This document shows positions 1-64,000 of a stretch of 64,000 nucleotides of DNA, piece by piece. The DNA is from Microcoleus sp. (lineage in GTDB: Bacteria; Cyanobacteriota; Cyanobacteriia; Cyanobacteriales; Microcoleaceae): positions 416,001 to 480,000 of the forward strand of contig JAYFMW010000006.1 of NCBI GenBank assembly GCA_042408215.1, given 5' to 3'. A model generated the notes under the pieces. It saw only the letters and a program-made list of their open reading frames with translations, made no database searches and was not told where the DNA came from. A program made the position numbers and the translations under genes. Each line of letters begins with the position of its first letter. Position 1 is the stretch's first letter.

Positions 1-888
1 TTTGTACTCAATTTGTCGCCTAAATTCGGAAAAATTGGCATCAGCAACCGCACCCGCCAGTTTATGGTTAGCCATAATTCCTGATACATTTAAGTCCTCA
101 ATCGCTACAACAGCGTGGTTTTTGCATATATAAGTTGTAGCTTTATGAGTCGCATCAAGTCTGATGTTTTTCACTCGTTGATGAGCCGCTGCTAACCTCA
201 ACTTTTGTCGCTGATCTCGTTGGCTACCATGAAGTTTGCGCTGCAACTGGCGCTGCAAGCGTGCTAGTTTTTGGCGCGCTTTCCTCAAAGCTTGGGGATT
301 GGCAATTACCAAGCCACTCGACAGGGTAGCCAACTGTTTAACTCCCAAATCCACACCTACAAAGTCAAGGGATTTAGGCGTAACTTTTGGCTCTATTTCA
401 TAGGTAAAGCTGATGTACCAGTTGCCAGCTTCTTGCGAAATGGTAAATTTTTTTGTGGTGACGTGAGGCAAGCCTTCATAAGTGGATACCCAGCCAAGGG
501 TGGGTAACTTCAATCGAGAGCAGCCCACAGGTATTGGTCTGCCACTAGCATCGATGGTAAAACTATCGTGCTGACCCTTTTTTTTGAACTTGGGATTACC
601 TGTCTTACCCGAAAAGAAGTTCCCAAATGCCCTACCCAGATGCTCGAAGGCATATTGAGTCACTTTCTGGCAAATGCCTGGTTCTTTCATCCAAGGATAG
701 ACAGGCTTCACGTGATTGTTAAAAAACTTCTTCAAGACCAAAGAATTAGGCTTCAATCCCTCACAATAAAGTGTTCGCCATGTCGCCAGTCCCCAATTAA
801 AAGTAAACCGAGCAATACCCGCGTGTTTGGCCATTAACACGGCTTGGGTATCGGTGAGTTTTAACTTGGTCTTGAGGGCAGTGTACAC
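1..888 (-). CDS. tnpB: TnpB family RNA-guided nuclease (IS607/IS605 OrfB-like), 3' part runs off the window
   Basis: Manual translation from GTG at 888: MYTALKTKLKLTDTQAVLMAKHAGIARFTFNWGLATW..., same frame at the window edge ...LAGAVADANFSEFRRQIEYK; typical OrfB N-terminus and RuvC-II region. Missing from the ORF track because no stop lies in the window. Confidence 0.85.
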   Translation of the reverse strand, partial: MYTALKTKLKLTDTQAVLMAKHAGIARFTFNWGLATWRTLYCEGLKPNSLVLKKFFNNHVKPVYPWMKEPGICQKVTQYAFEHLGRAFGNFFSGKTGNPKFKKKGQHDSFTIDASGRPIPVGCSRLKLPTLGWVSTYEGLPHVTTKKFTISQEAGNWYISFTYEIEPKVTPKSLDFVGVDLGVKQLATLSSGLVIANPQALRKARQKLARLQRQLQRKLHGSQRDQRQKLRLAAAHQRVKNIRLDATHKATTYICKNHAVVAIEDLNVSGIMANHKLAGAVADANFSEFRRQIEYK

Positions 889-941
889 GACGGTCGTGGG
901 TAATTCAAGTGATGCCGATTATAACATATGTCGCTCGGATG

Positions 942-1839
942 TAATACTTATTCCGGGAATGTCCTTGTTTTTGTGCTTCTAGTAATTACTCTCTTCTCTT
1001 TCTCTGCGCTCTCTGCGTTCTCTGCGGTTAAATCATTCCGATGCAGTTAGAGAGTCGATGGCAGAGTGTCCCCCACCATCTCTCCTACAAAACCGTGCTT
1101 GCGACTTTCACCGCACACGGCTCCTGAGTGATGTAATCCTGGTTATGGATACAGTACGATCGCATCACGAGATGATTTATACCGCTTGATAGTTTTCCTT
1201 TTACCCCTACATCCCACCATCAGATTTTTCTGTGGCATTAGGCTTTTAAAGGGTTACTCAGTCTCAATCTTTTACACCACCGGGCGCTGTCAGCAGATCT
1301 CTGCTATTACAGCAGAGCTTTAGCTTCTGCAACCATCCCTCACACTCACAGCTTACGGCTAGCAACCTACTTATTTTTAAGGGCTGTGAGAGCTTTACTT
1401 CGTTCCGATTACACATTGGTTGAACATGACAGCGTAATGCTTTCCACCGGGTTTTTTGGGCAGTGCTGATAAGTCAATCCGATAATTGCTTATGCCCTAT
1501 CCTTGCCTTTTGGCTTGGTCTATCAGCCATTTGACCATCTATCATAACGGTGGTTCAGACACATTTTTGCTTTCGCTACGCATATGTTCTGGCTCGACAG
1601 CTACTCCATTTGGCTAAGAGTCTTTCTGCCTTTTATCCCCGCTTTATCCTGTTAGTTGCTACCTAACAAAATAGGGGATATGCTTTTACCGCTGCACCTG
1701 CGGACTGGGACTTGACTTAACGTCTCACCCAGAAGTGTAATCAGTTATCACTAACTCGCAGCGGAGTCAGGCTAACCGTCCCTGGATAGGAGAACCTATC
1801 CATTTAGGCTAAACGAATCGCACACCAGAATTGATATAA
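942..1839. mobile_element. ~120-bp MITE-like element interrupted by a group II intron
   Basis: Imperfect terminal inverted repeats TAATACTTATTCCGG (942-956) and CCAGAATTGATATAA (1825-1839) flank a short (CTCTGCG)-type repeat; the intron lies next to the right TIR. Confidence 0.5.
1046..1823 (-). ncRNA. ORF-less group II intron (IIB/chloroplast-like type), ~778 nt
   Basis: Minus strand starts GTGCGATTCG (1823) and ends ...CATCGACTCTCTAAC (1046); domain V GAGCCGTGTGCGGTGAAAGTCGCAAGCACGGTTT at 1123-1090 with AGC triad, followed by a domain VI hairpin; too short to encode an RT. Confidence 0.9.
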
Positions 1840-1906
1840 AGAATAATCAACAGTCAACGGTCAACCCCCAAAGGGTCAACCATCAACCGTCAACCATCAA
1901 CCCTCA

Positions 1907-4201
1907 TCAAAACTCTTGAGATTTTGCTGCTGTTTTTGCCCGATCGAGCTTCAAAATCAACACACCCAAAGGCGGCAAACACAAATCGATCGAATAAGCA
2001 CTGTTGTGGAACCACCACTCATCAGTCCACTTGCCCCCCAAATTCCCCATATTGCTGCCACCGTACTCCCGCGCGTCGCTATTAAACAACTCCGTATAGA
2101 AACCCGGTTCCGGCACTCCTACCCGATAATGAGAATGTGGCTGCGGCGTAAAATTGCAAACCGTCACCACAAACTGATCGCCATCCTTCTCGCGACGCAC
2201 AAAAGCCACCACGCTGTGCCGGTTATCACTGCAATCAATCCAGTCAAACCCGTCCTCAGCAAAATCTTGACTGTAAAGTGCCGATTCGCTGCGGTACAAA
2301 TGGTTTAAATCCTTAAAAAACAGCTTCAACTTTTGGTGTGGCTCAAATTGCAGCAAACGCCACTCCAAATCCCCCCAAACGTTCCACTCTTGCCACTGGC
2401 CGAACTCCATCCCCATAAACATGGTTTTCTTGCCTGGGTGAGCAAACATAAAAGTAAACAAACACCGGACGTTCGCACACTTTTGCCATTCGTCTCCTGG
2501 CATTTTCCCAATGATATGGCTCTTGCCGTGAACTACCTCGTCGTGGGATAGCGCCAGCATAAAATTCTCGCTGTGGTTGTACCACATACTGAAAGTTATG
2601 TTGTTCTGGTGAAACTGGCGGAACCACGGGTCCATGTGGAAATAGTCCAACATATCGTGCATCCACCCCATGTTCCACTTCAGATTGAAGCCCAAACCGC
2701 CTACATAAGTCGGCCAAGAAACCATCGGCCAAGAGGTAGATTCTTCGGCGATCGACAGTGCACCAGGGAAATAGCTGAAAATTGTATGATTGACCTGCCG
2801 CAGAAAATCTGCCGCCTCGATATTTTCGCGCCCCCCGTACTGGTTAGTCAGCCATTCTCCGGGTTCGCGACAGTAATCCAAATACAGCATCGAAGCCACC
2901 GCATCCACCCGAATCCCGTCGATGTGGTACTTGTCAAACCAGAACAGAGCGTTTGCTACTAAAAAATTCCGCACCTCGTTGCGGCCGTAGTTAAATACCA
3001 GGGTTCCCCACTCCTTGTGTTCGCCTTTGCGCGGGTCGGCGTGTTCGTACAAGTGAGAGCCGTCAAAGAAAGCCAAACCGTGACCATCTTTGGGGAAATG
3101 TCCCGGCACCCAGTCCACCAGTACACCAATGCCTGCGGCGTGGCATTGGTCAACAAAATACATAAAATCTTCAGGTTTGCCGTAGCGGGAAGTTGGGGCA
3201 AAATAGCCCGTTACTTGATAGCCCCAAGAACCGTCGAAAGGATGTTCTGCGATCGGCAGCATTTCGATGTGGGTGTATCCTAAATCTTTGACGTAAGGAA
3301 TCAGTCGATCGGCCAATTCCCGGTAAGTCAAAAACCGCGCCCCTGGGTTGAGTTCCGAAACCTGCACTGCTGGTTCTATTTCCCCATTTGGCCGCACTGC
3401 GGGTTCGCTAGCACCCGCGTGCAGCCAAGAACCCATGTGGCATTCGTAAACCGAAATCGGCTGCGTCAGTTGGTCTGTGTGCCGCCGCTGTTCGATCCAA
3501 GCGCTGTCTTGCCAAGTGTAGGTGTCTAAGTCCGTGACAATTGATGCTGTTTTCGGTCGCACTTCTTGCTGGAAACCGTAAGGGTCGGACTTTTCGTAGG
3601 GATGTCCGTCTTGGTTTTTCACTTCGTATTTGTAGTGAGTCCCCGCATCGAGTCCCGGAATAAATAATTCCCAGATGCCGTTTTGGGATTTCCGCATTTG
3701 ATGTTTGCGGCCGTCCCAATAGTTGAAATCCCCTAAAACTGAAACGTTGCGGGCATTGGGAGCCCAAACGGCAAAATACACTCCTGTGATGCCGTCTACT
3801 TGGGTGATGTGCGCCCCCAGTTTTTCGTAGATCCGGTGGTGATTGCCTTCTGAGAATAGGTGCTGGTCGAATTCTGTGAGTTTGGGCGATCGAAAGGCGT
3901 AGGGATCGTAGATGAAGCGCTCGTGTTCCCCTTCTTTGACCCGCAATTGATAGTTGGCTAGTTCTGGGGTGTCGATCGTACATTCAAAAAAGTGAGGGTG
4001 GTGTACCGATTGCATCGAGTATTCTGTCCTCGCTTCTGGTACAACCACCGATACGGCATCGGCATTCGGCAGATAAGCTCGCACGGCCCAGGCTTTTTTG
4101 CCGTTTTCTTCGATCGCGTGGGGGCCAAGCACTTCAAAGGGATCGTGGTGCTGGTTCCACACAATGCGGTCAATCTGTTCAAAGGGGACGGTCACGGGCA
4201 T
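1907..4201 (-). CDS. glgB: 1,4-alpha-glucan branching enzyme
   Basis: GH13 motifs [32 protein letters not shown]; likely start MPVTVPFEQ at 4201. Confidence 0.97.
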
Positions 4202-4277
4202 AAAACTACTTACCTTCAATTAACTAAATTGCTTTCAAAACCGTTGGTGGCGCTGCACTTTACATTTGTATACAATT

Positions 4278-5811
4278 GTCAATTACCCATCATCAATCGG
4301 AGTACCGATCTGATGGGGGCTTGTATCTGAACTCCACCGCAATTCTGAGAACCTTCGCAGGATTTCAGCTTTAGTTTCAACGCTCGACACATTGGGGCGC
4401 ACTGACAAGGCGCCCGTACAAGTCCAGTCTTGCCGGACAAGCAACGTTCTCATGGCAATATTCCTGCTTCCTACCAAATCAGCGTGTAACTCATGTCCAC
4501 AGCATTCGCATCGAAATAATAGTCCTTTATTCGGTCGGTTAGCCTTCGATGTGTGACCACATTTAGGACAACTTTGCGAAGTGTATTGAGCAGGGACTTT
4601 AGTGGCTAAAGAGCTATTCAAAATAGCCTTATAGTCAATATAGCCGTGTAATTCGGCAAAAGACCACTTAGCTTTATTCCGGTGAGCTTCACGCTGTTTC
4701 TTGCTAGCTTTTTTGCCAGATCTTGATTGAGTCCTATCCCGTATTCCGGTTAGGTCTTCTAATCCAATTAAGCTGTTAGGCTTAGCAATTTGCTTGCTGA
4801 TTTGATGGTTAACATCAGCGATAAACCGTCTTTCTTTTCCAGACAAAGCGATTAATCTCCGCTTGGCCGAACGAGTGCCTTTACGCTGAAGAGTTTGCCT
4901 TGATTTGTGATAGCGGTCAGCCTTGTGTCTAGCTGACTGGGCTGAGTAGAATTTAGACTTGTTGTTTAAGTCTGTTTCTACGGCCAGGTAGCGCATTCCC
5001 ACATCAACACCAGAAACTCTGGTTATTGTTAGTGGGTCAACTTCTGGCGTTGTAACTTCCAAGCTCACCATTAAATAGTAAGTTTTAGATGACCGCTGAT
5101 AGACGATTTTAGCTGCGCCAATCTTAGAACCATTAGCAATTAAGGCTAAATGCTTATTGTAGCCATCATAATCAACTACTATTCGACCTTCAAGAGTGAT
5201 AAGACTTACTTGTTGATTGGTTTTGAATGAGTAATCTCGCTGATAGTTCAATGTACAAGTTCTAGAAACGTATTTAGGAGCTTTGTCTAGTCCCTTATAT
5301 CGTTTCTTGGTGTAGCCTTTGGCAATAGCATTGGTATTTTGTTTTACCTTAGTCCACAGGGTTTTGTATGTTGCAGAAACTTGTCTAGGTACATTGCAAG
5401 CCATTTGCGCTCCCAGCCCAAACCTAACTCTTAACTCGTTGTAGACAACTTTCTGCAACTTAGCCCCGTTACTGGTTTTACCTGCATCAAAGGCGACTCG
5501 TGAAGTATAGTTCAAAGCGTCGCGGTATGCCAAAGCAGTCTGAGACACCAAGGTTTTTTGCTCGGTTGTCAGATTTAATTTTAGTTTGGCGGTGATGGCT
5601 TGAGGCATTTTCTTCAACAAACTCTATTATTAGAGTATATCGTGAAATTAATTCGGTCAAGTCAGGAGTAAAGATTTGTTCATTCTTCGCCCGAAAGAGC
5701 CCCCCCATCTCAAGATGTTGTTTGGAGTGGGGGCGAGACTCCTTACTCACGCCCATTCCTCCCGCCACTAACCTGAGTACAGGTATAGTGGGGGAATCCT
5801 GCTGGTTTTGG
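4278..5811 (-). mobile_element. IS200/IS605-family (IS1341-like, tnpB-only) element
   Basis: Left-end hairpin ~5755-5800 following target TCAA; right end CAAG-hairpin-...GGGTAATTGAC ending at 4278; contains tnpB. Confidence 0.8.
4283..5608 (-). CDS. tnpB: TnpB RNA-guided nuclease, apparently intact
   Basis: RuvC D/E/D motifs GVDVG, IGLEDL, HADLVG; zinc ribbon CPKC..CECC; start MPQAITAK. Confidence 0.93.
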   Translation of the reverse strand: MPQAITAKLKLNLTTEQKTLVSQTALAYRDALNYTSRVAFDAGKTSNGAKLQKVVYNELRVRFGLGAQMACNVPRQVSATYKTLWTKVKQNTNAIAKGYTKKRYKGLDKAPKYVSRTCTLNYQRDYSFKTNQQVSLITLEGRIVVDYDGYNKHLALIANGSKIGAAKIVYQRSSKTYYLMVSLEVTTPEVDPLTITRVSGVDVGMRYLAVETDLNNKSKFYSAQSARHKADRYHKSRQTLQRKGTRSAKRRLIALSGKERRFIADVNHQISKQIAKPNSLIGLEDLTGIRDRTQSRSGKKASKKQREAHRNKAKWSFAELHGYIDYKAILNSSLATKVPAQYTSQSCPKCGHTSKANRPNKGLLFRCECCGHELHADLVGSRNIAMRTLLVRQDWTCTGALSVRPNVSSVETKAEILRRFSELRWSSDTSPHQIGTPIDDG

Positions 5812-6049
5812 TTGAAAACTTTATATTTTTTCCTAAATATCCTTGACTTTTTCTTGATTGTGTGGTATTGACTCGTTGTCAAAGACAAGATTCGGCTGCT
5901 AATCATTAATAGCTGAAATTTTCAGGCGGGCGATCGCTTTTAGGAGTGCTGTTTCATCAAGCCTGCTACTAGGTTTGAGCCATGCTCAAGCCACAGGGCG
6001 GGCTGCATTTTTTGTGGTAAAAGCATCAGGCCACAACCACAACCCAGGC

Positions 6050-6105
6050 TGTCATCCCCCGGCTAACCTGAGACAGGTTGAGCGGGGGACTTCCCGCCGA
6101 GAGGG
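6050..6105 (-). mobile_element. Orphan IS605-type left-end hairpin
   Basis: Minus strand TTCA|CCCTCTCGGCGGG-AAGT-CCCCCGCTCAACCTGTCTCAGGTTAGCCGGGGGATG resembles the left end at 5755-5811; no ORF follows. Confidence 0.5.
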
Positions 6106-6184
6106 TGAAAAAATGTGAGGAGCAAACCATTTTTCAGCAGCAGGCTAGGCCAGTTGGCCAAGCACCCTGCGATCATCCCTCTGG

Positions 6185-6430
6185 TTAGGGCTTTTTAGGA
6201 GCAGCAGGAGTAGCTGCGCCACCTGCTGCCGGAGTCTTTTCAGCCCCAGGAGTCTTTTCAGCCCCAGGAGTCTTTTCAGCCCCAGGAGTCTTTGGAGTTT
6301 CCTTGGTTACGGGAGGAGGAGGGGTCTTGCCTTCGGGAGGAGGAGTAGTGGTCTCACCACCGCAGGCGCCGAGAGCGGCAGCCAAGCCCAGTGCCAAAGT
6401 CAGACGAATCAATCCCTTGTTCATAAACAC
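6185..6430 (-). CDS. Small Pro/Thr/Lys-rich lipoprotein with 3x PGAEKT repeat
   Basis: Signal peptide with lipobox LGAC; exact 18-bp tandem repeats; GGAG upstream of the start region. Confidence 0.7.
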   Translation of the reverse strand: MFMNKGLIRLTLALGLAAALGACGGETTTPPPEGKTPPPPVTKETPKTPGAEKTPGAEKTPGAEKTPAAGGAATPAAPKKP

Positions 6431-6800
6431 TCCTTAATATTGAAAACCCATCGCAAGGCATGGGATAGTGTACTTGAGAACTAATGCTGGCACGAATAGA
6501 GCGATGATTAGCTCGTTGATTACAATACTGCATTTAGTTACATAATCTCACACCAAATCTTAGATGATGGTGTGAGCCGACCCCCAACCCGATTCAAGGT
6601 ATGTCGGATTTGTTTCGAGGTACAAAGGTTTCCCTCTCAAGCGTTCGATAGTGAGGAAGATGCGGGTCCCACTCCCCGAAGGTATGAATAATTTTTTCTA
6701 CCCCCCCAGCATCCTAACCGGCAATGTTTTACTTTTTTGCAAATTCAGTCTAGTCAAAGAGGTTTGACTAGACCTTGGTAGGATAGTTTGGTTTGTCGAT

Positions 6801-7249
6801 CGGGAGATTGGGTTGAAAACCCCCGTCCTTCTAGGACGGCTTGAATTTCTTAAATCCATCTTAAAAAATTCCTGTAATTGTTTGCGATCTACTATAGTGG
6901 TCGTGAGTTAAACTCCTTTGCCATCGTGAAACAGTTGAGACACACTTTTAGGCATCAGGTGTTAGCCACAGAGTGGCGATAACTCTGAAAACAGCTAGAG
7001 AATCAACTCTCTCTACCAGAGAATAAATAATTTGGTTTCATAGATTAAGTAGGGCGGGGCGGGCCCTCACTCTAGGTTTGTATCAAGCGTACGATGAGTG
7101 GAGATAGACCCAAAGAGGGTGACAGTGAGTTAGACTTGGCGATTGGTACTATTGTACGGTTGAGAGGTTTAAGGATTGCCTTTGGACAGTGCTTAAAGGT
7201 CAGTGGCTGAATTAAGAATCCCCACGCCTTGATAGCTGGGGAGTGTCAA
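6801..7249 (+). mobile_element. ORF-less IS605-derived miniature element (mini 1)
   Basis: Left end CCCCGTCCTTCTAGGACGGCTT matches the tnpB elements ending at 27092/39806/53156; right end AAGAATCCCC...GGGGAGTGTCAA; left boundary approximate. Confidence 0.8.
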
Positions 7250-7629
7250 GAGGTTGATTAACAGTAAGACTTTTTCTGACATTTGCTAACAATCACTTAC
7301 ATTGGCCCGAGGTCTTTATGTCGTGTAGAATGAATTTAGCCGCTCGGATTTAGGTGAAAAACCTTGGTAGTAAGCAACCTCTATCTAAATAAGTTGCCTC
7401 TACAGTATCAAAGCAAATAAAATCAAGATTGGCTAAATGCGGTCACGCAAAAACCAAGCTGAACGCTCATAGTACAAGTGCTTGTAGAGATTTCTACGGG
7501 CATTGGTTGATACGCCTTAGTTGAGAACTGAGCTCAACTTATGTATTTGTTAGCAAACGTTAGCAAAAAAGTATCGGTATCTTTGGTGAAGTACCCACCA
7601 CCAAATAGGGGACTTAGGCCTCCTTAGCT

Positions 7630-9066
7630 GAAACAGCATTCATCCCCGCGCTCTACCCGCCTCGGGTGAGCGAGGGGATGAATGCGAGTGAGCCGCCGAT
7701 TCCACCTGTCCACGAGACGCTCTCGTCGCAGCCAGCGTGAGATGGGCGGGTGGATGAGAAGGGGAACAAAATCCTTGATTGACCATTAGCTTGTTTTGTT
7801 TGATCATGGTTCTAGTAACTGCGATAAAATTTATTGTGTTGAAGGCGGTCAAAGTCAGAATTTATCCAAACACCCTGCAACAAAGTCATTTGGCGCAAGC
7901 AGGCGGCTGTGTTCGATGGATATGGAATCAATCTCTGGCTACGATGTCCCAAACCTACAAGGAAACTGGGAAGGGCGTATCGGCTTTGACGATGAAGAAA
8001 CAGATTCCAGTATGGAAGACCGAGCATGAATGGCTGAAGCAATGCTATTCGCAGTGTCGGCCGTCGTCCGTACTTAATTTGTCTCAAGCTTTTATCAATT
8101 TCTTTGATGGTCGAACAGGAGATCCGACCTTCAAAAAACGTCAGGGCAGACAGTCGATGCAATACCCTCAGAACGTTAAAATCATGAGGGATTCTGAGAT
8201 TAAATTCCCTGGCAATCTTAGACTGGTTAAAGCTAAAATTCATCGCGATCTTGTTGGTGATTTAAAGACTGTGACGGTATCCAAAATGCCTGATGGTCGT
8301 TATTATGCTTCATTGCTGATGGAGGATGGTATTGACAATCTAGTGACAAATAAAGACGGTAAAGCTATTGGTATCGACCTTGGCTTACTAGATTTTGCAG
8401 TCACATCTGATGGCTCGAAATACCAGAACCCTCGACATCTCAAAAAGTACGAACGCAACTATCAGCGTAAACAGCGCCAGCTATCTAGAAAGAAGGACAA
8501 GACAACCAACAGACGACGCAAGGCGTGTCGAGCTGTAGCCAAAGTCCATGCAAAAATAGCTAGAGTCCGTGAAGATTTCCGACACAAACTATCCCGTAAG
8601 GTAGTTAACGAAAACCAAGTGATTGTGGTCGAAAATCTGGCAGTAAAGAACATGGTTAAAAATCATTGCTTGGCTAAATCCATTGCTGATGCTGGCTGGG
8701 GAAGGTTCTGCACTATGCTCAAATACAAAGCAGAAAGTGAAGGTAAAATCTATCTAGAAGTAGGTCGCTTTTTCCCGTCATCTCATCTGTGTTCAAACAC
8801 TTTACTGTCGTTGCCAAAGATGGAGCTATCGGTACGTGAATTTGACTGTCCCCACTGCTCTAAGCGACACGATCGAGACATTAATGCAGCTATTAATATC
8901 AAGAATGAAGGCTTACGGTTATTGACGTTGGGAACCAGCGTTACTGCCAAGGGAGGCAATGTAAGACCAAAACAGTATGGGCGTAAGTCTACTACTGTCG
9001 AGGCGGTTGCCCTTGAACTTGGAAGCCCGCTCTCTATCGCGTAGCGATGAGAGTCGGGTAGTTCAC
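7630..9066 (+). mobile_element. IS200/IS605-family tnpB-only element
   Basis: Left hairpin CATTCATCCCC...GGGGATGAATG (~7637-7684); right end GAAG-CCCG...CGGGTAGTTCAC at 9066; left boundary approximate. Confidence 0.75.
7836..9044 (+). CDS. tnpB: TnpB RNA-guided nuclease
   Basis: VLKAVKVRIYP N-terminus; GIDLG, VVENL, DRDINAA motifs; first zinc knuckle reads CSNT. Confidence 0.93.
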   Translation: MLKAVKVRIYPNTLQQSHLAQAGGCVRWIWNQSLATMSQTYKETGKGVSALTMKKQIPVWKTEHEWLKQCYSQCRPSSVLNLSQAFINFFDGRTGDPTFKKRQGRQSMQYPQNVKIMRDSEIKFPGNLRLVKAKIHRDLVGDLKTVTVSKMPDGRYYASLLMEDGIDNLVTNKDGKAIGIDLGLLDFAVTSDGSKYQNPRHLKKYERNYQRKQRQLSRKKDKTTNRRRKACRAVAKVHAKIARVREDFRHKLSRKVVNENQVIVVENLAVKNMVKNHCLAKSIADAGWGRFCTMLKYKAESEGKIYLEVGRFFPSSHLCSNTLLSLPKMELSVREFDCPHCSKRHDRDINAAINIKNEGLRLLTLGTSVTAKGGNVRPKQYGRKSTTVEAVALELGSPLSIA

Positions 9067-9097
9067 TTAAACTGAACTCTAGGTATTGGTGAATTTT

Positions 9098-9694
9098 ATG
9101 ACTGCTGCTATTAAATCTCTCTCTTCGATCAAAAACCGAAGCCGCTCTCAATCGGCCCGCAAGCCCGCTGTCGCCCCCAAAAACAGCAAAGTTACTCCCA
9201 TTTCCCGATCGAGGCGGGCGAAGACAGAGCCGGCACTGCCTAACTACTCGGTAGCCGAACCAGCCCAGCCTGGGCCCAGGCCCAGAGCATCCGCGATCAA
9301 AGTCCTGCCCAATCCTCAGTGGCAGCCCCTGTGGCTACGATCGCTCCTAGGGGTGCAGCAGGCCTCTACAGTTGCAGTTGTCTTGCTGTTGGGAGGAGCT
9401 TTGAGTCTCTATGGCTTAACTGTTTACGGCGAACAGCGCTGGACGATTGAGTATCAAAAGCTGGAAACTCTGCGCCGGAGCGAACAGCAGTTGAGCGCTG
9501 CTAGCGAAGTGTTGAAACACCAACTGGCTAAAGAGGCGGAAAATCCAACAACGGGTTTAGCACCGCAGAAGCCTTCAGAAACGATTTTCTTGTCGCCAGT
9601 GCCTGAAAGTCGATCGCCCCAAGCGGATCGGGTCCCAAACTCAGAAACTGCTCGCAAGCATCAAGCTGCTGTTGAAACGCCCCTGGGCTATTGA
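9098..9694 (+). CDS. FtsL-like cell division membrane protein
   Basis: Single TM helix followed by a coiled coil, C-terminal PLGY, directly upstream of the PBP gene. Confidence 0.65.
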   Translation: MTAAIKSLSSIKNRSRSQSARKPAVAPKNSKVTPISRSRRAKTEPALPNYSVAEPAQPGPRPRASAIKVLPNPQWQPLWLRSLLGVQQASTVAVVLLLGGALSLYGLTVYGEQRWTIEYQKLETLRRSEQQLSAASEVLKHQLAKEAENPTTGLAPQKPSETIFLSPVPESRSPQADRVPNSETARKHQAAVETPLGY

Positions 9695-9696
9695 TT

Positions 9697-9878
9697 CGGG
9701 GAATGGGGCATGGGGCATGGGGGATGGGGGATGGGGGATGGGGAATGGGGCATTGCTAATTGGTAGTAAATCACCAATGACTAATGACTAATGACTAATG
9801 ACTACTGACTACTGACTACTGACTAATGACTACTGACTAATGACTACTGACTAATGACTACTGACTACTGACTACTAA
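9697..9878. repeat. STRR heptamer tracts (GGGGAAT/GGGGCAT and TGACTAA/TGACTAC)
   Basis: Direct tandem 7-mers visible. Confidence 0.9.
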
Positions 9879-9881
9879 CTT

Positions 9882-11762
9882 ATGAGCTATGACCCCCGTT
9901 TTGACCGCTACCGATCGCCGAACTCGAAACGCCCAAAACAGCAGGACGATCGGACGAACTGGGCTAAACCAACGAAAAGGTCTGTTTCCGGCAACCCTAG
10001 CAGGCAGCCCAAACAGCAGTCGCAGCGCTTAAAACCTAACAAGTTCCGGTTGTGGGCTGTGTGGGCGGTGTTGATGCTGGGGGGGCTGGGGCTGGCTGTG
10101 AATTTGGTTTATTTGCAGGTGACGCGATCGACCGCGCTGCAAAAACAGGCCCAGGAGCAGCAAACTAGCAAAACTAAGCCGTTTGTGCCGAGACGCCCGA
10201 TTATTGACCGCAACGGGAATGTTTTGGCGATCGACAGACAGGTGTACACGCTCTACGCTCACCCGAAGTTATTCAAGCACACAAAGGCGGAAATCGCAGC
10301 TAAATTGGCTCCCATGCTCCCCATCAAAGTTAGGGCGGGGAATACGGCGGAAACAGAATTGCTGCAAAATTTCAACCTGGCTGAAAGCGGGATTAAACTT
10401 GCTGATTGGCTACCTCAAGAAGTGGCCGATCGAGTGGGTAGGATGCAAATTAAAGATAGTCTGGTGGATGGCTTGGAGTTGGTGCGACAGCAGCAGCGTT
10501 TTTACCCGCAGCAGGAATTAGTAGCCGATGTCCTTGGTTATGTGGATGAGGATCGGAAGGGGCAAGCAGGGGTAGAATACAGCCAGCAGAATTTGTTGGA
10601 ACGATCGATGCCGTCGATTCAATATAGCAAGTCGATCGATGGGAATTGGGTTCCCGATGGACTGTCGGCGGGATTTGTCCAATTGGATGACTTGAAATTG
10701 CAATTGACGATCGACAGCCGTTTGCAGCGGGCGGCGCGGATTGCTCTCAAGGAAAAAATGGAGAAACACGAGGCGAAGCGGGGCACGGTGATTGTGATGG
10801 ATGCCCGTAATGGGGAGTTGCTGTCGATGGTGGCGGAACCTTCTTATGACCCGAATCAGTATTTTAATTTTGGTTTGGAACGTTATAAAAATTGGGCTGT
10901 AACTGATGTTTACGAACCTGGTTCGACTTTTAAAGCGATTAATGTAGCGATCGCCCTAGAAGCGGGTGCCATCAAAGGTGATAGTGTATTTAACGACGAA
11001 GGTCGGATTTACATGAATCCCTGGACTATTCAAAATGCGGATTACCGATCGGCAGGGGCGCGCGGCCCTTCGACGGTGACAGATATTTTGAAACGTTCTA
11101 GTAATGTGGGGATGGTTCACATTATGAACACCATGAAACCTTCTCTTTACTATCAAGCTTTAGAAAAACTGGGACTGGGACAAAGTGCGGGAACAGATTT
11201 ACCTTTTGAAGTAACCAGTCAGCTAAAAAATCGAGAGCAATTTATTAATTCTCCGGTGGAAGTTGCTACTACTGCTTTTGGTCAAGGTTTTTCGATCACT
11301 CCGATTCAATTGGTGCAGCTTAATGGGGCTTTAGCAAACGGTGGCAAGTTAGTAACTCCTCACGTTGTGCGGGGACTTTTCGATCGGGAAGGCCAAGCTT
11401 ATTGGAAGCTTCCGAGGGCTGTAGTGAAGCAAGTTTTTTCGCCGGAAACTACTAAGCAAGTTTTAGAAATGATGGAAAGTGTTGTTGATGGAGGTACGGG
11501 GAAAGCCGCACAAATTCCCGGCTATCGGATTGCGGGGAAAACGGGTACGGCTCAAAAAGCTAGTGTTGGTGGTGGTGGTTATTCTAAGGCGATAATTACT
11601 AGCTTTGTGGGGATTATGCCTGTGAACGATCCTCGGTATGTGGTTTTGGCGGTGATTGATGAGCCGAAAGGGGGTTCGGGGGGGACTGTGGCGGGGCCGA
11701 TTGTGGAGTCGGTGATGGAGGCGCTGATTAGTATTGAGAAGATTCCACCTAGTCAGAAGTAG
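9882..11762 (+). CDS. ftsI: Class B penicillin-binding protein (FtsI/PBP3-like)
   Basis: N-terminal TM; RRPIIDRNG, EPGSTFK (SxxK), SSN (SxN), GKTGTAQK motifs. Confidence 0.9.
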   Translation: MSYDPRFDRYRSPNSKRPKQQDDRTNWAKPTKRSVSGNPSRQPKQQSQRLKPNKFRLWAVWAVLMLGGLGLAVNLVYLQVTRSTALQKQAQEQQTSKTKPFVPRRPIIDRNGNVLAIDRQVYTLYAHPKLFKHTKAEIAAKLAPMLPIKVRAGNTAETELLQNFNLAESGIKLADWLPQEVADRVGRMQIKDSLVDGLELVRQQQRFYPQQELVADVLGYVDEDRKGQAGVEYSQQNLLERSMPSIQYSKSIDGNWVPDGLSAGFVQLDDLKLQLTIDSRLQRAARIALKEKMEKHEAKRGTVIVMDARNGELLSMVAEPSYDPNQYFNFGLERYKNWAVTDVYEPGSTFKAINVAIALEAGAIKGDSVFNDEGRIYMNPWTIQNADYRSAGARGPSTVTDILKRSSNVGMVHIMNTMKPSLYYQALEKLGLGQSAGTDLPFEVTSQLKNREQFINSPVEVATTAFGQGFSITPIQLVQLNGALANGGKLVTPHVVRGLFDREGQAYWKLPRAVVKQVFSPETTKQVLEMMESVVDGGTGKAAQIPGYRIAGKTGTAQKASVGGGGYSKAIITSFVGIMPVNDPRYVVLAVIDEPKGGSGGTVAGPIVESVMEALISIEKIPPSQK

Positions 11763-11784
11763 CAAGGTCGGACACTCCACCGTG

Positions 11785-13750
11785 CCCTTCTTTGTGTCAA
11801 CAATCGCCTGAAACCCTTGGTATCTCTCGCTTTTACGCTAAGTCTAGATCCCCCTAAATCCCCCTTAAGAAGGGGGACTTTGATCGGAATCTTGTCCCCC
11901 CCTTCTTAAGGGGGGTTAGGGGGGATCTGGGACTAATAGTCAAACAACAGTCTCTGACTGGGTTTGACCTTAAGTTGACACTAAGAAGGGCACTGCCGTG
12001 TCCTGATTGCGGCCGTGTCCTGATTGCGGCCGTGTCCTAATTTCGGGCAATGCCGTTTCCCTACCCCCAAATCATCGATCGCGCGATCGCATTTAACCAT
12101 CCCCGATTCCTAGGGAGACTCCAGGAGCCCTTCTTTGTGTCAACAATCGCCTGAAACCCTTGGTATCTCTCGCTTTTACCTAAGTCTAGATCCCCCTAAA
12201 TCCCCCTTAAGAAGGGGGACTTTGAGAAGAATCTTGTCCCCCCCTTCTTAAGGGGGGTTAGGGGGGATCTGGCCTTAATAGTCAAACAACAGTCTCTGAC
12301 TGGGTTTGACCTTAAGTTGACACTAAGAAGGGCACTGCCGTGTCCTGATTGCGGCCGTGTCCTGATTGCGGCCGTGTCCTAATTTCGGGCAATGCCGTTT
12401 CCCTACCCCTAAATCATCATCGCGCGATCGCATTTAACCATCCCCGATTCCTAGGGACACTCCAGGAGCCCTTCTTTGTGTCAACAATCGCCTGAAAGCC
12501 TTGAGAAATCTAGTTCACAGTCGAGTCTAGATCCCCCTAAATCCCCCTTAAGAAGGGGGACTTTGATCGGAATCTTGTCCCCCCCTTCTTAAGGGGGGTT
12601 AGGGGGGATCTGGCCTTAATAGTCAAACAACAGTCTCTGACTGGGTTTGACCTTAAGTTGACACTAAGAAGGGCACTGCCGTGTCCTGATTGCGGCCGTG
12701 TCCTGATGGCGGCCGTGTCCTGATTTCGGGCAATGCCGTTTCCCTACCCCCAAATCATCATCGCGCGATCGCATTTAACCATCCCCGATTCCTAGGGAGA
12801 CTCCAGGAGCCCTTCTTCGTGTCAACAATCGCCTGAAACCCTTGAGAAATCTGGGTTTTACGCCAAGTCTAGATCCCCCTAAATCCCCCTTAAGAAGGGG
12901 GACTTTGAGAAGAATCTTGTCCCCCCCTTCTTAAGGGGGGTTAGGGGGGATCTGGCCTTAATAGTCAAACAACAGTCTCTGACTGGGTTTGACCTTAAGT
13001 TGACACTAAGAAGGGCACTGCCGTGTCCTGATTGCGGCCGTGTCCTGATTGCAGCCGTGTCCTAATTTCGGGCAATGCCGTTTCCCTACCCCCTAAATCA
13101 TCATCGCGCGATCGCATTTAACCATCCCCGATTCCTAGGGACACTCCAGGCGCCCTTCTTTGTGTCAACAATCGCCTGAAACCTTGGTATCTCTCGCTTT
13201 TACCTAAGTCTAGATCCCCCTAAATCCCCCTTAAGAAGGGGGACTTTGAGAAGACTCCTGTCCCCCCCTTCTTAAGGGGGGCTAGGGGGGATCTGGCCTT
13301 AATAGTCAAACAGCAATCTCTGACTGGGTTTGACCTTAAGTTGACACCAATGGGCACGCTTGAGTGTCCTGATTGCGGCCTTGTCCTGATTACTGCCTTG
13401 TCCTAATTTCGGGCAATGCCGTTTCCCTACCCCTAAAACATCATCGCGCGATCGCATTTAACCATCCCCGATTCCTAGGGAGACTCCAGGAGCCCTTCTT
13501 TGTGTCAACAATCGCCTGAAACCCTTGAGAAATCTGGGTTTTACGCCAAGTCTAGATCCCCCTAAATCCCCCTTAAGAAGGGGGACTTTGATCGGAATCT
13601 TGTCCCCCCCTTCTTAAGGGGGGCTAGGGGGGATCTGGCCTTAATAGTCAAACAACAGTCTCTGACTGGGTTTGACCTTAAGTTGACACTAAGAAGGGCA
13701 CTGCCGTGTCCTGATTGCGGCCGTGTCCTGATTGCAGCCGTGTCCTGATT
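11785..13750. repeat. Tandem array of six ~342-bp composite units (206-bp MITE plus REP-like linker)
   Basis: Units start at ~11785, 12128, 12469, 12810, 13153, 13493; TIRs CCCTTCTTTGTGTCAAC / GTTGACACTAAGAAGGG; internal palindrome CCCCCTTAAGAAGGGGG...CCCCCTTCTTAAGGGGG. Confidence 0.95.
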
Positions 13751-13759
13751 TGATTAATC

Positions 13760-14392
13760 TCAGTAACAAAATCTATTTTTATCGTTGTCTGGATTAGGTT
13801 TGCTTTGTCTTTGGGCGATGCGTTTGTGCCCTAAAATTGTAGAGATGATGACGCATCGATCGCCATTTTTGAGATGAGGATGATATAGTGTTAGGGTTCC
13901 TTTTGCTTGTATACTGGTTAGACCGCACTCGTCACTGACTTTATACACTGGGCAACCTTGGTAATTGAATAGGGCACGCCAGACAGTTCCATTTTCTTTG
14001 ACTAGATTTGTGTTCTCATTGACCTTACGCAATGTTGTGTCATTTGTATTGATCTGAATTTGGGGCTCTAAGCTTTTCCATTCACCGGCGGGTACTTTGG
14101 CTGGGGAAATATCGGATTTGTGAACTGCTACTTGTACTGTTTCTCCGACTTGTTTGAAGCTGGCTTGGTATGCGATGTTGTCGCGTTTGGCGTTGCTGCG
14201 GGCTGTTACCATTGCGGAATAAGCTCTGTCTAGTGATAGTTTTAAGCGGTAGTTGTTGATGAACATTAGCCAGCTTGGGGCGACGAGGGCGCTGAATATT
14301 CCGATGATTAAGACGATGATTAATATTTCAAGCATTGTAAAACCCGCAGCAGATGCAGTTGCTCTGCTTTTGATCGCTTTATTTATTGACAT
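13760..14392 (-). CDS. Type IV pilin-like (pseudopilin) protein
   Basis: Prepilin cleavage site AG|FTMLEILII; C-terminal RCVIISTILG. Confidence 0.85.
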   Translation of the reverse strand: MSINKAIKSRATASAAGFTMLEILIIVLIIGIFSALVAPSWLMFINNYRLKLSLDRAYSAMVTARSNAKRDNIAYQASFKQVGETVQVAVHKSDISPAKVPAGEWKSLEPQIQINTNDTTLRKVNENTNLVKENGTVWRALFNYQGCPVYKVSDECGLTSIQAKGTLTLYHPHLKNGDRCVIISTILGHKRIAQRQSKPNPDNDKNRFCY

Positions 14393-14838
14393 TTGGATGC
14401 ACTCCTAAATGTTTGGGTTGAAAAAAAGTTAGGGCGGCTATTTTAGATTTGGTTTATTTTAAGTGCTGAATTTGGTGTTTGTGTAGATCGGTATTTACTG
14501 AATTTTGGGAAAATGCCCGATCGCACTTTCGATGTGGATCATATTTGTGAGGGATCGATCGCATTTTGGATCGATGAATATGGAAAACCAGGGTTTTGTA
14601 GGGGTAATGTTTCGGTGCCTACCCCACCCCACTTTCAACGCGAGGTTTCTACTGGCTATTTTGCTTGATTGACGTCAATAGTTGATTTCATGGTTAGACG
14701 ATTATTTGTTTTAGTTCTAATAGCATAGTTTGTCTGTTTTGATTGGATTTGCAATATAAAATAATTTAAATTAATATATCTTAACAATTCAGGACTGACG
14801 CGGAATTGATGTTAGAGATTGAAAAAATATCTGCGGGG

Positions 14839-15474
14839 CTACGGGCAACCCGTCCCTTCATCAGTTGTCATTGCTCCTAAAATGGTTTGAACAATCACAC
14901 ACTTTTTCGCACCAGGAACAGGAGCAACTGTGACAGAAAAGCCATCAGTTATTTGTCGTGGTGTTTGAGTCTGTATTAATGGGCTTGTGATGTTTCCTTG
15001 ATAATCAAAGGTAATTGATTTGATTGTCTTATCTGCATTAGCTTGAGTTGAAAGTACAATAGTGCCGGGTTTGATTTCACCGCCGCCGTTGAAAGTCACT
15101 GTTTGTATCGGAGAGGTTGTTGTGAGAGCGGTTTGTAGGGGAGGGTTTGTGGTCGGATCTGTTAGGTTAATCGTAACTTTTGGCGGATCGACAGATGTAT
15201 CAAATGTAACTGTGATATTGCGCTTATTTCGCTTTGCTTCGCTTTGTGCACTTCGCAAGGTTTGGAAAACGCGATCGTTCACAGTGCGAACCCTTTGATT
15301 GTTGATGAATGCCAGCCAACCGGGAACGGCGATCGAGGTTAGTATACCTACGATCAACACTATCATCATCATTTCTAGAAGAGAGAACCCCTCATCGCCC
15401 TTTCTGGATGTTGGAAATTGCGGGTTGCTAGTCTTAGAAATCTGCAAGACTTTTAATAATATTGGGATTTTCAT
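14839..15474 (-). CDS. Type IV pilin-like protein (HpsD/FimT-like)
   Basis: EG|FSLLEMMM prepilin motif; KKCVIVQTILGAM. Confidence 0.85.
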   Translation of the reverse strand: MKIPILLKVLQISKTSNPQFPTSRKGDEGFSLLEMMMIVLIVGILTSIAVPGWLAFINNQRVRTVNDRVFQTLRSAQSEAKRNKRNITVTFDTSVDPPKVTINLTDPTTNPPLQTALTTTSPIQTVTFNGGGEIKPGTIVLSTQANADKTIKSITFDYQGNITSPLIQTQTPRQITDGFSVTVAPVPGAKKCVIVQTILGAMTTDEGTGCP

Positions 15475-15532
15475 TTTACTCTCCTGTGTGCTCTGCTATT
15501 GGCGCGATTCGGAAATCAGTATCAGACATCAG

Positions 15533-16597
15533 TTATTTTCCTACCGCACCGAGACCTTTTACTTGCACGGTTGTTATTGGGAAAAATGCCAATTTGTTGG
15601 GATCATAATCAACATCGTTGAGTTGAATGCGGCGCAGGCTATTTCCTCTGATTGTGACTCTGGCTATGTTATTAGATGTATCAACACAAGCGTAGAAGCT
15701 GTTGGTTGAGTTGTCTGTTATTTTTAAAGTTGTTTCTGGGACTGCTATGTTAGTTTTTAGGTTGATAGGATTACCAAGAGCAGTCTGGCATTCAGTGCCT
15801 GTGACTGTCGGCCCTGCGCTGTGGTCGATGTAGTTAACCAATACTTCATGATTGGGAAAACCGGCTCCCGTCGTCACATTTACCGTGGGCTTACTCAAGT
15901 CAAAACTTGTATTAAAAGCTATATCTCGTTGTTGAGTGTCTTTTGTTTCAGTATCACTGTAGTAAAGATCTGCCATACTTGTCGCGTTAGGGTTTCTGAT
16001 TCCATCCGTAATTTCGTAGCGAGCAATGCGGGTAGGACAAGTGCCTCCTGAAGGCTGACACCAAGTAGCGTCGCTGTCTTTAAACTGGTAGTAGGCAACT
16101 AATGAAAGTACATAGGTGTCGTCGCATTTACCAGCGTTACTTGGCAGGTCGCAGGTTTTTGGTGTTACCGTCTCAGCAACTTTTGGGTTAAAAGGAATAG
16201 AATTTTTCCTCGGTTGCTGCTTCCAAAATACGAGGATCGGAGTTCCATTATCAGGTTTAGGAAGTTGGTCTTTGATAGCAGGGATGCCTGTAGGAGTAGT
16301 GGTGGGAGTGCTGGTAGTAGCGGGATTATTATCATAAATATAAATAGCTTGGCTCAAATCTTGGGAGATGAAATCAGCGGCGGCCTGAATATCTTGCTCG
16401 GTGTTTGATTTGACTTGTTCTCTCCTGTCGGTATTCAGCATATCCACTACAAAGGTGAGCATCGGCGTAATGATCAGAAATGCCATAATCGAGCCGACTA
16501 ATAGCTCGACGAGAGTCATGCCTTTTTCTGTTTGAGCTGGCCCGGAGCGGTTTCGCTGGTGCTGACTTTTTAGAAGCAACCTGAGTAAAGTTTTCAT
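15533..16597 (-). CDS. hpsC: Hormogonium polysaccharide secretion pseudopilin, HpsC-like
   Basis: KG|MTLVELLV motif; DLSQAIYIY and PILVFWK motifs; position in the hps cluster. Confidence 0.75.
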   Translation of the reverse strand: MKTLLRLLLKSQHQRNRSGPAQTEKGMTLVELLVGSIMAFLIITPMLTFVVDMLNTDRREQVKSNTEQDIQAAADFISQDLSQAIYIYDNNPATTSTPTTTPTGIPAIKDQLPKPDNGTPILVFWKQQPRKNSIPFNPKVAETVTPKTCDLPSNAGKCDDTYVLSLVAYYQFKDSDATWCQPSGGTCPTRIARYEITDGIRNPNATSMADLYYSDTETKDTQQRDIAFNTSFDLSKPTVNVTTGAGFPNHEVLVNYIDHSAGPTVTGTECQTALGNPINLKTNIAVPETTLKITDNSTNSFYACVDTSNNIARVTIRGNSLRRIQLNDVDYDPNKLAFFPITTVQVKGLGAVGK

Positions 16598-16655
16598 TTT
16601 GACTTTTCCTCTGTCAAATGGGGGGAGCGATTTTAATCTAATAACAAGGAATTTG

Positions 16656-17360
16656 CTAGTGACACTTTAGAGAACCATCTTTGAGGCGATCGCACAACGA
16701 TCCATACGCGGAGGCCTCTCCTGTAGGGGGAATTTGTGATTGCATTACCACCAAAGGCGCTTGAGGATTGCCCAGAGCGGAATTAGCGACTGATTGCTGT
16801 GTAGTTGTCATCGTCTTTCCGGTAAACCCATCCGCCCGGTAAACCCGCACAGTCAGGTCGTAGCCTGTTGTTGTCGGATCGGTGGTCGGATTAGCTGGAT
16901 TTCGCCAAGCGCCCTGAACGTAAAAGTCTTTGTTGCTGTTGGGGGAACAACCTCCCCCATCCGTGTCAACGCAGTACAAAATAGCAAGGTTTGTAGGAGC
17001 AGCAGGAATAGTAGCAGCATCTGCGACAGGGAAACCTGTATCTGTCGATTTGATCGCCCCCGCTCGCAAACCATCAACGTAAGCTCTCCCCGCCATCGCA
17101 GCCAGTTCGATCCGCCGCGCTTGGACGCGAATTGCTACTGAGTAGGCCATCACAGGGGCGATCGCAATCATCAGTACCGAAACCACAACCATCGCTACCA
17201 ACGACTCCATAATCGTGTAGCCAGAATCTTGTGGCTTCGATTTTTGGGCGCAACTCCCAGATTTACTCTCAGTCGGCTGGCTGCTGAATTCTGTTTCTGT
17301 CTTTGCTCCCTCGAATAACAAGGGTTGCGAGTAGCTGTTGTCTTTTAGTAGTTTATTCAT
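16656..17360 (-). CDS. hpsB: Hormogonium polysaccharide secretion pseudopilin, HpsB-like
   Basis: SG|YTIMESLVAM motif after a long leader; RVQARRIELA; directly downstream of hpsA. Confidence 0.7.
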   Translation of the reverse strand: MNKLLKDNSYSQPLLFEGAKTETEFSSQPTESKSGSCAQKSKPQDSGYTIMESLVAMVVVSVLMIAIAPVMAYSVAIRVQARRIELAAMAGRAYVDGLRAGAIKSTDTGFPVADAATIPAAPTNLAILYCVDTDGGGCSPNSNKDFYVQGAWRNPANPTTDPTTTGYDLTVRVYRADGFTGKTMTTTQQSVANSALGNPQAPLVVMQSQIPPTGEASAYGSLCDRLKDGSLKCH

Positions 17361-17362
17361 GA

Positions 17363-20300
17363 TTAGGCACCTGCTTTAGATTTGCAGAATGAATCTGTTG
17401 GGCGCAAATTGCTACTGACAGCTTTCGTTGTCCCCGCAGTGTCATCAATGAAGGCACACAACAATGTTTGTACCCACTCATCATCGCGAGGTACTTCCTG
17501 GAAATACTCGTCCGGGGTGCGTTTTGTGGGAGGAGTCGTGAACTTTCGGGTAAACAAGTCGGGCGGCTGAGATAGTAAGCCCAAGTCATAACCCCAATTC
17601 CGAGCAGGAGGGCTGAAGAAGGGAATGCTACCGTTGCCGCATCAGTTCTGTATGAAAGCTTTTGGAACACCGCCATTGTAAGTGACTGCGGGTGGGGCTG
17701 GGCTCGGTGGGTTTGGCGGTGAATCGAAAAGACTCCGCAACTTAGTGGAGTGAAGCTTGTCTGCTGCGACGCCTCCAGATCTAGAATCGGGATATAGGGC
17801 GCGGTGTTGTAGGCACTCCGACCGAACTGAATAAAGGAACCCTGGATATTTGTGGAAACTGCCCCGGAATCCCAGCTTTCCAAGAAGCGGGGCAAGTTTT
17901 GCAGACCGCCGTTAAAGTCACCGACATTACCGAGCGATCGCGAAGGAGTATCGTTCGAGCCTACGACCATATTAAATGTTGTCGTGTACAGCCCTCGTTA
18001 TCCACCCGGTCTTCCCTCACAACACCTGCACCTGTCTGGCAAGGTGGTCGATGAAGCAGCCGCTGGCGCCGCCGTCACAGTTTGGATCTGCAAAACCGGC
18101 ATGAGTAGCGGCTGCGAGCTTTCGTTCGTTGCTTGTGCGACTAATTTTGGCAGATCTGCACCGCTCCCGTCCTTCAGCGCCTGGTTAAACACATAGGGAA
18201 GATTGTTCTGAGCCGTAAGTCACTGTAGTAGCGGCATACGCATCAGTCGTCGCAAACCACAGAGAATTATCTGTTGTTAAATTTGTGCCTGGCCCACTAA
18301 CAACTGTAGCTGATGTTCCTGTGCCACTAATCCCTAATGGCACAGGAGTAGTTGGCGTATTAATGGGTAAGTGTAAGTAGGCGGGATAGTTGGAGGGCTA
18401 GCAGGAGTTCTCGTTCTCAAAAAAGCAACACGGCGGGGGAAGCGTTGCAATTCTGGGGTTGGCGGGGTAGCTGTTGTTCCGGCTCCGGCTATAAAGTCTG
18501 CACCGGTAATGTTAGTGTCTGCCCTTTTGGGTGTTGTCCCCAGAGTTACGAACCAGTCTGCATCCGTACACGCAGAAACCGGGATTTTGTTACAAACTTC
18601 CATTAAATACTCTGGGAATTTACCGCGCCGCTGCACTGGAGTGACGAAGTTGTTGAAGTAAGAACTGCTAACAGGATTGCTATTTTTTGCGTAGTTGTCG
18701 TCTGTAAGTGTTGTGCCTCCTGTGTTGACTAATTGACCGCTCGTAGCATTGAACGCCCCGCTGGAAAGTCCGTTTGTCACAAAGTTGTTGTTGAAAAATC
18801 CTTGCTGTTTGCGAAGCATTACAGCAGCAGCACCGGCATTATTTCTCAGGTCAAAATCTCCCTCGTTGCGGAAGCCAAAACGGTAATTTTTTGAAAGCAG
18901 GGTGACAGCATCTGCCAGTATGTTTGCGGGACGCCAGGTGTCGCCGGTTGTACATTTACCACCTAATCTGGGGTCGCTTGGGCGACAGGCAAAGTTCTTA
19001 TTGAGGTTTGCGGCTGCGCGATCGTAAAAGGCACTCCAATCACCCACGGCCTGAGTAAACTCTTCGCCGGAGTGAGGGTTAAATTCGTCTTTGATGTAAA
19101 CGGGCAAATTAGATGCCAAAGTCAGCCCCTTTTCCATGACTACATCCGCCACAGTAGCGGAGGAACCAGGAACTCTGCCTAGCTCCTTACCATTAACAAG
19201 TAGAATTCCGTTGGGCTTGCGAGTAGGGTCTAGCCGGGAATCTGTGGGGCTGACTGTTGCGCTGCTACTTTCATCTATGCCACCTGCGGCAAGACCAGGG
19301 CGAGCACTGCGATCGGGCAGGGCATCATCTCGGCTGGCATAAATAATCCCGCTGTTTGGCAGTAAATACTCGTCCGTTCCAAATTTAGTCCTTCGCAGTA
19401 CATCGAGGTCTATCTGAGTGGCACGAATTTCTAGGGGTTGCCTTTCTTCTAAGGGCTGGTTGTAGTTCCCTGTTAGCTTTGCTGCTGGTGGGTTTTTACC
19501 ATCGTGGTCGAGACCTAGTTTACTGCTGAGCGTAAAGGCTTCGTTAACGTTTGGGGTAGTCCGGTCATCGCGATCGATCGCCTTGATTTCTCTAGCATTC
19601 AAAAATGCTACTTCTTGGATAGCCCCGTGAGGAATCAGTGCCGGATTGGGAGGCCTATCTCGCCCTTAAGTATCTGTAGCGCGCAATTCGTTGAGTCGAT
19701 CGCAGCTTTTTCTGCCAAAGTGCGATCGGTGTCTGCTTTCTGAAGAGCATCTCTCAACGGCTTATTAGCAAACCGACCGTCGGGGAAGACTAAATTAGCT
19801 TGCATATCCAAAGCGGCTTCTCCGCCACTAAGCAAGCCTGTTGTAGCAGAAAGCGTTGAAGCGGCACCCGGTCGCGCTTTCGGGGGGGCGTAGGTGATGC
19901 CGTTGTTGGAGCCGATAAAGGCCTGCCGTGTTCCCAGTCCAGGTGCGCGTGTTGCGATATCTGGTGCGAGCGCTCCCTGGCCGCTGACATCGGTTAGGCT
20001 TCCCGTCGAGATGTTTTTCGCTGTGGAAGCGTTGCTAGGGTCGTAATAGCTGCTGACGCAGGCCAGCGGTTTGTCATTCAACTCTCCCTTGGCCGGGGGA
20101 TTATCTTCATAGTGATAAACTGCTGTCGCCCGCATCCGCAAGTCGCCCTTGGCATATTTCTTAGCGGTGGTAGCCTGCTCAACAATACCTGGAAGTAGAG
20201 TAGTAGAGGCGACTGCTGATGGGAGAGTTGCGCTGATATCGGTAGAACTAGACCAAGCTGGGAGCCAGGGAGTCCAGTTACCGGCAACATTATCATATAC

Positions 20301-22472
20301 TTGTGACCCCGGCCCCAGCGGTGACATCGGCATGGAGTCCGGCCAGACGACGCGGTACTGCTCAGTGGCGGTCGTTGTTGGGTCGTCGTAGTAAGTATTC
20401 GTGTCCCCAGTTACGGTGGCACCATTTGAAGGATTTATCCAACTAGGCGGCGGCAGGAATGAATTAGTGCGATCGTAAACCCCTGCACCAGTGATGACGC
20501 GCAAACCGCCAATGCCATCCAAGGGATTTTTCGGATTTCTCGCCGCTGCTTGTTCCCAAAAACTGCCGCGATCGGTCGTTCCTACATCAGCGATCTTTGT
20601 CACCTGGGACGATCGAGTGCGGTCTGGGGCGGCTAATCCGTCGGGGGTAGAATTCCACTTCCCTCCTGGGATTGGGTCTGGCTTACTGGTAAATGCCAAT
20701 TTGGCGGCGTCCCATCTCTTGGCTGGTAGGTTGTTACCTACGACAACGCGATCGCCCAGAAATTGTTCTTCTTCAGGTTCTTTTGAGGGGTCTGTTGCTT
20801 CTAGCTGACTAGGCGTTAGGTTGACTTTGGTTTCGGTCAGAGGTTTGTCCATTTGTCTACGGGTCTTAGGGTCTCTTTGCTTTCTAGAATGGGTAGGGGG
20901 TGTGGTCCGCCAGGTGTTGACCACGGAAGACCGTAGACCCGCCGTTGCGTCTCCTCCAAGCGGCACTTCCGCATAGGGAACCTTGCGGAGCATCTGTTTA
21001 AAATATCCTGTCAGCGCTTGTTTTCGATCTAGGTCTGATGGTCGCTGCCGCACTGACAACGGATCGTTAGTCTCCGGGTTGGGGCTGGCGGGGTCTCCCA
21101 TCTGCGCTTCTACTAGCAAAGATAGGCGCTTTGTATAGGCTTCGTCGTTGTAAAGAACATTCAATCTAGAATCGCTAGTTGATTCCGTTGTATTCGCCTT
21201 AATTTCTGATTTTTTACTCAGCATGAATGCGTTTTTTCCGCTCGTAGGGAGGCTACCTTTTTTGAAAAGGTGCACGTCCACTGCATTCTTAACCGTGTTG
21301 TTACCAGACCAACCATTTACTACATTACCAGCCACAACAATTTTGCTACCTTCTTGTTCGTAGAAACAAGAATCTGGGCTGCTGACCTGATACATTTTTA
21401 TGCTGTTAGGATTATTAAACCCTGTCACTAGCAAATTACTGTTTGTGAAGAGCCGCCCGTTTAGATTCAACGGAGGTCCCGGTGATATGTCTAGATCGTT
21501 TTCATAAACAACCGCGTTGTTGGCGATCGGAATAAGAGCTTGGTCTTGCTGATATTCCAGGGCTGAAATGCTAGAAGTTCCTGTGAATGCTTGATACGGT
21601 TTACTAGGATTGGCAGCAACATCTGCTGCTGTCATCGGTACGTTAACTGTATAAACGAAAAAACTTTTTTTAAGTTTGCCGTCTATCCTGTACCAGCCTG
21701 AGTCCCCCGCTAAAGTAGCGACAGTACCTCCACCCTGTTCGCAACCAGCCTTAAGTTTCCTCTGCGGTGGCTTTCTTGCTTCCAACGGCTCTCTTTTTCT
21801 TAAGAAGTCGCCCAAAGTAGGGCTTTTGGGCGTATCGTCTCTTGGGGGGGTGCGGAAGAATATGCCGTAGAGGGTAAAATTGTCAAATTTGCCATCGCCA
21901 TTTGTATCGACGGGATATCTCCAAGCAGTATTTATAGATTCATTGGTTTCGAGATTAAAGCCAGTATCGTTAACCTTAAGATCGGGCCCTATGCCATTTT
22001 TACCGTCTAGGTCATACTTAAGTTTCAGGCGATCCTCGTCCCCAAAGGTATAACTATCGGGAACTACACTTCCACTTGTTGATTTGGGGTTGGCGATCGG
22101 AAAGTACAATTCTGTATCAGAAGGAGTACCCCTATCCTGGGTTTGCTCCAGCAGGAACTGAATTTTCGCTTTCGCCCGATCGATCGCGGGAGTCGCAGCC
22201 GCCAGCACCTGCTGGTTCACGCGCACGTTACGAGCCGTATTAGCCCGATCGAACGATCGCAGAGTAATCGCCACAGTCAGCAAAATCACCACCAGCAACA
22301 CCATCGTCACCGTCGGGAGCACAAACCCCGCCACCGGCAAATTTGCCCGTCGGCCCATTGCTATGAGCGATCGCAACATTGCTCTCATTAGCCGCTTCGC
22401 GCGCGATCGAGTCACACCAGCAATCCGCCGCAGCAGCGATACGATAACTTTGGATAATTTGCTTTTAAACAT
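17363..22472 (-). pseudogene. hpsA: HpsA-like large protein, broken by several frameshifts (true pseudogene or assembly indels)
   Basis: GFVLPTVTMVLLVVILL N-terminus; ERQPLEIRATQID, GGLQNLPRFLESW and WGYDLGLLSQPPDLF motifs fall in different frames; shifts near 19655, 18360, 18210, 18010 and 17750-17630. Confidence 0.8.
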
Positions 22473-22543
22473 TGACGCCTTCCTGAATAGTTTCAGAGAT
22501 GGTATTGCAGGTAGTTACTGCTTGACAGTACGATCCCAGTTTT

Positions 22544-22552
22544 ATGATTCCC
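22544..22552 (-). promoter_or_regulatory. Candidate SigJ/SigF-type -10 element GGGAATCAT upstream of hpsA
   Basis: Resembles the GGGaatacT motif described for motility promoters in Nostoc; ~70 bp upstream of the start; short motif, may be chance. Confidence 0.35.
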
Positions 22553-22930
22553 ATTTTAGCCAACTTTCATATCAGTCCGTTGCACAAATTCACAATTTGT
22601 GTTATTTGGCTCAAAAAATAAAATATACCAGCCCACAACCCGCGATTTGCCGTTGGGTGGGGCGGGTAACAGAGCGGTAACAGAGCGTAGTCGAAGTGTC
22701 GAAGTATACGAGATTATTGGTCAAAGGCCGAGATTGTTGGTAAAATCCGCCCCTACAAGCCCTGGTGGGGGCGATATATTTTCTCCCGAAAGATTTGCCC
22801 CGCAAGGATTTGGGCTTAGGGGATTCCACTCTATCCTAGCTCATTGATCTTGGCCCAGATCTAGATTAAGTTCGATCGGACCTAAAATGGGCGATCGCGA
22901 TCGATTATTGTGGGCGATCGATTATTGTGG

Positions 22931-23236
22931 GCGATCGATGATTGTGCGGTAGGGACACGGCATTGCCGTCTCCTCCGTTGCCTGTGAGGGCAATTTGATC
23001 GTCCAATCCGGTTGATTTTACCCGTTACCCGAAATCAGGACACGGCAGTGCCGTGTCCCTACAATTAATTGGGATGGTTATATCTCTGGCGATCGCGATC
23101 GATGATTGTGCGGTAGGGACACGGCATTGCCGTCTCCTCCGTTGCCTGTGAGGGCAATTTGATCGTCCAATCCGGTTGATTTTACCCGTTACCCGAAATC
23201 AGGACAGGGCAGTGCCGTGTCCCTACAATTAATTGG
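22931..23236. repeat. Two direct copies (period 164 bp) of a REPIN-like unit bounded by inverted REP palindromes
   Basis: GTAGGGACACGGCATTGCCGTCTCCT...AGGACACGGCAGTGCCGTGTCCCTAC, starting at ~22931 and ~23095. Confidence 0.85.
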
Positions 23237-23305
23237 GGGATTGTTGGTAAAACCCGCCCCTACAGATTTAAAATAAAATTAACCTAATTAATCACCCTAT
23301 GACCG

Positions 23306-23899
23306 ATGGAAACTTTAACCCTAAACGTACCAACCGCCGTAGGAATAACAGACGAGCAATTTTATCAACTGTCTGTTGCTAATGAAGAATGGCGATTTGA
23401 ACTAACTGCTGAAGGAGAACTGATCATTATGTCCCCAACAGGCGGCGAAAGCGGCATCCGAAATTCCGATATGAACTTAGACCTCGGTTCATGGAATCGT
23501 CAAACTAAATTAGGAAAAGTTTTTGATTCTTCCACAGTCTTTCGATTGCCAAATGGCGGCAAACGCTCTCCCGATGCTTCTTGGGTACTCCGCTCGCGCT
23601 GGGAAGCTTTATCTATTGAAGATCAGCGCAAGTTTCCTCCCCTATGTCCTGATTTTATCATCGAATTGCGATCGCAAACTGATTCCCTCGAAAAATTGCG
23701 CTTAAAAATGCTCGATTACCGGGCTAATGGCTGTCGTTTGGGATGGTTGATTGACCCTCAGACTCCCTTAGTAGAAATCTATCGACTTGCTCAGGATGTA
23801 GAAACGATTAATTTCTCTTTTGACCAACCGCCAACACTTTCTGGCGAAGATGTACTCCCCGGATTTCTGCTCGATCTTACACCCATTCTCAATCCTTGA
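23306..23899 (+). CDS. Uma2 family (PD-(D/E)XK) putative endonuclease
   Basis: ELTAEGELIIMSPTGG, RSPDASW, PLCPDFIIELRS, LSGEDVLPGF. Confidence 0.92.
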   Translation: METLTLNVPTAVGITDEQFYQLSVANEEWRFELTAEGELIIMSPTGGESGIRNSDMNLDLGSWNRQTKLGKVFDSSTVFRLPNGGKRSPDASWVLRSRWEALSIEDQRKFPPLCPDFIIELRSQTDSLEKLRLKMLDYRANGCRLGWLIDPQTPLVEIYRLAQDVETINFSFDQPPTLSGEDVLPGFLLDLTPILNP

Positions 23900-24072
23900 A
23901 TATAGCAGCAACTCTGGACTAGGCAATGCCCTGTCCAGACTGTGGGTAAGATCAATTCCGATGCCACCGGATTAGATATGAGATGCAATTGGTTCGGGGC
24001 GATCGAATTTCGGTAATGCGTCAAAGTGCGATCGAGGTTAAAATGGCGATCGATTTTCATTAGCTACAACCC

Positions 24073-24837
24073 ATGAACCAAACCCCAAAACCCCCCGACT
24101 TCATCATCATCGGCGTCCAAAAAGGCGGCACAACATCCCTGTACAACTATCTGATCCAACATCCCCAAATCGCCCCCGCCGCCCAAAAAGAAGTACATTA
24201 TTTTGACTTTAACTTCGACAAAAGCCCAGACTGGTACTGTTCCCAATTTCCCCAGCCCAAAAGCGGCGAAAATCTCCTCACAGGAGAAGCCAGCCCCTAC
24301 TACATATGTCATCCCCAAGTTCCAGGGCGCATCTCCGGTTTATTTCCCAAAGTTAAAATAATCGCCTTGCTCAGAAACCCAGTAGAACGCGCAATTTCCC
24401 ACTATTATTACTATATCAAAATTGGCTACGAATCCCTATCATTAGAAAGTGCGATCGACTCCGAGCCCGAAAGACTAAAAGGCGAAATCGAAAAACTCAT
24501 CGCCAACCCAACCTACTACAGTTACGAACACCAACACCACAGTTATTTAACTCGCGGCATTTACGCGGATCAACTCCCAGCGTGGATGAAACTATTTCCC
24601 AAGGAACAAATCTTAATCATCAAAAGCGAAGACTTGTACACCAATCCCTGCGCTACATTCAACACTGTCTTAGAATTCTTAAACTTGCCGCCCCACCAGC
24701 TAGAAACCTACGAAAAATACAACTCCACCCAGTATCCGCCCATCAGCGAGGCTGTGTACCAGCAATTGAGAGCATATTTTCGATCGCACAATCAAAGACT
24801 AGCCCAAATGTGCGATCGAGATTTCGGCTGGGATTAG
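24073..24837 (+). CDS. Sulfotransferase domain protein
   Basis: PAPS-binding IIGVQKGGTTSLY; GEASPYY; LLRNPVERAISHY. Confidence 0.9.
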   Translation: MNQTPKPPDFIIIGVQKGGTTSLYNYLIQHPQIAPAAQKEVHYFDFNFDKSPDWYCSQFPQPKSGENLLTGEASPYYICHPQVPGRISGLFPKVKIIALLRNPVERAISHYYYYIKIGYESLSLESAIDSEPERLKGEIEKLIANPTYYSYEHQHHSYLTRGIYADQLPAWMKLFPKEQILIIKSEDLYTNPCATFNTVLEFLNLPPHQLETYEKYNSTQYPPISEAVYQQLRAYFRSHNQRLAQMCDRDFGWD

Positions 24838-24970
24838 TCAAATTTCAATCATCCCCTAGGGGCGGGTTCCACCAACAGCCCAAAACAACAATCTCCTAAA
24901 CCCGCCCCCACCCTGTTAAGTTAAAATAAAACAAGAATCAATACAGTCATCTACCAAATCTCGCTTAATT

Positions 24971-25168
24971 ATGGCAATACTACTCAAAGTTCCCTCCATC
25001 GTCTGTTCCGGCTGCGGAGACACAATCACCAAAGCCATCAAAACAGTTGAATCCGAAGCTAACATCAATGTGGATGTCGCAGCCAAGACTGTTACAGTTG
25101 AGGCTAAAGCTTCAGAAGAATCAATTAAACAGGCGATTGTTGCTACGGGCCACATCATCGAAGATTAA
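24971..25168 (+). CDS. Heavy-metal-associated (HMA) copper chaperone, Atx1/CopZ-like
   Basis: VPSIVCSGC metal motif, 65 aa, C-terminal AIVATGH. Confidence 0.9.
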   Translation: MAILLKVPSIVCSGCGDTITKAIKTVESEANINVDVAAKTVTVEAKASEESIKQAIVATGHIIED

Positions 25169-25303
25169 GCTCCAGCCCAGTCAATTAATCAACATATCCG
25201 GTTTTGTAGGGGCGGGTTCACCAATATCTATGATTCACATCTAGGATATTTATAAACCCGCCCTCCCCAACTCCGTCACGGATACAGGGATAGCTGTTTT
25301 TCC

Positions 25304-25567
25304 CAATTACGAATTACGAATTACGAATTACGAATTACGAATTACCCAATTACGAATTACGAATTACGAATTACCCAATTACGAATTACGAATTACCCAA
25401 TTACGAATTACGAATTACGAATTACGAATTACGAATTACGAATTACGAATTACGAATTCCCAATTCCCGATTCCCCATTCCCGATTACCCATTCCCCATT
25501 CCCAATTCCCCATTCCCCATTCCCCAATTCCCAATTCCTAATTCCCAATTCCTAATTCCCAATTCCC
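25304..25567. repeat. STRR tract (AATTACG / AATTCCC heptamers)
   Basis: Tandem 7-mers. Confidence 0.95.
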
Positions 25568-25616
25568 ACAAACTATATATTAGTAGAGCCAAACAAACCT
25601 ACCAAGAAATAGCAAA

Positions 25617-25667
25617 ATGACTACTGCAACCCAAACAAAATGCGCCTGTCCTTCTTGCTTGTGCATT
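25617..25667 (+). pseudogene. smtA: 5' half of a bacterial metallothionein (SmtA/BmtA), cut by an IS
   Basis: ATG at 25617 gives MTTATQTKCACPSCLCI, immediately followed by the IS right end. Confidence 0.88.
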
Positions 25668-25703
25668 TTGACATACTCCCCGGCGTGAACGCACGGGGAT
25701 TCT

Positions 25704-26866
25704 TTACGCTTCATCGACTGATGCCACCGAAATGGTCTTACTCTGTCTCGACGTACATTTAGAGTCGTGGCAATGCCCTATCCCGACTTTGTTTATATTC
25801 CTAGCTGCGTTCTCATCTCTGTCCTGTTCTGTGCCACAATTTAGGCACAGAATTGAACGAATTGAGAGGTCTAGTTTACCCCATTTAAACCCACAGTCTG
25901 AGCAGATTTGACTGGTGGGTTCCCAACGACTAATTACTCTAAAATTACGCCCAATTTTCTCAGATTTTGCCTCACACAAAGAACGGAATTCATACCATCC
26001 TTGTTGGCTAATTGCTCTGGCAAGTTTGCGGTTTTTGACCATTCCTGACACGTTCAAGTCTTCCAAAATAATAGTTTGGTTTTCACTGACTACTTTGGTT
26101 GATAATTTGTGCAAAAAGTTTTTGCGGATGTCGGCAATCTGATTGTGTGTTTTGGCTATTCTGATTCGAGTTCTATTTCTACGTCTTGAGTCTTTGGGTT
26201 GTCGTGCCAGCTTTTTTTGGAGTTTACGGACTTTTCTGTCTAACTTTTTATAGCTAGGACTTTCAGCTTTCTCTCCATTGCTCATCACGGCAAAAGTTTT
26301 AATCCCTAAGTCAATACCGATGCTTTGGTTTTTGGTATGAATACTGATGGGTTCAACTTCTACTACAAAACTGAGGAAATAGCGGTTGGCACAATCTTTG
26401 ACGATGGTTACAGAGCTAGGGATAGAGGGCAACTCCCTAGACCAAATTGGCAAAACACATTGCCAATTTTTGCCAAGTAGACTTCTTCTCCTTTGATTGA
26501 GAACCCTCCGCGAGTAAGTCTCGCTGACTGGCTATTTGTGCGCTTTTTGAATCTAGGGTATCCAACTTTTCGCCCTTTTCTTTTCCCTTTGCAGGACTCG
26601 AAAAAGTTTTTAAAAGCTGTTTCTAGATCGGCTACAGATTGCTGCAAGGGGATATTCGATACTTCACTTAACCATTCCCTCTCAATAGTTTGCTTGGCTT
26701 GAGTAATTACCACCTTTTGAAGTTCTGCCGATTTGGGCTTCTTCTCCGACTGTTTACACAGTGCAAGAGCATCATTCCAGACAACCCGCACGCACCCAAA
26801 CAGTTGAGCCAAACTTTGGCACTGTTGGTTAGTTGGGTAGAATCTGTACTGGTATCTGGCTTTCAC
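25704..26866 (-). pseudogene. tnpB: tnpB with one frameshift near 26450
   Basis: VKARYQYRFYP...YLAKIGNV and PIWSRELPS...GIDLG...LEDL...DRDENAA in two frames. Confidence 0.88.
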
Positions 26867-26921
26867 TGACTTCTGGAGTTTAGTTATGCTACCATTATAT
26901 ATCAATATGAAATACAATGCC

Positions 26922-27062
26922 ATGAACAAAAGTATATTTTTTCGATTAACAGAGGAAGAATTAGCACATCTTGAGGAGTATTGCCAAGCAGCCGAGAGAA
27001 CAAAGTCTGATGTGCTGAGAGAATTAATTAGAAAACTAAAAATAAATAAAAAGCCGTCCTAG
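26922..27062 (+). CDS. Small ribbon-helix-helix (CopG-like) protein inside the IS left end
   Basis: Manual translation MNKSIFFRLTEEELAHLEEYCQAAERTKSDVLRELIRKLKINKKPS* (46 aa, below the ORF-track cutoff); beta-strand/helix/helix pattern with SDVLRELI. Confidence 0.8.
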   Translation: MNKSIFFRLTEEELAHLEEYCQAAERTKSDVLRELIRKLKINKKPS

Positions 27063-27130
27063 AAGGACGGGGCTTGTATCCCATTATTTTCGGTCAAAGG
27101 TTTTTCTTAACTTGGGCGGAAGCTCAGCAC

Positions 27131-27241
27131 TTATTTGTTGCACTCGCAGCCGGTGTGGCCGCTGCCGGTGCCGTTGGGGTGGCCGTCAGCGCAGGCGCTG
27201 GAACAGTATTGTTTGCCACCTTTTTCAAGGGCTCCTCAAGG
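27131..27241 (-). pseudogene. smtA: 3' half of the metallothionein, in inverted orientation
   Basis: Minus strand reads ...ALEKGGKQYCSSACADGHPNGTGSGHTGCECNK*, matching the SmtA YCS.ACA.GH...GH.GC.C pattern. Confidence 0.88.
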
Positions 27242-27393
27242 TAATAACATTGTGTTATTATAGTGAATAGGAGTTTAAGATTCTGACGGAAATAGCTTCT
27301 GAATGGGGGTGTAGCTTATCTGCTACCATCAAGAGGTTGATTCGAGAGAAAAAGCCGTCCTTCTAGGACGGGGCTTTAGACCCAAAAATCATG
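27242..27393 (-). mobile_element. Orphan IS605 left end with a decayed RHH-like remnant
   Basis: TTAC target at 27397-27394, AAAG-CCCCGTCCTAGAAGGACGG hairpin; plus strand reads EFKILTEIASEWGCSLSATIKRLIREKKPSF*. Confidence 0.7.
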
Positions 27394-27637
27394 GTAAAGT
27401 AGATCTAAAGGGAGATGCGGTGTCCGCATTTCCCAATTTTTGTGAGTAAAGGTTAAAAAAAAGTTAAATTATAGGTAAGTTAAGGTTAAGATTGGATTAA
27501 TAAAGTCAGTACAGGGCCAAACAACGCAATTGCTACTTGCGCCATACAAGAGAAGCAAGTTAGCGCCACGACGCTAGATAAAAATAGCGCATATTGACAG
27601 TAGATACGCAAACCAAAATTTGAATTAGGAGGGGGCC

Positions 27638-27898
27638 ATGAAAGAGCGGGAAGATTTTTTACATCCTCGCAGTCGCTACTACGGTGATTTCACGCCGGAA
27701 AACTTGGCGTTCAATGCTAACTTACAGGAATTTGCTCAGAAAATAACATACATTTGCTCGCTGGAAACTGGCGGCAAAATTAGCGCGGAGAAAGCCTATA
27801 AAGATATTAAGGCGCTGTGGAAAGACTTAAAAACCTCTAAGAAGCAATTGGGAATTGGCCAAAAACCCCCCAGTACCGATGAGGAAAATTCGCCTTAA
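27638..27898 (+). CDS. Conserved cyanobacterial small hypothetical protein
   Basis: FLHPRSRYYGDFTPENLAFNANLQEFAQK..ICSLETGGKIS motif; AGGAGG RBS. Confidence 0.85.
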   Translation: MKEREDFLHPRSRYYGDFTPENLAFNANLQEFAQKITYICSLETGGKISAEKAYKDIKALWKDLKTSKKQLGIGQKPPSTDEENSP

Positions 27899-28112
27899 AT
27901 AAAAATCTTCTAGGGGCAGGCAAGATGCCCACCCCACAATAAATTTAATGTATTGTGGAACGGGCCGAAGAGTCCGTTGCTAAAAATCTTGTAGAAGCAG
28001 ACAAGATATCTATTACAGTCCTGGACGCATTGTAACGGTGTAACAAGGCTTTGAGATTGCTTCGCTTCCCTCGCAATGACAGAATTACGTTATATGTGCG
28101 TCCAGGACTATA

Positions 28113-29153
28113 TTATTTAAGATTCGGTGTTCCTTGTCCAAAAGGAGTACAATTTCCCCCTAACCCAGAAGTAATCGCACAAGTATTAGTAGTCAGCATC
28201 CCCTCATAAGTATCAGCACCGCTACCAGGCCCACCCAACTCATCACTGTAGAGTTCCTTGTCCGAAATTTTGACATTGGCCTCCCTCGCCACAGTCTCCA
28301 TCAACTTCGGATTAGTCGTAGTTTCAGCAAAAATAGTCGGCACTCCCGCCTGCTTAATTTCTGATGATAATTCAGCAATTCTTGCTGCTGTGGGCTGTTC
28401 CTCTGTAGTCACCCCCTGCAAAGCTCCAGCTACCTCCAAACCGTAAGCATCAGCATAGTAACTCAGAGCATCGTGAGTAGTGACTAACTTGCGTTTATCC
28501 GCCGGAATTGTCGCAATTTGAGCTTTAATCCAAATATCTAATTTTTGTAAATCCGCTGTTAATTTGGCTGCATTTTTGATATAAAGTTCAGCATTGCTGG
28601 GAGCAATTTTTTTCAATTCATCGCGAATTAGTTCAACCATACGGATGCCATTTTGAGGATTATGCCAAACATGAGGGTCAGGAACTTTTTCGCCTGCTGC
28701 GTGGGGTTTGGCTTCAGTTGTTTGTTCTCCTTCGTGCTCGTGTTCGCCCATCAGCGGTTTGGGAACTGCGAGTTCGTGGACGGCGATTTTGGGCGCGGAG
28801 TTGGTAGTAGATTTGATCAGTTTAATGATGCTGGGTTCGTGGTCGTAACCAGCGTATAAAATCAGATTTGCTGTTTCAATGGCTTTGCGGTCTTCGGGCT
28901 TAGTTTGATAGGCGTGGGGGTCGTCCCCCGGCTTAATTAAACAGGTTGTGTCGATCGAACTTTCGGCAATTTCTTTAGTGATGTCGCAAATAACACCAGT
29001 AGTGGCCACTACTTTTGGCAAGTTGGCGGCCCGACTCTCACGTACCGGATTGCTGGCTTGGGGGCCTCCACTGCATCCAGCCAGTCCCAGCCCGATCGCC
29101 AAAACAGCCACACCGCCCCATCTGCGGGTTTTTCCTAGCAACTTCTTTAACAT
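28113..29153 (-). CDS. Zn/Mn ABC transporter substrate-binding lipoprotein (ZnuA/MntC family)
   Basis: Lipobox LAGC; DPHAY, His-rich loop, DPHVW, TTHDA, LYSDEL. Confidence 0.92.
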   Translation of the reverse strand: MLKKLLGKTRRWGGVAVLAIGLGLAGCSGGPQASNPVRESRAANLPKVVATTGVICDITKEIAESSIDTTCLIKPGDDPHAYQTKPEDRKAIETANLILYAGYDHEPSIIKLIKSTTNSAPKIAVHELAVPKPLMGEHEHEGEQTTEAKPHAAGEKVPDPHVWHNPQNGIRMVELIRDELKKIAPSNAELYIKNAAKLTADLQKLDIWIKAQIATIPADKRKLVTTHDALSYYADAYGLEVAGALQGVTTEEQPTAARIAELSSEIKQAGVPTIFAETTTNPKLMETVAREANVKISDKELYSDELGGPGSGADTYEGMLTTNTCAITSGLGGNCTPFGQGTPNLK

Positions 29154-29165
29154 TTTACTTTGGAA

Positions 29166-29180
29166 CGATAATCATTACTG
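29166..29180. promoter_or_regulatory. Putative Zur box in the divergent transporter promoter
   Basis: CGATAATCATTACTG versus the cyanobacterial Zur consensus TGATAATnATTATCA; similar to the box at 47762. Confidence 0.65.
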
Positions 29181-29241
29181 GTTTTTCGAGTTATTCTATT
29201 ATAGTAGCTGCAAACAAGAATCGTTCTCAAAATCTCAAATT

Positions 29242-29961
29242 ATGTTAGAAGTTCAAGACTTGGCTGTTAATTATCGAGGAATTTCGGCCCTCAACAGCAT
29301 CAATTTCAGTATAGAGCCCGGACTATTAACGGGAGTCTTGGGCCCCAACGGCGCTGGGAAAAGTACGATGGTGAAAGCCATGTTGGGATTGATTCCAGCC
29401 TGTCGGGGTAGGGTAACATATGAGGGGCGGTTGTTGAAGGAACAGTTGGGGCTGGTGGCTTATGTGCCGCAGCGATCGCAAATTGACTGGGATTATCCGA
29501 TTACGGTGTGGAATGCGGTGATGATGGCGCGAACAGTCCAGACTGGTTGGTGGCGATCGCCCTCCCGTCAGTCGCAAGAATTGGTGAAAACTGCTTTGTT
29601 GCGGGTGGGAATGTGGGATTTGCGCGATCGGCAAATTGGGGAACTTTCAGGAGGTCAGCAGCAGCGGATTTTCTTAGCAAGGGCGATCGCTCAACAAGCC
29701 GATTTATTTTTCTTTGATGAGCCTTTTAATGCTGTTGACAAAGCTACAGAAGAGATTATTTTTGATATTTTTGCCGAGCTCAAAGCCGAAAACAAAACTT
29801 TGCTAGTAATTAGTCACGATTTAGGGGAAACTTTAAAACAGTACGATAATTTATTGTTGCTGAACAAGCGGTTAATTGCGATCGGTTCCCGCCGGGAAGT
29901 GCTGACTGCTGCTAATATTCAAAAGGCTTATGGATACGATTTAAGTTTAGTTTGTGCGTGA
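29242..29961 (+). CDS. Metal ABC transporter ATP-binding protein (ZnuC-like)
   Basis: GPNGAGKST, LSGGQQQR, FFFDEP; likely start MLEVQDL at 29242. Confidence 0.92.
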   Translation: MLEVQDLAVNYRGISALNSINFSIEPGLLTGVLGPNGAGKSTMVKAMLGLIPACRGRVTYEGRLLKEQLGLVAYVPQRSQIDWDYPITVWNAVMMARTVQTGWWRSPSRQSQELVKTALLRVGMWDLRDRQIGELSGGQQQRIFLARAIAQQADLFFFDEPFNAVDKATEEIIFDIFAELKAENKTLLVISHDLGETLKQYDNLLLLNKRLIAIGSRREVLTAANIQKAYGYDLSLVCA

Positions 29962-30168
29962 GGGAAATGGGATTTATTTTTAACCGCAGATGAACGCAGA
30001 TGAACGCGGATATCTGTATTTATTAGTTCTGGACGCACGGGTGGTCAGAAACCGGGTTTTTTGCGAGAATACTTGGTTACAGCCCTTGAAACGCGAAAAA
30101 ACCCGGTTTCTTTGGTCTTAATGTGTCCAGGACTATTTATCTGTGTTCACCATGAGGTAAGTAATGAA

Positions 30169-31008
30169 ATGTTAAATTTGCTAATTGAGCCTTTAAAATT
30201 TGAGTTTATGCGAAATGCGATCGCGATCGGCATTTTGCTAGGAATTCTCTGCGCGGTGGTCGGCTCCTATTTAATTGTACAGCAAATGGGCATGATGGTT
30301 GACATGATTGCCCATTCGGTGTTAGCAGGATTACCTGTTGCTTTTTCTTTGGGTTTCAATATCTCGATCGGTGCTTTTATATCGGGGATGATCAGTGCTG
30401 TAATTATGGCGTGGATTCAGTCGCGATCGCGAATAAAAATAGATGCAGTAATGGCATTAATTTTATCTACTTTTTTAGCAATTAGCATCACGCTGATTAG
30501 TCTGTTGCGGACAACAAAGTTAGACCTTGACGGGTTTTTGTTTGGCAATATTTTGTCAGTTGCACCTGCTGACGTGCAGCAAACTTTTGTCACAACTTTG
30601 ATAATTTTGGCGGCGGTGAAACTCTTTTACAAAGAATTGTTATTTTATACTTTTGACCCCCTGGGAGCGCAAGCGAGTGGTTTGCCTGTAAACTGGATTT
30701 ATTTGGGGATGATTTCGGCGATTACGCTGACGATTGTTGCGAGTTTGCAAACGGTGGGGGCGCTGTTAGTAATTTCGCTGTTAATCGGGCCGGGAATTAC
30801 TGCGTATTTGTTGGTGAAAGAGTTACATTTAATGATGGGATTTGGAGCGGCGATCGGGATTACAGCTAGCGTGACTGGTATGTATCTCAGCTATTATTTT
30901 AATATGCCCTCTGGTGCGGCGATCGTATTAGTTGTTTTTGGGTTATTCTTACTAGCTTTTTTGTTAAGTCCCAGTCAAGGGATTTTGACCAGAAAGAAAG
31001 GAGAGTAA
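30169..31008 (+). CDS. Metal ABC transporter permease (ZnuB-like)
   Basis: Multi-TM; DMIAHSVLAG, LFGNIL, YKELLFYTFDP; likely start MLNLLIEP. Confidence 0.92.
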   Translation: MLNLLIEPLKFEFMRNAIAIGILLGILCAVVGSYLIVQQMGMMVDMIAHSVLAGLPVAFSLGFNISIGAFISGMISAVIMAWIQSRSRIKIDAVMALILSTFLAISITLISLLRTTKLDLDGFLFGNILSVAPADVQQTFVTTLIILAAVKLFYKELLFYTFDPLGAQASGLPVNWIYLGMISAITLTIVASLQTVGALLVISLLIGPGITAYLLVKELHLMMGFGAAIGITASVTGMYLSYYFNMPSGAAIVLVVFGLFLLAFLLSPSQGILTRKKGE

Positions 31009-31326
31009 GGGAGGAGGGCGGGTTTTGTTACCGAGATTATTGGCGATATCCAAAATTACTGACATTCACCCGCCCCAAGCAATTATAGAGCAGATTCCAC
31101 GTTTATGAAGGACACCCCGGAGCGCTCCCCGTAGGGACACGGCAATGCCGTGTCCCTACTTCATAAACCTGGGATACGCTGTATTATGTCCGATCGCACA
31201 ACCGCTCTAAAATTGGTTTGTAATGAGGACTTCAGTCCTCAAAGTTTTCAGGAGGACTTTAGTCCTCACTACAAACCTGATAACGGTTATTTTACCGGAC
31301 ATAATATTATTCGTTCTTGACACTAC

Positions 31327-32007
31327 TTACTTAGCTTGACAATAGGTTTCATAAACCCCGTCAAGCAGTAAGTTGAAAGCAAAAGTTGCTTTTTCTGCTG
31401 CTAACAACGCTTCCTGTTTTTGTTCATCAGTTTGGCAAAGTTGTAACAGGGCCTCGCGGGTTGCTTGAGAGTGCCACTCATCGGCTTTTTCGTGTACTTT
31501 AAAGAAGGACAAAGCCGATTCTGAATCTATGCCGTAAAATTCCTTAAGACCTGCTATTTTGGTTGTAGACACTTCTGGTATTTGCGCTTCGTAAGCGTAA
31601 AGTGCCGCTAAACCTGTCGCGGGGGATTCGCTGCGCGCTAAGTCTTTGAGCATCCGCACAGATTCGCTGGTTTTTTCTAAGTGTTCGCGCCCCAGAACTG
31701 CGTTTCTGTCTAAACCCAAACCTTCGGCAAACCGCAGCCACAATTCTGGGTGATTAGCGGCACCTCGTTCTTCTTCTATCAGGTTTTCGAGGAGCATTTG
31801 GCGAATTTTGATGTCGTCGCAGGATGCATGGGTAGCGCTGACGTAGGTGGGGAAGTTGTGGACTTGCAGGTAGTATTCCTGGGCGTACTCTTGCAGCATT
31901 GCGAGGTCGAGTTTTCCTTCGTTCCACATTTGGTAGAACGGGTGTTTCAGCAGGTGGTGCTGGTCGAGAATGGCGTTGAGCTGTTCGAGGAATTTTTGTT
32001 CTGTCAT
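31327..32007 (-). CDS. CADD-family (TenA/PqqC-like heme-oxygenase fold) dimetal protein, putative pABA synthase
   Basis: HPFY, LLENLIEEE..NHPELW, ALYAYEAQIP, VHEKADEWH metal-ligand pattern. Confidence 0.8.
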   Translation of the reverse strand: MTEQKFLEQLNAILDQHHLLKHPFYQMWNEGKLDLAMLQEYAQEYYLQVHNFPTYVSATHASCDDIKIRQMLLENLIEEERGAANHPELWLRFAEGLGLDRNAVLGREHLEKTSESVRMLKDLARSESPATGLAALYAYEAQIPEVSTTKIAGLKEFYGIDSESALSFFKVHEKADEWHSQATREALLQLCQTDEQKQEALLAAEKATFAFNLLLDGVYETYCQAK

Positions 32008-32188
32008 AGTTCTCGATCGAGTTTGATGATTGTTCGGGCTACTAAAATCTTATAGTAGTTGGGAATTTTGTAAACAGCAAGTTTTCAATTTTTGAAGGAT
32101 CTCTGTTTTCGCAGTTCTAAGTTTTTCATGTGTTTACCCAGGCCAGGAAACCAGCCCACAGGGCAAAGGTTCGCCAGCAGATTTGCTC

Positions 32189-34564
32189 TCACTCTTTTTG
32201 GGGAGCTAGTTTACGGATGCTAGACGGTACTGGGGAAAAATTCAAATATTCATCATTTCCCTCCTCCAGAACTGGGGATGTGGATAATTTAGGCTTTCGG
32301 CGTTTGATGACGTGATTCGCAACTGTGCCCACGCAAGGAATGCCAAAATTTTCTAATTGACTGAAAACTTTTTTGACTACCGAATACTTGACCTTACGAA
32401 CTGCCACAGTTAACAATATTCCATCGGTGCGTGCTGCTAAAAAATTAGCATCTTTACAGTCAACAAGTGGGGGCGTATCGTAAATAACCAAGTCAAACAT
32501 TGCGTGTAATTCTTCCATTAAATCCCTCATCTGAGATGAGGCAAGTCGTCTAGAAGTACCAGGCTTCGGAACGCCCGCAGTTAATACAAAAAGATCCTCT
32601 GCTAAAGGCGATCGCTGGATAATTTCCTTGGGTTCTGTTTCCTTGTCAAGTAGGTTACTCAATCCCTTAAAGTTCGGCACTCCCAACAGCAAGTGCAGAC
32701 TGGGATCGTGCAAATCCGCGTCTACTAGCAGCACTCGCTGACCGGCCATTGCTGCTAGGTGAGCTAAGTTTAAAGCTATTGTCGATTTGCCTTCGCCAAC
32801 TGTCGCCGAAGCAACCGCCAAAGAGCCGATCGGTCGATTTGAAGAAAGAAAGCGGATGTTAGTATAAAGAGAATCAAAAGCTTCTATAAATTCCTTAGCA
32901 TTTTTCTGCTGCTCCTTAGCATTTTTCTGCTGCCGCTTTTTTCCTTCCAGCGCAGCATAGGCGTTAGCAATAGAAGGGGGCAATTCTTTAGCATTTTTGT
33001 CAAGAGGAATTACTCCCAACAAAGGCACATCAACGCCATCTTTAACGTCGTCCGCACAGTAGAAAATATTACGGAACTTTTCGATGACGATCGCCAGCCC
33101 CAGACCCAACACTAGCCCCCCGACAACAGCCATCATTATTTTGTTTGTATTTTTAGAGGGAACAGGAATCAGGTGTCCCTTAAGGTCCCGCGGTATCTGG
33201 GGTTCAGAAATTATTTCCCAAGGTACTTGGCTTTGAGCAGCTTGTACCCGCAGCGTTTCCCGCTGAGTCAAAAGTTGGTCGCGCGTGCGGGCAGCTATAT
33301 CTAACTGCTGTTGCAGTTCGTTGTAGCGTCGCGCTACGCTGGGAAATTCTCTTGCTTTTCGGTTCAGGTCGTTTTTAGTCTGTAGCACTGCCTGACTGCG
33401 AGCCTCTAAAACCTGAACTTGGTTAGCAGTATCAACTAATTGTTTAATCAGGCCGATCCGAATCGAGTTTTGAAAATTCTGAACTTTAGCATTCGCTTGC
33501 GTGCCTACTAAATTTTGACCCAAAATTCGCTCAGTTTGCTTATTTAGTAACGCTATTAAATTTGCCCGCTTGCGTTCTAAAGCTTCCACTATCGGGTTAG
33601 CAGATTTAAAGCGAGCTGTTTCTACAGCAATCTGGCCTTCTACTTCCTTAACCTTTGTCAGCAACTCTTTGTATTGAGGTTCTTCACTTAAAGCCGACGC
33701 AGCAATAGCTTCATTGGGCGTAAAATCCAATTGTTTTTGCAAGTTAGCATAAAGCGTCTTCTGCTCCTGTAGCAGCCTTTGGGTGTCTAACTCTAAGGTT
33801 TCTATAGTGCGAACTTGCTGGATCAATTGCGCGCCTTGTTCTTTAGGATCGGTGATTTTTTGCTGCTGTTGTATAATCTGCAACTCTGACTTCAAGTCAT
33901 TGACGCGCTTGTTGAGTCCGGGAAGCTGGTCTTCAATAAATTTAACACCTTCACCAATGCGACTTTTGCGTTCGTCAAGGCTGTACTTTAAATATTTCTT
34001 TTTAGTTTCTTGTAAAACAATCTGAACTAATTTAGGGTCTGTCCCCATGTAGCGAACTTCCAAAATTTTAGTTCGATCCAGTTCAGTCATTCCGAGGCGC
34101 AACACGAGGAATCCTTTTTTAAGAATCTCCTCAGTAAATTTTGGCTCTCGTTTTTGGACTTGTTTAGCAATAGCCGACAGCATCTGAGGACTCTGGAGAA
34201 TTTCAAGTTGAGTAGGGTAGTCCAGGCTGAAAAAATCTCGACTTGGCACTACCCCTTCGCGACTGGTGAGGGCCGAGGGGTCGGCAATTCTTGCCTCGGT
34301 GGTGACGGGTTCCACTAGCATCCGAAAATCACCTTGATAGGTTTTCTTGCCACCCTTGATCTGATACACTACTCCACCGCCGACTAGACCTATAATGCCC
34401 ACAATGATTAGGGCTTTTCGCTGAAAAGTCCTCAACAGCGGACCCAGATTCAGTGCTTTCGGAGGCGGGCCGTTTGACTCGTCTGCCTCCTCGGCAGGGA
34501 ATTGCTGCACTTGTCTGCTCTGGTTGCTAATTGGTACAAGATGAGCGTCCTGTTCTGTTTCCAT
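32189..34564 (-). CDS. Wzc/GumC-like polysaccharide co-polymerase with BY-kinase domain
   Basis: Two TM segments around a coiled coil; GEGKST, LLVDADL, VIYDTPP. Confidence 0.9.
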   Translation of the reverse strand: METEQDAHLVPISNQSRQVQQFPAEEADESNGPPPKALNLGPLLRTFQRKALIIVGIIGLVGGGVVYQIKGGKKTYQGDFRMLVEPVTTEARIADPSALTSREGVVPSRDFFSLDYPTQLEILQSPQMLSAIAKQVQKREPKFTEEILKKGFLVLRLGMTELDRTKILEVRYMGTDPKLVQIVLQETKKKYLKYSLDERKSRIGEGVKFIEDQLPGLNKRVNDLKSELQIIQQQQKITDPKEQGAQLIQQVRTIETLELDTQRLLQEQKTLYANLQKQLDFTPNEAIAASALSEEPQYKELLTKVKEVEGQIAVETARFKSANPIVEALERKRANLIALLNKQTERILGQNLVGTQANAKVQNFQNSIRIGLIKQLVDTANQVQVLEARSQAVLQTKNDLNRKAREFPSVARRYNELQQQLDIAARTRDQLLTQRETLRVQAAQSQVPWEIISEPQIPRDLKGHLIPVPSKNTNKIMMAVVGGLVLGLGLAIVIEKFRNIFYCADDVKDGVDVPLLGVIPLDKNAKELPPSIANAYAALEGKKRQQKNAKEQQKNAKEFIEAFDSLYTNIRFLSSNRPIGSLAVASATVGEGKSTIALNLAHLAAMAGQRVLLVDADLHDPSLHLLLGVPNFKGLSNLLDKETEPKEIIQRSPLAEDLFVLTAGVPKPGTSRRLASSQMRDLMEELHAMFDLVIYDTPPLVDCKDANFLAARTDGILLTVAVRKVKYSVVKKVFSQLENFGIPCVGTVANHVIKRRKPKLSTSPVLEEGNDEYLNFSPVPSSIRKLAPQKE

Positions 34565-35533
34565 GTTGACCTCTTTTTTAAAGTTTGCTAAAATCCGCTC
34601 TCTTATGGGATGCTTCTGATTGACACCTTCACCCTTAGTTTAACAATATCACAGGAGATTCTGGGTTGGTCGATTCAAGTTATTTTTAATAGTATTTAAT
34701 AATCATACACCTACTCAATTATTATTTTATGAGGATTTGTAAGTTGTTATTCTGCTTGTATAAGATTATACAACATCGTTGAACTGCTTGGCTATCCACC
34801 CGTTAGCGAACAGTTTTATACATATATTTAAACATATTTATACAGCGATTGACATCGGTCTTTATTAATAGACTAGACTGAGTTCTAAATAAATCCAATC
34901 AATTTTTGATAAAATTTGCTAACCCTCTTTTAGCGATCGACTTTTTCCCCGGAGCTGCTACGCATATAAATTTCTGGCGCAGGGGCGCAGGGGGCGGGAG
35001 CGGGGAGGGGAGGGGGGAGGATTTGACACTTTTTCCACGGATGAGAAAGATGAAGAGAGAAATGGGCGACAGCTTAGCTGCACGGCTGCTTGAACTGAGA
35101 TAGATGCTCCATTGTTTATTATATCACAAACTACTCTCAATCGTTAGGAAATGACATAAAACTTAATTCGTCAAAATTAAATCTTTGACTGCGTACAACC
35201 ATCTCAAATTCTTAGGCGTTACGGTTTATACCAACTTGCACAGAATATACTGCCACTCATGACAGATTGCTATATCTGGTAGATTAGGCTCAAAAAAGAG
35301 CGATTTTGTCCCGTTGAGAAGTTCCCGGCTGTTGAAAGAGAGCGATTTTTTGTTCCCCTGTTTTGTCTCCTCTGTTAGGGTGACTTAAGGGCCGATCAAA
35401 GATCATTAGCCAAATGGCTAATGATTTATTGGCTAATTGGCCCAATCAGCAAGTCGCTAATTTTACTATGCTAAAGTTAATCAGGCTTTAGTTAGGCTTC
35501 AGTATATATATTGTCATCTGTTATCTAAGTATC

Positions 35534-36880
35534 ATGCTCAAAATTTTGGTAATTGAGGACGACGAATTAATCCGGGAAACTCTTCTGCAACTCCTGGAAT
35601 CTCACAGCTATCGGGTCATTGTGGCTCAAAACGGTCGAGTAGGGGTGCAGATGGCACTCTCGGAGATTCCCGATTTAATTTTGTGCGACGTGCAGATGCC
35701 GGAACAGGACGGTTATGAGGTGTTACGGACGCTGCGGCAAAACTCCCTAGCTGCAACAATTCCATTTATTTTTCTCACGGCTCAAGGTGGGAAAGCGGAT
35801 TTTCGCCGGGGGATGGAATTGGGTGCTGACGATTACCTGACGAAGCCGTTTACTAAGGCAGAATTGTTGGGAGCGATCGCCTCTCGCCTCTCGAAACGGC
35901 AAACTATTACTCAACCGCTGATTGTCGCACTCCAGCAAGCAGAAGCCAGACTTAAGGATTTAGCGAACGACTCGACAACTACGAACGCTGTCTCCCCTGA
36001 AAAGTTAGCCTTGGAAGCTTTGCTACGCCACGCTTTGGCACAAGGTGAGTTTCAGGTATACTATCAGCCGCAGGTGGATATTGCTACCGGACAAATTATC
36101 GGTGCAGAAGCTTTGGTGCGCTGGCAAAATCCCGAGCGAGGGATAATTTCTCCCGTAGAATTTATTCCCCTAGCAGAAGAAACAGGGTTGATTATTCCTC
36201 TGGGCGAGTGGGTACTGCTTTCAGCTTGCGCTCAAACCGCTAGTTGGCTGGCTGCTGGGTTTTCGCCGTTTAAGATCTCAGTAAATTTGTCGGCCCGGCA
36301 GTTGTCCGACCCGGATCTCAAGGCGCGAATTGTCCAAATATTAGAAACAACGGGTTTGGAGCCTGCTAATTTAGAATTAGAAATGACTGAAAGCGCTGTG
36401 GTGGAAAATGCTACTGTCGCAGGCGCTACTTTAAATGAACTTAAAGCTCTAGGAATTCGGATTGCTGTTGACGACTTCGGTACTGGTTATGCTACTTTAG
36501 GGTATCTCAAGCAATTTGCTTTTGACAGTTTAAAGATCGATCGAATTTTTGTCCGCAAAGCTAACGAAGATGCTCAAAATGCGGCTATTACTACTGCGGT
36601 AATTTTACTGGGGCACAGTTTGAATATGACAGTGGTTGCTGAGGGGGTAGAAACAGAAGCGGAATTAGCTTTTTTGAAGGAGCAACAGTGCGATATCATG
36701 CAGGGGTATCTGTTCAGCCCTCCCCAACCTGCACCAATATTTGAAAGTTTGTTGGTTGCAAATAATAGTTTGTTCGGGCAGGAGTTGGCGACAGTATCTA
36801 CTGGAGTTGTTCCTTTTGTGCCTCTATCCGATCGACAAAAATCTAAAAATTTCTCTATCTCAGGTTTGGAAGTAGTTTGA
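35534..36880 (+). CDS. Response regulator with EAL (c-di-GMP phosphodiesterase) domain
   Basis: REC (ILVIEDD, DVQMP, DDYLTKP) plus GAEALVRW, DDFGTGY, VVAEGVE; no GGDEF domain. Confidence 0.92.
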   Translation: MLKILVIEDDELIRETLLQLLESHSYRVIVAQNGRVGVQMALSEIPDLILCDVQMPEQDGYEVLRTLRQNSLAATIPFIFLTAQGGKADFRRGMELGADDYLTKPFTKAELLGAIASRLSKRQTITQPLIVALQQAEARLKDLANDSTTTNAVSPEKLALEALLRHALAQGEFQVYYQPQVDIATGQIIGAEALVRWQNPERGIISPVEFIPLAEETGLIIPLGEWVLLSACAQTASWLAAGFSPFKISVNLSARQLSDPDLKARIVQILETTGLEPANLELEMTESAVVENATVAGATLNELKALGIRIAVDDFGTGYATLGYLKQFAFDSLKIDRIFVRKANEDAQNAAITTAVILLGHSLNMTVVAEGVETEAELAFLKEQQCDIMQGYLFSPPQPAPIFESLLVANNSLFGQELATVSTGVVPFVPLSDRQKSKNFSISGLEVV

Positions 36881-37086
36881 CTGTTACCAAGATTTCTTGA
36901 TAATACAACGAAATTGGTGATTCTAACTTCTATTTCTGCCTCAAGGCCTGCGCTTGCTGGAGTAAAAAGTTGTCGCTGTTTTGGAGAGAGGAATAAAAGC
37001 AGGCGATTTTACCCGGAGCTTCTTCAATTACATCCAATTTTGTGGGTTCTGGGCGCGGCATGGGACTTTTAGGGAATTGTGGCGTT

Positions 37087-38431
37087 GTAAATTACCCAGC
37101 ACTAACCTGAGTACAGGTACTGTGTGGGCTTTCAATAGCCCGCTCGATGATCTTGCACATTGCAAAACAATCTCGAACCTTCGGGTTTATTTACGGAAAC
37201 ACCAAGAGCAGCAATATTCTTACTGCCGTTCAAATCAGCATCACCTTTCCAGCCACAATGACCACAAGCAAACCTTTTACCATTTCTATAGGATTCACCC
37301 CGTACAGGATGGATCTGGTTGCACTTGTGGCACATTTGGCTAGTGTATCTAGGCTCAACAAACAAAATCTTGACGCTATGTTTTATGGCTTTTTAGATCG
37401 GGAATTGGCGCAACTGAAAAAACGCCCAGCTATTGCTAAGTCTCCGTTCTTTTTTTGAGCGTGGCTGCTGATTTGTGCGCTCCCTAATTCCCGTCAATTC
37501 TTCCAAAGCGACAACTTGATTTTTGTTTTTAGCCTGAGTTACGATATGGTGACTGATAGTGTGATTTACCAATGTCTGAAAGCGCTTTTCCTGGCCCGAC
37601 AACAGTTTCAACAACTCTCGACATCTGCGCCGAGTGCTGCGCGTGCCTTTCGTAGCTTTTCGCTGGATATTTGCTCTCAACTTGGCATAATGATTTCTAA
37701 CTTTGGTAATTTCTTTGCCGCTAAATGTATCTCCATCAGAAGTAACTGCAATATCAGTCCTACCCAAGTCACAACCCAAAACTCGATCGCAAGGTGGTGG
37801 CTCGGCTGGCTGAGATTCAAGCTGAATATTTAGATAGTAACTACCATCTTTGCGCTTGCACAAAGTAGCAGTCTTGGGATTTTGACCTTTCAGTAATCCA
37901 AGTTGGTAGTTACCGATCGCCAATACAAACCGTTCTCTACCACCAGTAGTAGTCAGACTTACCGTCCAATCTTTTTCCCTGAAATCAAAAATACGGGTAT
38001 CGTAAGTGACGCTAGTAGGAGCAAAGCTGCTGACTGGCGAACCACCTTTTTTAGCTGTTTTTCTGTTACCAGAAACCCGTCTAATAGCATGGATTGCCAA
38101 TTGCGCCGAAAGTCCAAACAGAGCTCTGACGTTGTGATCTACCAAGGATTGCATCGCCAATTCATTTGTCAGAGTTGGCGGCACAGTTTGATTCACATAT
38201 TCACAAGCATTAGCGAACGCCTGAAGGGTTGCATCAATTTTGATGGACTGTTCAGGCGTTACTTGGAGCTTGCAAGATACTGTCAGGACTTGTTTCATGA
38301 CATAATTGTATCACGCTTTGAATAAATTCTGTCTGCGTTTATAGACAATTTGTTTAGCTCTTGAGCCTCACGCGCATTCCTCCCGTCACTCAATGTCGTA
38401 CCGTTAGAGTGCGGGACTCCTGCTGTTTTAG
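37087..38431 (-). mobile_element. IS605-family tnpB-only element
   Basis: Right end AAAG-CCCA...TGGGTAATTTAC at 37087; left end after TCAA with GAGT-CCCG hairpin. Confidence 0.8.
37132..38298 (-). pseudogene. tnpB: tnpB with in-frame nonsense codon at 37395-37393
   Basis: GCDLG and ALEEL motifs; frame continues after TAA into FVEPRYTSQMCHKC...DADLNG. Confidence 0.88.
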
Positions 38432-38464
38432 TTGAAATTCGGAGCTTCGATCGAGTTGCAGCAG

Positions 38465-39806
38465 TTGACACTCCCTGGCGTAAACGCGCAGGGATTCTTT
38501 ATTCTACGAGCTAACTTGCAATGACCGGATTTCTCCAACCAAAGTAGAGGTTAATTCTCCTAAAGCGTTGCTCGGCTCTAGTCCGAAAGTGACCGTATCC
38601 CTACCGTACTCAATCCTCGACTTAAGATGTTTCTAGCTGCGTTTTCATCTCTATCCATCGCACAACCACATTGACAAATGTGGGTGCGAGTGGATAGCGT
38701 TTTTTTCACAATTTCACCACAGTTAGAGCATTCTTGGCTGGTATATGCTGGGTTGACAGCAACCGTGACTCTTTCAAATACTTTGCCAAAGTATTCAAGC
38801 CAGAGCCGGAACTGATACCAAGAAGCGTCGTTAATCGACTTAGCTAGACAGTGATTTTTCACCATATTTTTGATCCTCAAATTTTCCTAAGCTATCAAGT
38901 CGTTTGACGCTCTCTACGCACCGTGCTAATTTCACAGCATGGTCTTTACGTTTCCTACTTATTTTGAGATGGCGCTTACCTAAAATCAGCCTAGCTTTGC
39001 CTCGGTTTTTTGAACCTTTTACTTTTCTTGATAAGCGACGCTGACAAAGCTTCAGAACTTTTTCGCCTGCTCTGAGGAACTTGGGATTTTCAACCATTAC
39101 TCCATTTGAATCGGTGTAATATTCCTTCAATCCAACGTCTAAGCCAATGGTATTGCCATTCGGTTCTATGTTTTCTGTTCGGTCAAGGTCAACGCAAAAT
39201 TGAACGTATACACCGTCTGCTCGTCTTACCAATCTCACCCGTTTGATTTGGCTAATTTGGTAGAAATGCAAATCGCGAGTACCTTTCAATTTAAGTTTTC
39301 CAATCCCTTTTTTCTCGCGAAAGGTTATAGACTTCCTATCTTCAGCGAGTTTCCATCCGCTAGTTTTATACTCGACAGAACGACAATTTTTTTGAAACTG
39401 CGGATACCCTTTTTTGCCGGGAGTTTTCTTTTTACAGTTGTCGTAAAATCGAGAGATGGCAGACCAAGCTCGTTCGGCACTAGGCAAGTCTCGGCTTGAG
39501 AGTTGAGTGCGTCAGCAAATGGAAATTCATGAGCCAGTACGGCACAGTATTTTTGCAAGTCGTACTGCCCAATCTTTTGATTATCCATCCACAGCCGAAT
39601 ACAGGTATTGCGGACAAATTGCGCTGTACGAATTGCTTCATCTACTGCTACAAATTGACTCTTATTTCCGTAGGCCTTAAACTCAAAAACTAGCATTGTT
39701 TGACCTCCCACATTATATTACTCCAGCAGATATAATATTTTCCTATATCTTTGCAAAGCTTTACAAAGCCGTCCTAGAAGGACGGGGCTTTAGACCCAGT
39801 TTTTCG
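38465..39806 (-). mobile_element. IS605-family element, decayed relative of the 51818-53156 element
   Basis: TTAC target at 39810-39807, same left hairpin; right end AGAATCCC...GGGAGTGTCAA. Confidence 0.85.
38504..39696 (-). pseudogene. tnpB: tnpB with multiple frameshifts
   Basis: MLVFEFK start; three ORF pieces collinear with 51857..53047. Confidence 0.88.
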
Positions 39807-39880
39807 GTAAACTCATAAAAGTTCCTATTTGAGGAGCAGCAGTTTCAAGAACTGTCTACGCGAATTGGTGCAAGGCTGGC

Positions 39881-40552
39881 ATGGAAAGAATATTGGTTGT
39901 TGACGATGAAGCAGACTGTCAAACAGTCTTGGCAATGTACTTGGAAAGCCAAGGATACCGGGTTGAATGCGCTAATTCGGGTATTGAGGCACTCTCGATT
40001 TTTGAGAATGACCCCCCTGATTTGGTAATTTCGGATGTCATGATGCCCGATATGGACGGGTTTGAGTTTTGCCGTCGTTTGCGAACTAGCCGTTTAGGAC
40101 AGTTGATACCGTTTATATTTTTGTCTGGTCAAGGGGAGCTAGAATCGAAAGTTGAAGGTCATTCGATCGGAGCTGACGATTATCTGGTCAAACCGTTTCA
40201 GTCCCAGGAAATATTAGCTAAGGTGAAAGCGCAGTTGGAGCGCTCTCATCGCATTCACGCTGAGATTGTCCGACTGCTGCAAAATTCTACGGCGCTGGCG
40301 GTGGAGCCAAAAGTTTTGGCAGTAGTGCCAGCACCTCCACCTTTGCTTTTAACGCCAGCGGAGGAAAGAGTTTTTTGGGAAGTTATTCAGGGGTATACTA
40401 ACAAACAAATTAGCGATCGACTGTTTATTAGCCCCCGGACTGTGCAAGCTCATTTGGGTAGCATTTTCAGCAAGTTACAGTTGGACAATCGCACCCAGCT
40501 TGTAAGATTTGCCTTGGAGAGAGGGTACAAACCCCCTCAAACTTCGCTGTGA
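39881..40552 (+). CDS. NarL/LuxR-family response regulator
   Basis: REC domain plus LTPAEERVF..GYTNKQI..LFISPRTVQAHL HTH. Confidence 0.93.
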   Translation: MERILVVDDEADCQTVLAMYLESQGYRVECANSGIEALSIFENDPPDLVISDVMMPDMDGFEFCRRLRTSRLGQLIPFIFLSGQGELESKVEGHSIGADDYLVKPFQSQEILAKVKAQLERSHRIHAEIVRLLQNSTALAVEPKVLAVVPAPPPLLLTPAEERVFWEVIQGYTNKQISDRLFISPRTVQAHLGSIFSKLQLDNRTQLVRFALERGYKPPQTSL

Positions 40553-41015
40553 AATCAGCTCGATCAAGAGTGAGTAATTCTCAAATCTCAAATCTCAAAT
40601 CGGCTGACTTGAGCGCTCAATTTTTTGTTTTGTTAACTATGTTGTCAAGATGGTTGACAAAAGATGAAAAATGCCGGCGTTGATAGCTATTAGATCAAAA
40701 CTATAAATGTCAGAAGTTCCCGGTTTGATGTTTGAATGTCAAATTTTGCCCAGGGACGATCGTACTTCTACTGAATGTTGTTACCGATACTACCTTTCAA
40801 GAGCGCAGTCGATGTTGGGTGCTTTCTGGTTGGCCGCACATACCCCCAAGTATGGCATGGCAAAGTGCTATTATGTTAGACAGGAAGCATTGTCGGTTTG
40901 GTGTTTTCCCCGACCAAAGCTCCTGTTTTCTGAGGCATAAGTCTTAAGCAGGAACTTTCGCCACAATCAATAATTCCCTCTACAGAAACTGTCTCGCCCT
41001 AACATCTATGATTCT

Positions 41016-41355
41016 CATAAAATTGGGTTTAAAACCCCGTTCTTTTAGGAAGGCTTTGTGTTAGAATATTGAAATACTCAAGAGCTCTCTAGGCTCAAGA
41101 CAGGTTGAAACAGCTACGATGAGAGCCAACTTAGGGACAGCCAAAAGGGCAATGGTTGACTCCAACCCGGAAGCAAGAGTTTAAAGTCAACGCTTCGACT
41201 ACGCTCAGCGCACCGCCCAGGGCATTGGGAGACTCTAAACGGACAGGGACTGAAGGTAAGACTACGACCGGAGCATCAGCCCGATGAACTGTCAAGAATC
41301 ATACTTCGACAAGCGATCGCAACCACCGCAGTTTTTAGGGCGGTGAGTATGTCAA
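41016..41355 (+). mobile_element. ORF-less IS605-derived miniature element (mini 2)
   Basis: Degenerate left hairpin AAAACCCCGTTCTTTTAGGAAGGCTTT; right end AAGAATC...GAGTATGTCAA; carries two small CTTCGAC insertions. Confidence 0.7.
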
Positions 41356-41510
41356 TAAGCCAATGACAGCGAAGTTGTTGCCGATAACTACTGGGGTGTT
41401 TTAAACAGTCGCTAAGCTTGATTCTATGTACACACCAGGAAAGCGGTAATTAACATTCACCAGCCCCCTTTCCTGTAGGACTCTAGCATCAGCGCTTTGG
41501 GTGCCGTCAA

Positions 41511-41618
41511 GAGGTTTCCTTGGCTCCTCCGAGCGTAGACACCAAGCTATTTTACGCGCCCAAGCGCCACAAACAATCGATTCCTACAGTTGGGATGTAT
41601 TACTCCGAAGTTTACTGG
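41511..41618 (+). pseudogene. Fragment of a GT4 glycosyltransferase paralog
   Basis: EVSLAPPSVDTKLFYAPKRHKQSIPTVGMYYSEVYW aligns with DVSLVPPSVNTEQFCSSPRGKQSVPTVGMYYTTTPW of the downstream gene. Confidence 0.75.
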
Positions 41619-41820
41619 GTGGCGCGAGTGCAAGGGAGGCTTTAATCCTGACCCTGTAACGGGTTCTATAAGTAGGAGCGCCTAATTAAACGCCGTTATG
41701 TAAATTATTATAAATTCTGCCAAATTGGCAACCTAGTCTGTTTGCACGGGTTTTTAATGATTTTAGATAGCCAGATTTATTTGCGTCTGCCTAGGCTGTG
41801 TCAAACTTCCGGAGCAATAC

Positions 41821-42921
41821 ATGAACATTACTTTTGTTCTTCCCGCCCCTAGTCTTGCAGGTGGAATTAGGGTGTTATCTATATACACAAAACTTCTCCA
41901 ACAGCGAGGACACAAAATAATGATTGTGTGTACACCCTTACAACGTCCGCATTTGATCCAACAATTGCGATCGCTACTGAGGGGTAGGGGTTGGGAGTCC
42001 GCTCCTCAGAAGATGCCGTCTCACTTTGATAACGTAGATGTCGGACTCCAATTTCTGGAAAAGTTTCGTCCAATTGCCGACGGGGACGTACCTGATGCTG
42101 ATGTTATTATAGCTACTTGGTGGGAAACTGCCGAGTGGGTGGCAAAACTCTCTCCTAGGAAAGGAGCGAAAGTATATTTCCTCCAACACTACGAGGCTTT
42201 TAGCTATATACCCAAAGGTCGAGTAGAGGCAACTTGGTCGCTACCGATGCACAAAATCCCTGTTGCCCAGTGGCTGGCTGATATAGCTCGCGATGAATAT
42301 AATGATCCGGATGTATCCCTCGTTCCTCCCAGCGTGAACACCGAACAGTTTTGCTCCTCGCCGCGAGGCAAGCAGTCGGTTCCTACAGTTGGGATGTACT
42401 ATACTACAACTCCTTGGAAAGGCAGCGACATCGCTCTGAAAGCTTTCTCGCTAGCTGCTGCCAAAATTCCTAACCTTCGTTTAGTTGCCTTTGGTGCAGG
42501 CGCACCGGCTCCTGCAAATTGGCCCAATGGTGCTGAATACAATGGGGTACCGACTCAAGAGGAAATTAAAGAGTTTTACAGTAAATGCGATGCGTGGCTG
42601 TTTTCCAGCAGGTCAGAAGGCTTCGGTCTGCCAATTTTGGAGGCAATGGCTTGTCGCACTCCAGTCATCGGTACTCCTGTGGGTGCTGCTCCGCAACTGC
42701 TGGCTAGTGGTGGGGGGATACTTGTCAAGCCGGAAGACCCTGTTGACATGGCTAAAGCGATCGAATATATTTGTCAGTTGTCAGATGCCGAATGGCGGGT
42801 CATGTCTGACGCTGCTTTGGCCGAGGTAAAAAGTTATACTTGGGACGATGCAGCTAATCTGTTTGAGGCTGCACTATACACGGCTATAGAACGTCAGTCG
42901 AAATTAAGAGATCGGGTATAA
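41821..42921 (+). CDS. Glycosyltransferase family 4
   Basis: SRSEGFGLPILEAMAC motif. Confidence 0.93.
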   Translation: MNITFVLPAPSLAGGIRVLSIYTKLLQQRGHKIMIVCTPLQRPHLIQQLRSLLRGRGWESAPQKMPSHFDNVDVGLQFLEKFRPIADGDVPDADVIIATWWETAEWVAKLSPRKGAKVYFLQHYEAFSYIPKGRVEATWSLPMHKIPVAQWLADIARDEYNDPDVSLVPPSVNTEQFCSSPRGKQSVPTVGMYYTTTPWKGSDIALKAFSLAAAKIPNLRLVAFGAGAPAPANWPNGAEYNGVPTQEEIKEFYSKCDAWLFSSRSEGFGLPILEAMACRTPVIGTPVGAAPQLLASGGGILVKPEDPVDMAKAIEYICQLSDAEWRVMSDAALAEVKSYTWDDAANLFEAALYTAIERQSKLRDRV

Positions 42922-43025
42922 AATTGAGGTGGATTTCAAAGAGCGGGGTGTGGCGATCGCTTCTGGATCAGTTTTATCGGACCGCTTAAGTTGTCTTTCT
43001 GCAATTTTATTCCTAAATAAAGCCT

Positions 43026-44396
43026 ATGGCCGCATTGATACCAATAGTTATGTACGGCTGGATTCTAGTCGTTTTATACCTGTTTGTCAGGTTTCCGGCT
43101 CAGCGAGCAGTAATCGTAAGTCTGATTGTAGCGTGGCTGTTTTTACCGCAAGTTGCTCTGAGTATCCCTGGATTGCCACCATATACCAAGATGTCAGCAG
43201 CATGTTACGGCGTTTTGCTGGGGACTCTTGTTTACGATACTGCGCGGTTCAGCTCTTTTAAGCCCGGTTGGCTCGACCTGCCAATGCTAATTTACTGTTT
43301 GTGTCCAATTCTTTCACAAGTTACTAATGGCGGAAGCCCAATTACTCCAACTTTTAACCAAATTATTACCTGGGGACTTCCATATTTTTTGGGTCGCTTG
43401 TATCTGAATAATTTAGATGGGCTGAGGCAGTTAGCGATCGGGATTTTTGCTGGTGGGTTAGCCTACATTCCTTTTACTATGATTGAAGGGGTTAGGGGCC
43501 CGATTCTGCACCTGATGGTTTACGGCGTCAATGCCTTTGAGGACTGGGGTCAAGCAAGGCGTATGGGGGGGTGGAGACCGGTAGTATTCATGCAGCACGG
43601 TTTGATGGTGGGGCTGTGGATGATGACAGCAGCTTTAATTGGAACTTGGCTGTGGCAAACCGGGACGCTCAAGAAGTTTCAGGGTCGCAAAATAAAGCCT
43701 CTAGTAATTGTATTAATTATCGCTTTTTTCCTGTGTCGATCTACAGGCGCCTACAGTTTATTTGGAATGGCGCTGCTTGTATTGTTCTCTGCTAAGTGGT
43801 TTCGCACCTCTTTGCCCCTGCTGTTGATCGTTGGATACATAGTATTTTACCTGTACATCGCTGCATCTGGTCAATTTTCCAGCAAAGATGTTATGGGTAT
43901 CGTCACTCCAATATTTGGCGAAGAACGAGCGTCTTCTCTAAAGTTTAGATTTGACATGGAAGAGATATTGGGGGACAAAGCGCGACAAAGATTTATTTTT
44001 GGCTGGGGGGATTCGGGTGGAAACCGCGTGTATAATGATTACGGTCAAGATATCTCCGTTACAGACAGCTTGTGGATTATTACATTTGGTACTAACGGTG
44101 CTGTCGGTTTAGCTAGTTTATTTTCTTCCTTGTTACTTCCTGTTATCGTCTTTTGCTTGTTCAGATATCCGGCCAGAACCTGGTCTAACCCTAAAGTAGC
44201 GCCAGCGGCGGTCCTGGGAGTAGCTTTAACTATGTATGTATTTGACTGTGTTTTGAACGCTATGACTAACCCAATTTTTGCGGTCATTGCGGGAGGAATA
44301 TCGGGTCTGGTACTCAAAGCTCCCGAAAGTCTTAAGGTAAAGAAAACCACTGCGCCACCAAGAATACGGTCCTTGACTCACCCAAAATTAGGATGA
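43026..44396 (+). CDS. O-antigen ligase/Wzy-like polysaccharide polymerase membrane protein
   Basis: About ten TM helices; GWRPVVFMQHGL, RASSLKFR, FGWG, DSLWII; EPS context. Confidence 0.75.
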   Translation: MAALIPIVMYGWILVVLYLFVRFPAQRAVIVSLIVAWLFLPQVALSIPGLPPYTKMSAACYGVLLGTLVYDTARFSSFKPGWLDLPMLIYCLCPILSQVTNGGSPITPTFNQIITWGLPYFLGRLYLNNLDGLRQLAIGIFAGGLAYIPFTMIEGVRGPILHLMVYGVNAFEDWGQARRMGGWRPVVFMQHGLMVGLWMMTAALIGTWLWQTGTLKKFQGRKIKPLVIVLIIAFFLCRSTGAYSLFGMALLVLFSAKWFRTSLPLLLIVGYIVFYLYIAASGQFSSKDVMGIVTPIFGEERASSLKFRFDMEEILGDKARQRFIFGWGDSGGNRVYNDYGQDISVTDSLWIITFGTNGAVGLASLFSSLLLPVIVFCLFRYPARTWSNPKVAPAAVLGVALTMYVFDCVLNAMTNPIFAVIAGGISGLVLKAPESLKVKKTTAPPRIRSLTHPKLG

Positions 44397-44854
44397 TTTT
44401 TAGTCATGGGATCACAGCTTTGAGAGAAGGTTAAAAATATGTTGCATTGCCTCTCTGCAAAAAATAAAATCTCTCTCTACAAGTTTTACATCAAATTAAG
44501 TTAAGAAGTTGAGCTTGCCTTCTCAGTTCCTGAAAATTAGTGTTAAAATTAATTCGCGTGAATTTACATTTCAAGGATGAGCCTGCGATTGTATTCTTTG
44601 GCGGTTAGCTTAATGCGGACAGGGTAATAAGTAGGTGCGATCATGTTAAGATTTGTAAAAATAAATTTGCTTTATACAATCTTTGCTTGCTCTAGCTGAG
44701 GCTTTACAGAATCTTTAAGATGACAGAGTGGACGGCTAGGGTCTAGGGGAGTATACTTAAAAAAGTTTATTCACAAAAGCACCGAAGTAGTGAAAATACG
44801 AGGTTATAGTTAGAGTGGTACTTTAGCAATACAAAGGCTTGAAGGAGAGCGAAA

Positions 44855-45616
44855 ATGAAAGCTGTTAACTTATTAAATGTATCCATTGATAACTTGTCAA
44901 TAACAGAGTTGCTTGAAAGACTCGACTGCGAAGGCGGTGTCGTATTTACGCCGAATGTAGACCACTTGATTAAATTGCAGCATGACCGCGACTTTTATGA
45001 AGCTTATAATACCTCTAACTATAGAGTTTGCGACAGTCAAATATTGATGTACGCCTCACAATTTTTGGGTACTCCTATCAAAGAGAAAATTTCTGGTTCA
45101 GACTTGTTTCCGGCATTTTACACGTATCACAAAAATAATGAGTCAATTAAGATTTTTTTGCTAGGATCTGCGGTGGGCGTTGCGAGTAAAGCTCAGGAAG
45201 AAATCAATCAAAAAATTGGTAGAGAAATAGTAATTCAAGCATATTCTCCTTCTTTTGGGTTTGAAAAGAATGAAGAAGAGTGTGAGAAAATAGTTGAGTT
45301 GATTAATCAATCAGGAGCTACAGTATTGGCAATAGGAGTCGGCTCGCCTAAACAAGAGAAGTGGCTTGTTAAATATAGAAACAAACTGACAAACATCAAA
45401 ATTTTGTTGGGTATAGGTGCAACCATTGATTTTGAAGCTGGTTGCAAAGCAAGATCTCCCAAATGGATGAGCGAAGTCGGAATAGAATGGGCGTACCGAT
45501 TGTTAAGCGAACCCAGAAGGCTGTGGAAGCGATATTTGATAGAAGGTCTGCCTTTTTTCCGGTTGATTGTAGAACAAAAATTAGGGTCTTATAAAATGCC
45601 TTTCCTTGACAACTAA
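44855..45616 (+). CDS. WecB/TagA/CpsF family glycosyltransferase
   Basis: TPNVDH, ISGSDL, GVGSPKQEKW, EPRRLWKRY. Confidence 0.93.
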   Translation: MKAVNLLNVSIDNLSITELLERLDCEGGVVFTPNVDHLIKLQHDRDFYEAYNTSNYRVCDSQILMYASQFLGTPIKEKISGSDLFPAFYTYHKNNESIKIFLLGSAVGVASKAQEEINQKIGREIVIQAYSPSFGFEKNEEECEKIVELINQSGATVLAIGVGSPKQEKWLVKYRNKLTNIKILLGIGATIDFEAGCKARSPKWMSEVGIEWAYRLLSEPRRLWKRYLIEGLPFFRLIVEQKLGSYKMPFLDN

Positions 45617-45674
45617 ACAAGCAATCTAGAAGGGAAAGGTGGTTCCTGAAAACTCGACAAATCAAGAACGTAAA

Positions 45675-46763
45675 TTAACCTGAGTTACTGAAGCCTTTAC
45701 CTCCCGATTTTGCCCAAACAAGCAATTCACCGCCACATCCGCCGGCTGCGAGAAATTGAGCTTGGGGATGCCAGGCGAGACAGGAAAAACCACCATCGGC
45801 ACCCTCAAGAATTTGCAGCAATTGTTCTGCTTTGTACCACAAACAAAGTTGACCGTCTTCCGATGCGGAAGCTAATAAAAATGTGTGGGGTTGAAAGCCG
45901 ATCGCACTTACCACATTTTCATGCACCTCCAACGCCCAAGCATCCCAGCCGACACTTTCATCAGCGTCTCTTTCCCAGACGGAAATGCCTTGAGAACTCG
46001 AAGCAGCTAACAAAGGTGCACCCAAAGAATTAGTTTTATCCGACCAAGCTAACTCCCGAACTTTCCCCGGAAAACCCTGCATTACCCAAGGTCGATCGCT
46101 GCCCCATTCATTAACAATTAGGGTGTTATCCATATTACCACAGGCTAGATATTTACCTGAAGGCGACCAGGCGATCGCACCTGTTGCAGACGGTACTGAC
46201 AAAACGTGCGGGTCTTCGTCCCAATCTTCCCCATTCCAAACTTTAACACCTTGATAGCCGCTAACTGCCAGATATTTATCAACAGGATGCCAAGCTAAAT
46301 CTAGCACCGAAGACGAATCAAAATTCAGAGTTACTTCCACAACATTATCATCAGCATTCCAGACTTGAACGAAGCGGCCCATACTGAAAGCTAATTGGTT
46401 GCAGTTGGGACTCCAAGCTAACTTATCAACCCACACACGCTTGTTGTCCAAACTAGCAATTAATTCTCCAGAATTTGCCTGCCAAATTCGCACTTTTCCG
46501 TCTTGTCCACCAGCAGCTAGCAGTTGACTATCAGAGGAAAAAGACAAGCAGTCTGCTGATTGACCAGTTGCTGTTTGCAGCGGCTGCAAAGACAATTCAT
46601 TGATTGTTCCTACAGTTCCTAACATAATTTCGCCGGCGGCGGAACAGACTGCTAAAGTTTTGCCATCGGGCGACCAAGTAACAGCAGTTATGTAGTCAGA
46701 CAGGGTTTCCTTGGCGTGAAATTGCATAGTTAGTTCACTTGTGCTTGTCTTGTTATTGCCCAT
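45675..46763 (-). CDS. WD40-repeat protein
   Basis: Repeated LAWSP/LAWHP...LAxxG.DG.xxxW units; typical partner of COG0523 genes. Confidence 0.88.
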   Translation of the reverse strand: MGNNKTSTSELTMQFHAKETLSDYITAVTWSPDGKTLAVCSAAGEIMLGTVGTINELSLQPLQTATGQSADCLSFSSDSQLLAAGGQDGKVRIWQANSGELIASLDNKRVWVDKLAWSPNCNQLAFSMGRFVQVWNADDNVVEVTLNFDSSSVLDLAWHPVDKYLAVSGYQGVKVWNGEDWDEDPHVLSVPSATGAIAWSPSGKYLACGNMDNTLIVNEWGSDRPWVMQGFPGKVRELAWSDKTNSLGAPLLAASSSQGISVWERDADESVGWDAWALEVHENVVSAIGFQPHTFLLASASEDGQLCLWYKAEQLLQILEGADGGFSCLAWHPQAQFLAAGGCGGELLVWAKSGGKGFSNSG

Positions 46764-46768
46764 TTTGT

Positions 46769-47741
46769 TTAAACCAGACACTGACAAAACTCTGCTCTCA
46801 ATTGAGCTTCGTTTAAGTTGCGACCAATGAATACGAGTTCGTTTTTCGGAGTTTCGCTTGCTTTCCATGCTCGATCTGGTCTGCCGTCAAACAGCATATG
46901 TACTCCTTGAAAAACGAATCTCTTTTCTTCCCCAGCAATATTTAAAATGCCTTTTGTCCGAAAGATATCAGTGCCTTGAGTTCGCAGCAATTCGCCGATC
47001 CAATCGCTAAATTTGTTGCCGTCAATAGCACCGGATTCTACTATTGCTACGGAAGTAACTGTTTGGTCGTGTTCGTGTTCGTGTTCGCCCAAAAAGTCTG
47101 GTTCGATTTCTAATGCCCGGTTCAAATCGAATGCTTTGACGCCCAACAAAACATCCATATCTAATTCAGCGTTGTGAGTACGGTGAATTTTTGCCATTGC
47201 ATTCATGCTGCGAATCCGCGTTTCTAATTCTGCCAATTGTTCTGGTGTGACTAAATCAGTTTTATTCAGCAAAACTACGTCTGCAAAGGCTATTTGTTCT
47301 AGAGCTTCATCTGCATCCCAGTGCTGCATGGATGTGCTTGGCATCGACTACGGTGACAACTGCATCTAGCAGCATTTTATCCCGCATATCTTCGTCTACA
47401 AAGAATGTCTGAATTACGGGTGCAGGGTCTGCTAAACCTGTGGTTTCGATGACTATGTGGTCGAATTTGTCTCGCCGCTTCATTAGGTTGCCGATAATCC
47501 TAATTAAGTCGCCTCTGACTGTACAGCAAATGCAGCCGTTGTTCATCTCAAAAATTTCTTCGTCGGCATCAATTACCAGTTGGTTGTCGATGCCTACTTC
47601 GCCGAATTCGTTGACGATTACTGCAACTTTTTTGCCGTGTTCCTGTGTTAAAATGCGGTTGAGCAGGGTGGTTTTGCCTGCACCCAGATAGCCTGTGAGA
47701 ACGGTCACGGGAACTGATTCGATCGCACTAGCAGTCACCAT
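46769..47741 (-). CDS. COG0523 (CobW/ZigA-like) zinc metallochaperone GTPase, one frameshift near 47330
   Basis: GYLGAGKTT, GCICC, ETTGLADP; continues in another frame MQHWDADEA...NKTD...HEHEH...CobW_C. Confidence 0.88.
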
Positions 47742-47761
47742 ACTTCACCTCGATTGTGGAA

Positions 47762-47776
47762 TGATAATCATTGTCA
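47762..47776. promoter_or_regulatory. Zur box upstream of the COG0523-WD40 operon
   Basis: TGATAATCATTGTCA, one mismatch to TGATAATnATTATCA, 20 bp from the start codon. Confidence 0.8.
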
Positions 47777-47980
47777 CCATCTTACACCAGGGTTGTTGGT
47801 AGTAGCAACAATATTAAAAAATGTTAAGAGTTTTTAACTAGAGGAATACGCAGTCTTTGGTTCAGGGCTTACGCATGGGGCTAGAAACCGGGTTTCTACG
47901 AGTCTTGCGAACAGAAACGAGAAATATAGCAAGAAACCCGGTTTCTGAGGTCAGCGTGGGTGACTAATGACTCACGACAA

Positions 47981-49015
47981 TTAATTGCCAATTATAGCTG
48001 CGATTCGATCGCGATCGAGTTCCCGGCCGATCAACACCAATTTGGTTTGCCGAAGTTCGGAAGGTTGCCAAGGGCGATCGTAAAAATATTCTATCCGATC
48101 GCCCACACCCTGCAACACCATCCTCATCGGTTTCTTGGGAACAGCCACAAACCCTTTAATCCGATAGATTTCTTGACTTTGGATCAATGATTGCAGTTTT
48201 TTTACCAAATCTTCAGGTTCAAATTGGCGATCGGCAATAAAGTAAGTCGAGGTAATATCATCATCATGGTCATGTTCCTCTTCAGTGTCATGGTGACTCG
48301 GCCGAGACTCCAAATTATCCTCAACCGCCGCATTAAATCCCAATAACACATCAGGGTTAATTTCGCCACCCTTACAAGGGACAATTTTAACACTAGGGCG
48401 TAATTCTTGCTGTAACCAAGTTTGGACTTTGTGGCGAGTTTCATCATCTACGCGATCGACCTTAGTCAAAAGTACCAGATCAGCACAAGCCAACTGGTCT
48501 TCAAACAATTCCTCAATGGGTGTCTCGTGATCTAAACTAGAATCAGCCTGCCGCTGTGCCATCAAAGCATCAATATCGCCCACAAAAGTACCGCTAGCAA
48601 CGGCTTCACAATCCACTACAGCCACCACACCGTCTACGGTAGCACCAGTGCGAATTTCCGGCCAGCGAAAAGCTTGAATTAAAGGTTTAGGGAGTGCGAG
48701 TCCAGAAGTTTCGATGAGAATACAATCAATTTGCGATCGACGCTTTAATAATTCTTGCATTGTGGGCAAAAATTCCTCTTGAACAGTGCAGCAAAGACAG
48801 CCATTTGTGAGTTCTACAATGTTGGTAATCGCATCTCCTTCATCATCGCAAACTTGGCAATCACGCAACAGTTCGCCGTCAATGCCTATTTCGCCAAATT
48901 CATTAACAATAACTGCGATGCGACGACCTTGATTGTTTTGCAATAAGTGGCGAATTGCGGTAGTTTTGCCGCTACCGAGAAAACCAGTAATGACTGTAAC
49001 AGGAATTTTGTGCAT
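47981..49015 (-). CDS. cobW: Cobalamin biosynthesis protein CobW
   Basis: GFLGSGKTT, GCLCCTVQEEF, ETSGLALPKPL, AAVEDNLESRPSHHD; downstream of a B12 riboswitch. Confidence 0.9.
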   Translation of the reverse strand: MHKIPVTVITGFLGSGKTTAIRHLLQNNQGRRIAVIVNEFGEIGIDGELLRDCQVCDDEGDAITNIVELTNGCLCCTVQEEFLPTMQELLKRRSQIDCILIETSGLALPKPLIQAFRWPEIRTGATVDGVVAVVDCEAVASGTFVGDIDALMAQRQADSSLDHETPIEELFEDQLACADLVLLTKVDRVDDETRHKVQTWLQQELRPSVKIVPCKGGEINPDVLLGFNAAVEDNLESRPSHHDTEEEHDHDDDITSTYFIADRQFEPEDLVKKLQSLIQSQEIYRIKGFVAVPKKPMRMVLQGVGDRIEYFYDRPWQPSELRQTKLVLIGRELDRDRIAAIIGN

Positions 49016-49070
49016 TGATAATTTTGTTGTTGTTGTTGGTGAAGTGAAATATCTTGTTTCCAGGCTCTGC

Positions 49071-49288
49071 CTATTGGTGACAGCTTAAGACTCAACCTAC
49101 AATAAATGTCGCTTTTAGGCGAAGTCTAGATCCCCCTAAATCCCCCTTAATAAGGGGGACTTTGAAAAATACTCTTGTCCCACACCCCCTACTCCCCTAC
49201 TCCCCTTATTAAGGGGGGTTAGGGGGGATCTGGCAGTTCGATACAAACAAGAGAGACTGTCGGTTTGACGTTAAGTTGTCACCAATGG
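49071..49288. mobile_element. Solo copy of the MITE family that builds the 11.8-13.7 kb array
   Basis: TIRs CTATTGGTGACAGCTTAA / TTAAGTTGTCACCAATGG; same GTCTAGATCCCCCTAAATCCCCCTTAA core; flanked by imperfect duplication GGCTCTGCC/GACTCTGCC. Confidence 0.85.
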
Positions 49289-49336
49289 ACTCTGCCTGGG
49301 AATGCCGATCTAGAGGCTCTGCCTCGCTGAAATACT

Positions 49337-49747
49337 TTAATTAGGGAGCGGAGGAATTTTAGCCAAAACGCCTTTTTTCAGAGCTTGAGGACGCTCCGAC
49401 CAGGGCAACAAACCATCTGGTTTAGCATAGTATTGACTCGCGCATTCAAGCACAGCCTCGACGCTTTCAGATTCATTGGGAGGCAAATCACCAAACAGAT
49501 AAGTGTATTTTCCAGCAGCAGCAAAAGACACAGCACAAGAGTGGCTGCAAGCACTCATGCACTCCACTTCTTGAATATCAAATTCATCGCAAAATTCCCA
49601 ATCTTTAGCTAGTTGCGACAAGTCTTCCATGAATTGTTGGCCGCCGCTTTTGCCCGATCGCTTGCCGTTTTTCCAAACACTAGCGCAAGCCGTGCAAACA
49701 AACAGACTGTGCTTGTTGCGTACAGTCCCATTAATTCCATCTATCAT
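49337..49747 (-). CDS. DUF1636-family predicted metal-binding protein
   Basis: LFVCTAC, VECMSAC..SC, KYTYLFGDL, PWSERP; cobalamin context. Confidence 0.85.
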   Translation of the reverse strand: MIDGINGTVRNKHSLFVCTACASVWKNGKRSGKSGGQQFMEDLSQLAKDWEFCDEFDIQEVECMSACSHSCAVSFAAAGKYTYLFGDLPPNESESVEAVLECASQYYAKPDGLLPWSERPQALKKGVLAKIPPLPN

Positions 49748-49782
49748 CCGTACCTCGCAGATGCGTTCAAAAGTGAGTTAGA

Positions 49783-49903
<121 letters not shown>

Positions 49904-50070
49904 CGAAACCAAATCTTACCACACTTGCGACCAATCAATTTTAGATTTTAGATTTTAGATTTTAGATTTTAGATTTTGGATTGGAGAAAGCGAAAGCTAC
50001 CTCACGGATCAATCTGGGGGCTTGTTTAGTAATTTGTAGGGTGCGCATTGCGCACCTTACAGATTACAAA

Positions 50071-51450
50071 TTATGCAGTTTCGTGCTGTTTGCGCCAAGC
50101 CGGATGCCAGAGCAATTCAGCAGTCGATCGCTTCTCGACCATTTCAGCAGTAATTTTGCAGTTAGCTACATCCTTGCGAGAAGGCAACTCGTACATGACA
50201 TCGAGCATTAACTCCTCTAAAATGCTGCGGAGAGCTCTGGCACCTGTTTTGCGGCGGTAAGCTTCGCGGGCGATCGCCCGCAGCGCCTCCGGCTCAAATT
50301 CCAACTCCACACTATCCATATTCAACAGCTTTTGATACTGCTTCACCAGCGCATTGCGGGGCTCAGTCAAGATCTGCATCAAAGCAGCCTCATCCAGCGG
50401 CGAAATCACTGTCACCACCGGTATCCGCCCGACAAATTCAGGAATTAAACCAAACTTCACTAAATCATCGGCTTGTACTTGCTGCAAAATATCTGCCGCC
50501 CGCTTATCTTTCGCCGGCAATGTTGAGTTGCTGTCGCTTTCAACAGGCTGAATAAAGCCCAAGGATTTTTTACCCAAACGCTGTTCAACTATTTTTTCCA
50601 AACCGACAAAAGCACCGCCGCAAATAAATAGAATTTTGCTAGTGTCAATTTGAATAAAATCTTGGTAAGGATGCTTGCGGCCGCCTTGCGGAGGTACGTT
50701 AACCACCGTTCCTTCCAACATTTTCAGCAGCGCTTGCTGCACCCCTTCTCCTGATACATCCCGCGTGATCGAAGTGTTTTCGCTTTTGCGAGCAATTTTG
50801 TCAATTTCATCAATATAAATAATGCCGCGCTGGGCCGCTTCGACATCAAAATCTGACATTTGCAAAAGCCGCAACAAGATATTTTCTACGTCGTCGCCGA
50901 CATAGCCTGCTTCCGTCAGCGTCGTTGCATCGGCTACCGCAAAGGGCACTTCCAGTATTTGCGCCAAACTTTGCGCTAGCAGAGTTTTGCCGCAACCAGT
51001 CGGCCCCACTAGCATGATGTTGGACTTTTGCAGTTCCACATCGCTGTCTGGGGAAGATTTGCCACTATCTTTGGCTTGGTCAACGCTCAAGCGCTTGTAG
51101 TGGTTGTAAACTGCTACAGAAAGGACTTTTTTTGCTGAGTTTTGACCGATGACGTGGTTGTCTAAATGCTGTTTAATGTCTGTGGGTTTGGGAATTTTAG
51201 CTAAAGTGATTTTGGATTTGTTCGATCGACTCTGGCGTCGCGTTTTTTGTCCTTGAGGCTCTTGAATCTCTGACTGGGGAACCTGTTGAGCGACTGTTTT
51301 TCCATCAAAGAACTCCTCTTCTAAAATTTCATTGCACAGTTCCACGCATTCATCGCAAATGTACACGCCGGGCCCAGCTATTAACTTGCGGACGTACTCC
51401 TGCGACTTGCCGCAAAAGGAGCATCTTAGATTTGAGTCATATTTTGACAT
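50071..51450 (-). CDS. clpX: ATP-dependent Clp protease ATP-binding subunit ClpX
   Basis: C4 zinc domain [36 protein letters not shown] loop. Confidence 0.96.
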
Positions 51451-51817
51451 ATTTGCCTCTTAGTTTACAGTTGCGGTTGCCTGTTTCGAATGAGGGAGTT
51501 TTGGCCCCATCGAACCTTGTTCTTTTCTTTTGTCAGGTTTGGCGATCGGACACCCAAGCCACTCAAGCTTCGCGATCTGTCTCTAAGTTAACACTTTTGA
51601 GGCCTTAGTCATTAGTTATTAGTCATCAGTCGTTAGTCATTAGTCAGAAATAAAAATCAAAAATTCCGACTGATCCCTTCAAAAAATTCTGCCTTCAAAA
51701 AATTCTGCTTTCTACCTGGAAAAGCTGGCTTACCATTTTTTGTAGGGCAAAAATTTTCCCGACATAATTATTTTTACCCGATCGCCATTAGGGTCTGCTT
51801 CTTTCTCAACATCCAAA

Positions 51818-53156
51818 TTGACACTCCTCGGCGTGAACGCGCGGGGATTCTTTGTTCTACGAGCCGACTTGCTCCAACAGGATTTCTCCAGCCAGAGTAG
51901 AGGTCGATTCTCCCAAAGCGTTGCTCGGATCTAGTCCGAAAGTTCCGGTATGCCCTACCGTACTCAATCCTCGACTCAGGATGTTTCTAGCTGCGTTTTC
52001 ATCTCTATCCATTGAGCAACCACACTTACAAACGTGCGTTCTAGTGGATAGCGTTTTATTCACAATTGCACCGCAGCTAGAGCATTCTTGGCTAGTGTAT
52101 TGCGGATTTACCGCAACCGTAACTCTTTCAAATACTTGTCCGAAATATTCAATCCAGATACGGAACTGATACCAAGAAGCATCGTTGATAGACTTAGCTA
52201 AACAATGATTTTTCACCATGTTTTTAATCCTCAAATCTTCGTAAGCTATCAAGTCGTTTGACTGAACTACGCACCGCGCTAATTTCACAGCGTGGTCTCT
52301 GCGTTGCCTACTTATTTTGAGATGGCGTTTTCCTAAAATCTGTCTAGCTTTGCCTCTATTTTTTGAACCTTTTACCTTCCTAGATACACGACGATGAGAA
52401 CGTCTGAGAATTTTTTCACCTGTTCGTAGGAATCTCGGATTTTCAACCGTGACTCCATTTGAATCGGTGTAATATTCTTTCAATCCTACGTCTAATCCGA
52501 TGGTATTTCCAGAAGGCTCTGTGTTTTCCTTTCGATCGACATCGACACAGAATTGAACGTACACGCCGTCTGCACGTTTTACCAATCTTACCCGTTTTAT
52601 TTGGCTAATTTGGTAAAAGTGCAGCTCGCGAGTTCCCTTTAGCTTGAGCTTGCCGATTCCCTTTTTGTCGGTAAACTTAATTGATTTACGATCGTCTGCA
52701 AGTTTCCAACCAGATGTTTTGTATTCGACAGAACGACAATCTTTCTGGAATTGTGGGAACCCTTTTTTACCGGGAATTCCTTTCTTGCAGTTTTCGTAGA
52801 ACCGGGAGATAGAAGACCATGCCCTCTCAGCACTAGCTTGCCTAGCTTGAGAGTTAAGTTCCTTGGCAAATGGGAATTCTTTAGCCAGTACAGCACAAAG
52901 TTTTTGCAAGTCATTTTGTCCAACACCTTTACAATCCATCCAAAATCGAATAGCTTTATTTCGGATGAACTGTGCTGTACGAATTGCATCGTCTATTGCA
53001 ACAAACTGACTTAATTTCCCGTATGTCTTAAACTCAAAAACTAGCATTGTCTTACCTCCTACCTTATATTACTCCAACCAATATAAGATTTCCAGCAGGT
53101 TTGCAAAACTTTATAAAGCCGTCCTTCTAGGACGGGGCTTTAGACCCAAGTTTTTG
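51818..53156 (-). mobile_element. IS605-family tnpB-only element
   Basis: TTAC target at 53160-53157, AAAG-CCCCGTCC hairpin; right end AGAATCCCC...GAGTGTCAA. Confidence 0.9.
51857..53047 (-). CDS. tnpB: TnpB RNA-guided nuclease, intact
   Basis: GLDVG, AYEDL, DRDENAA; CSSC..CKC zinc ribbon. Confidence 0.94.
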
Positions 53157-53237
53157 GTAAGGTAGCCGGATCGCGGAGTGCCCAACAGCCGCGCCCCCAC
53201 CTCGAACCCGCAGCCCAAAACCCTTTACCCCTAAGCA

Positions 53238-53600
53238 ATGACAATTGACAAAACTATGGAGATTAACACCAAAGATTACAGCATCCAGTACGATCGCGCT
53301 ACTGAAACAGTCACCTGCTGTGGCTCATTCCGGCTCAGCCAGATGGAAGAATACGCGCCGATCGTACAGTTGCTCAATGACCTGGCTGACAGGGAGCCAA
53401 AAACGATTACTCTAGACTTGCGACAGCTAGAATTTCTAAATAGTTTTGGAATTAACATAGTCTCAAAATTTGTGATTAAAGTGCGCCAGCAAAAGAATAT
53501 TCAGATCGTGGTAAAAGGCTCCAACAGGATACCTTGGCAGGGAAAGTCGCTCAAGAATTTGCAGCGGCTGATGCCTTCCTTGCAGTTGGAATTGGAATAG
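53238..53600 (+). CDS. STAS-like regulator (slr1659-like family)
   Basis: ITLDLRQLEFLNSFGI, IPWQGKSLKNLQRLMP. Confidence 0.8.
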   Translation: MTIDKTMEINTKDYSIQYDRATETVTCCGSFRLSQMEEYAPIVQLLNDLADREPKTITLDLRQLEFLNSFGINIVSKFVIKVRQQKNIQIVVKGSNRIPWQGKSLKNLQRLMPSLQLELE

Positions 53601-53793
53601 GCAATGGCAACAGCTAAACGTGAGTCCCACCGCAGAGTCCGGGAAACAGGATCGGCACTTCGACTAGGCGATCGCGATCGGTGCGGTTGGGGTAATTCAT
53701 AGTGGAGAAGTAATGGGAGTAAGTCATAGTTAAGTTAGCAGCCAACCGTAAAAAACTTCTGGAAAGACTACAAATTATCAATTGTCAATTGCT

Positions 53794-55884
53794 ATGCAGG
53801 AAGAAGAACTATCTAGAGAACAGCTACTTTTGGACGTTCAGTGCTTGCGGGCCCAATTACTTGAACTGCAACGCGGTATGTTGTCAAAGAGGGCCGACCT
53901 GGAAAACTTGCGGTCGTTTACCACAGAACACACCGACACAACGACAGCCCACCCGCTCGACAAAGCAGAGAAGTCCGATCGCCCCTGTACACTAGAAGAA
54001 GACCAGCAGTACCAGGCGATCGTCGCGGCAACTCCTGTCCCGATATTGGTTTCTCGCCTTTGTGACGGCTTAATTCTGTATGCGAACACTCAATTGGGTT
54101 CTCTCCTCGACATACCCCTAGCAGAATTGATCGGCCACCACACCCCAGACTTTTACTTCAATCCCTCCGATCGCCAAAAGGTACTTGACACGCTCGCCAA
54201 AGACGGTAACATCCTAGACTACGAGCTTCATTGCCTCAAGGCAGACGGCACCCCCTTCTGGGCAATGATCTCCGTTCAGCCCCTGCTGTTCAACGGTCAG
54301 CCGACGGCCTTGTGCGCCTTGTACGACCTCACCAAGCGCAAGGAAGCTGAACAAACCCTACAAGAAAGCGAAAAGCGACTCCGCCGCCAGAGTTGGGCCC
54401 TGTTGCAGCTAGGCCGACAGAGAACTCTCAACAACGGCGCGCTGAATGTGGGAATTCGCGAAATTACCGAGGCGGCCGCCCGCACTTTGGAGGTGGCAAA
54501 AGTCAGCGTCTGGATGTACAACCATTTCCGATTTGGCACTCGCTACGCAGCGGAACCTCAGTTGAATTTTTTGGCCCGGGCGATCGCCCACAACCAAACA
54601 GAGGCAATGCCTACAGGGGCGGCCGAGCTAGAACCTGACTCGCGGGTCAATCATTCTCAGGGAAAAATCCCCAGTCTCAGATTAGTTTGTCTCGATTTGT
54701 ACGATCGCACGGGCGATCGGCATTTGAGCCACCAGGAAATGCCGGCAAACGATTTAAATTTTTCAATTGATCCAGGATGCGACAGTGAACAGGACAAGAG
54801 GGAGTCGGAGGATGCTCAATCCCTGCCCTTTGAGGAGCTTCAAAATTCATCAATCTTAAATGTAGCCATTAGGCTGGGCGGTCACATCGTAGGCATCCTC
54901 TCTCTCGAACATATCGGCGCGCCCCGCCAGTGGGCTTTGTCCGAGCGAACCTTCGCCGATGCTTTGGCAAATTTGGTGGCGCTGGCGATCGAAGGATTTG
55001 AACGCCAACGAGCTCAAGAAGCCCTACACAAAGCCAAATCCCAACTAGAAATCACTGTCGAGCAGCGCACTTCTCAACTGACGGCGGCAAATAAACTGCT
55101 CCGCATCGAGATTGCCGATCGCAAAAGAGCCGAAATAGCTTTGCAAGAAGCCCTACACAAAGCTGAAGCTGCTTCGAGAGCGAAAAGCACCTTTCTGGCT
55201 AATATGAGCCACGAGCTGCGGACACCACTCAACGCGATTATCGGTTACAGCGAAATTTTAGAAGAAATTGCCATAGATGACGGGCTAAAATACTTGATTC
55301 CAGACATTCACAAAATTTACGGCGCTGGCAGACATTTGCTGACTTTAATTAATGATATTCTCGATCTTTCTAAAATAGAAGCCGGTCGGATGGAACTTTA
55401 TTTAGAAAGTTTTGACCTCCGTAATTTAATAGAAGAAGTCGTCGCAACTTTGCACCCTTTGGTAGAAAAAAATCGCAATCAATTGCAAGTGTCTTGCTCT
55501 CCAAATTTGGGATTAATGTATGCTGATTTGACTAAAGTGCGGCAAATTTTGTTCAATTTACTCTCGAATGCTCTTAAGTTTACAGAAGCAGGAACGGTTC
55601 TGCTGAGCGCGACTCGGGAACAAGCAGGTAGCAGCGATTGGATTTATTTGCGGGTAGCTGATACAGGGATTGGAGTGTCGGCTGGGCAGCAGCAGGGTTT
55701 GTTTGAACCTTTTATTCAAGGGGATGCTTCGACTACTCGCAAGTACGGGGGCACGGGTTTGGGATTGGCAATTAGCCGCCTGTTTTGCCAGATCATGGGT
55801 GGCGATATCACCCTTGAGAGTGAATTGGGTGTTGGCTCTACTTTTACTGTTCATTTGAAGGCAAAAGTTGATATTAGTCATTAG
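53794..55884 (+). CDS. PAS/GAF sensor histidine kinase
   Basis: FLANMSHELRTPL, QILFNLLSNALKF, DTGIG, GGTGLGLAIS; likely start MQEEELS. Confidence 0.92.
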   Translation: MQEEELSREQLLLDVQCLRAQLLELQRGMLSKRADLENLRSFTTEHTDTTTAHPLDKAEKSDRPCTLEEDQQYQAIVAATPVPILVSRLCDGLILYANTQLGSLLDIPLAELIGHHTPDFYFNPSDRQKVLDTLAKDGNILDYELHCLKADGTPFWAMISVQPLLFNGQPTALCALYDLTKRKEAEQTLQESEKRLRRQSWALLQLGRQRTLNNGALNVGIREITEAAARTLEVAKVSVWMYNHFRFGTRYAAEPQLNFLARAIAHNQTEAMPTGAAELEPDSRVNHSQGKIPSLRLVCLDLYDRTGDRHLSHQEMPANDLNFSIDPGCDSEQDKRESEDAQSLPFEELQNSSILNVAIRLGGHIVGILSLEHIGAPRQWALSERTFADALANLVALAIEGFERQRAQEALHKAKSQLEITVEQRTSQLTAANKLLRIEIADRKRAEIALQEALHKAEAASRAKSTFLANMSHELRTPLNAIIGYSEILEEIAIDDGLKYLIPDIHKIYGAGRHLLTLINDILDLSKIEAGRMELYLESFDLRNLIEEVVATLHPLVEKNRNQLQVSCSPNLGLMYADLTKVRQILFNLLSNALKFTEAGTVLLSATREQAGSSDWIYLRVADTGIGVSAGQQQGLFEPFIQGDASTTRKYGGTGLGLAISRLFCQIMGGDITLESELGVGSTFTVHLKAKVDISH

Positions 55885-56417
55885 TTATTGGTTATGGGTT
55901 ATTTGTTATTTGTGATTGGGAATGGGGCATCGGGAATGGGGCATCGGGAATGGGGCATCGGGCATCGGGCATCGGGCATCGGGCATTGGTTATTGCTAAT
56001 TATTGGTAGCACATCAAATAACCAATTACGAATTACGAATTACGAATTACGAATTACGAATTACGAATTCCCAATAACCAATAACCAATTCCCAATAACC
56101 AATAACCAATAACCAATAACCAATAACCAATGACCAATGACCAATGACCAATGACCAATGACCAATGACCAATGACCAATGACCAATTCCCAATTCCCAA
56201 TGACCAATTCCCAATTCCCAATTCCCAATTCCCAATTCCCAATTCCCAATTCCCAATTCCCAATTCCCAATTCCCAATTCCCCATTCCCAATTCCCAATG
56301 ACCAATTCCCAATTCCCAATTCCCAATTCCCCATTCCCCATTCCCCATTCCCCATTCCCCATTCCCAATTCCCAATTCCCAATTCCCCATTCCCAATTCC
56401 CAATTCCCCATTCCCAA
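55880..56417. repeat. Long compound STRR tract (GGGCATC, AATTACG, CCAATAA, CCAATGA, CCAATTC, CCCCATT)
   Basis: More than 60 tandem heptamers. Confidence 0.97.
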
Positions 56418-56496
56418 TATAAGTGTGATACCGATCGCACTTATAGAGGTCAAGCGTCACTAAGCCGCATTTGAGAGCCGCCTAGAATGTATTTAT

Positions 56497-56795
56497 AAAG
56501 AATACCCTGAAAACCCTGTGACTTTAGTCCAGGGATGAAAGGGCGTTGCAGGATTTATCCAGCCAGCCCTCTTTATGCAAGACACAAACCACATTCTGTT
56601 ACCAGAAAAATGTGGGATGGATACACAGACGCAGGTCTATACCAGCAAATGCCTACCACAAGTAGCCATAGACTCAGCAATGGGCGAGTGGGTAGTGGGT
56701 TATTGACAAACCCTTTAAGAATCAAGATTTGGGTGGATTCATCCCCCAAAGTTTGTCCTTAAGAATCCCCGTGTCTTTAGACCGGGGAGTGTCAA
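56497..56795 (+). mobile_element. ORF-less IS605-derived miniature element (mini 3)
   Basis: TTAT target, AAAA-CCCTGTGACTTTAGTCCAGGG left hairpin; right end AAGAATCCCCGTGTCTTTAGACCGGGGAGTGTCAA. Confidence 0.8.
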
Positions 56796-57142
56796 TACCT
56801 AGAACTTGCGCCGAGTGCAGGATCTAGTACCTAGTTGTATTCAGACATCGCACCTCAACCCCCTGATGGGGGGGTGGGGGATTGATCGTAGGAACGCAAT
56901 TGGGTAATAGTAAGGCTACCGTCGCCAACCAGTAGAAGGCTTGCCTGTGGCATTCGTAAGTCGGCATTCGGCATTCGGAAAGCAAAATGGCGATCGGACA
57001 AGAATTTACTTCTTTGAGATACCAATAAAAAAATCTACCGAAAGTCGTATCCCGAATACCGCCCGGTGGCTGCCTCTAATATCCAGAACGCAATGCTGCC
57101 TCGGCAGTACACAAATTATCAGGATCAAAGGAGTGCATCGAC

Positions 57143-57403
57143 ATGATTAAACCTTGCAGTACACCGCTAAAAATTAATCCTTTCACCAGTTATCGCGACC
57201 CAGATACAGGCCGGTGGATTGTAGTTACAGCAGTTCAGAACCCTTGTGAATCGAACTTGAAAGCAAAGGCCGAAGCAGAAGAAAAAGGTAAAGTAGAAGC
57301 AAGTTCTTCCGCTTACCCGACCGGATCGCAGTCGCCAAAATTCCTTTCTGTTTCCTGGCCCTCAAAAAAGTCCGTCAAAAAATCTCCTGTTGCTGTCAGC
57401 TAA
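57143..57403 (+). CDS. Small hypothetical protein
   Basis: AGGAG RBS; NPFTSYRDPDTGRWIVV motif. Confidence 0.6.
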   Translation: MIKPCSTPLKINPFTSYRDPDTGRWIVVTAVQNPCESNLKAKAEAEEKGKVEASSSAYPTGSQSPKFLSVSWPSKKSVKKSPVAVS

Positions 57404-57806
57404 TCAATACTAGGGCGTGTTTTCTGGCCTTGACCATCAGATTCCGAACCTCTAAATCCCTCTTAAAAAATGGGACGCAAGACGCTCATTCTCCCCCCTT
57501 ATTAAGGGGGGCGGGGGGGCTTTCCGGGGATAGAAAACACGCTCTAGAGGCAGATCTAGTTTCTACTAAGTAGAAGGTAGAAGGAAGAAGGTAGAAGGTA
57601 GAAGGTAGAAGGTAGAAGGAAGAATGCTTATACAGCAAGGTGTTTAGTGATTCGGATTAGACGTTTAATTAAGTGGATTTACTTATTAGCCCCTAGCTAT
57701 CAGCAAAAAAAAACAATTTATATTTCGCATAAATTGCCAAAATGTGATATAATGCCAGAAAAGTTTTTGTAGCAGTGCCTAATCTGGAGCAATATGAGGC
57801 TACTAG

Positions 57807-60359
57807 ATGTTTGGACCAATTCGCCAGCGGGGAACAGTCATTGTTGCTATCCCCGTAATTTGTCTGTTTGCTTCGCTGATAGTAATTGCAGGGATGCGGG
57901 ACAGAGCTCTACAGCTAAGAAGGCGATTAGATAATAATAAGCAGATACTTCAGGAAACTAACCGCCTGTTAAAAACTGTGGTAGATGCGGAGACGGGTAT
58001 TCGGGGTTACGGGCTGACGAAGCGCCGGGAATTTCTGGAACCTTATTTGACAGCAAAGACAACTCTGCCGAGGTTGCTGGCAAAACTCAAGGTTCTGGTG
58101 CCAAAAAATCAGCTTCAAGCTCAGCGATTTGCAGAAATTCAGCGGGAAACGGGGCTGCAAATGGATTTGTTGCAAAATACTTTGAACAAGCTCGACAGTT
58201 CGGGGGCATCAAAAGTGCCGTCGTCTCAAAGGAATCAGGTGTTCAGCCAAGGTAAATTGAAGATGGATGAGCTGCGGCAAAAAATTGACGAGTTTGCAAG
58301 AGCCGAGGCAAAATACCAAAAGATTTCGGAACTGCACATGGGGCAGTTGGTGGATGTAACTAATGCCGTGCAAGTTGCTGCTTTATTTGTCGGTTTTTTG
58401 GGTGCAGCAGCTTCCTGGTATTTATTTGATAGTTTAGAACGGGAATTGGCGAAGCGGGAAGCGAGTTTGCAAGAGGGTAAAACTCGGATTCAAGCTGTAG
58501 TAGATAATGCTGCTGATGGCATTATTACTTTGGACGTAGCAGGCAATATTGAGTCTTTTAATGCTGCTGCCGAGCGGATTTTTGGCTGGAAAGCAGAGCA
58601 AATAATCGGCTCTAATCTCCGAGGGCTGATAGCTAAACCAGGTTCGGAAAACAGCGCGGGGGATTATTCGATCGAATATTTTTTGCTAAATCCTCATGCT
58701 CTGCTCAACATTTACCAGCAAGAAACTGTCGGGCTGCGCAGCGACGGCGCGACTTTTCCCATAGAGTTGGCCGTCAGCGAAATGCGGCTGGCAAATCAAC
58801 GCTTGTTTATTGCTATTTGTCGCCATATTGGGGCGAGGAAACAAGCTGAGAAAACGCTGCGCAAGCAAGCACAAATGCTGGATTTGGCAAACGATACGAT
58901 CGCCGTACTCGACTTGAAGGGCACCATCTCTTATTGGAATTTGGGGGCAAAGCGGCTCTACGGGTGGCGGAAGTCGCAAGCAATGGGCAAAAATATTCAC
59001 GCCCTGCTGCAAACTGAATGGACGCAACCTTGGCAAGCAATTCAAGAAGTGCTGATTGAGCAGGGAAATTGGCAAGGGGAACTAATACGCACCAAGCAAG
59101 ATGGCACAAAAATAACGATCGCCAGTCGCTGGACTTTGCAGCGGGACGAGGAAGATCAACCCCAGGCTATTTTGGAAATTAGCAACGATATTAGCGGACG
59201 CAAATTGTCGGAAATTGCAGCGTCCGAAAGCGCCTCGCGGTTTCGCGCTACCTTCGAGCAAGCGGCAGTTGGCATGGCACAAGCCAGTTTAGAGAGCAAG
59301 TTGCTGTTAGTCAATCAAAAACTTTGCGATTTTTTGGGCTACTGTCGGGAAGAATTAATCGGTAAAAATTTTCAGGAGATTACTCACCCTGAAGATAGGA
59401 ATTTGGAGCTGAAATATCTGCACCAGTTGTTAGCAGGAGAAATTGAATATTATGCGGTGGAAAATCGCTACGTCTGCAAAGAGGGAAACTTGGTGTGGGC
59501 AAACTTGACTGTTTCTCTGGTGCGAGAACAAAATGGCAGTCAATATTTTATGGGGGTTGTAGAAGATATTCGGGAACGCAAACAAGCTGAGGAAAACCTG
59601 CGGTTGCGCGCTCAAGAATTGAGTTGGACAGCGAACACCCTGGCTCAAACCAGTAATATTTTGAGAAAGCGGAATCAAGAACTAGACCAGTTTGCTTATG
59701 TAGTTTCTCACGATTTGAAAGCTCCGCTCCGAGCGATCGCAAATCTTAGCAGTTGGATAGAAGAAGACCTCAGCGACTCGATGACTGAGGACACTATACA
59801 CCAGATGAATCTGTTGCGCGGCCGAGTTCACAGGATGGAAGCTTTGATTGATGGACTTCTCCAATATTCCCGCGTCGGACGCATTCACGCGAATTCAGAA
59901 ACTGTGAATGTCGAGAAGTTATTAGCCGAAATTATTGACTCTTTAGCACCATCGCCTGGGTTTGCAGTGGAAGTGGCACCAGGAATGCCAACTTTTGTGG
60001 CAGAAAGGTTGCCGTTGCAGCAGGTTTTTTCTAATTTAATTAGCAATGCAATTAAGCACAACCGAAATTTGTCGGGTTCGGTGAAAATATCAGTTACAGA
60101 GTTAGATGATTTTTACGCTTTTTCTGTAGCGGATGACGGGCCTGGGATTGCGCCTCAATATCACGAGAAGGTTTTTGTAATTTTTCAGACTTTGGAGGCT
60201 CGCGATATAGTGGAAAATACTGGCATTGGTTTGTCGCTAGTCAAGAAAATTGTGGAGGGTCAAGGGGGAACTATTTCTTTGGAATCAGCCGAAGGTAAAG
60301 GGGCAACATTTGGCTTTACTTGGCCGAAGAAACCTATTAGTAACAAAGATAGAAAGTAA
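57807..60359 (+). CDS. CHASE3/multi-PAS sensor histidine kinase
   Basis: TM-DAETGIRGY (CHASE3)-TM, three PAS domains, YVVSHDLKAPL, NLISNAIKH, DDGPGI, TGIGLS. Confidence 0.93.
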   Translation: MFGPIRQRGTVIVAIPVICLFASLIVIAGMRDRALQLRRRLDNNKQILQETNRLLKTVVDAETGIRGYGLTKRREFLEPYLTAKTTLPRLLAKLKVLVPKNQLQAQRFAEIQRETGLQMDLLQNTLNKLDSSGASKVPSSQRNQVFSQGKLKMDELRQKIDEFARAEAKYQKISELHMGQLVDVTNAVQVAALFVGFLGAAASWYLFDSLERELAKREASLQEGKTRIQAVVDNAADGIITLDVAGNIESFNAAAERIFGWKAEQIIGSNLRGLIAKPGSENSAGDYSIEYFLLNPHALLNIYQQETVGLRSDGATFPIELAVSEMRLANQRLFIAICRHIGARKQAEKTLRKQAQMLDLANDTIAVLDLKGTISYWNLGAKRLYGWRKSQAMGKNIHALLQTEWTQPWQAIQEVLIEQGNWQGELIRTKQDGTKITIASRWTLQRDEEDQPQAILEISNDISGRKLSEIAASESASRFRATFEQAAVGMAQASLESKLLLVNQKLCDFLGYCREELIGKNFQEITHPEDRNLELKYLHQLLAGEIEYYAVENRYVCKEGNLVWANLTVSLVREQNGSQYFMGVVEDIRERKQAEENLRLRAQELSWTANTLAQTSNILRKRNQELDQFAYVVSHDLKAPLRAIANLSSWIEEDLSDSMTEDTIHQMNLLRGRVHRMEALIDGLLQYSRVGRIHANSETVNVEKLLAEIIDSLAPSPGFAVEVAPGMPTFVAERLPLQQVFSNLISNAIKHNRNLSGSVKISVTELDDFYAFSVADDGPGIAPQYHEKVFVIFQTLEARDIVENTGIGLSLVKKIVEGQGGTISLESAEGKGATFGFTWPKKPISNKDRK

Positions 60360-60452
60360 GTAGACCAACCTAAAAAAACAAAACACCCAGATCCCCGACT
60401 TCTTTAAGAAGTCGGGGATTTAATAGTCGTCCTGACTACAAACACGCGCTGA

Positions 60453-60923
60453 TTAAGGGTAATTAATTGGATCGCAGCGGATTTCGATGATGAATCCGTC
60501 GGGATCGTAGAAGTAAATGCCGCGTCCGGTAGGGCGAGTGACTGGACCACTGTCGATCGCAATTTGATTTGAGTGTAGCACTTCCAGAGCGCGATCGAAC
60601 AATTGCGGATCAATATCAAAGGCTAAATGATTGGCGCGGGTAAAAGCTTTCTCCGGGTCAGGATTTGGCGGTTCTAAATCTGGCTGCGAAAATAAGTCGA
60701 TCGCAGTACCATCTGGAGTGATGAAATTAGCGACTTTGTCGGCGGCTACCATTTCTTTTAAAGTTGCCGGAATTGCTTCGCCGGTTAGTTCCTGTAAGCC
60801 GAGAATAGTACCGTAGAAGTGCCGCGAAGCTTTCAGATCCCGCACATTTAAGGCGATATGGTGAACGCGGCGCAAGTTCCCCGGCGCCAGAGCCATTTTG
60901 AGGGTGTTTTCGGTAGTTTGCAT
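60453..60923 (-). CDS. VOC/glyoxalase family protein
   Basis: VHHIALNV, NHLAF, IYFYDPDGFIIE. Confidence 0.9.
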   Translation of the reverse strand: MQTTENTLKMALAPGNLRRVHHIALNVRDLKASRHFYGTILGLQELTGEAIPATLKEMVAADKVANFITPDGTAIDLFSQPDLEPPNPDPEKAFTRANHLAFDIDPQLFDRALEVLHSNQIAIDSGPVTRPTGRGIYFYDPDGFIIEIRCDPINYP

Positions 60924-61132
60924 TGCTGTATTTGAAAAATTTTCAAATTCAATTTACTGACAATTATGCAATGATTTTTATTTTTCTTTAGGGAACGATG
61001 CTATCCCTACAAACAGCATAGCGAGGCCACCTCCCAAAATTGCGATCGCCACTAAACCTATAGCTAAATCTAACCCTGATGTATTTTCCACTAAATAGTT
61101 CTCCAATTAAATAAATCGAATCATCCACTAGC

Positions 61133-61520
61133 GGTAAGGTGCGCAGTGTGCACCCTACTTTGGCTGCCTAATGACTAATGACTAATGACTAATGACTAAT
61201 GACTAATGACTTCGCCAATTCTGCCTCAATCGCAGCGCTCAGGTAAGGTGCGCAGTGTGCACCCTACTTTGGCTGCCTAATGACTAATGACTAATGACTA
61301 ATGACTAATGACTAATGACTTCGCCAATTCTGCCTCAATCGCAGCGCTCAGGTAAGGTGCGCAGTGTGCACCCTACTTTGGCTGCCTTCTGCCTTCTGCC
61401 TAATGACTAATGACTAATGACTAATGACTAATGACTAATGACTACTGACTAATGACTAATGACTACTGACTAATGACTAATGACTACTGACTACTGACTA
61501 CTGACTAATGACTAATGACT
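61133..61520. repeat. 109-bp tandem units (REP-like palindrome + STRR + copy of the gpx 3' end) and STRR tract
   Basis: GGTAAGGTGCGCAGTGTGCACCCTAC x3; TGACTAA runs. Confidence 0.9.
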
Positions 61521-61522
61521 TC

Positions 61523-62008
61523 TTACTTCGCCAATTCTGCCTCAATCGCAGCGATCAATTCTGGCGAATCCGGGCCCACACTGCTGGGAAATCTGGCAAC
61601 AACTTCACCCTGTTTGCTAACTAAGAATTTCTCAAAATTCCAAGAAACCTCGCCCTTTGGAGCGACTGAACTGGTAAGCTTAGCATATAGCGGGTGTTGC
61701 TGACTGCCTTTAGCGCTTACTTTATCAAATAATTCAAAGCTAACGCCGTACTTTGTAGTGCAGAAATTGACGATTTCTGAGTTAGTGCCCGGTTCCTGAG
61801 CGCCGAAGTCGTTGCAGGGAAACCCTAAAACGCAGAGTCCTGCATTGCCGTACTTCTGATTCAACTCTTCGAGTCCTTTGTATTGAGGCGTGTAGCCACA
61901 TTTGGAAGCTACGTTTACGATCAAGAGTACCTTGCCAGCGTACTCTCCTAGCTGCTTGTCAGTGCCTGCGATCGTTTTTACTGTAATGTCGGAGATCGTG
62001 CTGGTCAT
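61523..62008 (-). CDS. Glutathione peroxidase family protein
   Basis: VNVASKCGYTPQY, LGFPCNDFGAQEPG, WNFEKFL. Confidence 0.95.
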   Translation of the reverse strand: MTSTISDITVKTIAGTDKQLGEYAGKVLLIVNVASKCGYTPQYKGLEELNQKYGNAGLCVLGFPCNDFGAQEPGTNSEIVNFCTTKYGVSFELFDKVSAKGSQQHPLYAKLTSSVAPKGEVSWNFEKFLVSKQGEVVARFPSSVGPDSPELIAAIEAELAK

Positions 62009-62078
62009 TTTCAAATACTTTTAGACTTTACCAACACAAGTTTACCACATTTAGGCACATTATTGCCTATTTTGATTA

Positions 62079-62750
62079 TTATTTGATTTCAGCTTCGCCA
62101 ACATAAACTACTTGACCCGCTTCTATCGGCGTTACCCGCTCGATTATAACTCGTTCTTTTTCAATGGGCAGCCCTGGGCGTGCAGTTTCAGTTTCAACGC
62201 GCTTACCAACTGCTACTTCGCCTGTTTTTGCGCGGTTTTTGTTGGCAATCAAGCGTTCTTCATACAGTTTGAGGGTTTGATGGTTTTGTTCGTTTGTTTC
62301 GTACAGAGGGCGATCGATTTCGTAGTTGTAGCTATTGCGATCGTAGCTAGCAGGAAGAGAAAGGTTTGATGCAGTTTCTGTCGCAGTGATGCCGCGGTAA
62401 ACGCCTCTTACCTGTTCTTCCCGATCGTAATCTAGTGTCTCTAATTCATCATAAGCAGGCAATTGTTCTGCTTGAGCTTTGCTGCGAAGGCCTGTAGCGT
62501 AGACGCGGCGGGCTCCGTAGTCGAACCGAGTAGAGCCGATCGGCAATAATACTTTTTTGCCAAACATCCAAATACCGGTATCAATTACTAGATAGCGAAA
62601 ACGACCAGTTTCATCAACCAAAGCATCGTAAATGCTGCCTACTTTTTCATCAGAGTCGCCGGCATAAACATCAAAGCCTTTGATGTCATCTCCCGCGAAA
62701 AATTCTTCCCTATAGTTAGGATAAAAATCGTCGATTCTTTGAAGTGTCAT
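62079..62750 (-). CDS. PRC-barrel/DUF2382 (YsnF-like) protein, probably C-terminally truncated
   Basis: RFRYLVIDTGIWMFGKKVLLPIG; LKLYEERLIANK..KTGEVAVGKRVETE. Confidence 0.8.
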   Translation of the reverse strand: MTLQRIDDFYPNYREEFFAGDDIKGFDVYAGDSDEKVGSIYDALVDETGRFRYLVIDTGIWMFGKKVLLPIGSTRFDYGARRVYATGLRSKAQAEQLPAYDELETLDYDREEQVRGVYRGITATETASNLSLPASYDRNSYNYEIDRPLYETNEQNHQTLKLYEERLIANKNRAKTGEVAVGKRVETETARPGLPIEKERVIIERVTPIEAGQVVYVGEAEIK

Positions 62751-62951
62751 GTTTTTAATCCTCGTCGCTCTACTTAAATTAATACTAAATTTTTCTCTGT
62801 TACTTTCCCTCTCCCTAAAGTCGGAAGTGTAGAATTTAGGAGGTTTAATACTATAGGAATACAGTCGGTGATTTTGGCTACCGCACTCAACAAAACTCAA
62901 AGCCCCTCACCTTACAGATGAGGGGCTGCGTCCAAGTTAGAAATTTGAAGT

Positions 62952-63485
62952 TCAGAGTTGATTTAGTTGAGTTCTGATAGTTTCTATCCTTTTGCGATTA
63001 ACTCCTAAATCCGACTCTCCCAGACGGGAAGCCGATCGCACATGAATGACTTTTGCTCCTTGATCTAGCAAGAATTCCACATCGTCAACGAACCCCATCA
63101 AGGAACTGGTAAATTCCACATAGAGGTAATTATCTGTTTGGTCGATAATTTTAGTTTTCTCCAAGGATGCGATCGCCTGTTTGAGATTTGCCATTGCAAC
63201 TGTCGGCGTCGAATTGTATGTCAAAGGCTCAATTTTGTGTGAGGAATCTTGACTGAAGCTACTGACGCAGTTGGGAGAACTGGGACAGGGTGCGAGTTGT
63301 CCTGACTCAGCGCCGAGATTGGTAGGTCTTTTTCCAGCAAACATTGTTTTTTCTCCGGGAATGGCTATGAAAATGGCGATCGACAGTATTGCTACTGCTA
63401 GCAATGAAATTAAAATAACGAGCACTTTTTTGAATGCTGTCGGCGATTTTGTTTCAACTGTTTGCAAAGTATGAGTCCTCATCAA
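62952..63485 (-). CDS. DUF1499 family protein
   Basis: LAPCPSSPNCVSS, GFVDDVEF, RSASRLGESDLGVNRKR; start uncertain. Confidence 0.9.
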   Translation of the reverse strand: MMRTHTLQTVETKSPTAFKKVLVILISLLAVAILSIAIFIAIPGEKTMFAGKRPTNLGAESGQLAPCPSSPNCVSSFSQDSSHKIEPLTYNSTPTVAMANLKQAIASLEKTKIIDQTDNYLYVEFTSSLMGFVDDVEFLLDQGAKVIHVRSASRLGESDLGVNRKRIETIRTQLNQL

Positions 63486-63560
63486 GCGGAAGTTTGATCT
63501 AATCTTAATATTAATAGATATTTACATCGAAAAATTAAGAGCCGATCGCCATTCAAATAT

Positions 63561-64000
63561 TCAAGTCAATTCATCCGGGTTAATTCCCATCTCCCGCAAC
63601 CTTTCTGCTAAAAGCTGCGATCGGCTTCTTTCCTCCTCTAACGCTGTCTCAGCAAGTTCAGCCCGCTGACGTAACGCTGTCTCAGCAAGTTCAGCCCGAT
63701 CGCGTTCTGACTCTAAAACTTGACAAATCTCAATGTAGGAAAGAAACCGCGTGTCATCAGGACGATAAATCTGCAACTGAGAACCAGATAAATCAAACCG
63801 AATTTTCAACCAGGGACTGACCCAATTTTCCAGAGATTCGATCGCGTCTAACCCATCTTCACCCCGCAGCCAACCTGTGAGTTGATTGTTGTCAGGATTG
63901 TAAATGTAATATTCTTCAACACCGTAGCGATCGTAAAACAGGAGCTTTTTATCCATCTCATTTTTAGAATTACTACGAGACAGAATTTCAAACACTACTT
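63561..64000 (-). CDS. Uma2 family protein with coiled-coil tail, 5' part outside the window
   Basis: VFEILS, FYDRYGVEEYYIYNP, LAERLREMGINP. Confidence 0.88.
   Translation of the reverse strand, partial: VVFEILSRSNSKNEMDKKLLFYDRYGVEEYYIYNPDNNQLTGWLRGEDGLDAIESLENWVSPWLKIRFDLSGSQLQIYRPDDTRFLSYIEICQVLESERDRAELAETALRQRAELAETALEEERSRSQLLAERLREMGINPDELT

Follow-up and report, generated by a model that had tools for sequence, protein, structure and literature searches.

TnpA of IS200/IS605 elements, as described in the passages of the literature that we draw on, cleaves only the top strand, at guide-set sites (PMC3333891). The rearrangements of such elements that parts of two further papers report are repeat-mediated core deletions and not flank inversions (PMC3119063, PMC7290912), and no description of a flank inversion at IS200/IS605 ends was found in the titles, abstracts and passages searched, a range in which subscription papers are mostly outside. 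For Escherichia coli, an excerpted model proposes template switching within 1–2 kb of single-stranded DNA at the replication fork (PMC3161906). No paper on a deletion of smtA or smtB was found in an open-access-weighted search. Here we describe a locus of Microcoleus sp., contained in a stretch of 64,000 nucleotides (hereafter the window), in which a metallothionein gene is split and its 3′ part is inverted. It is a three-junction micro-rearrangement of an already known type, tied to the right end of one IS605-type element (B) and probably followed by the ordinary insertion of a second one (A). The locus offers a well-resolved case of complex micro-rearrangement from a natural bacterial population, and another population has kept an intermediate allele.

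Structure of the split smtA locus

The proteins concerned are SmtA and SmtB, the families being backed by Pfam matches (PF02069 and ArsR PF01022, respectively). In 40 distinct relative genomes (48 loci besides the two own ones, some genomes being represented twice), smtA is intact, collinear and plus-sense in one 55-codon frame, and the relatives' SmtA, represented by the 55-aa orthologue of G005, passes PF02069 with 91 bits against a cut-off of 33. In the window, smtA is split, lacks codons 18–22 (14 bases) and carries Cys46Ser (codon at 27161–27163), so that it does not encode the intact Cys-rich 55-aa protein; a Ser at a usual Cys position had been noticed by the sequence-only reading of this DNA, as had the adjoining of the plus-strand 5′ half to the right end of a tnpB element. 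The features of the locus are listed in Table 1.

Table 1. Features of the rearranged smtA locus in window coordinates
Feature	Position	Strand	Basis
smtA codons 1-17 (MTTATQTKCACPSCLCI)	25617..25667	+	relatives' intact 55-aa protein
Element A, 1,425 bp, right end on the 25668 side, left end at 27092	25668..27092	-	hairpins at both ends
tnpB of A, two ORFs via frameshift near 26452-26456	25704..26929	-	ORFs 26408-26929, 25704-26453
Ribbon-helix-helix (RHH, CopG-like) ORF of A, divergent from tnpB	26886..27062	+	PF01402
GTCAA, last 5 bases of B right end	27093..27097	+	intact B ends GTGTCAA
Flipped block 1, 136 bp, smtA 3′ part and 33-bp spacer	27098..27233	-	125/136 identical to G005
Flipped block 2, 39-40 bp, upstream region of B's tnpB	27234..27273	+	36/39 to intact B
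B remnant, left end and 3′ part of RHH gene	27271..27393	-	125/129 to intact B
TTAC target of B, ancestrally 33 bp past smtA stop	27394..27397	-	empty site in relatives
Deletion joint, smtB and upstream smtA promoter/operator lost, ~0.5 kb	25574..25575	.	joint common to G008

Block 1 runs from the last base of codon 22 of smtA to its stop (27131–27233) and continues through the spacer to the insertion point of B. The minus-strand position of the 3′ half had been recognised before, but the 144 bp (27098–27241) then assigned to it exceed the smtA block, which has 136 bp; in relatives, similarity to the flipped block sets in no earlier than 27233, with 23 of the 24 listed relative matches beginning at query position 9 or later and one at position 6. 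The proposed restoration of a full SmtA by one added base, reading CLCIVNLE(E)ALEK, does not survive the comparison: since 27235–27273 matches the likely promoter of B's tnpB and relatives match only from 27233, the bases used for "NLE(E)" belong to B, relatives read, e.g., CIVSLSAAIEK, and 14 smtA bases are missing. The ancestral order would have been the smtA 5′ part followed by segments c (136 bp plus 8 bp of the B tip), d (1,281 bp with the hairpin and tnpB), e (the 39–40-bp promoter), f (52 bp) and g (RHH 3′ part and left end); the order now is smtA 5′ part, c reversed, e reversed and g, with d and f gone.

The arrangement is reproduced in assemblies from several studies. Nineteen of the 23 listed runs, from 10 studies, contain at least half of the sampled words of the stretch, and four of these runs (X14, X1, X2 and X13) were aligned to the window for the comparison of junctions. 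Single contigs of X14, X1 and X2 (studies P9, P1 and P2) are collinear with the window over 27056/27071–27355 with one, one and two differences, respectively, so that all three flip junctions lie inside one contig each in three studies, although X14 may be the source sample; contigs from the same runs also cross the joint at 25667/25668. SmtA matches in the 7.36-Mb, 99.98% complete genome are confined to the two places in the window (next E value 0.56). Both halves are therefore one smtA gene, present once in the genome. Assemblers could be misled by the more than 150 left-end hairpins of similar sequence, but with the junctions spanned in three studies and smtA in single copy, an assembly artefact or a pair of paralogous smtA genes is scarcely credible.

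Upstream of smtA, G005 and G009 carry a divergent ArsR-type smtB, a 150-aa ArsR-family ORF in G005 (Pfam run on the G005 protein), and a TTGACA-containing region. Both the window genome and G008 have lost smtB and this promoter region at 25574/25575 (comparison loci: L053, G008:C74; L052 1872–2324, G005:C325), and no close smtB was found elsewhere in the own genome, the best match being 40% over 67 aa. The smtA of G008 carries changes including Cys36Trp and His48Pro. Judging from these comparisons, the loss of smtB and the promoter may have relaxed selection on smtA. No indication of a function for the rearranged product was seen. The possibility that the promoter piece of B gives the inverted 3′ half a start codon in frame was considered and rejected, as the in-frame ATG runs into TGA four codons on. 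The lineage, a freshwater cyanobacterium of wide occurrence (19 listed runs, 10 studies), lives with no intact gene for this metallothionein. Two further observations concern the surroundings of the gene. Long heptamer tandem repeats (GAATTAC, then CCCAATT-type) at 25300–25573 abut the smtB deletion joint, and G020 (L024, G020:C49) holds ~190 extra bases past the smtA stop that end in a repeat of stop-adjacent sequence, which looks like an unrelated small insertion.

Elements A and B and the order of events

Element A is a tnpA-less IS200/IS605-type (IS1341-like) element, and Pfam matches back the family. Its tnpB matches PF12323, PF01385 and PF07282, the latter two being over the cut-off for both A and intact B, and its RHH ORF matches PF01402 (E 1.6e-5; 25.1 bits vs. 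a cut-off of 20.5). DNA folding gave hairpins of -7.3 to -9.4 kcal/mol at the ends of A and B. The small RHH ORF stands divergent from tnpB in A (26886–27062) and in B (G000:C6:120767–120904), where tnpA usually lies, and the RHH protein is possibly an autorepressor that would bind the 8-bp inverted repeat upstream of tnpB. At the tnpB frameshift of A (26452–26456), no difference from the window is listed in X14, X1 or X2, and X13 holds A-like contigs with two fewer bases there, which would keep tnpB in frame.

An intact copy of B (1,503 bp; G000:C6:120737–122239) with an RHH-like ORF and an open 438-aa tnpB is present on the same contig. The boundaries of B, TTAC/...GTGTCAA/, are confirmed by the empty site in G008 with a gap of 0, and the empty site in relatives, GAAAAACCT/GTAAAG, lies 33 bp past the smtA stop. 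As the right half of this empty site is found at the left end of B in the window and the left half at the end of the flipped block, 27097/27098 is the native junction between the right end of B and its host flank, and not a breakpoint placed exactly at the edge of the target of A, as previously thought. Likewise, GTCAA was correctly located at 27093–27097, but it matches the tip of the right end of B. The 8-base tip of B stands at the end of 99 of the 114 right-end motif matches in the genome, and none of the 114 tips has another element nested in it.

The rest of B at the locus is incomplete and partly reversed. Window 27271–27399 (minus) matches the left part of intact B, and 27235–27273 matches G000:C6:120912–120950, just upstream of the tnpB of B, in the orientation opposite to that of the left part (identities in Table 1); at ≤6 mismatches, the latter stretch has no other match in the genome. 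Intact copies of B in X14, X1 and X2 give an opposite-strand joint at block 2, that of X1 continuing into the start of tnpB. Block 2 carries an 8-bp inverted repeat and is likely the promoter of B's tnpB. Missing from B at the locus are 52 bp of the 5′ part of the RHH gene and 1,281 bp comprising tnpB and the right-end hairpin, which persists only in the intact copy. The second flipped block and the two deletions within B had escaped the sequence-only reading, which let the second breakpoint abut the left end of a second element; that left end, at 27393, is 160 bp off, and the flipped promoter piece and the truncated RHH gene lie between it and block 1.

G005 bears a scar at the site of B (G005:C325; L052 2621–2635) that is identical to the first bases of the left end of B, and a metagenome contig (L076) 99.4% identical to G005 carries the same scar. 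Its form is what a deletion between two runs of AAAAA would leave, and it suggests a former presence of B at this site as well. In G008, the smtB deletion is shared yet the empty site is clean, so the history included precise excision, independent insertion or recombination of B. A search of 78 further genomes from the genus (E≤1e-20), with only eight or nine candidates scored per genome, found the B subfamily in none of them.

An allele that contains the flip without A was found in X13 (study P8). Record 9 (418 nt), a single contig of depth 3.1 from one study, consists of 25570–25667 without difference, 17 letters, and then 27093–27380 with eight differences over 288 nt; its joint omits exactly the 1,425 bases of A. 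The 17 letters equal codons 18–21 of G005, two bases of codon 22 and three bases of the B tip, which together with GTCAA make up the 8-base tip of the right end of B. The flip thus exists in an allele free of A, and the left break lies in codon 22. This break shows a 2-bp overlap and falls, on the B side, where the right-end hairpin has its 3′ foot; the flipped block begins at the same smtA position, so that the host break is reciprocal within 2 bp. The flip therefore belongs to B, and the earlier proposal that the inversion is linked to two adjacent left ends is not supported. Recombination between two inverted copies of A was also rejected, as the next best A is only 79% identical and the A-free allele already has the flip.

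The complement of GTCAA contains a TGAC target beside the left end of A. In the X13 allele, TGAC occurs twice at a distance of 17 bp, in smtA codon 18 and in the B tip; in the window, A has its right end at the former site and its left end at the latter, and compared with X13 the locus has lost 17 bp, so that the site of A is not that of a clean insertion. The sequences would most likely be explained by insertion of A after the flip, at a TGAC target, with loss of the 17 bp, which is most simply ascribed to slippage between the TGAC repeats, either preceding or following the insertion. An ancestor that had received A first would yield the same X13 allele by precise excision of A, so this order is likely and not proven. 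Precise excision of A cannot restore smtA, as had been predicted.

IS605 ends elsewhere in the genome

The genome contains 156 left-end motif matches in at least five classes of guide and target, the guide 4-mer 5′ of the hairpin being paired by eye with its target as CAAG-TGAC, AAAG-TTAC, AAAA-TTAT, GAAG-TCAC and GAAA-TCAT. In the class of A, NTGAC stands upstream of 29 of the 50 matches (20 TTGAC, 6 CTGAC, 2 ATGAC and 1 GTGAC), and the remaining 21, which lack an NTGAC site, were not viewed singly. The target formerly given as TTGAC is thus borne out as the 4-mer TGAC, but not as a strict pentamer, its first base varying among A-class ends. Right ends are missing from 113 of the 156 left ends, a figure that depends on the narrow right-end pattern and was therefore disregarded. 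Y1_Tnp matches number 20, of which 19 are over the cut-off; none is on contig C6, and two stand beside A-class left ends. With TnpA genes elsewhere in the genome, TnpA is available in trans for A. Among other peculiarities of the left ends, a subset has an extra GC-rich stretch of ~13–15 bp between target and hairpin, and eight pairs of matches lie less than 400 bp apart. The hairpin loop (in the window at 27049–27075 and 27349–27376) reads TTCTA or TAGAA, which are reverse complements, depending on the copy, and it differs also between the two B copies; small loop flips seem common in these left ends.

The sequence-only reading had called for a survey of other IS605 ends for target-adjacent inversions. 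For this survey, 141 of 142 stretches of G008 and G005, both incomplete genomes, were placed on the own genome, covering 1.13 Mb or ~15% of it and 50 of 270 end-motif matches; the smtA locus itself was detected. The outer flank is collinear at 37 of the other 47 ends, nine have no flank match, and one gave a short inverted match, which was rejected as a tandem-repeat artefact. None of the 38 testable ends in the 1.13 Mb thus has a flipped flank, and recurrence is not supported. Eleven rows were on the opposite strand, two being the smtA event, eight multi-copy repeats and one a single-copy block of 73 bp, seen between G008 and the own genome (L111 vs. G000:C3:98507–98579), 4 kb from the nearest IS605 end. 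The survey excludes a common effect but not a modest enrichment, and the rearrangement looks like a one-off accident and not a new kind of transposition.

Origin of the inversion and comparison with known systems

The flip junctions lie 6–8 nt inside the right end of B, in its promoter and in its RHH gene, and the overlaps amount to 2 bp (AG) between smtA and the B tip, 0–1 bp between smtA and the promoter, and 3 bp (GAG) between the promoter and the RHH gene. TnpA cuts immediately 3′ of TCAA and of the target tetramer, and none of the three junctions has such a position, which agrees with the earlier view that peel-and-paste transposition does not make this inversion. The right-end hairpin ranks in the top 0.4% of the 1,474 30-nt windows of B by strength, and the other three of the four breakpoints internal to B are at the 11th, 30th and 55th percentiles. 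A search for a Ku gene in the 99.98% complete genome found none, the control search being positive in Bacillus subtilis, so classical end joining is unlikely. Three clustered junctions with 0–3 bp of overlap within ~1.65 kb correspond to what is expected of FoSTeS/MMBIR-like events.

On these grounds, we consider it probable, with some reserve, that smtA was split and its 3′ half inverted through one burst of microhomology-guided template switching in B, and that A was inserted later. The deletion of smtB and the upstream promoter, shared with G008, would have come first and relaxed selection on smtA; B would then have inserted precisely at TTAC, 33 bp past the stop, as its matching boundaries suggest. 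Serial template switching by the host machinery in a replication fork could have made the three joins within ~1.65 kb, producing an inverted block of 144 bp (136 bp from the smtA side, 8 bp from the B tip) and the flipped 39–40-bp promoter and losing 1,281 and 52 bp. One switch would have taken place at the right-end hairpin of B, on its 3′ foot, where a polymerase would stall on single-stranded template. A, moved by TnpA encoded elsewhere, would have inserted at TGAC with loss of the 17 bp between the TGAC sites, and decay (Cys46Ser, the tnpB frameshift) would have followed. The comparison establishes the junctions themselves, and the three joins would stem from one event. The event size of ~1.65 kb fits the 1–2 kb given in the excerpted E. 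coli model (PMC3161906). Of the possible indicators of fork direction, the GC skew is weak, and the left ends along the contig point both ways. Possible intermediates were also sought: the right-end junction pattern has no match in JGI metagenome contigs, from which records near this genome may be excluded, the left-end pattern has one, the G005-like allele mentioned above, and neither an intact B at the smtA site nor a single flipped block was found among the genomes, runs and metagenomes searched. A programmed invertible switch was rejected, as no long inverted repeats at the ends appear among the 25 longest inverted pairs listed, no reciprocal joint at the locus appears among those listed for four runs (contigs drop rare variants), and flanking sequence was lost.

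The same junction chemistry would apply if the element itself were the cause, B having been excised on one sister, TnpB having cut the empty site and copy-back synthesis having switched templates three times. TnpB cuts are expected roughly 15–21 nt into the flank, and the flank stretch at this distance is unbroken in the flipped block; together with the absence of flipped flanks at the other ends (0/38), this makes a trigger by the nuclease of B unlikely, even though no junction lies more than 136 bp away from B, the intact copy has an open tnpB, G005 bears a different imprecise scar at the same site, and cutting of vacated sites by TnpB drives recombination according to the part of a preprint consulted (10.1101/2023.11.20.567912). 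A series of separate simple events, in which 3-bp inverted repeats mediated a promoter/RHH inversion, the smtA block was inverted on its own and tnpB was deleted, can also reach the end product by two inversions and one deletion, and the GAG/CTC overlap fits an inversion within B. Such a series would, however, have to use one breakpoint in smtA twice or combine three rare events within 1.65 kb, in a survey where the 1.13 Mb yielded one other single-copy inverted block and in the face of no intermediate found, and is distinctly unlikely.

The model of the sequence-only reading, or a variant in which A enters smtA first and the block is then flipped by recombination or by TnpA strand exchange, with GTCAA at the left end of A and in the B tip as partners, is the least likely of these three and very improbable. 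It draws on the left junction in the window, which is a perfect 5-bp inverted match, and on CTGAC being an accepted A-class target (6 cases), which would have let A enter the intact gene at codon 18, but the X13 allele puts the break 15–17 bp away in codon 22, and neither the flipped promoter nor the deletions in B are accounted for; TnpA moreover ignores the bottom strand in the passages describing it (PMC3333891).

Beyond this locus, we regard it as quite doubtful that IS605 right-end hairpins are a recurrent launch point for fork U-turns or stray TnpB-triggered repair that flip adjacent host DNA together with the tip. If they were, the same burst would disarm the element, with tnpB lost and its promoter reversed, and leave a TGAC that draws the next element, and IS605/TnpB elements would be local mutators of their own right flank, which encodes the TnpB guide. 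Recurrence of right-end flips would matter because IS605 elements are regarded as precise movers, and the survey gives no support for it.

Compared with the described cyanobacterial smtB-smtA locus, the relatives have the same divergent pair and a Cys-rich protein of 55 aa, and next to them lie a gene resembling those of metal chaperones and one for a ZnuA-type transporter, whereas here smtB and the upstream promoter are gone and smtA is a split pseudogene without a second copy. A and B resemble IS1341-type members of the IS200/IS605 family, as far as these are covered in the passages used, in their sub-terminal hairpins, the lack of terminal inverted repeats and a tnpB without tnpA in cis, as well as in insertion 3′ of a guide-matched tetramer, the right end TCAA and the absence of target duplication (gap 0 for B), while the flip is not a product of strand-specific excision or insertion (PMC3333891). 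They differ in that each has a small divergent RHH gene. Inversions attributed to template switching in E. coli share with this locus, in the parts of the model consulted, non-homologous near-reciprocal junctions within 1–2 kb, tiny overlaps, a hairpin junction and several switches; that model puts all junctions at structures, whereas here one of the four breakpoints internal to B is at a strong hairpin, and the cyanobacterial allele has no known stress or amplification context (PMC3161906). Relative to those cases, the present one is a natural cyanobacterial allele with three switches, two flipped blocks and two deletions (PMC3161906).
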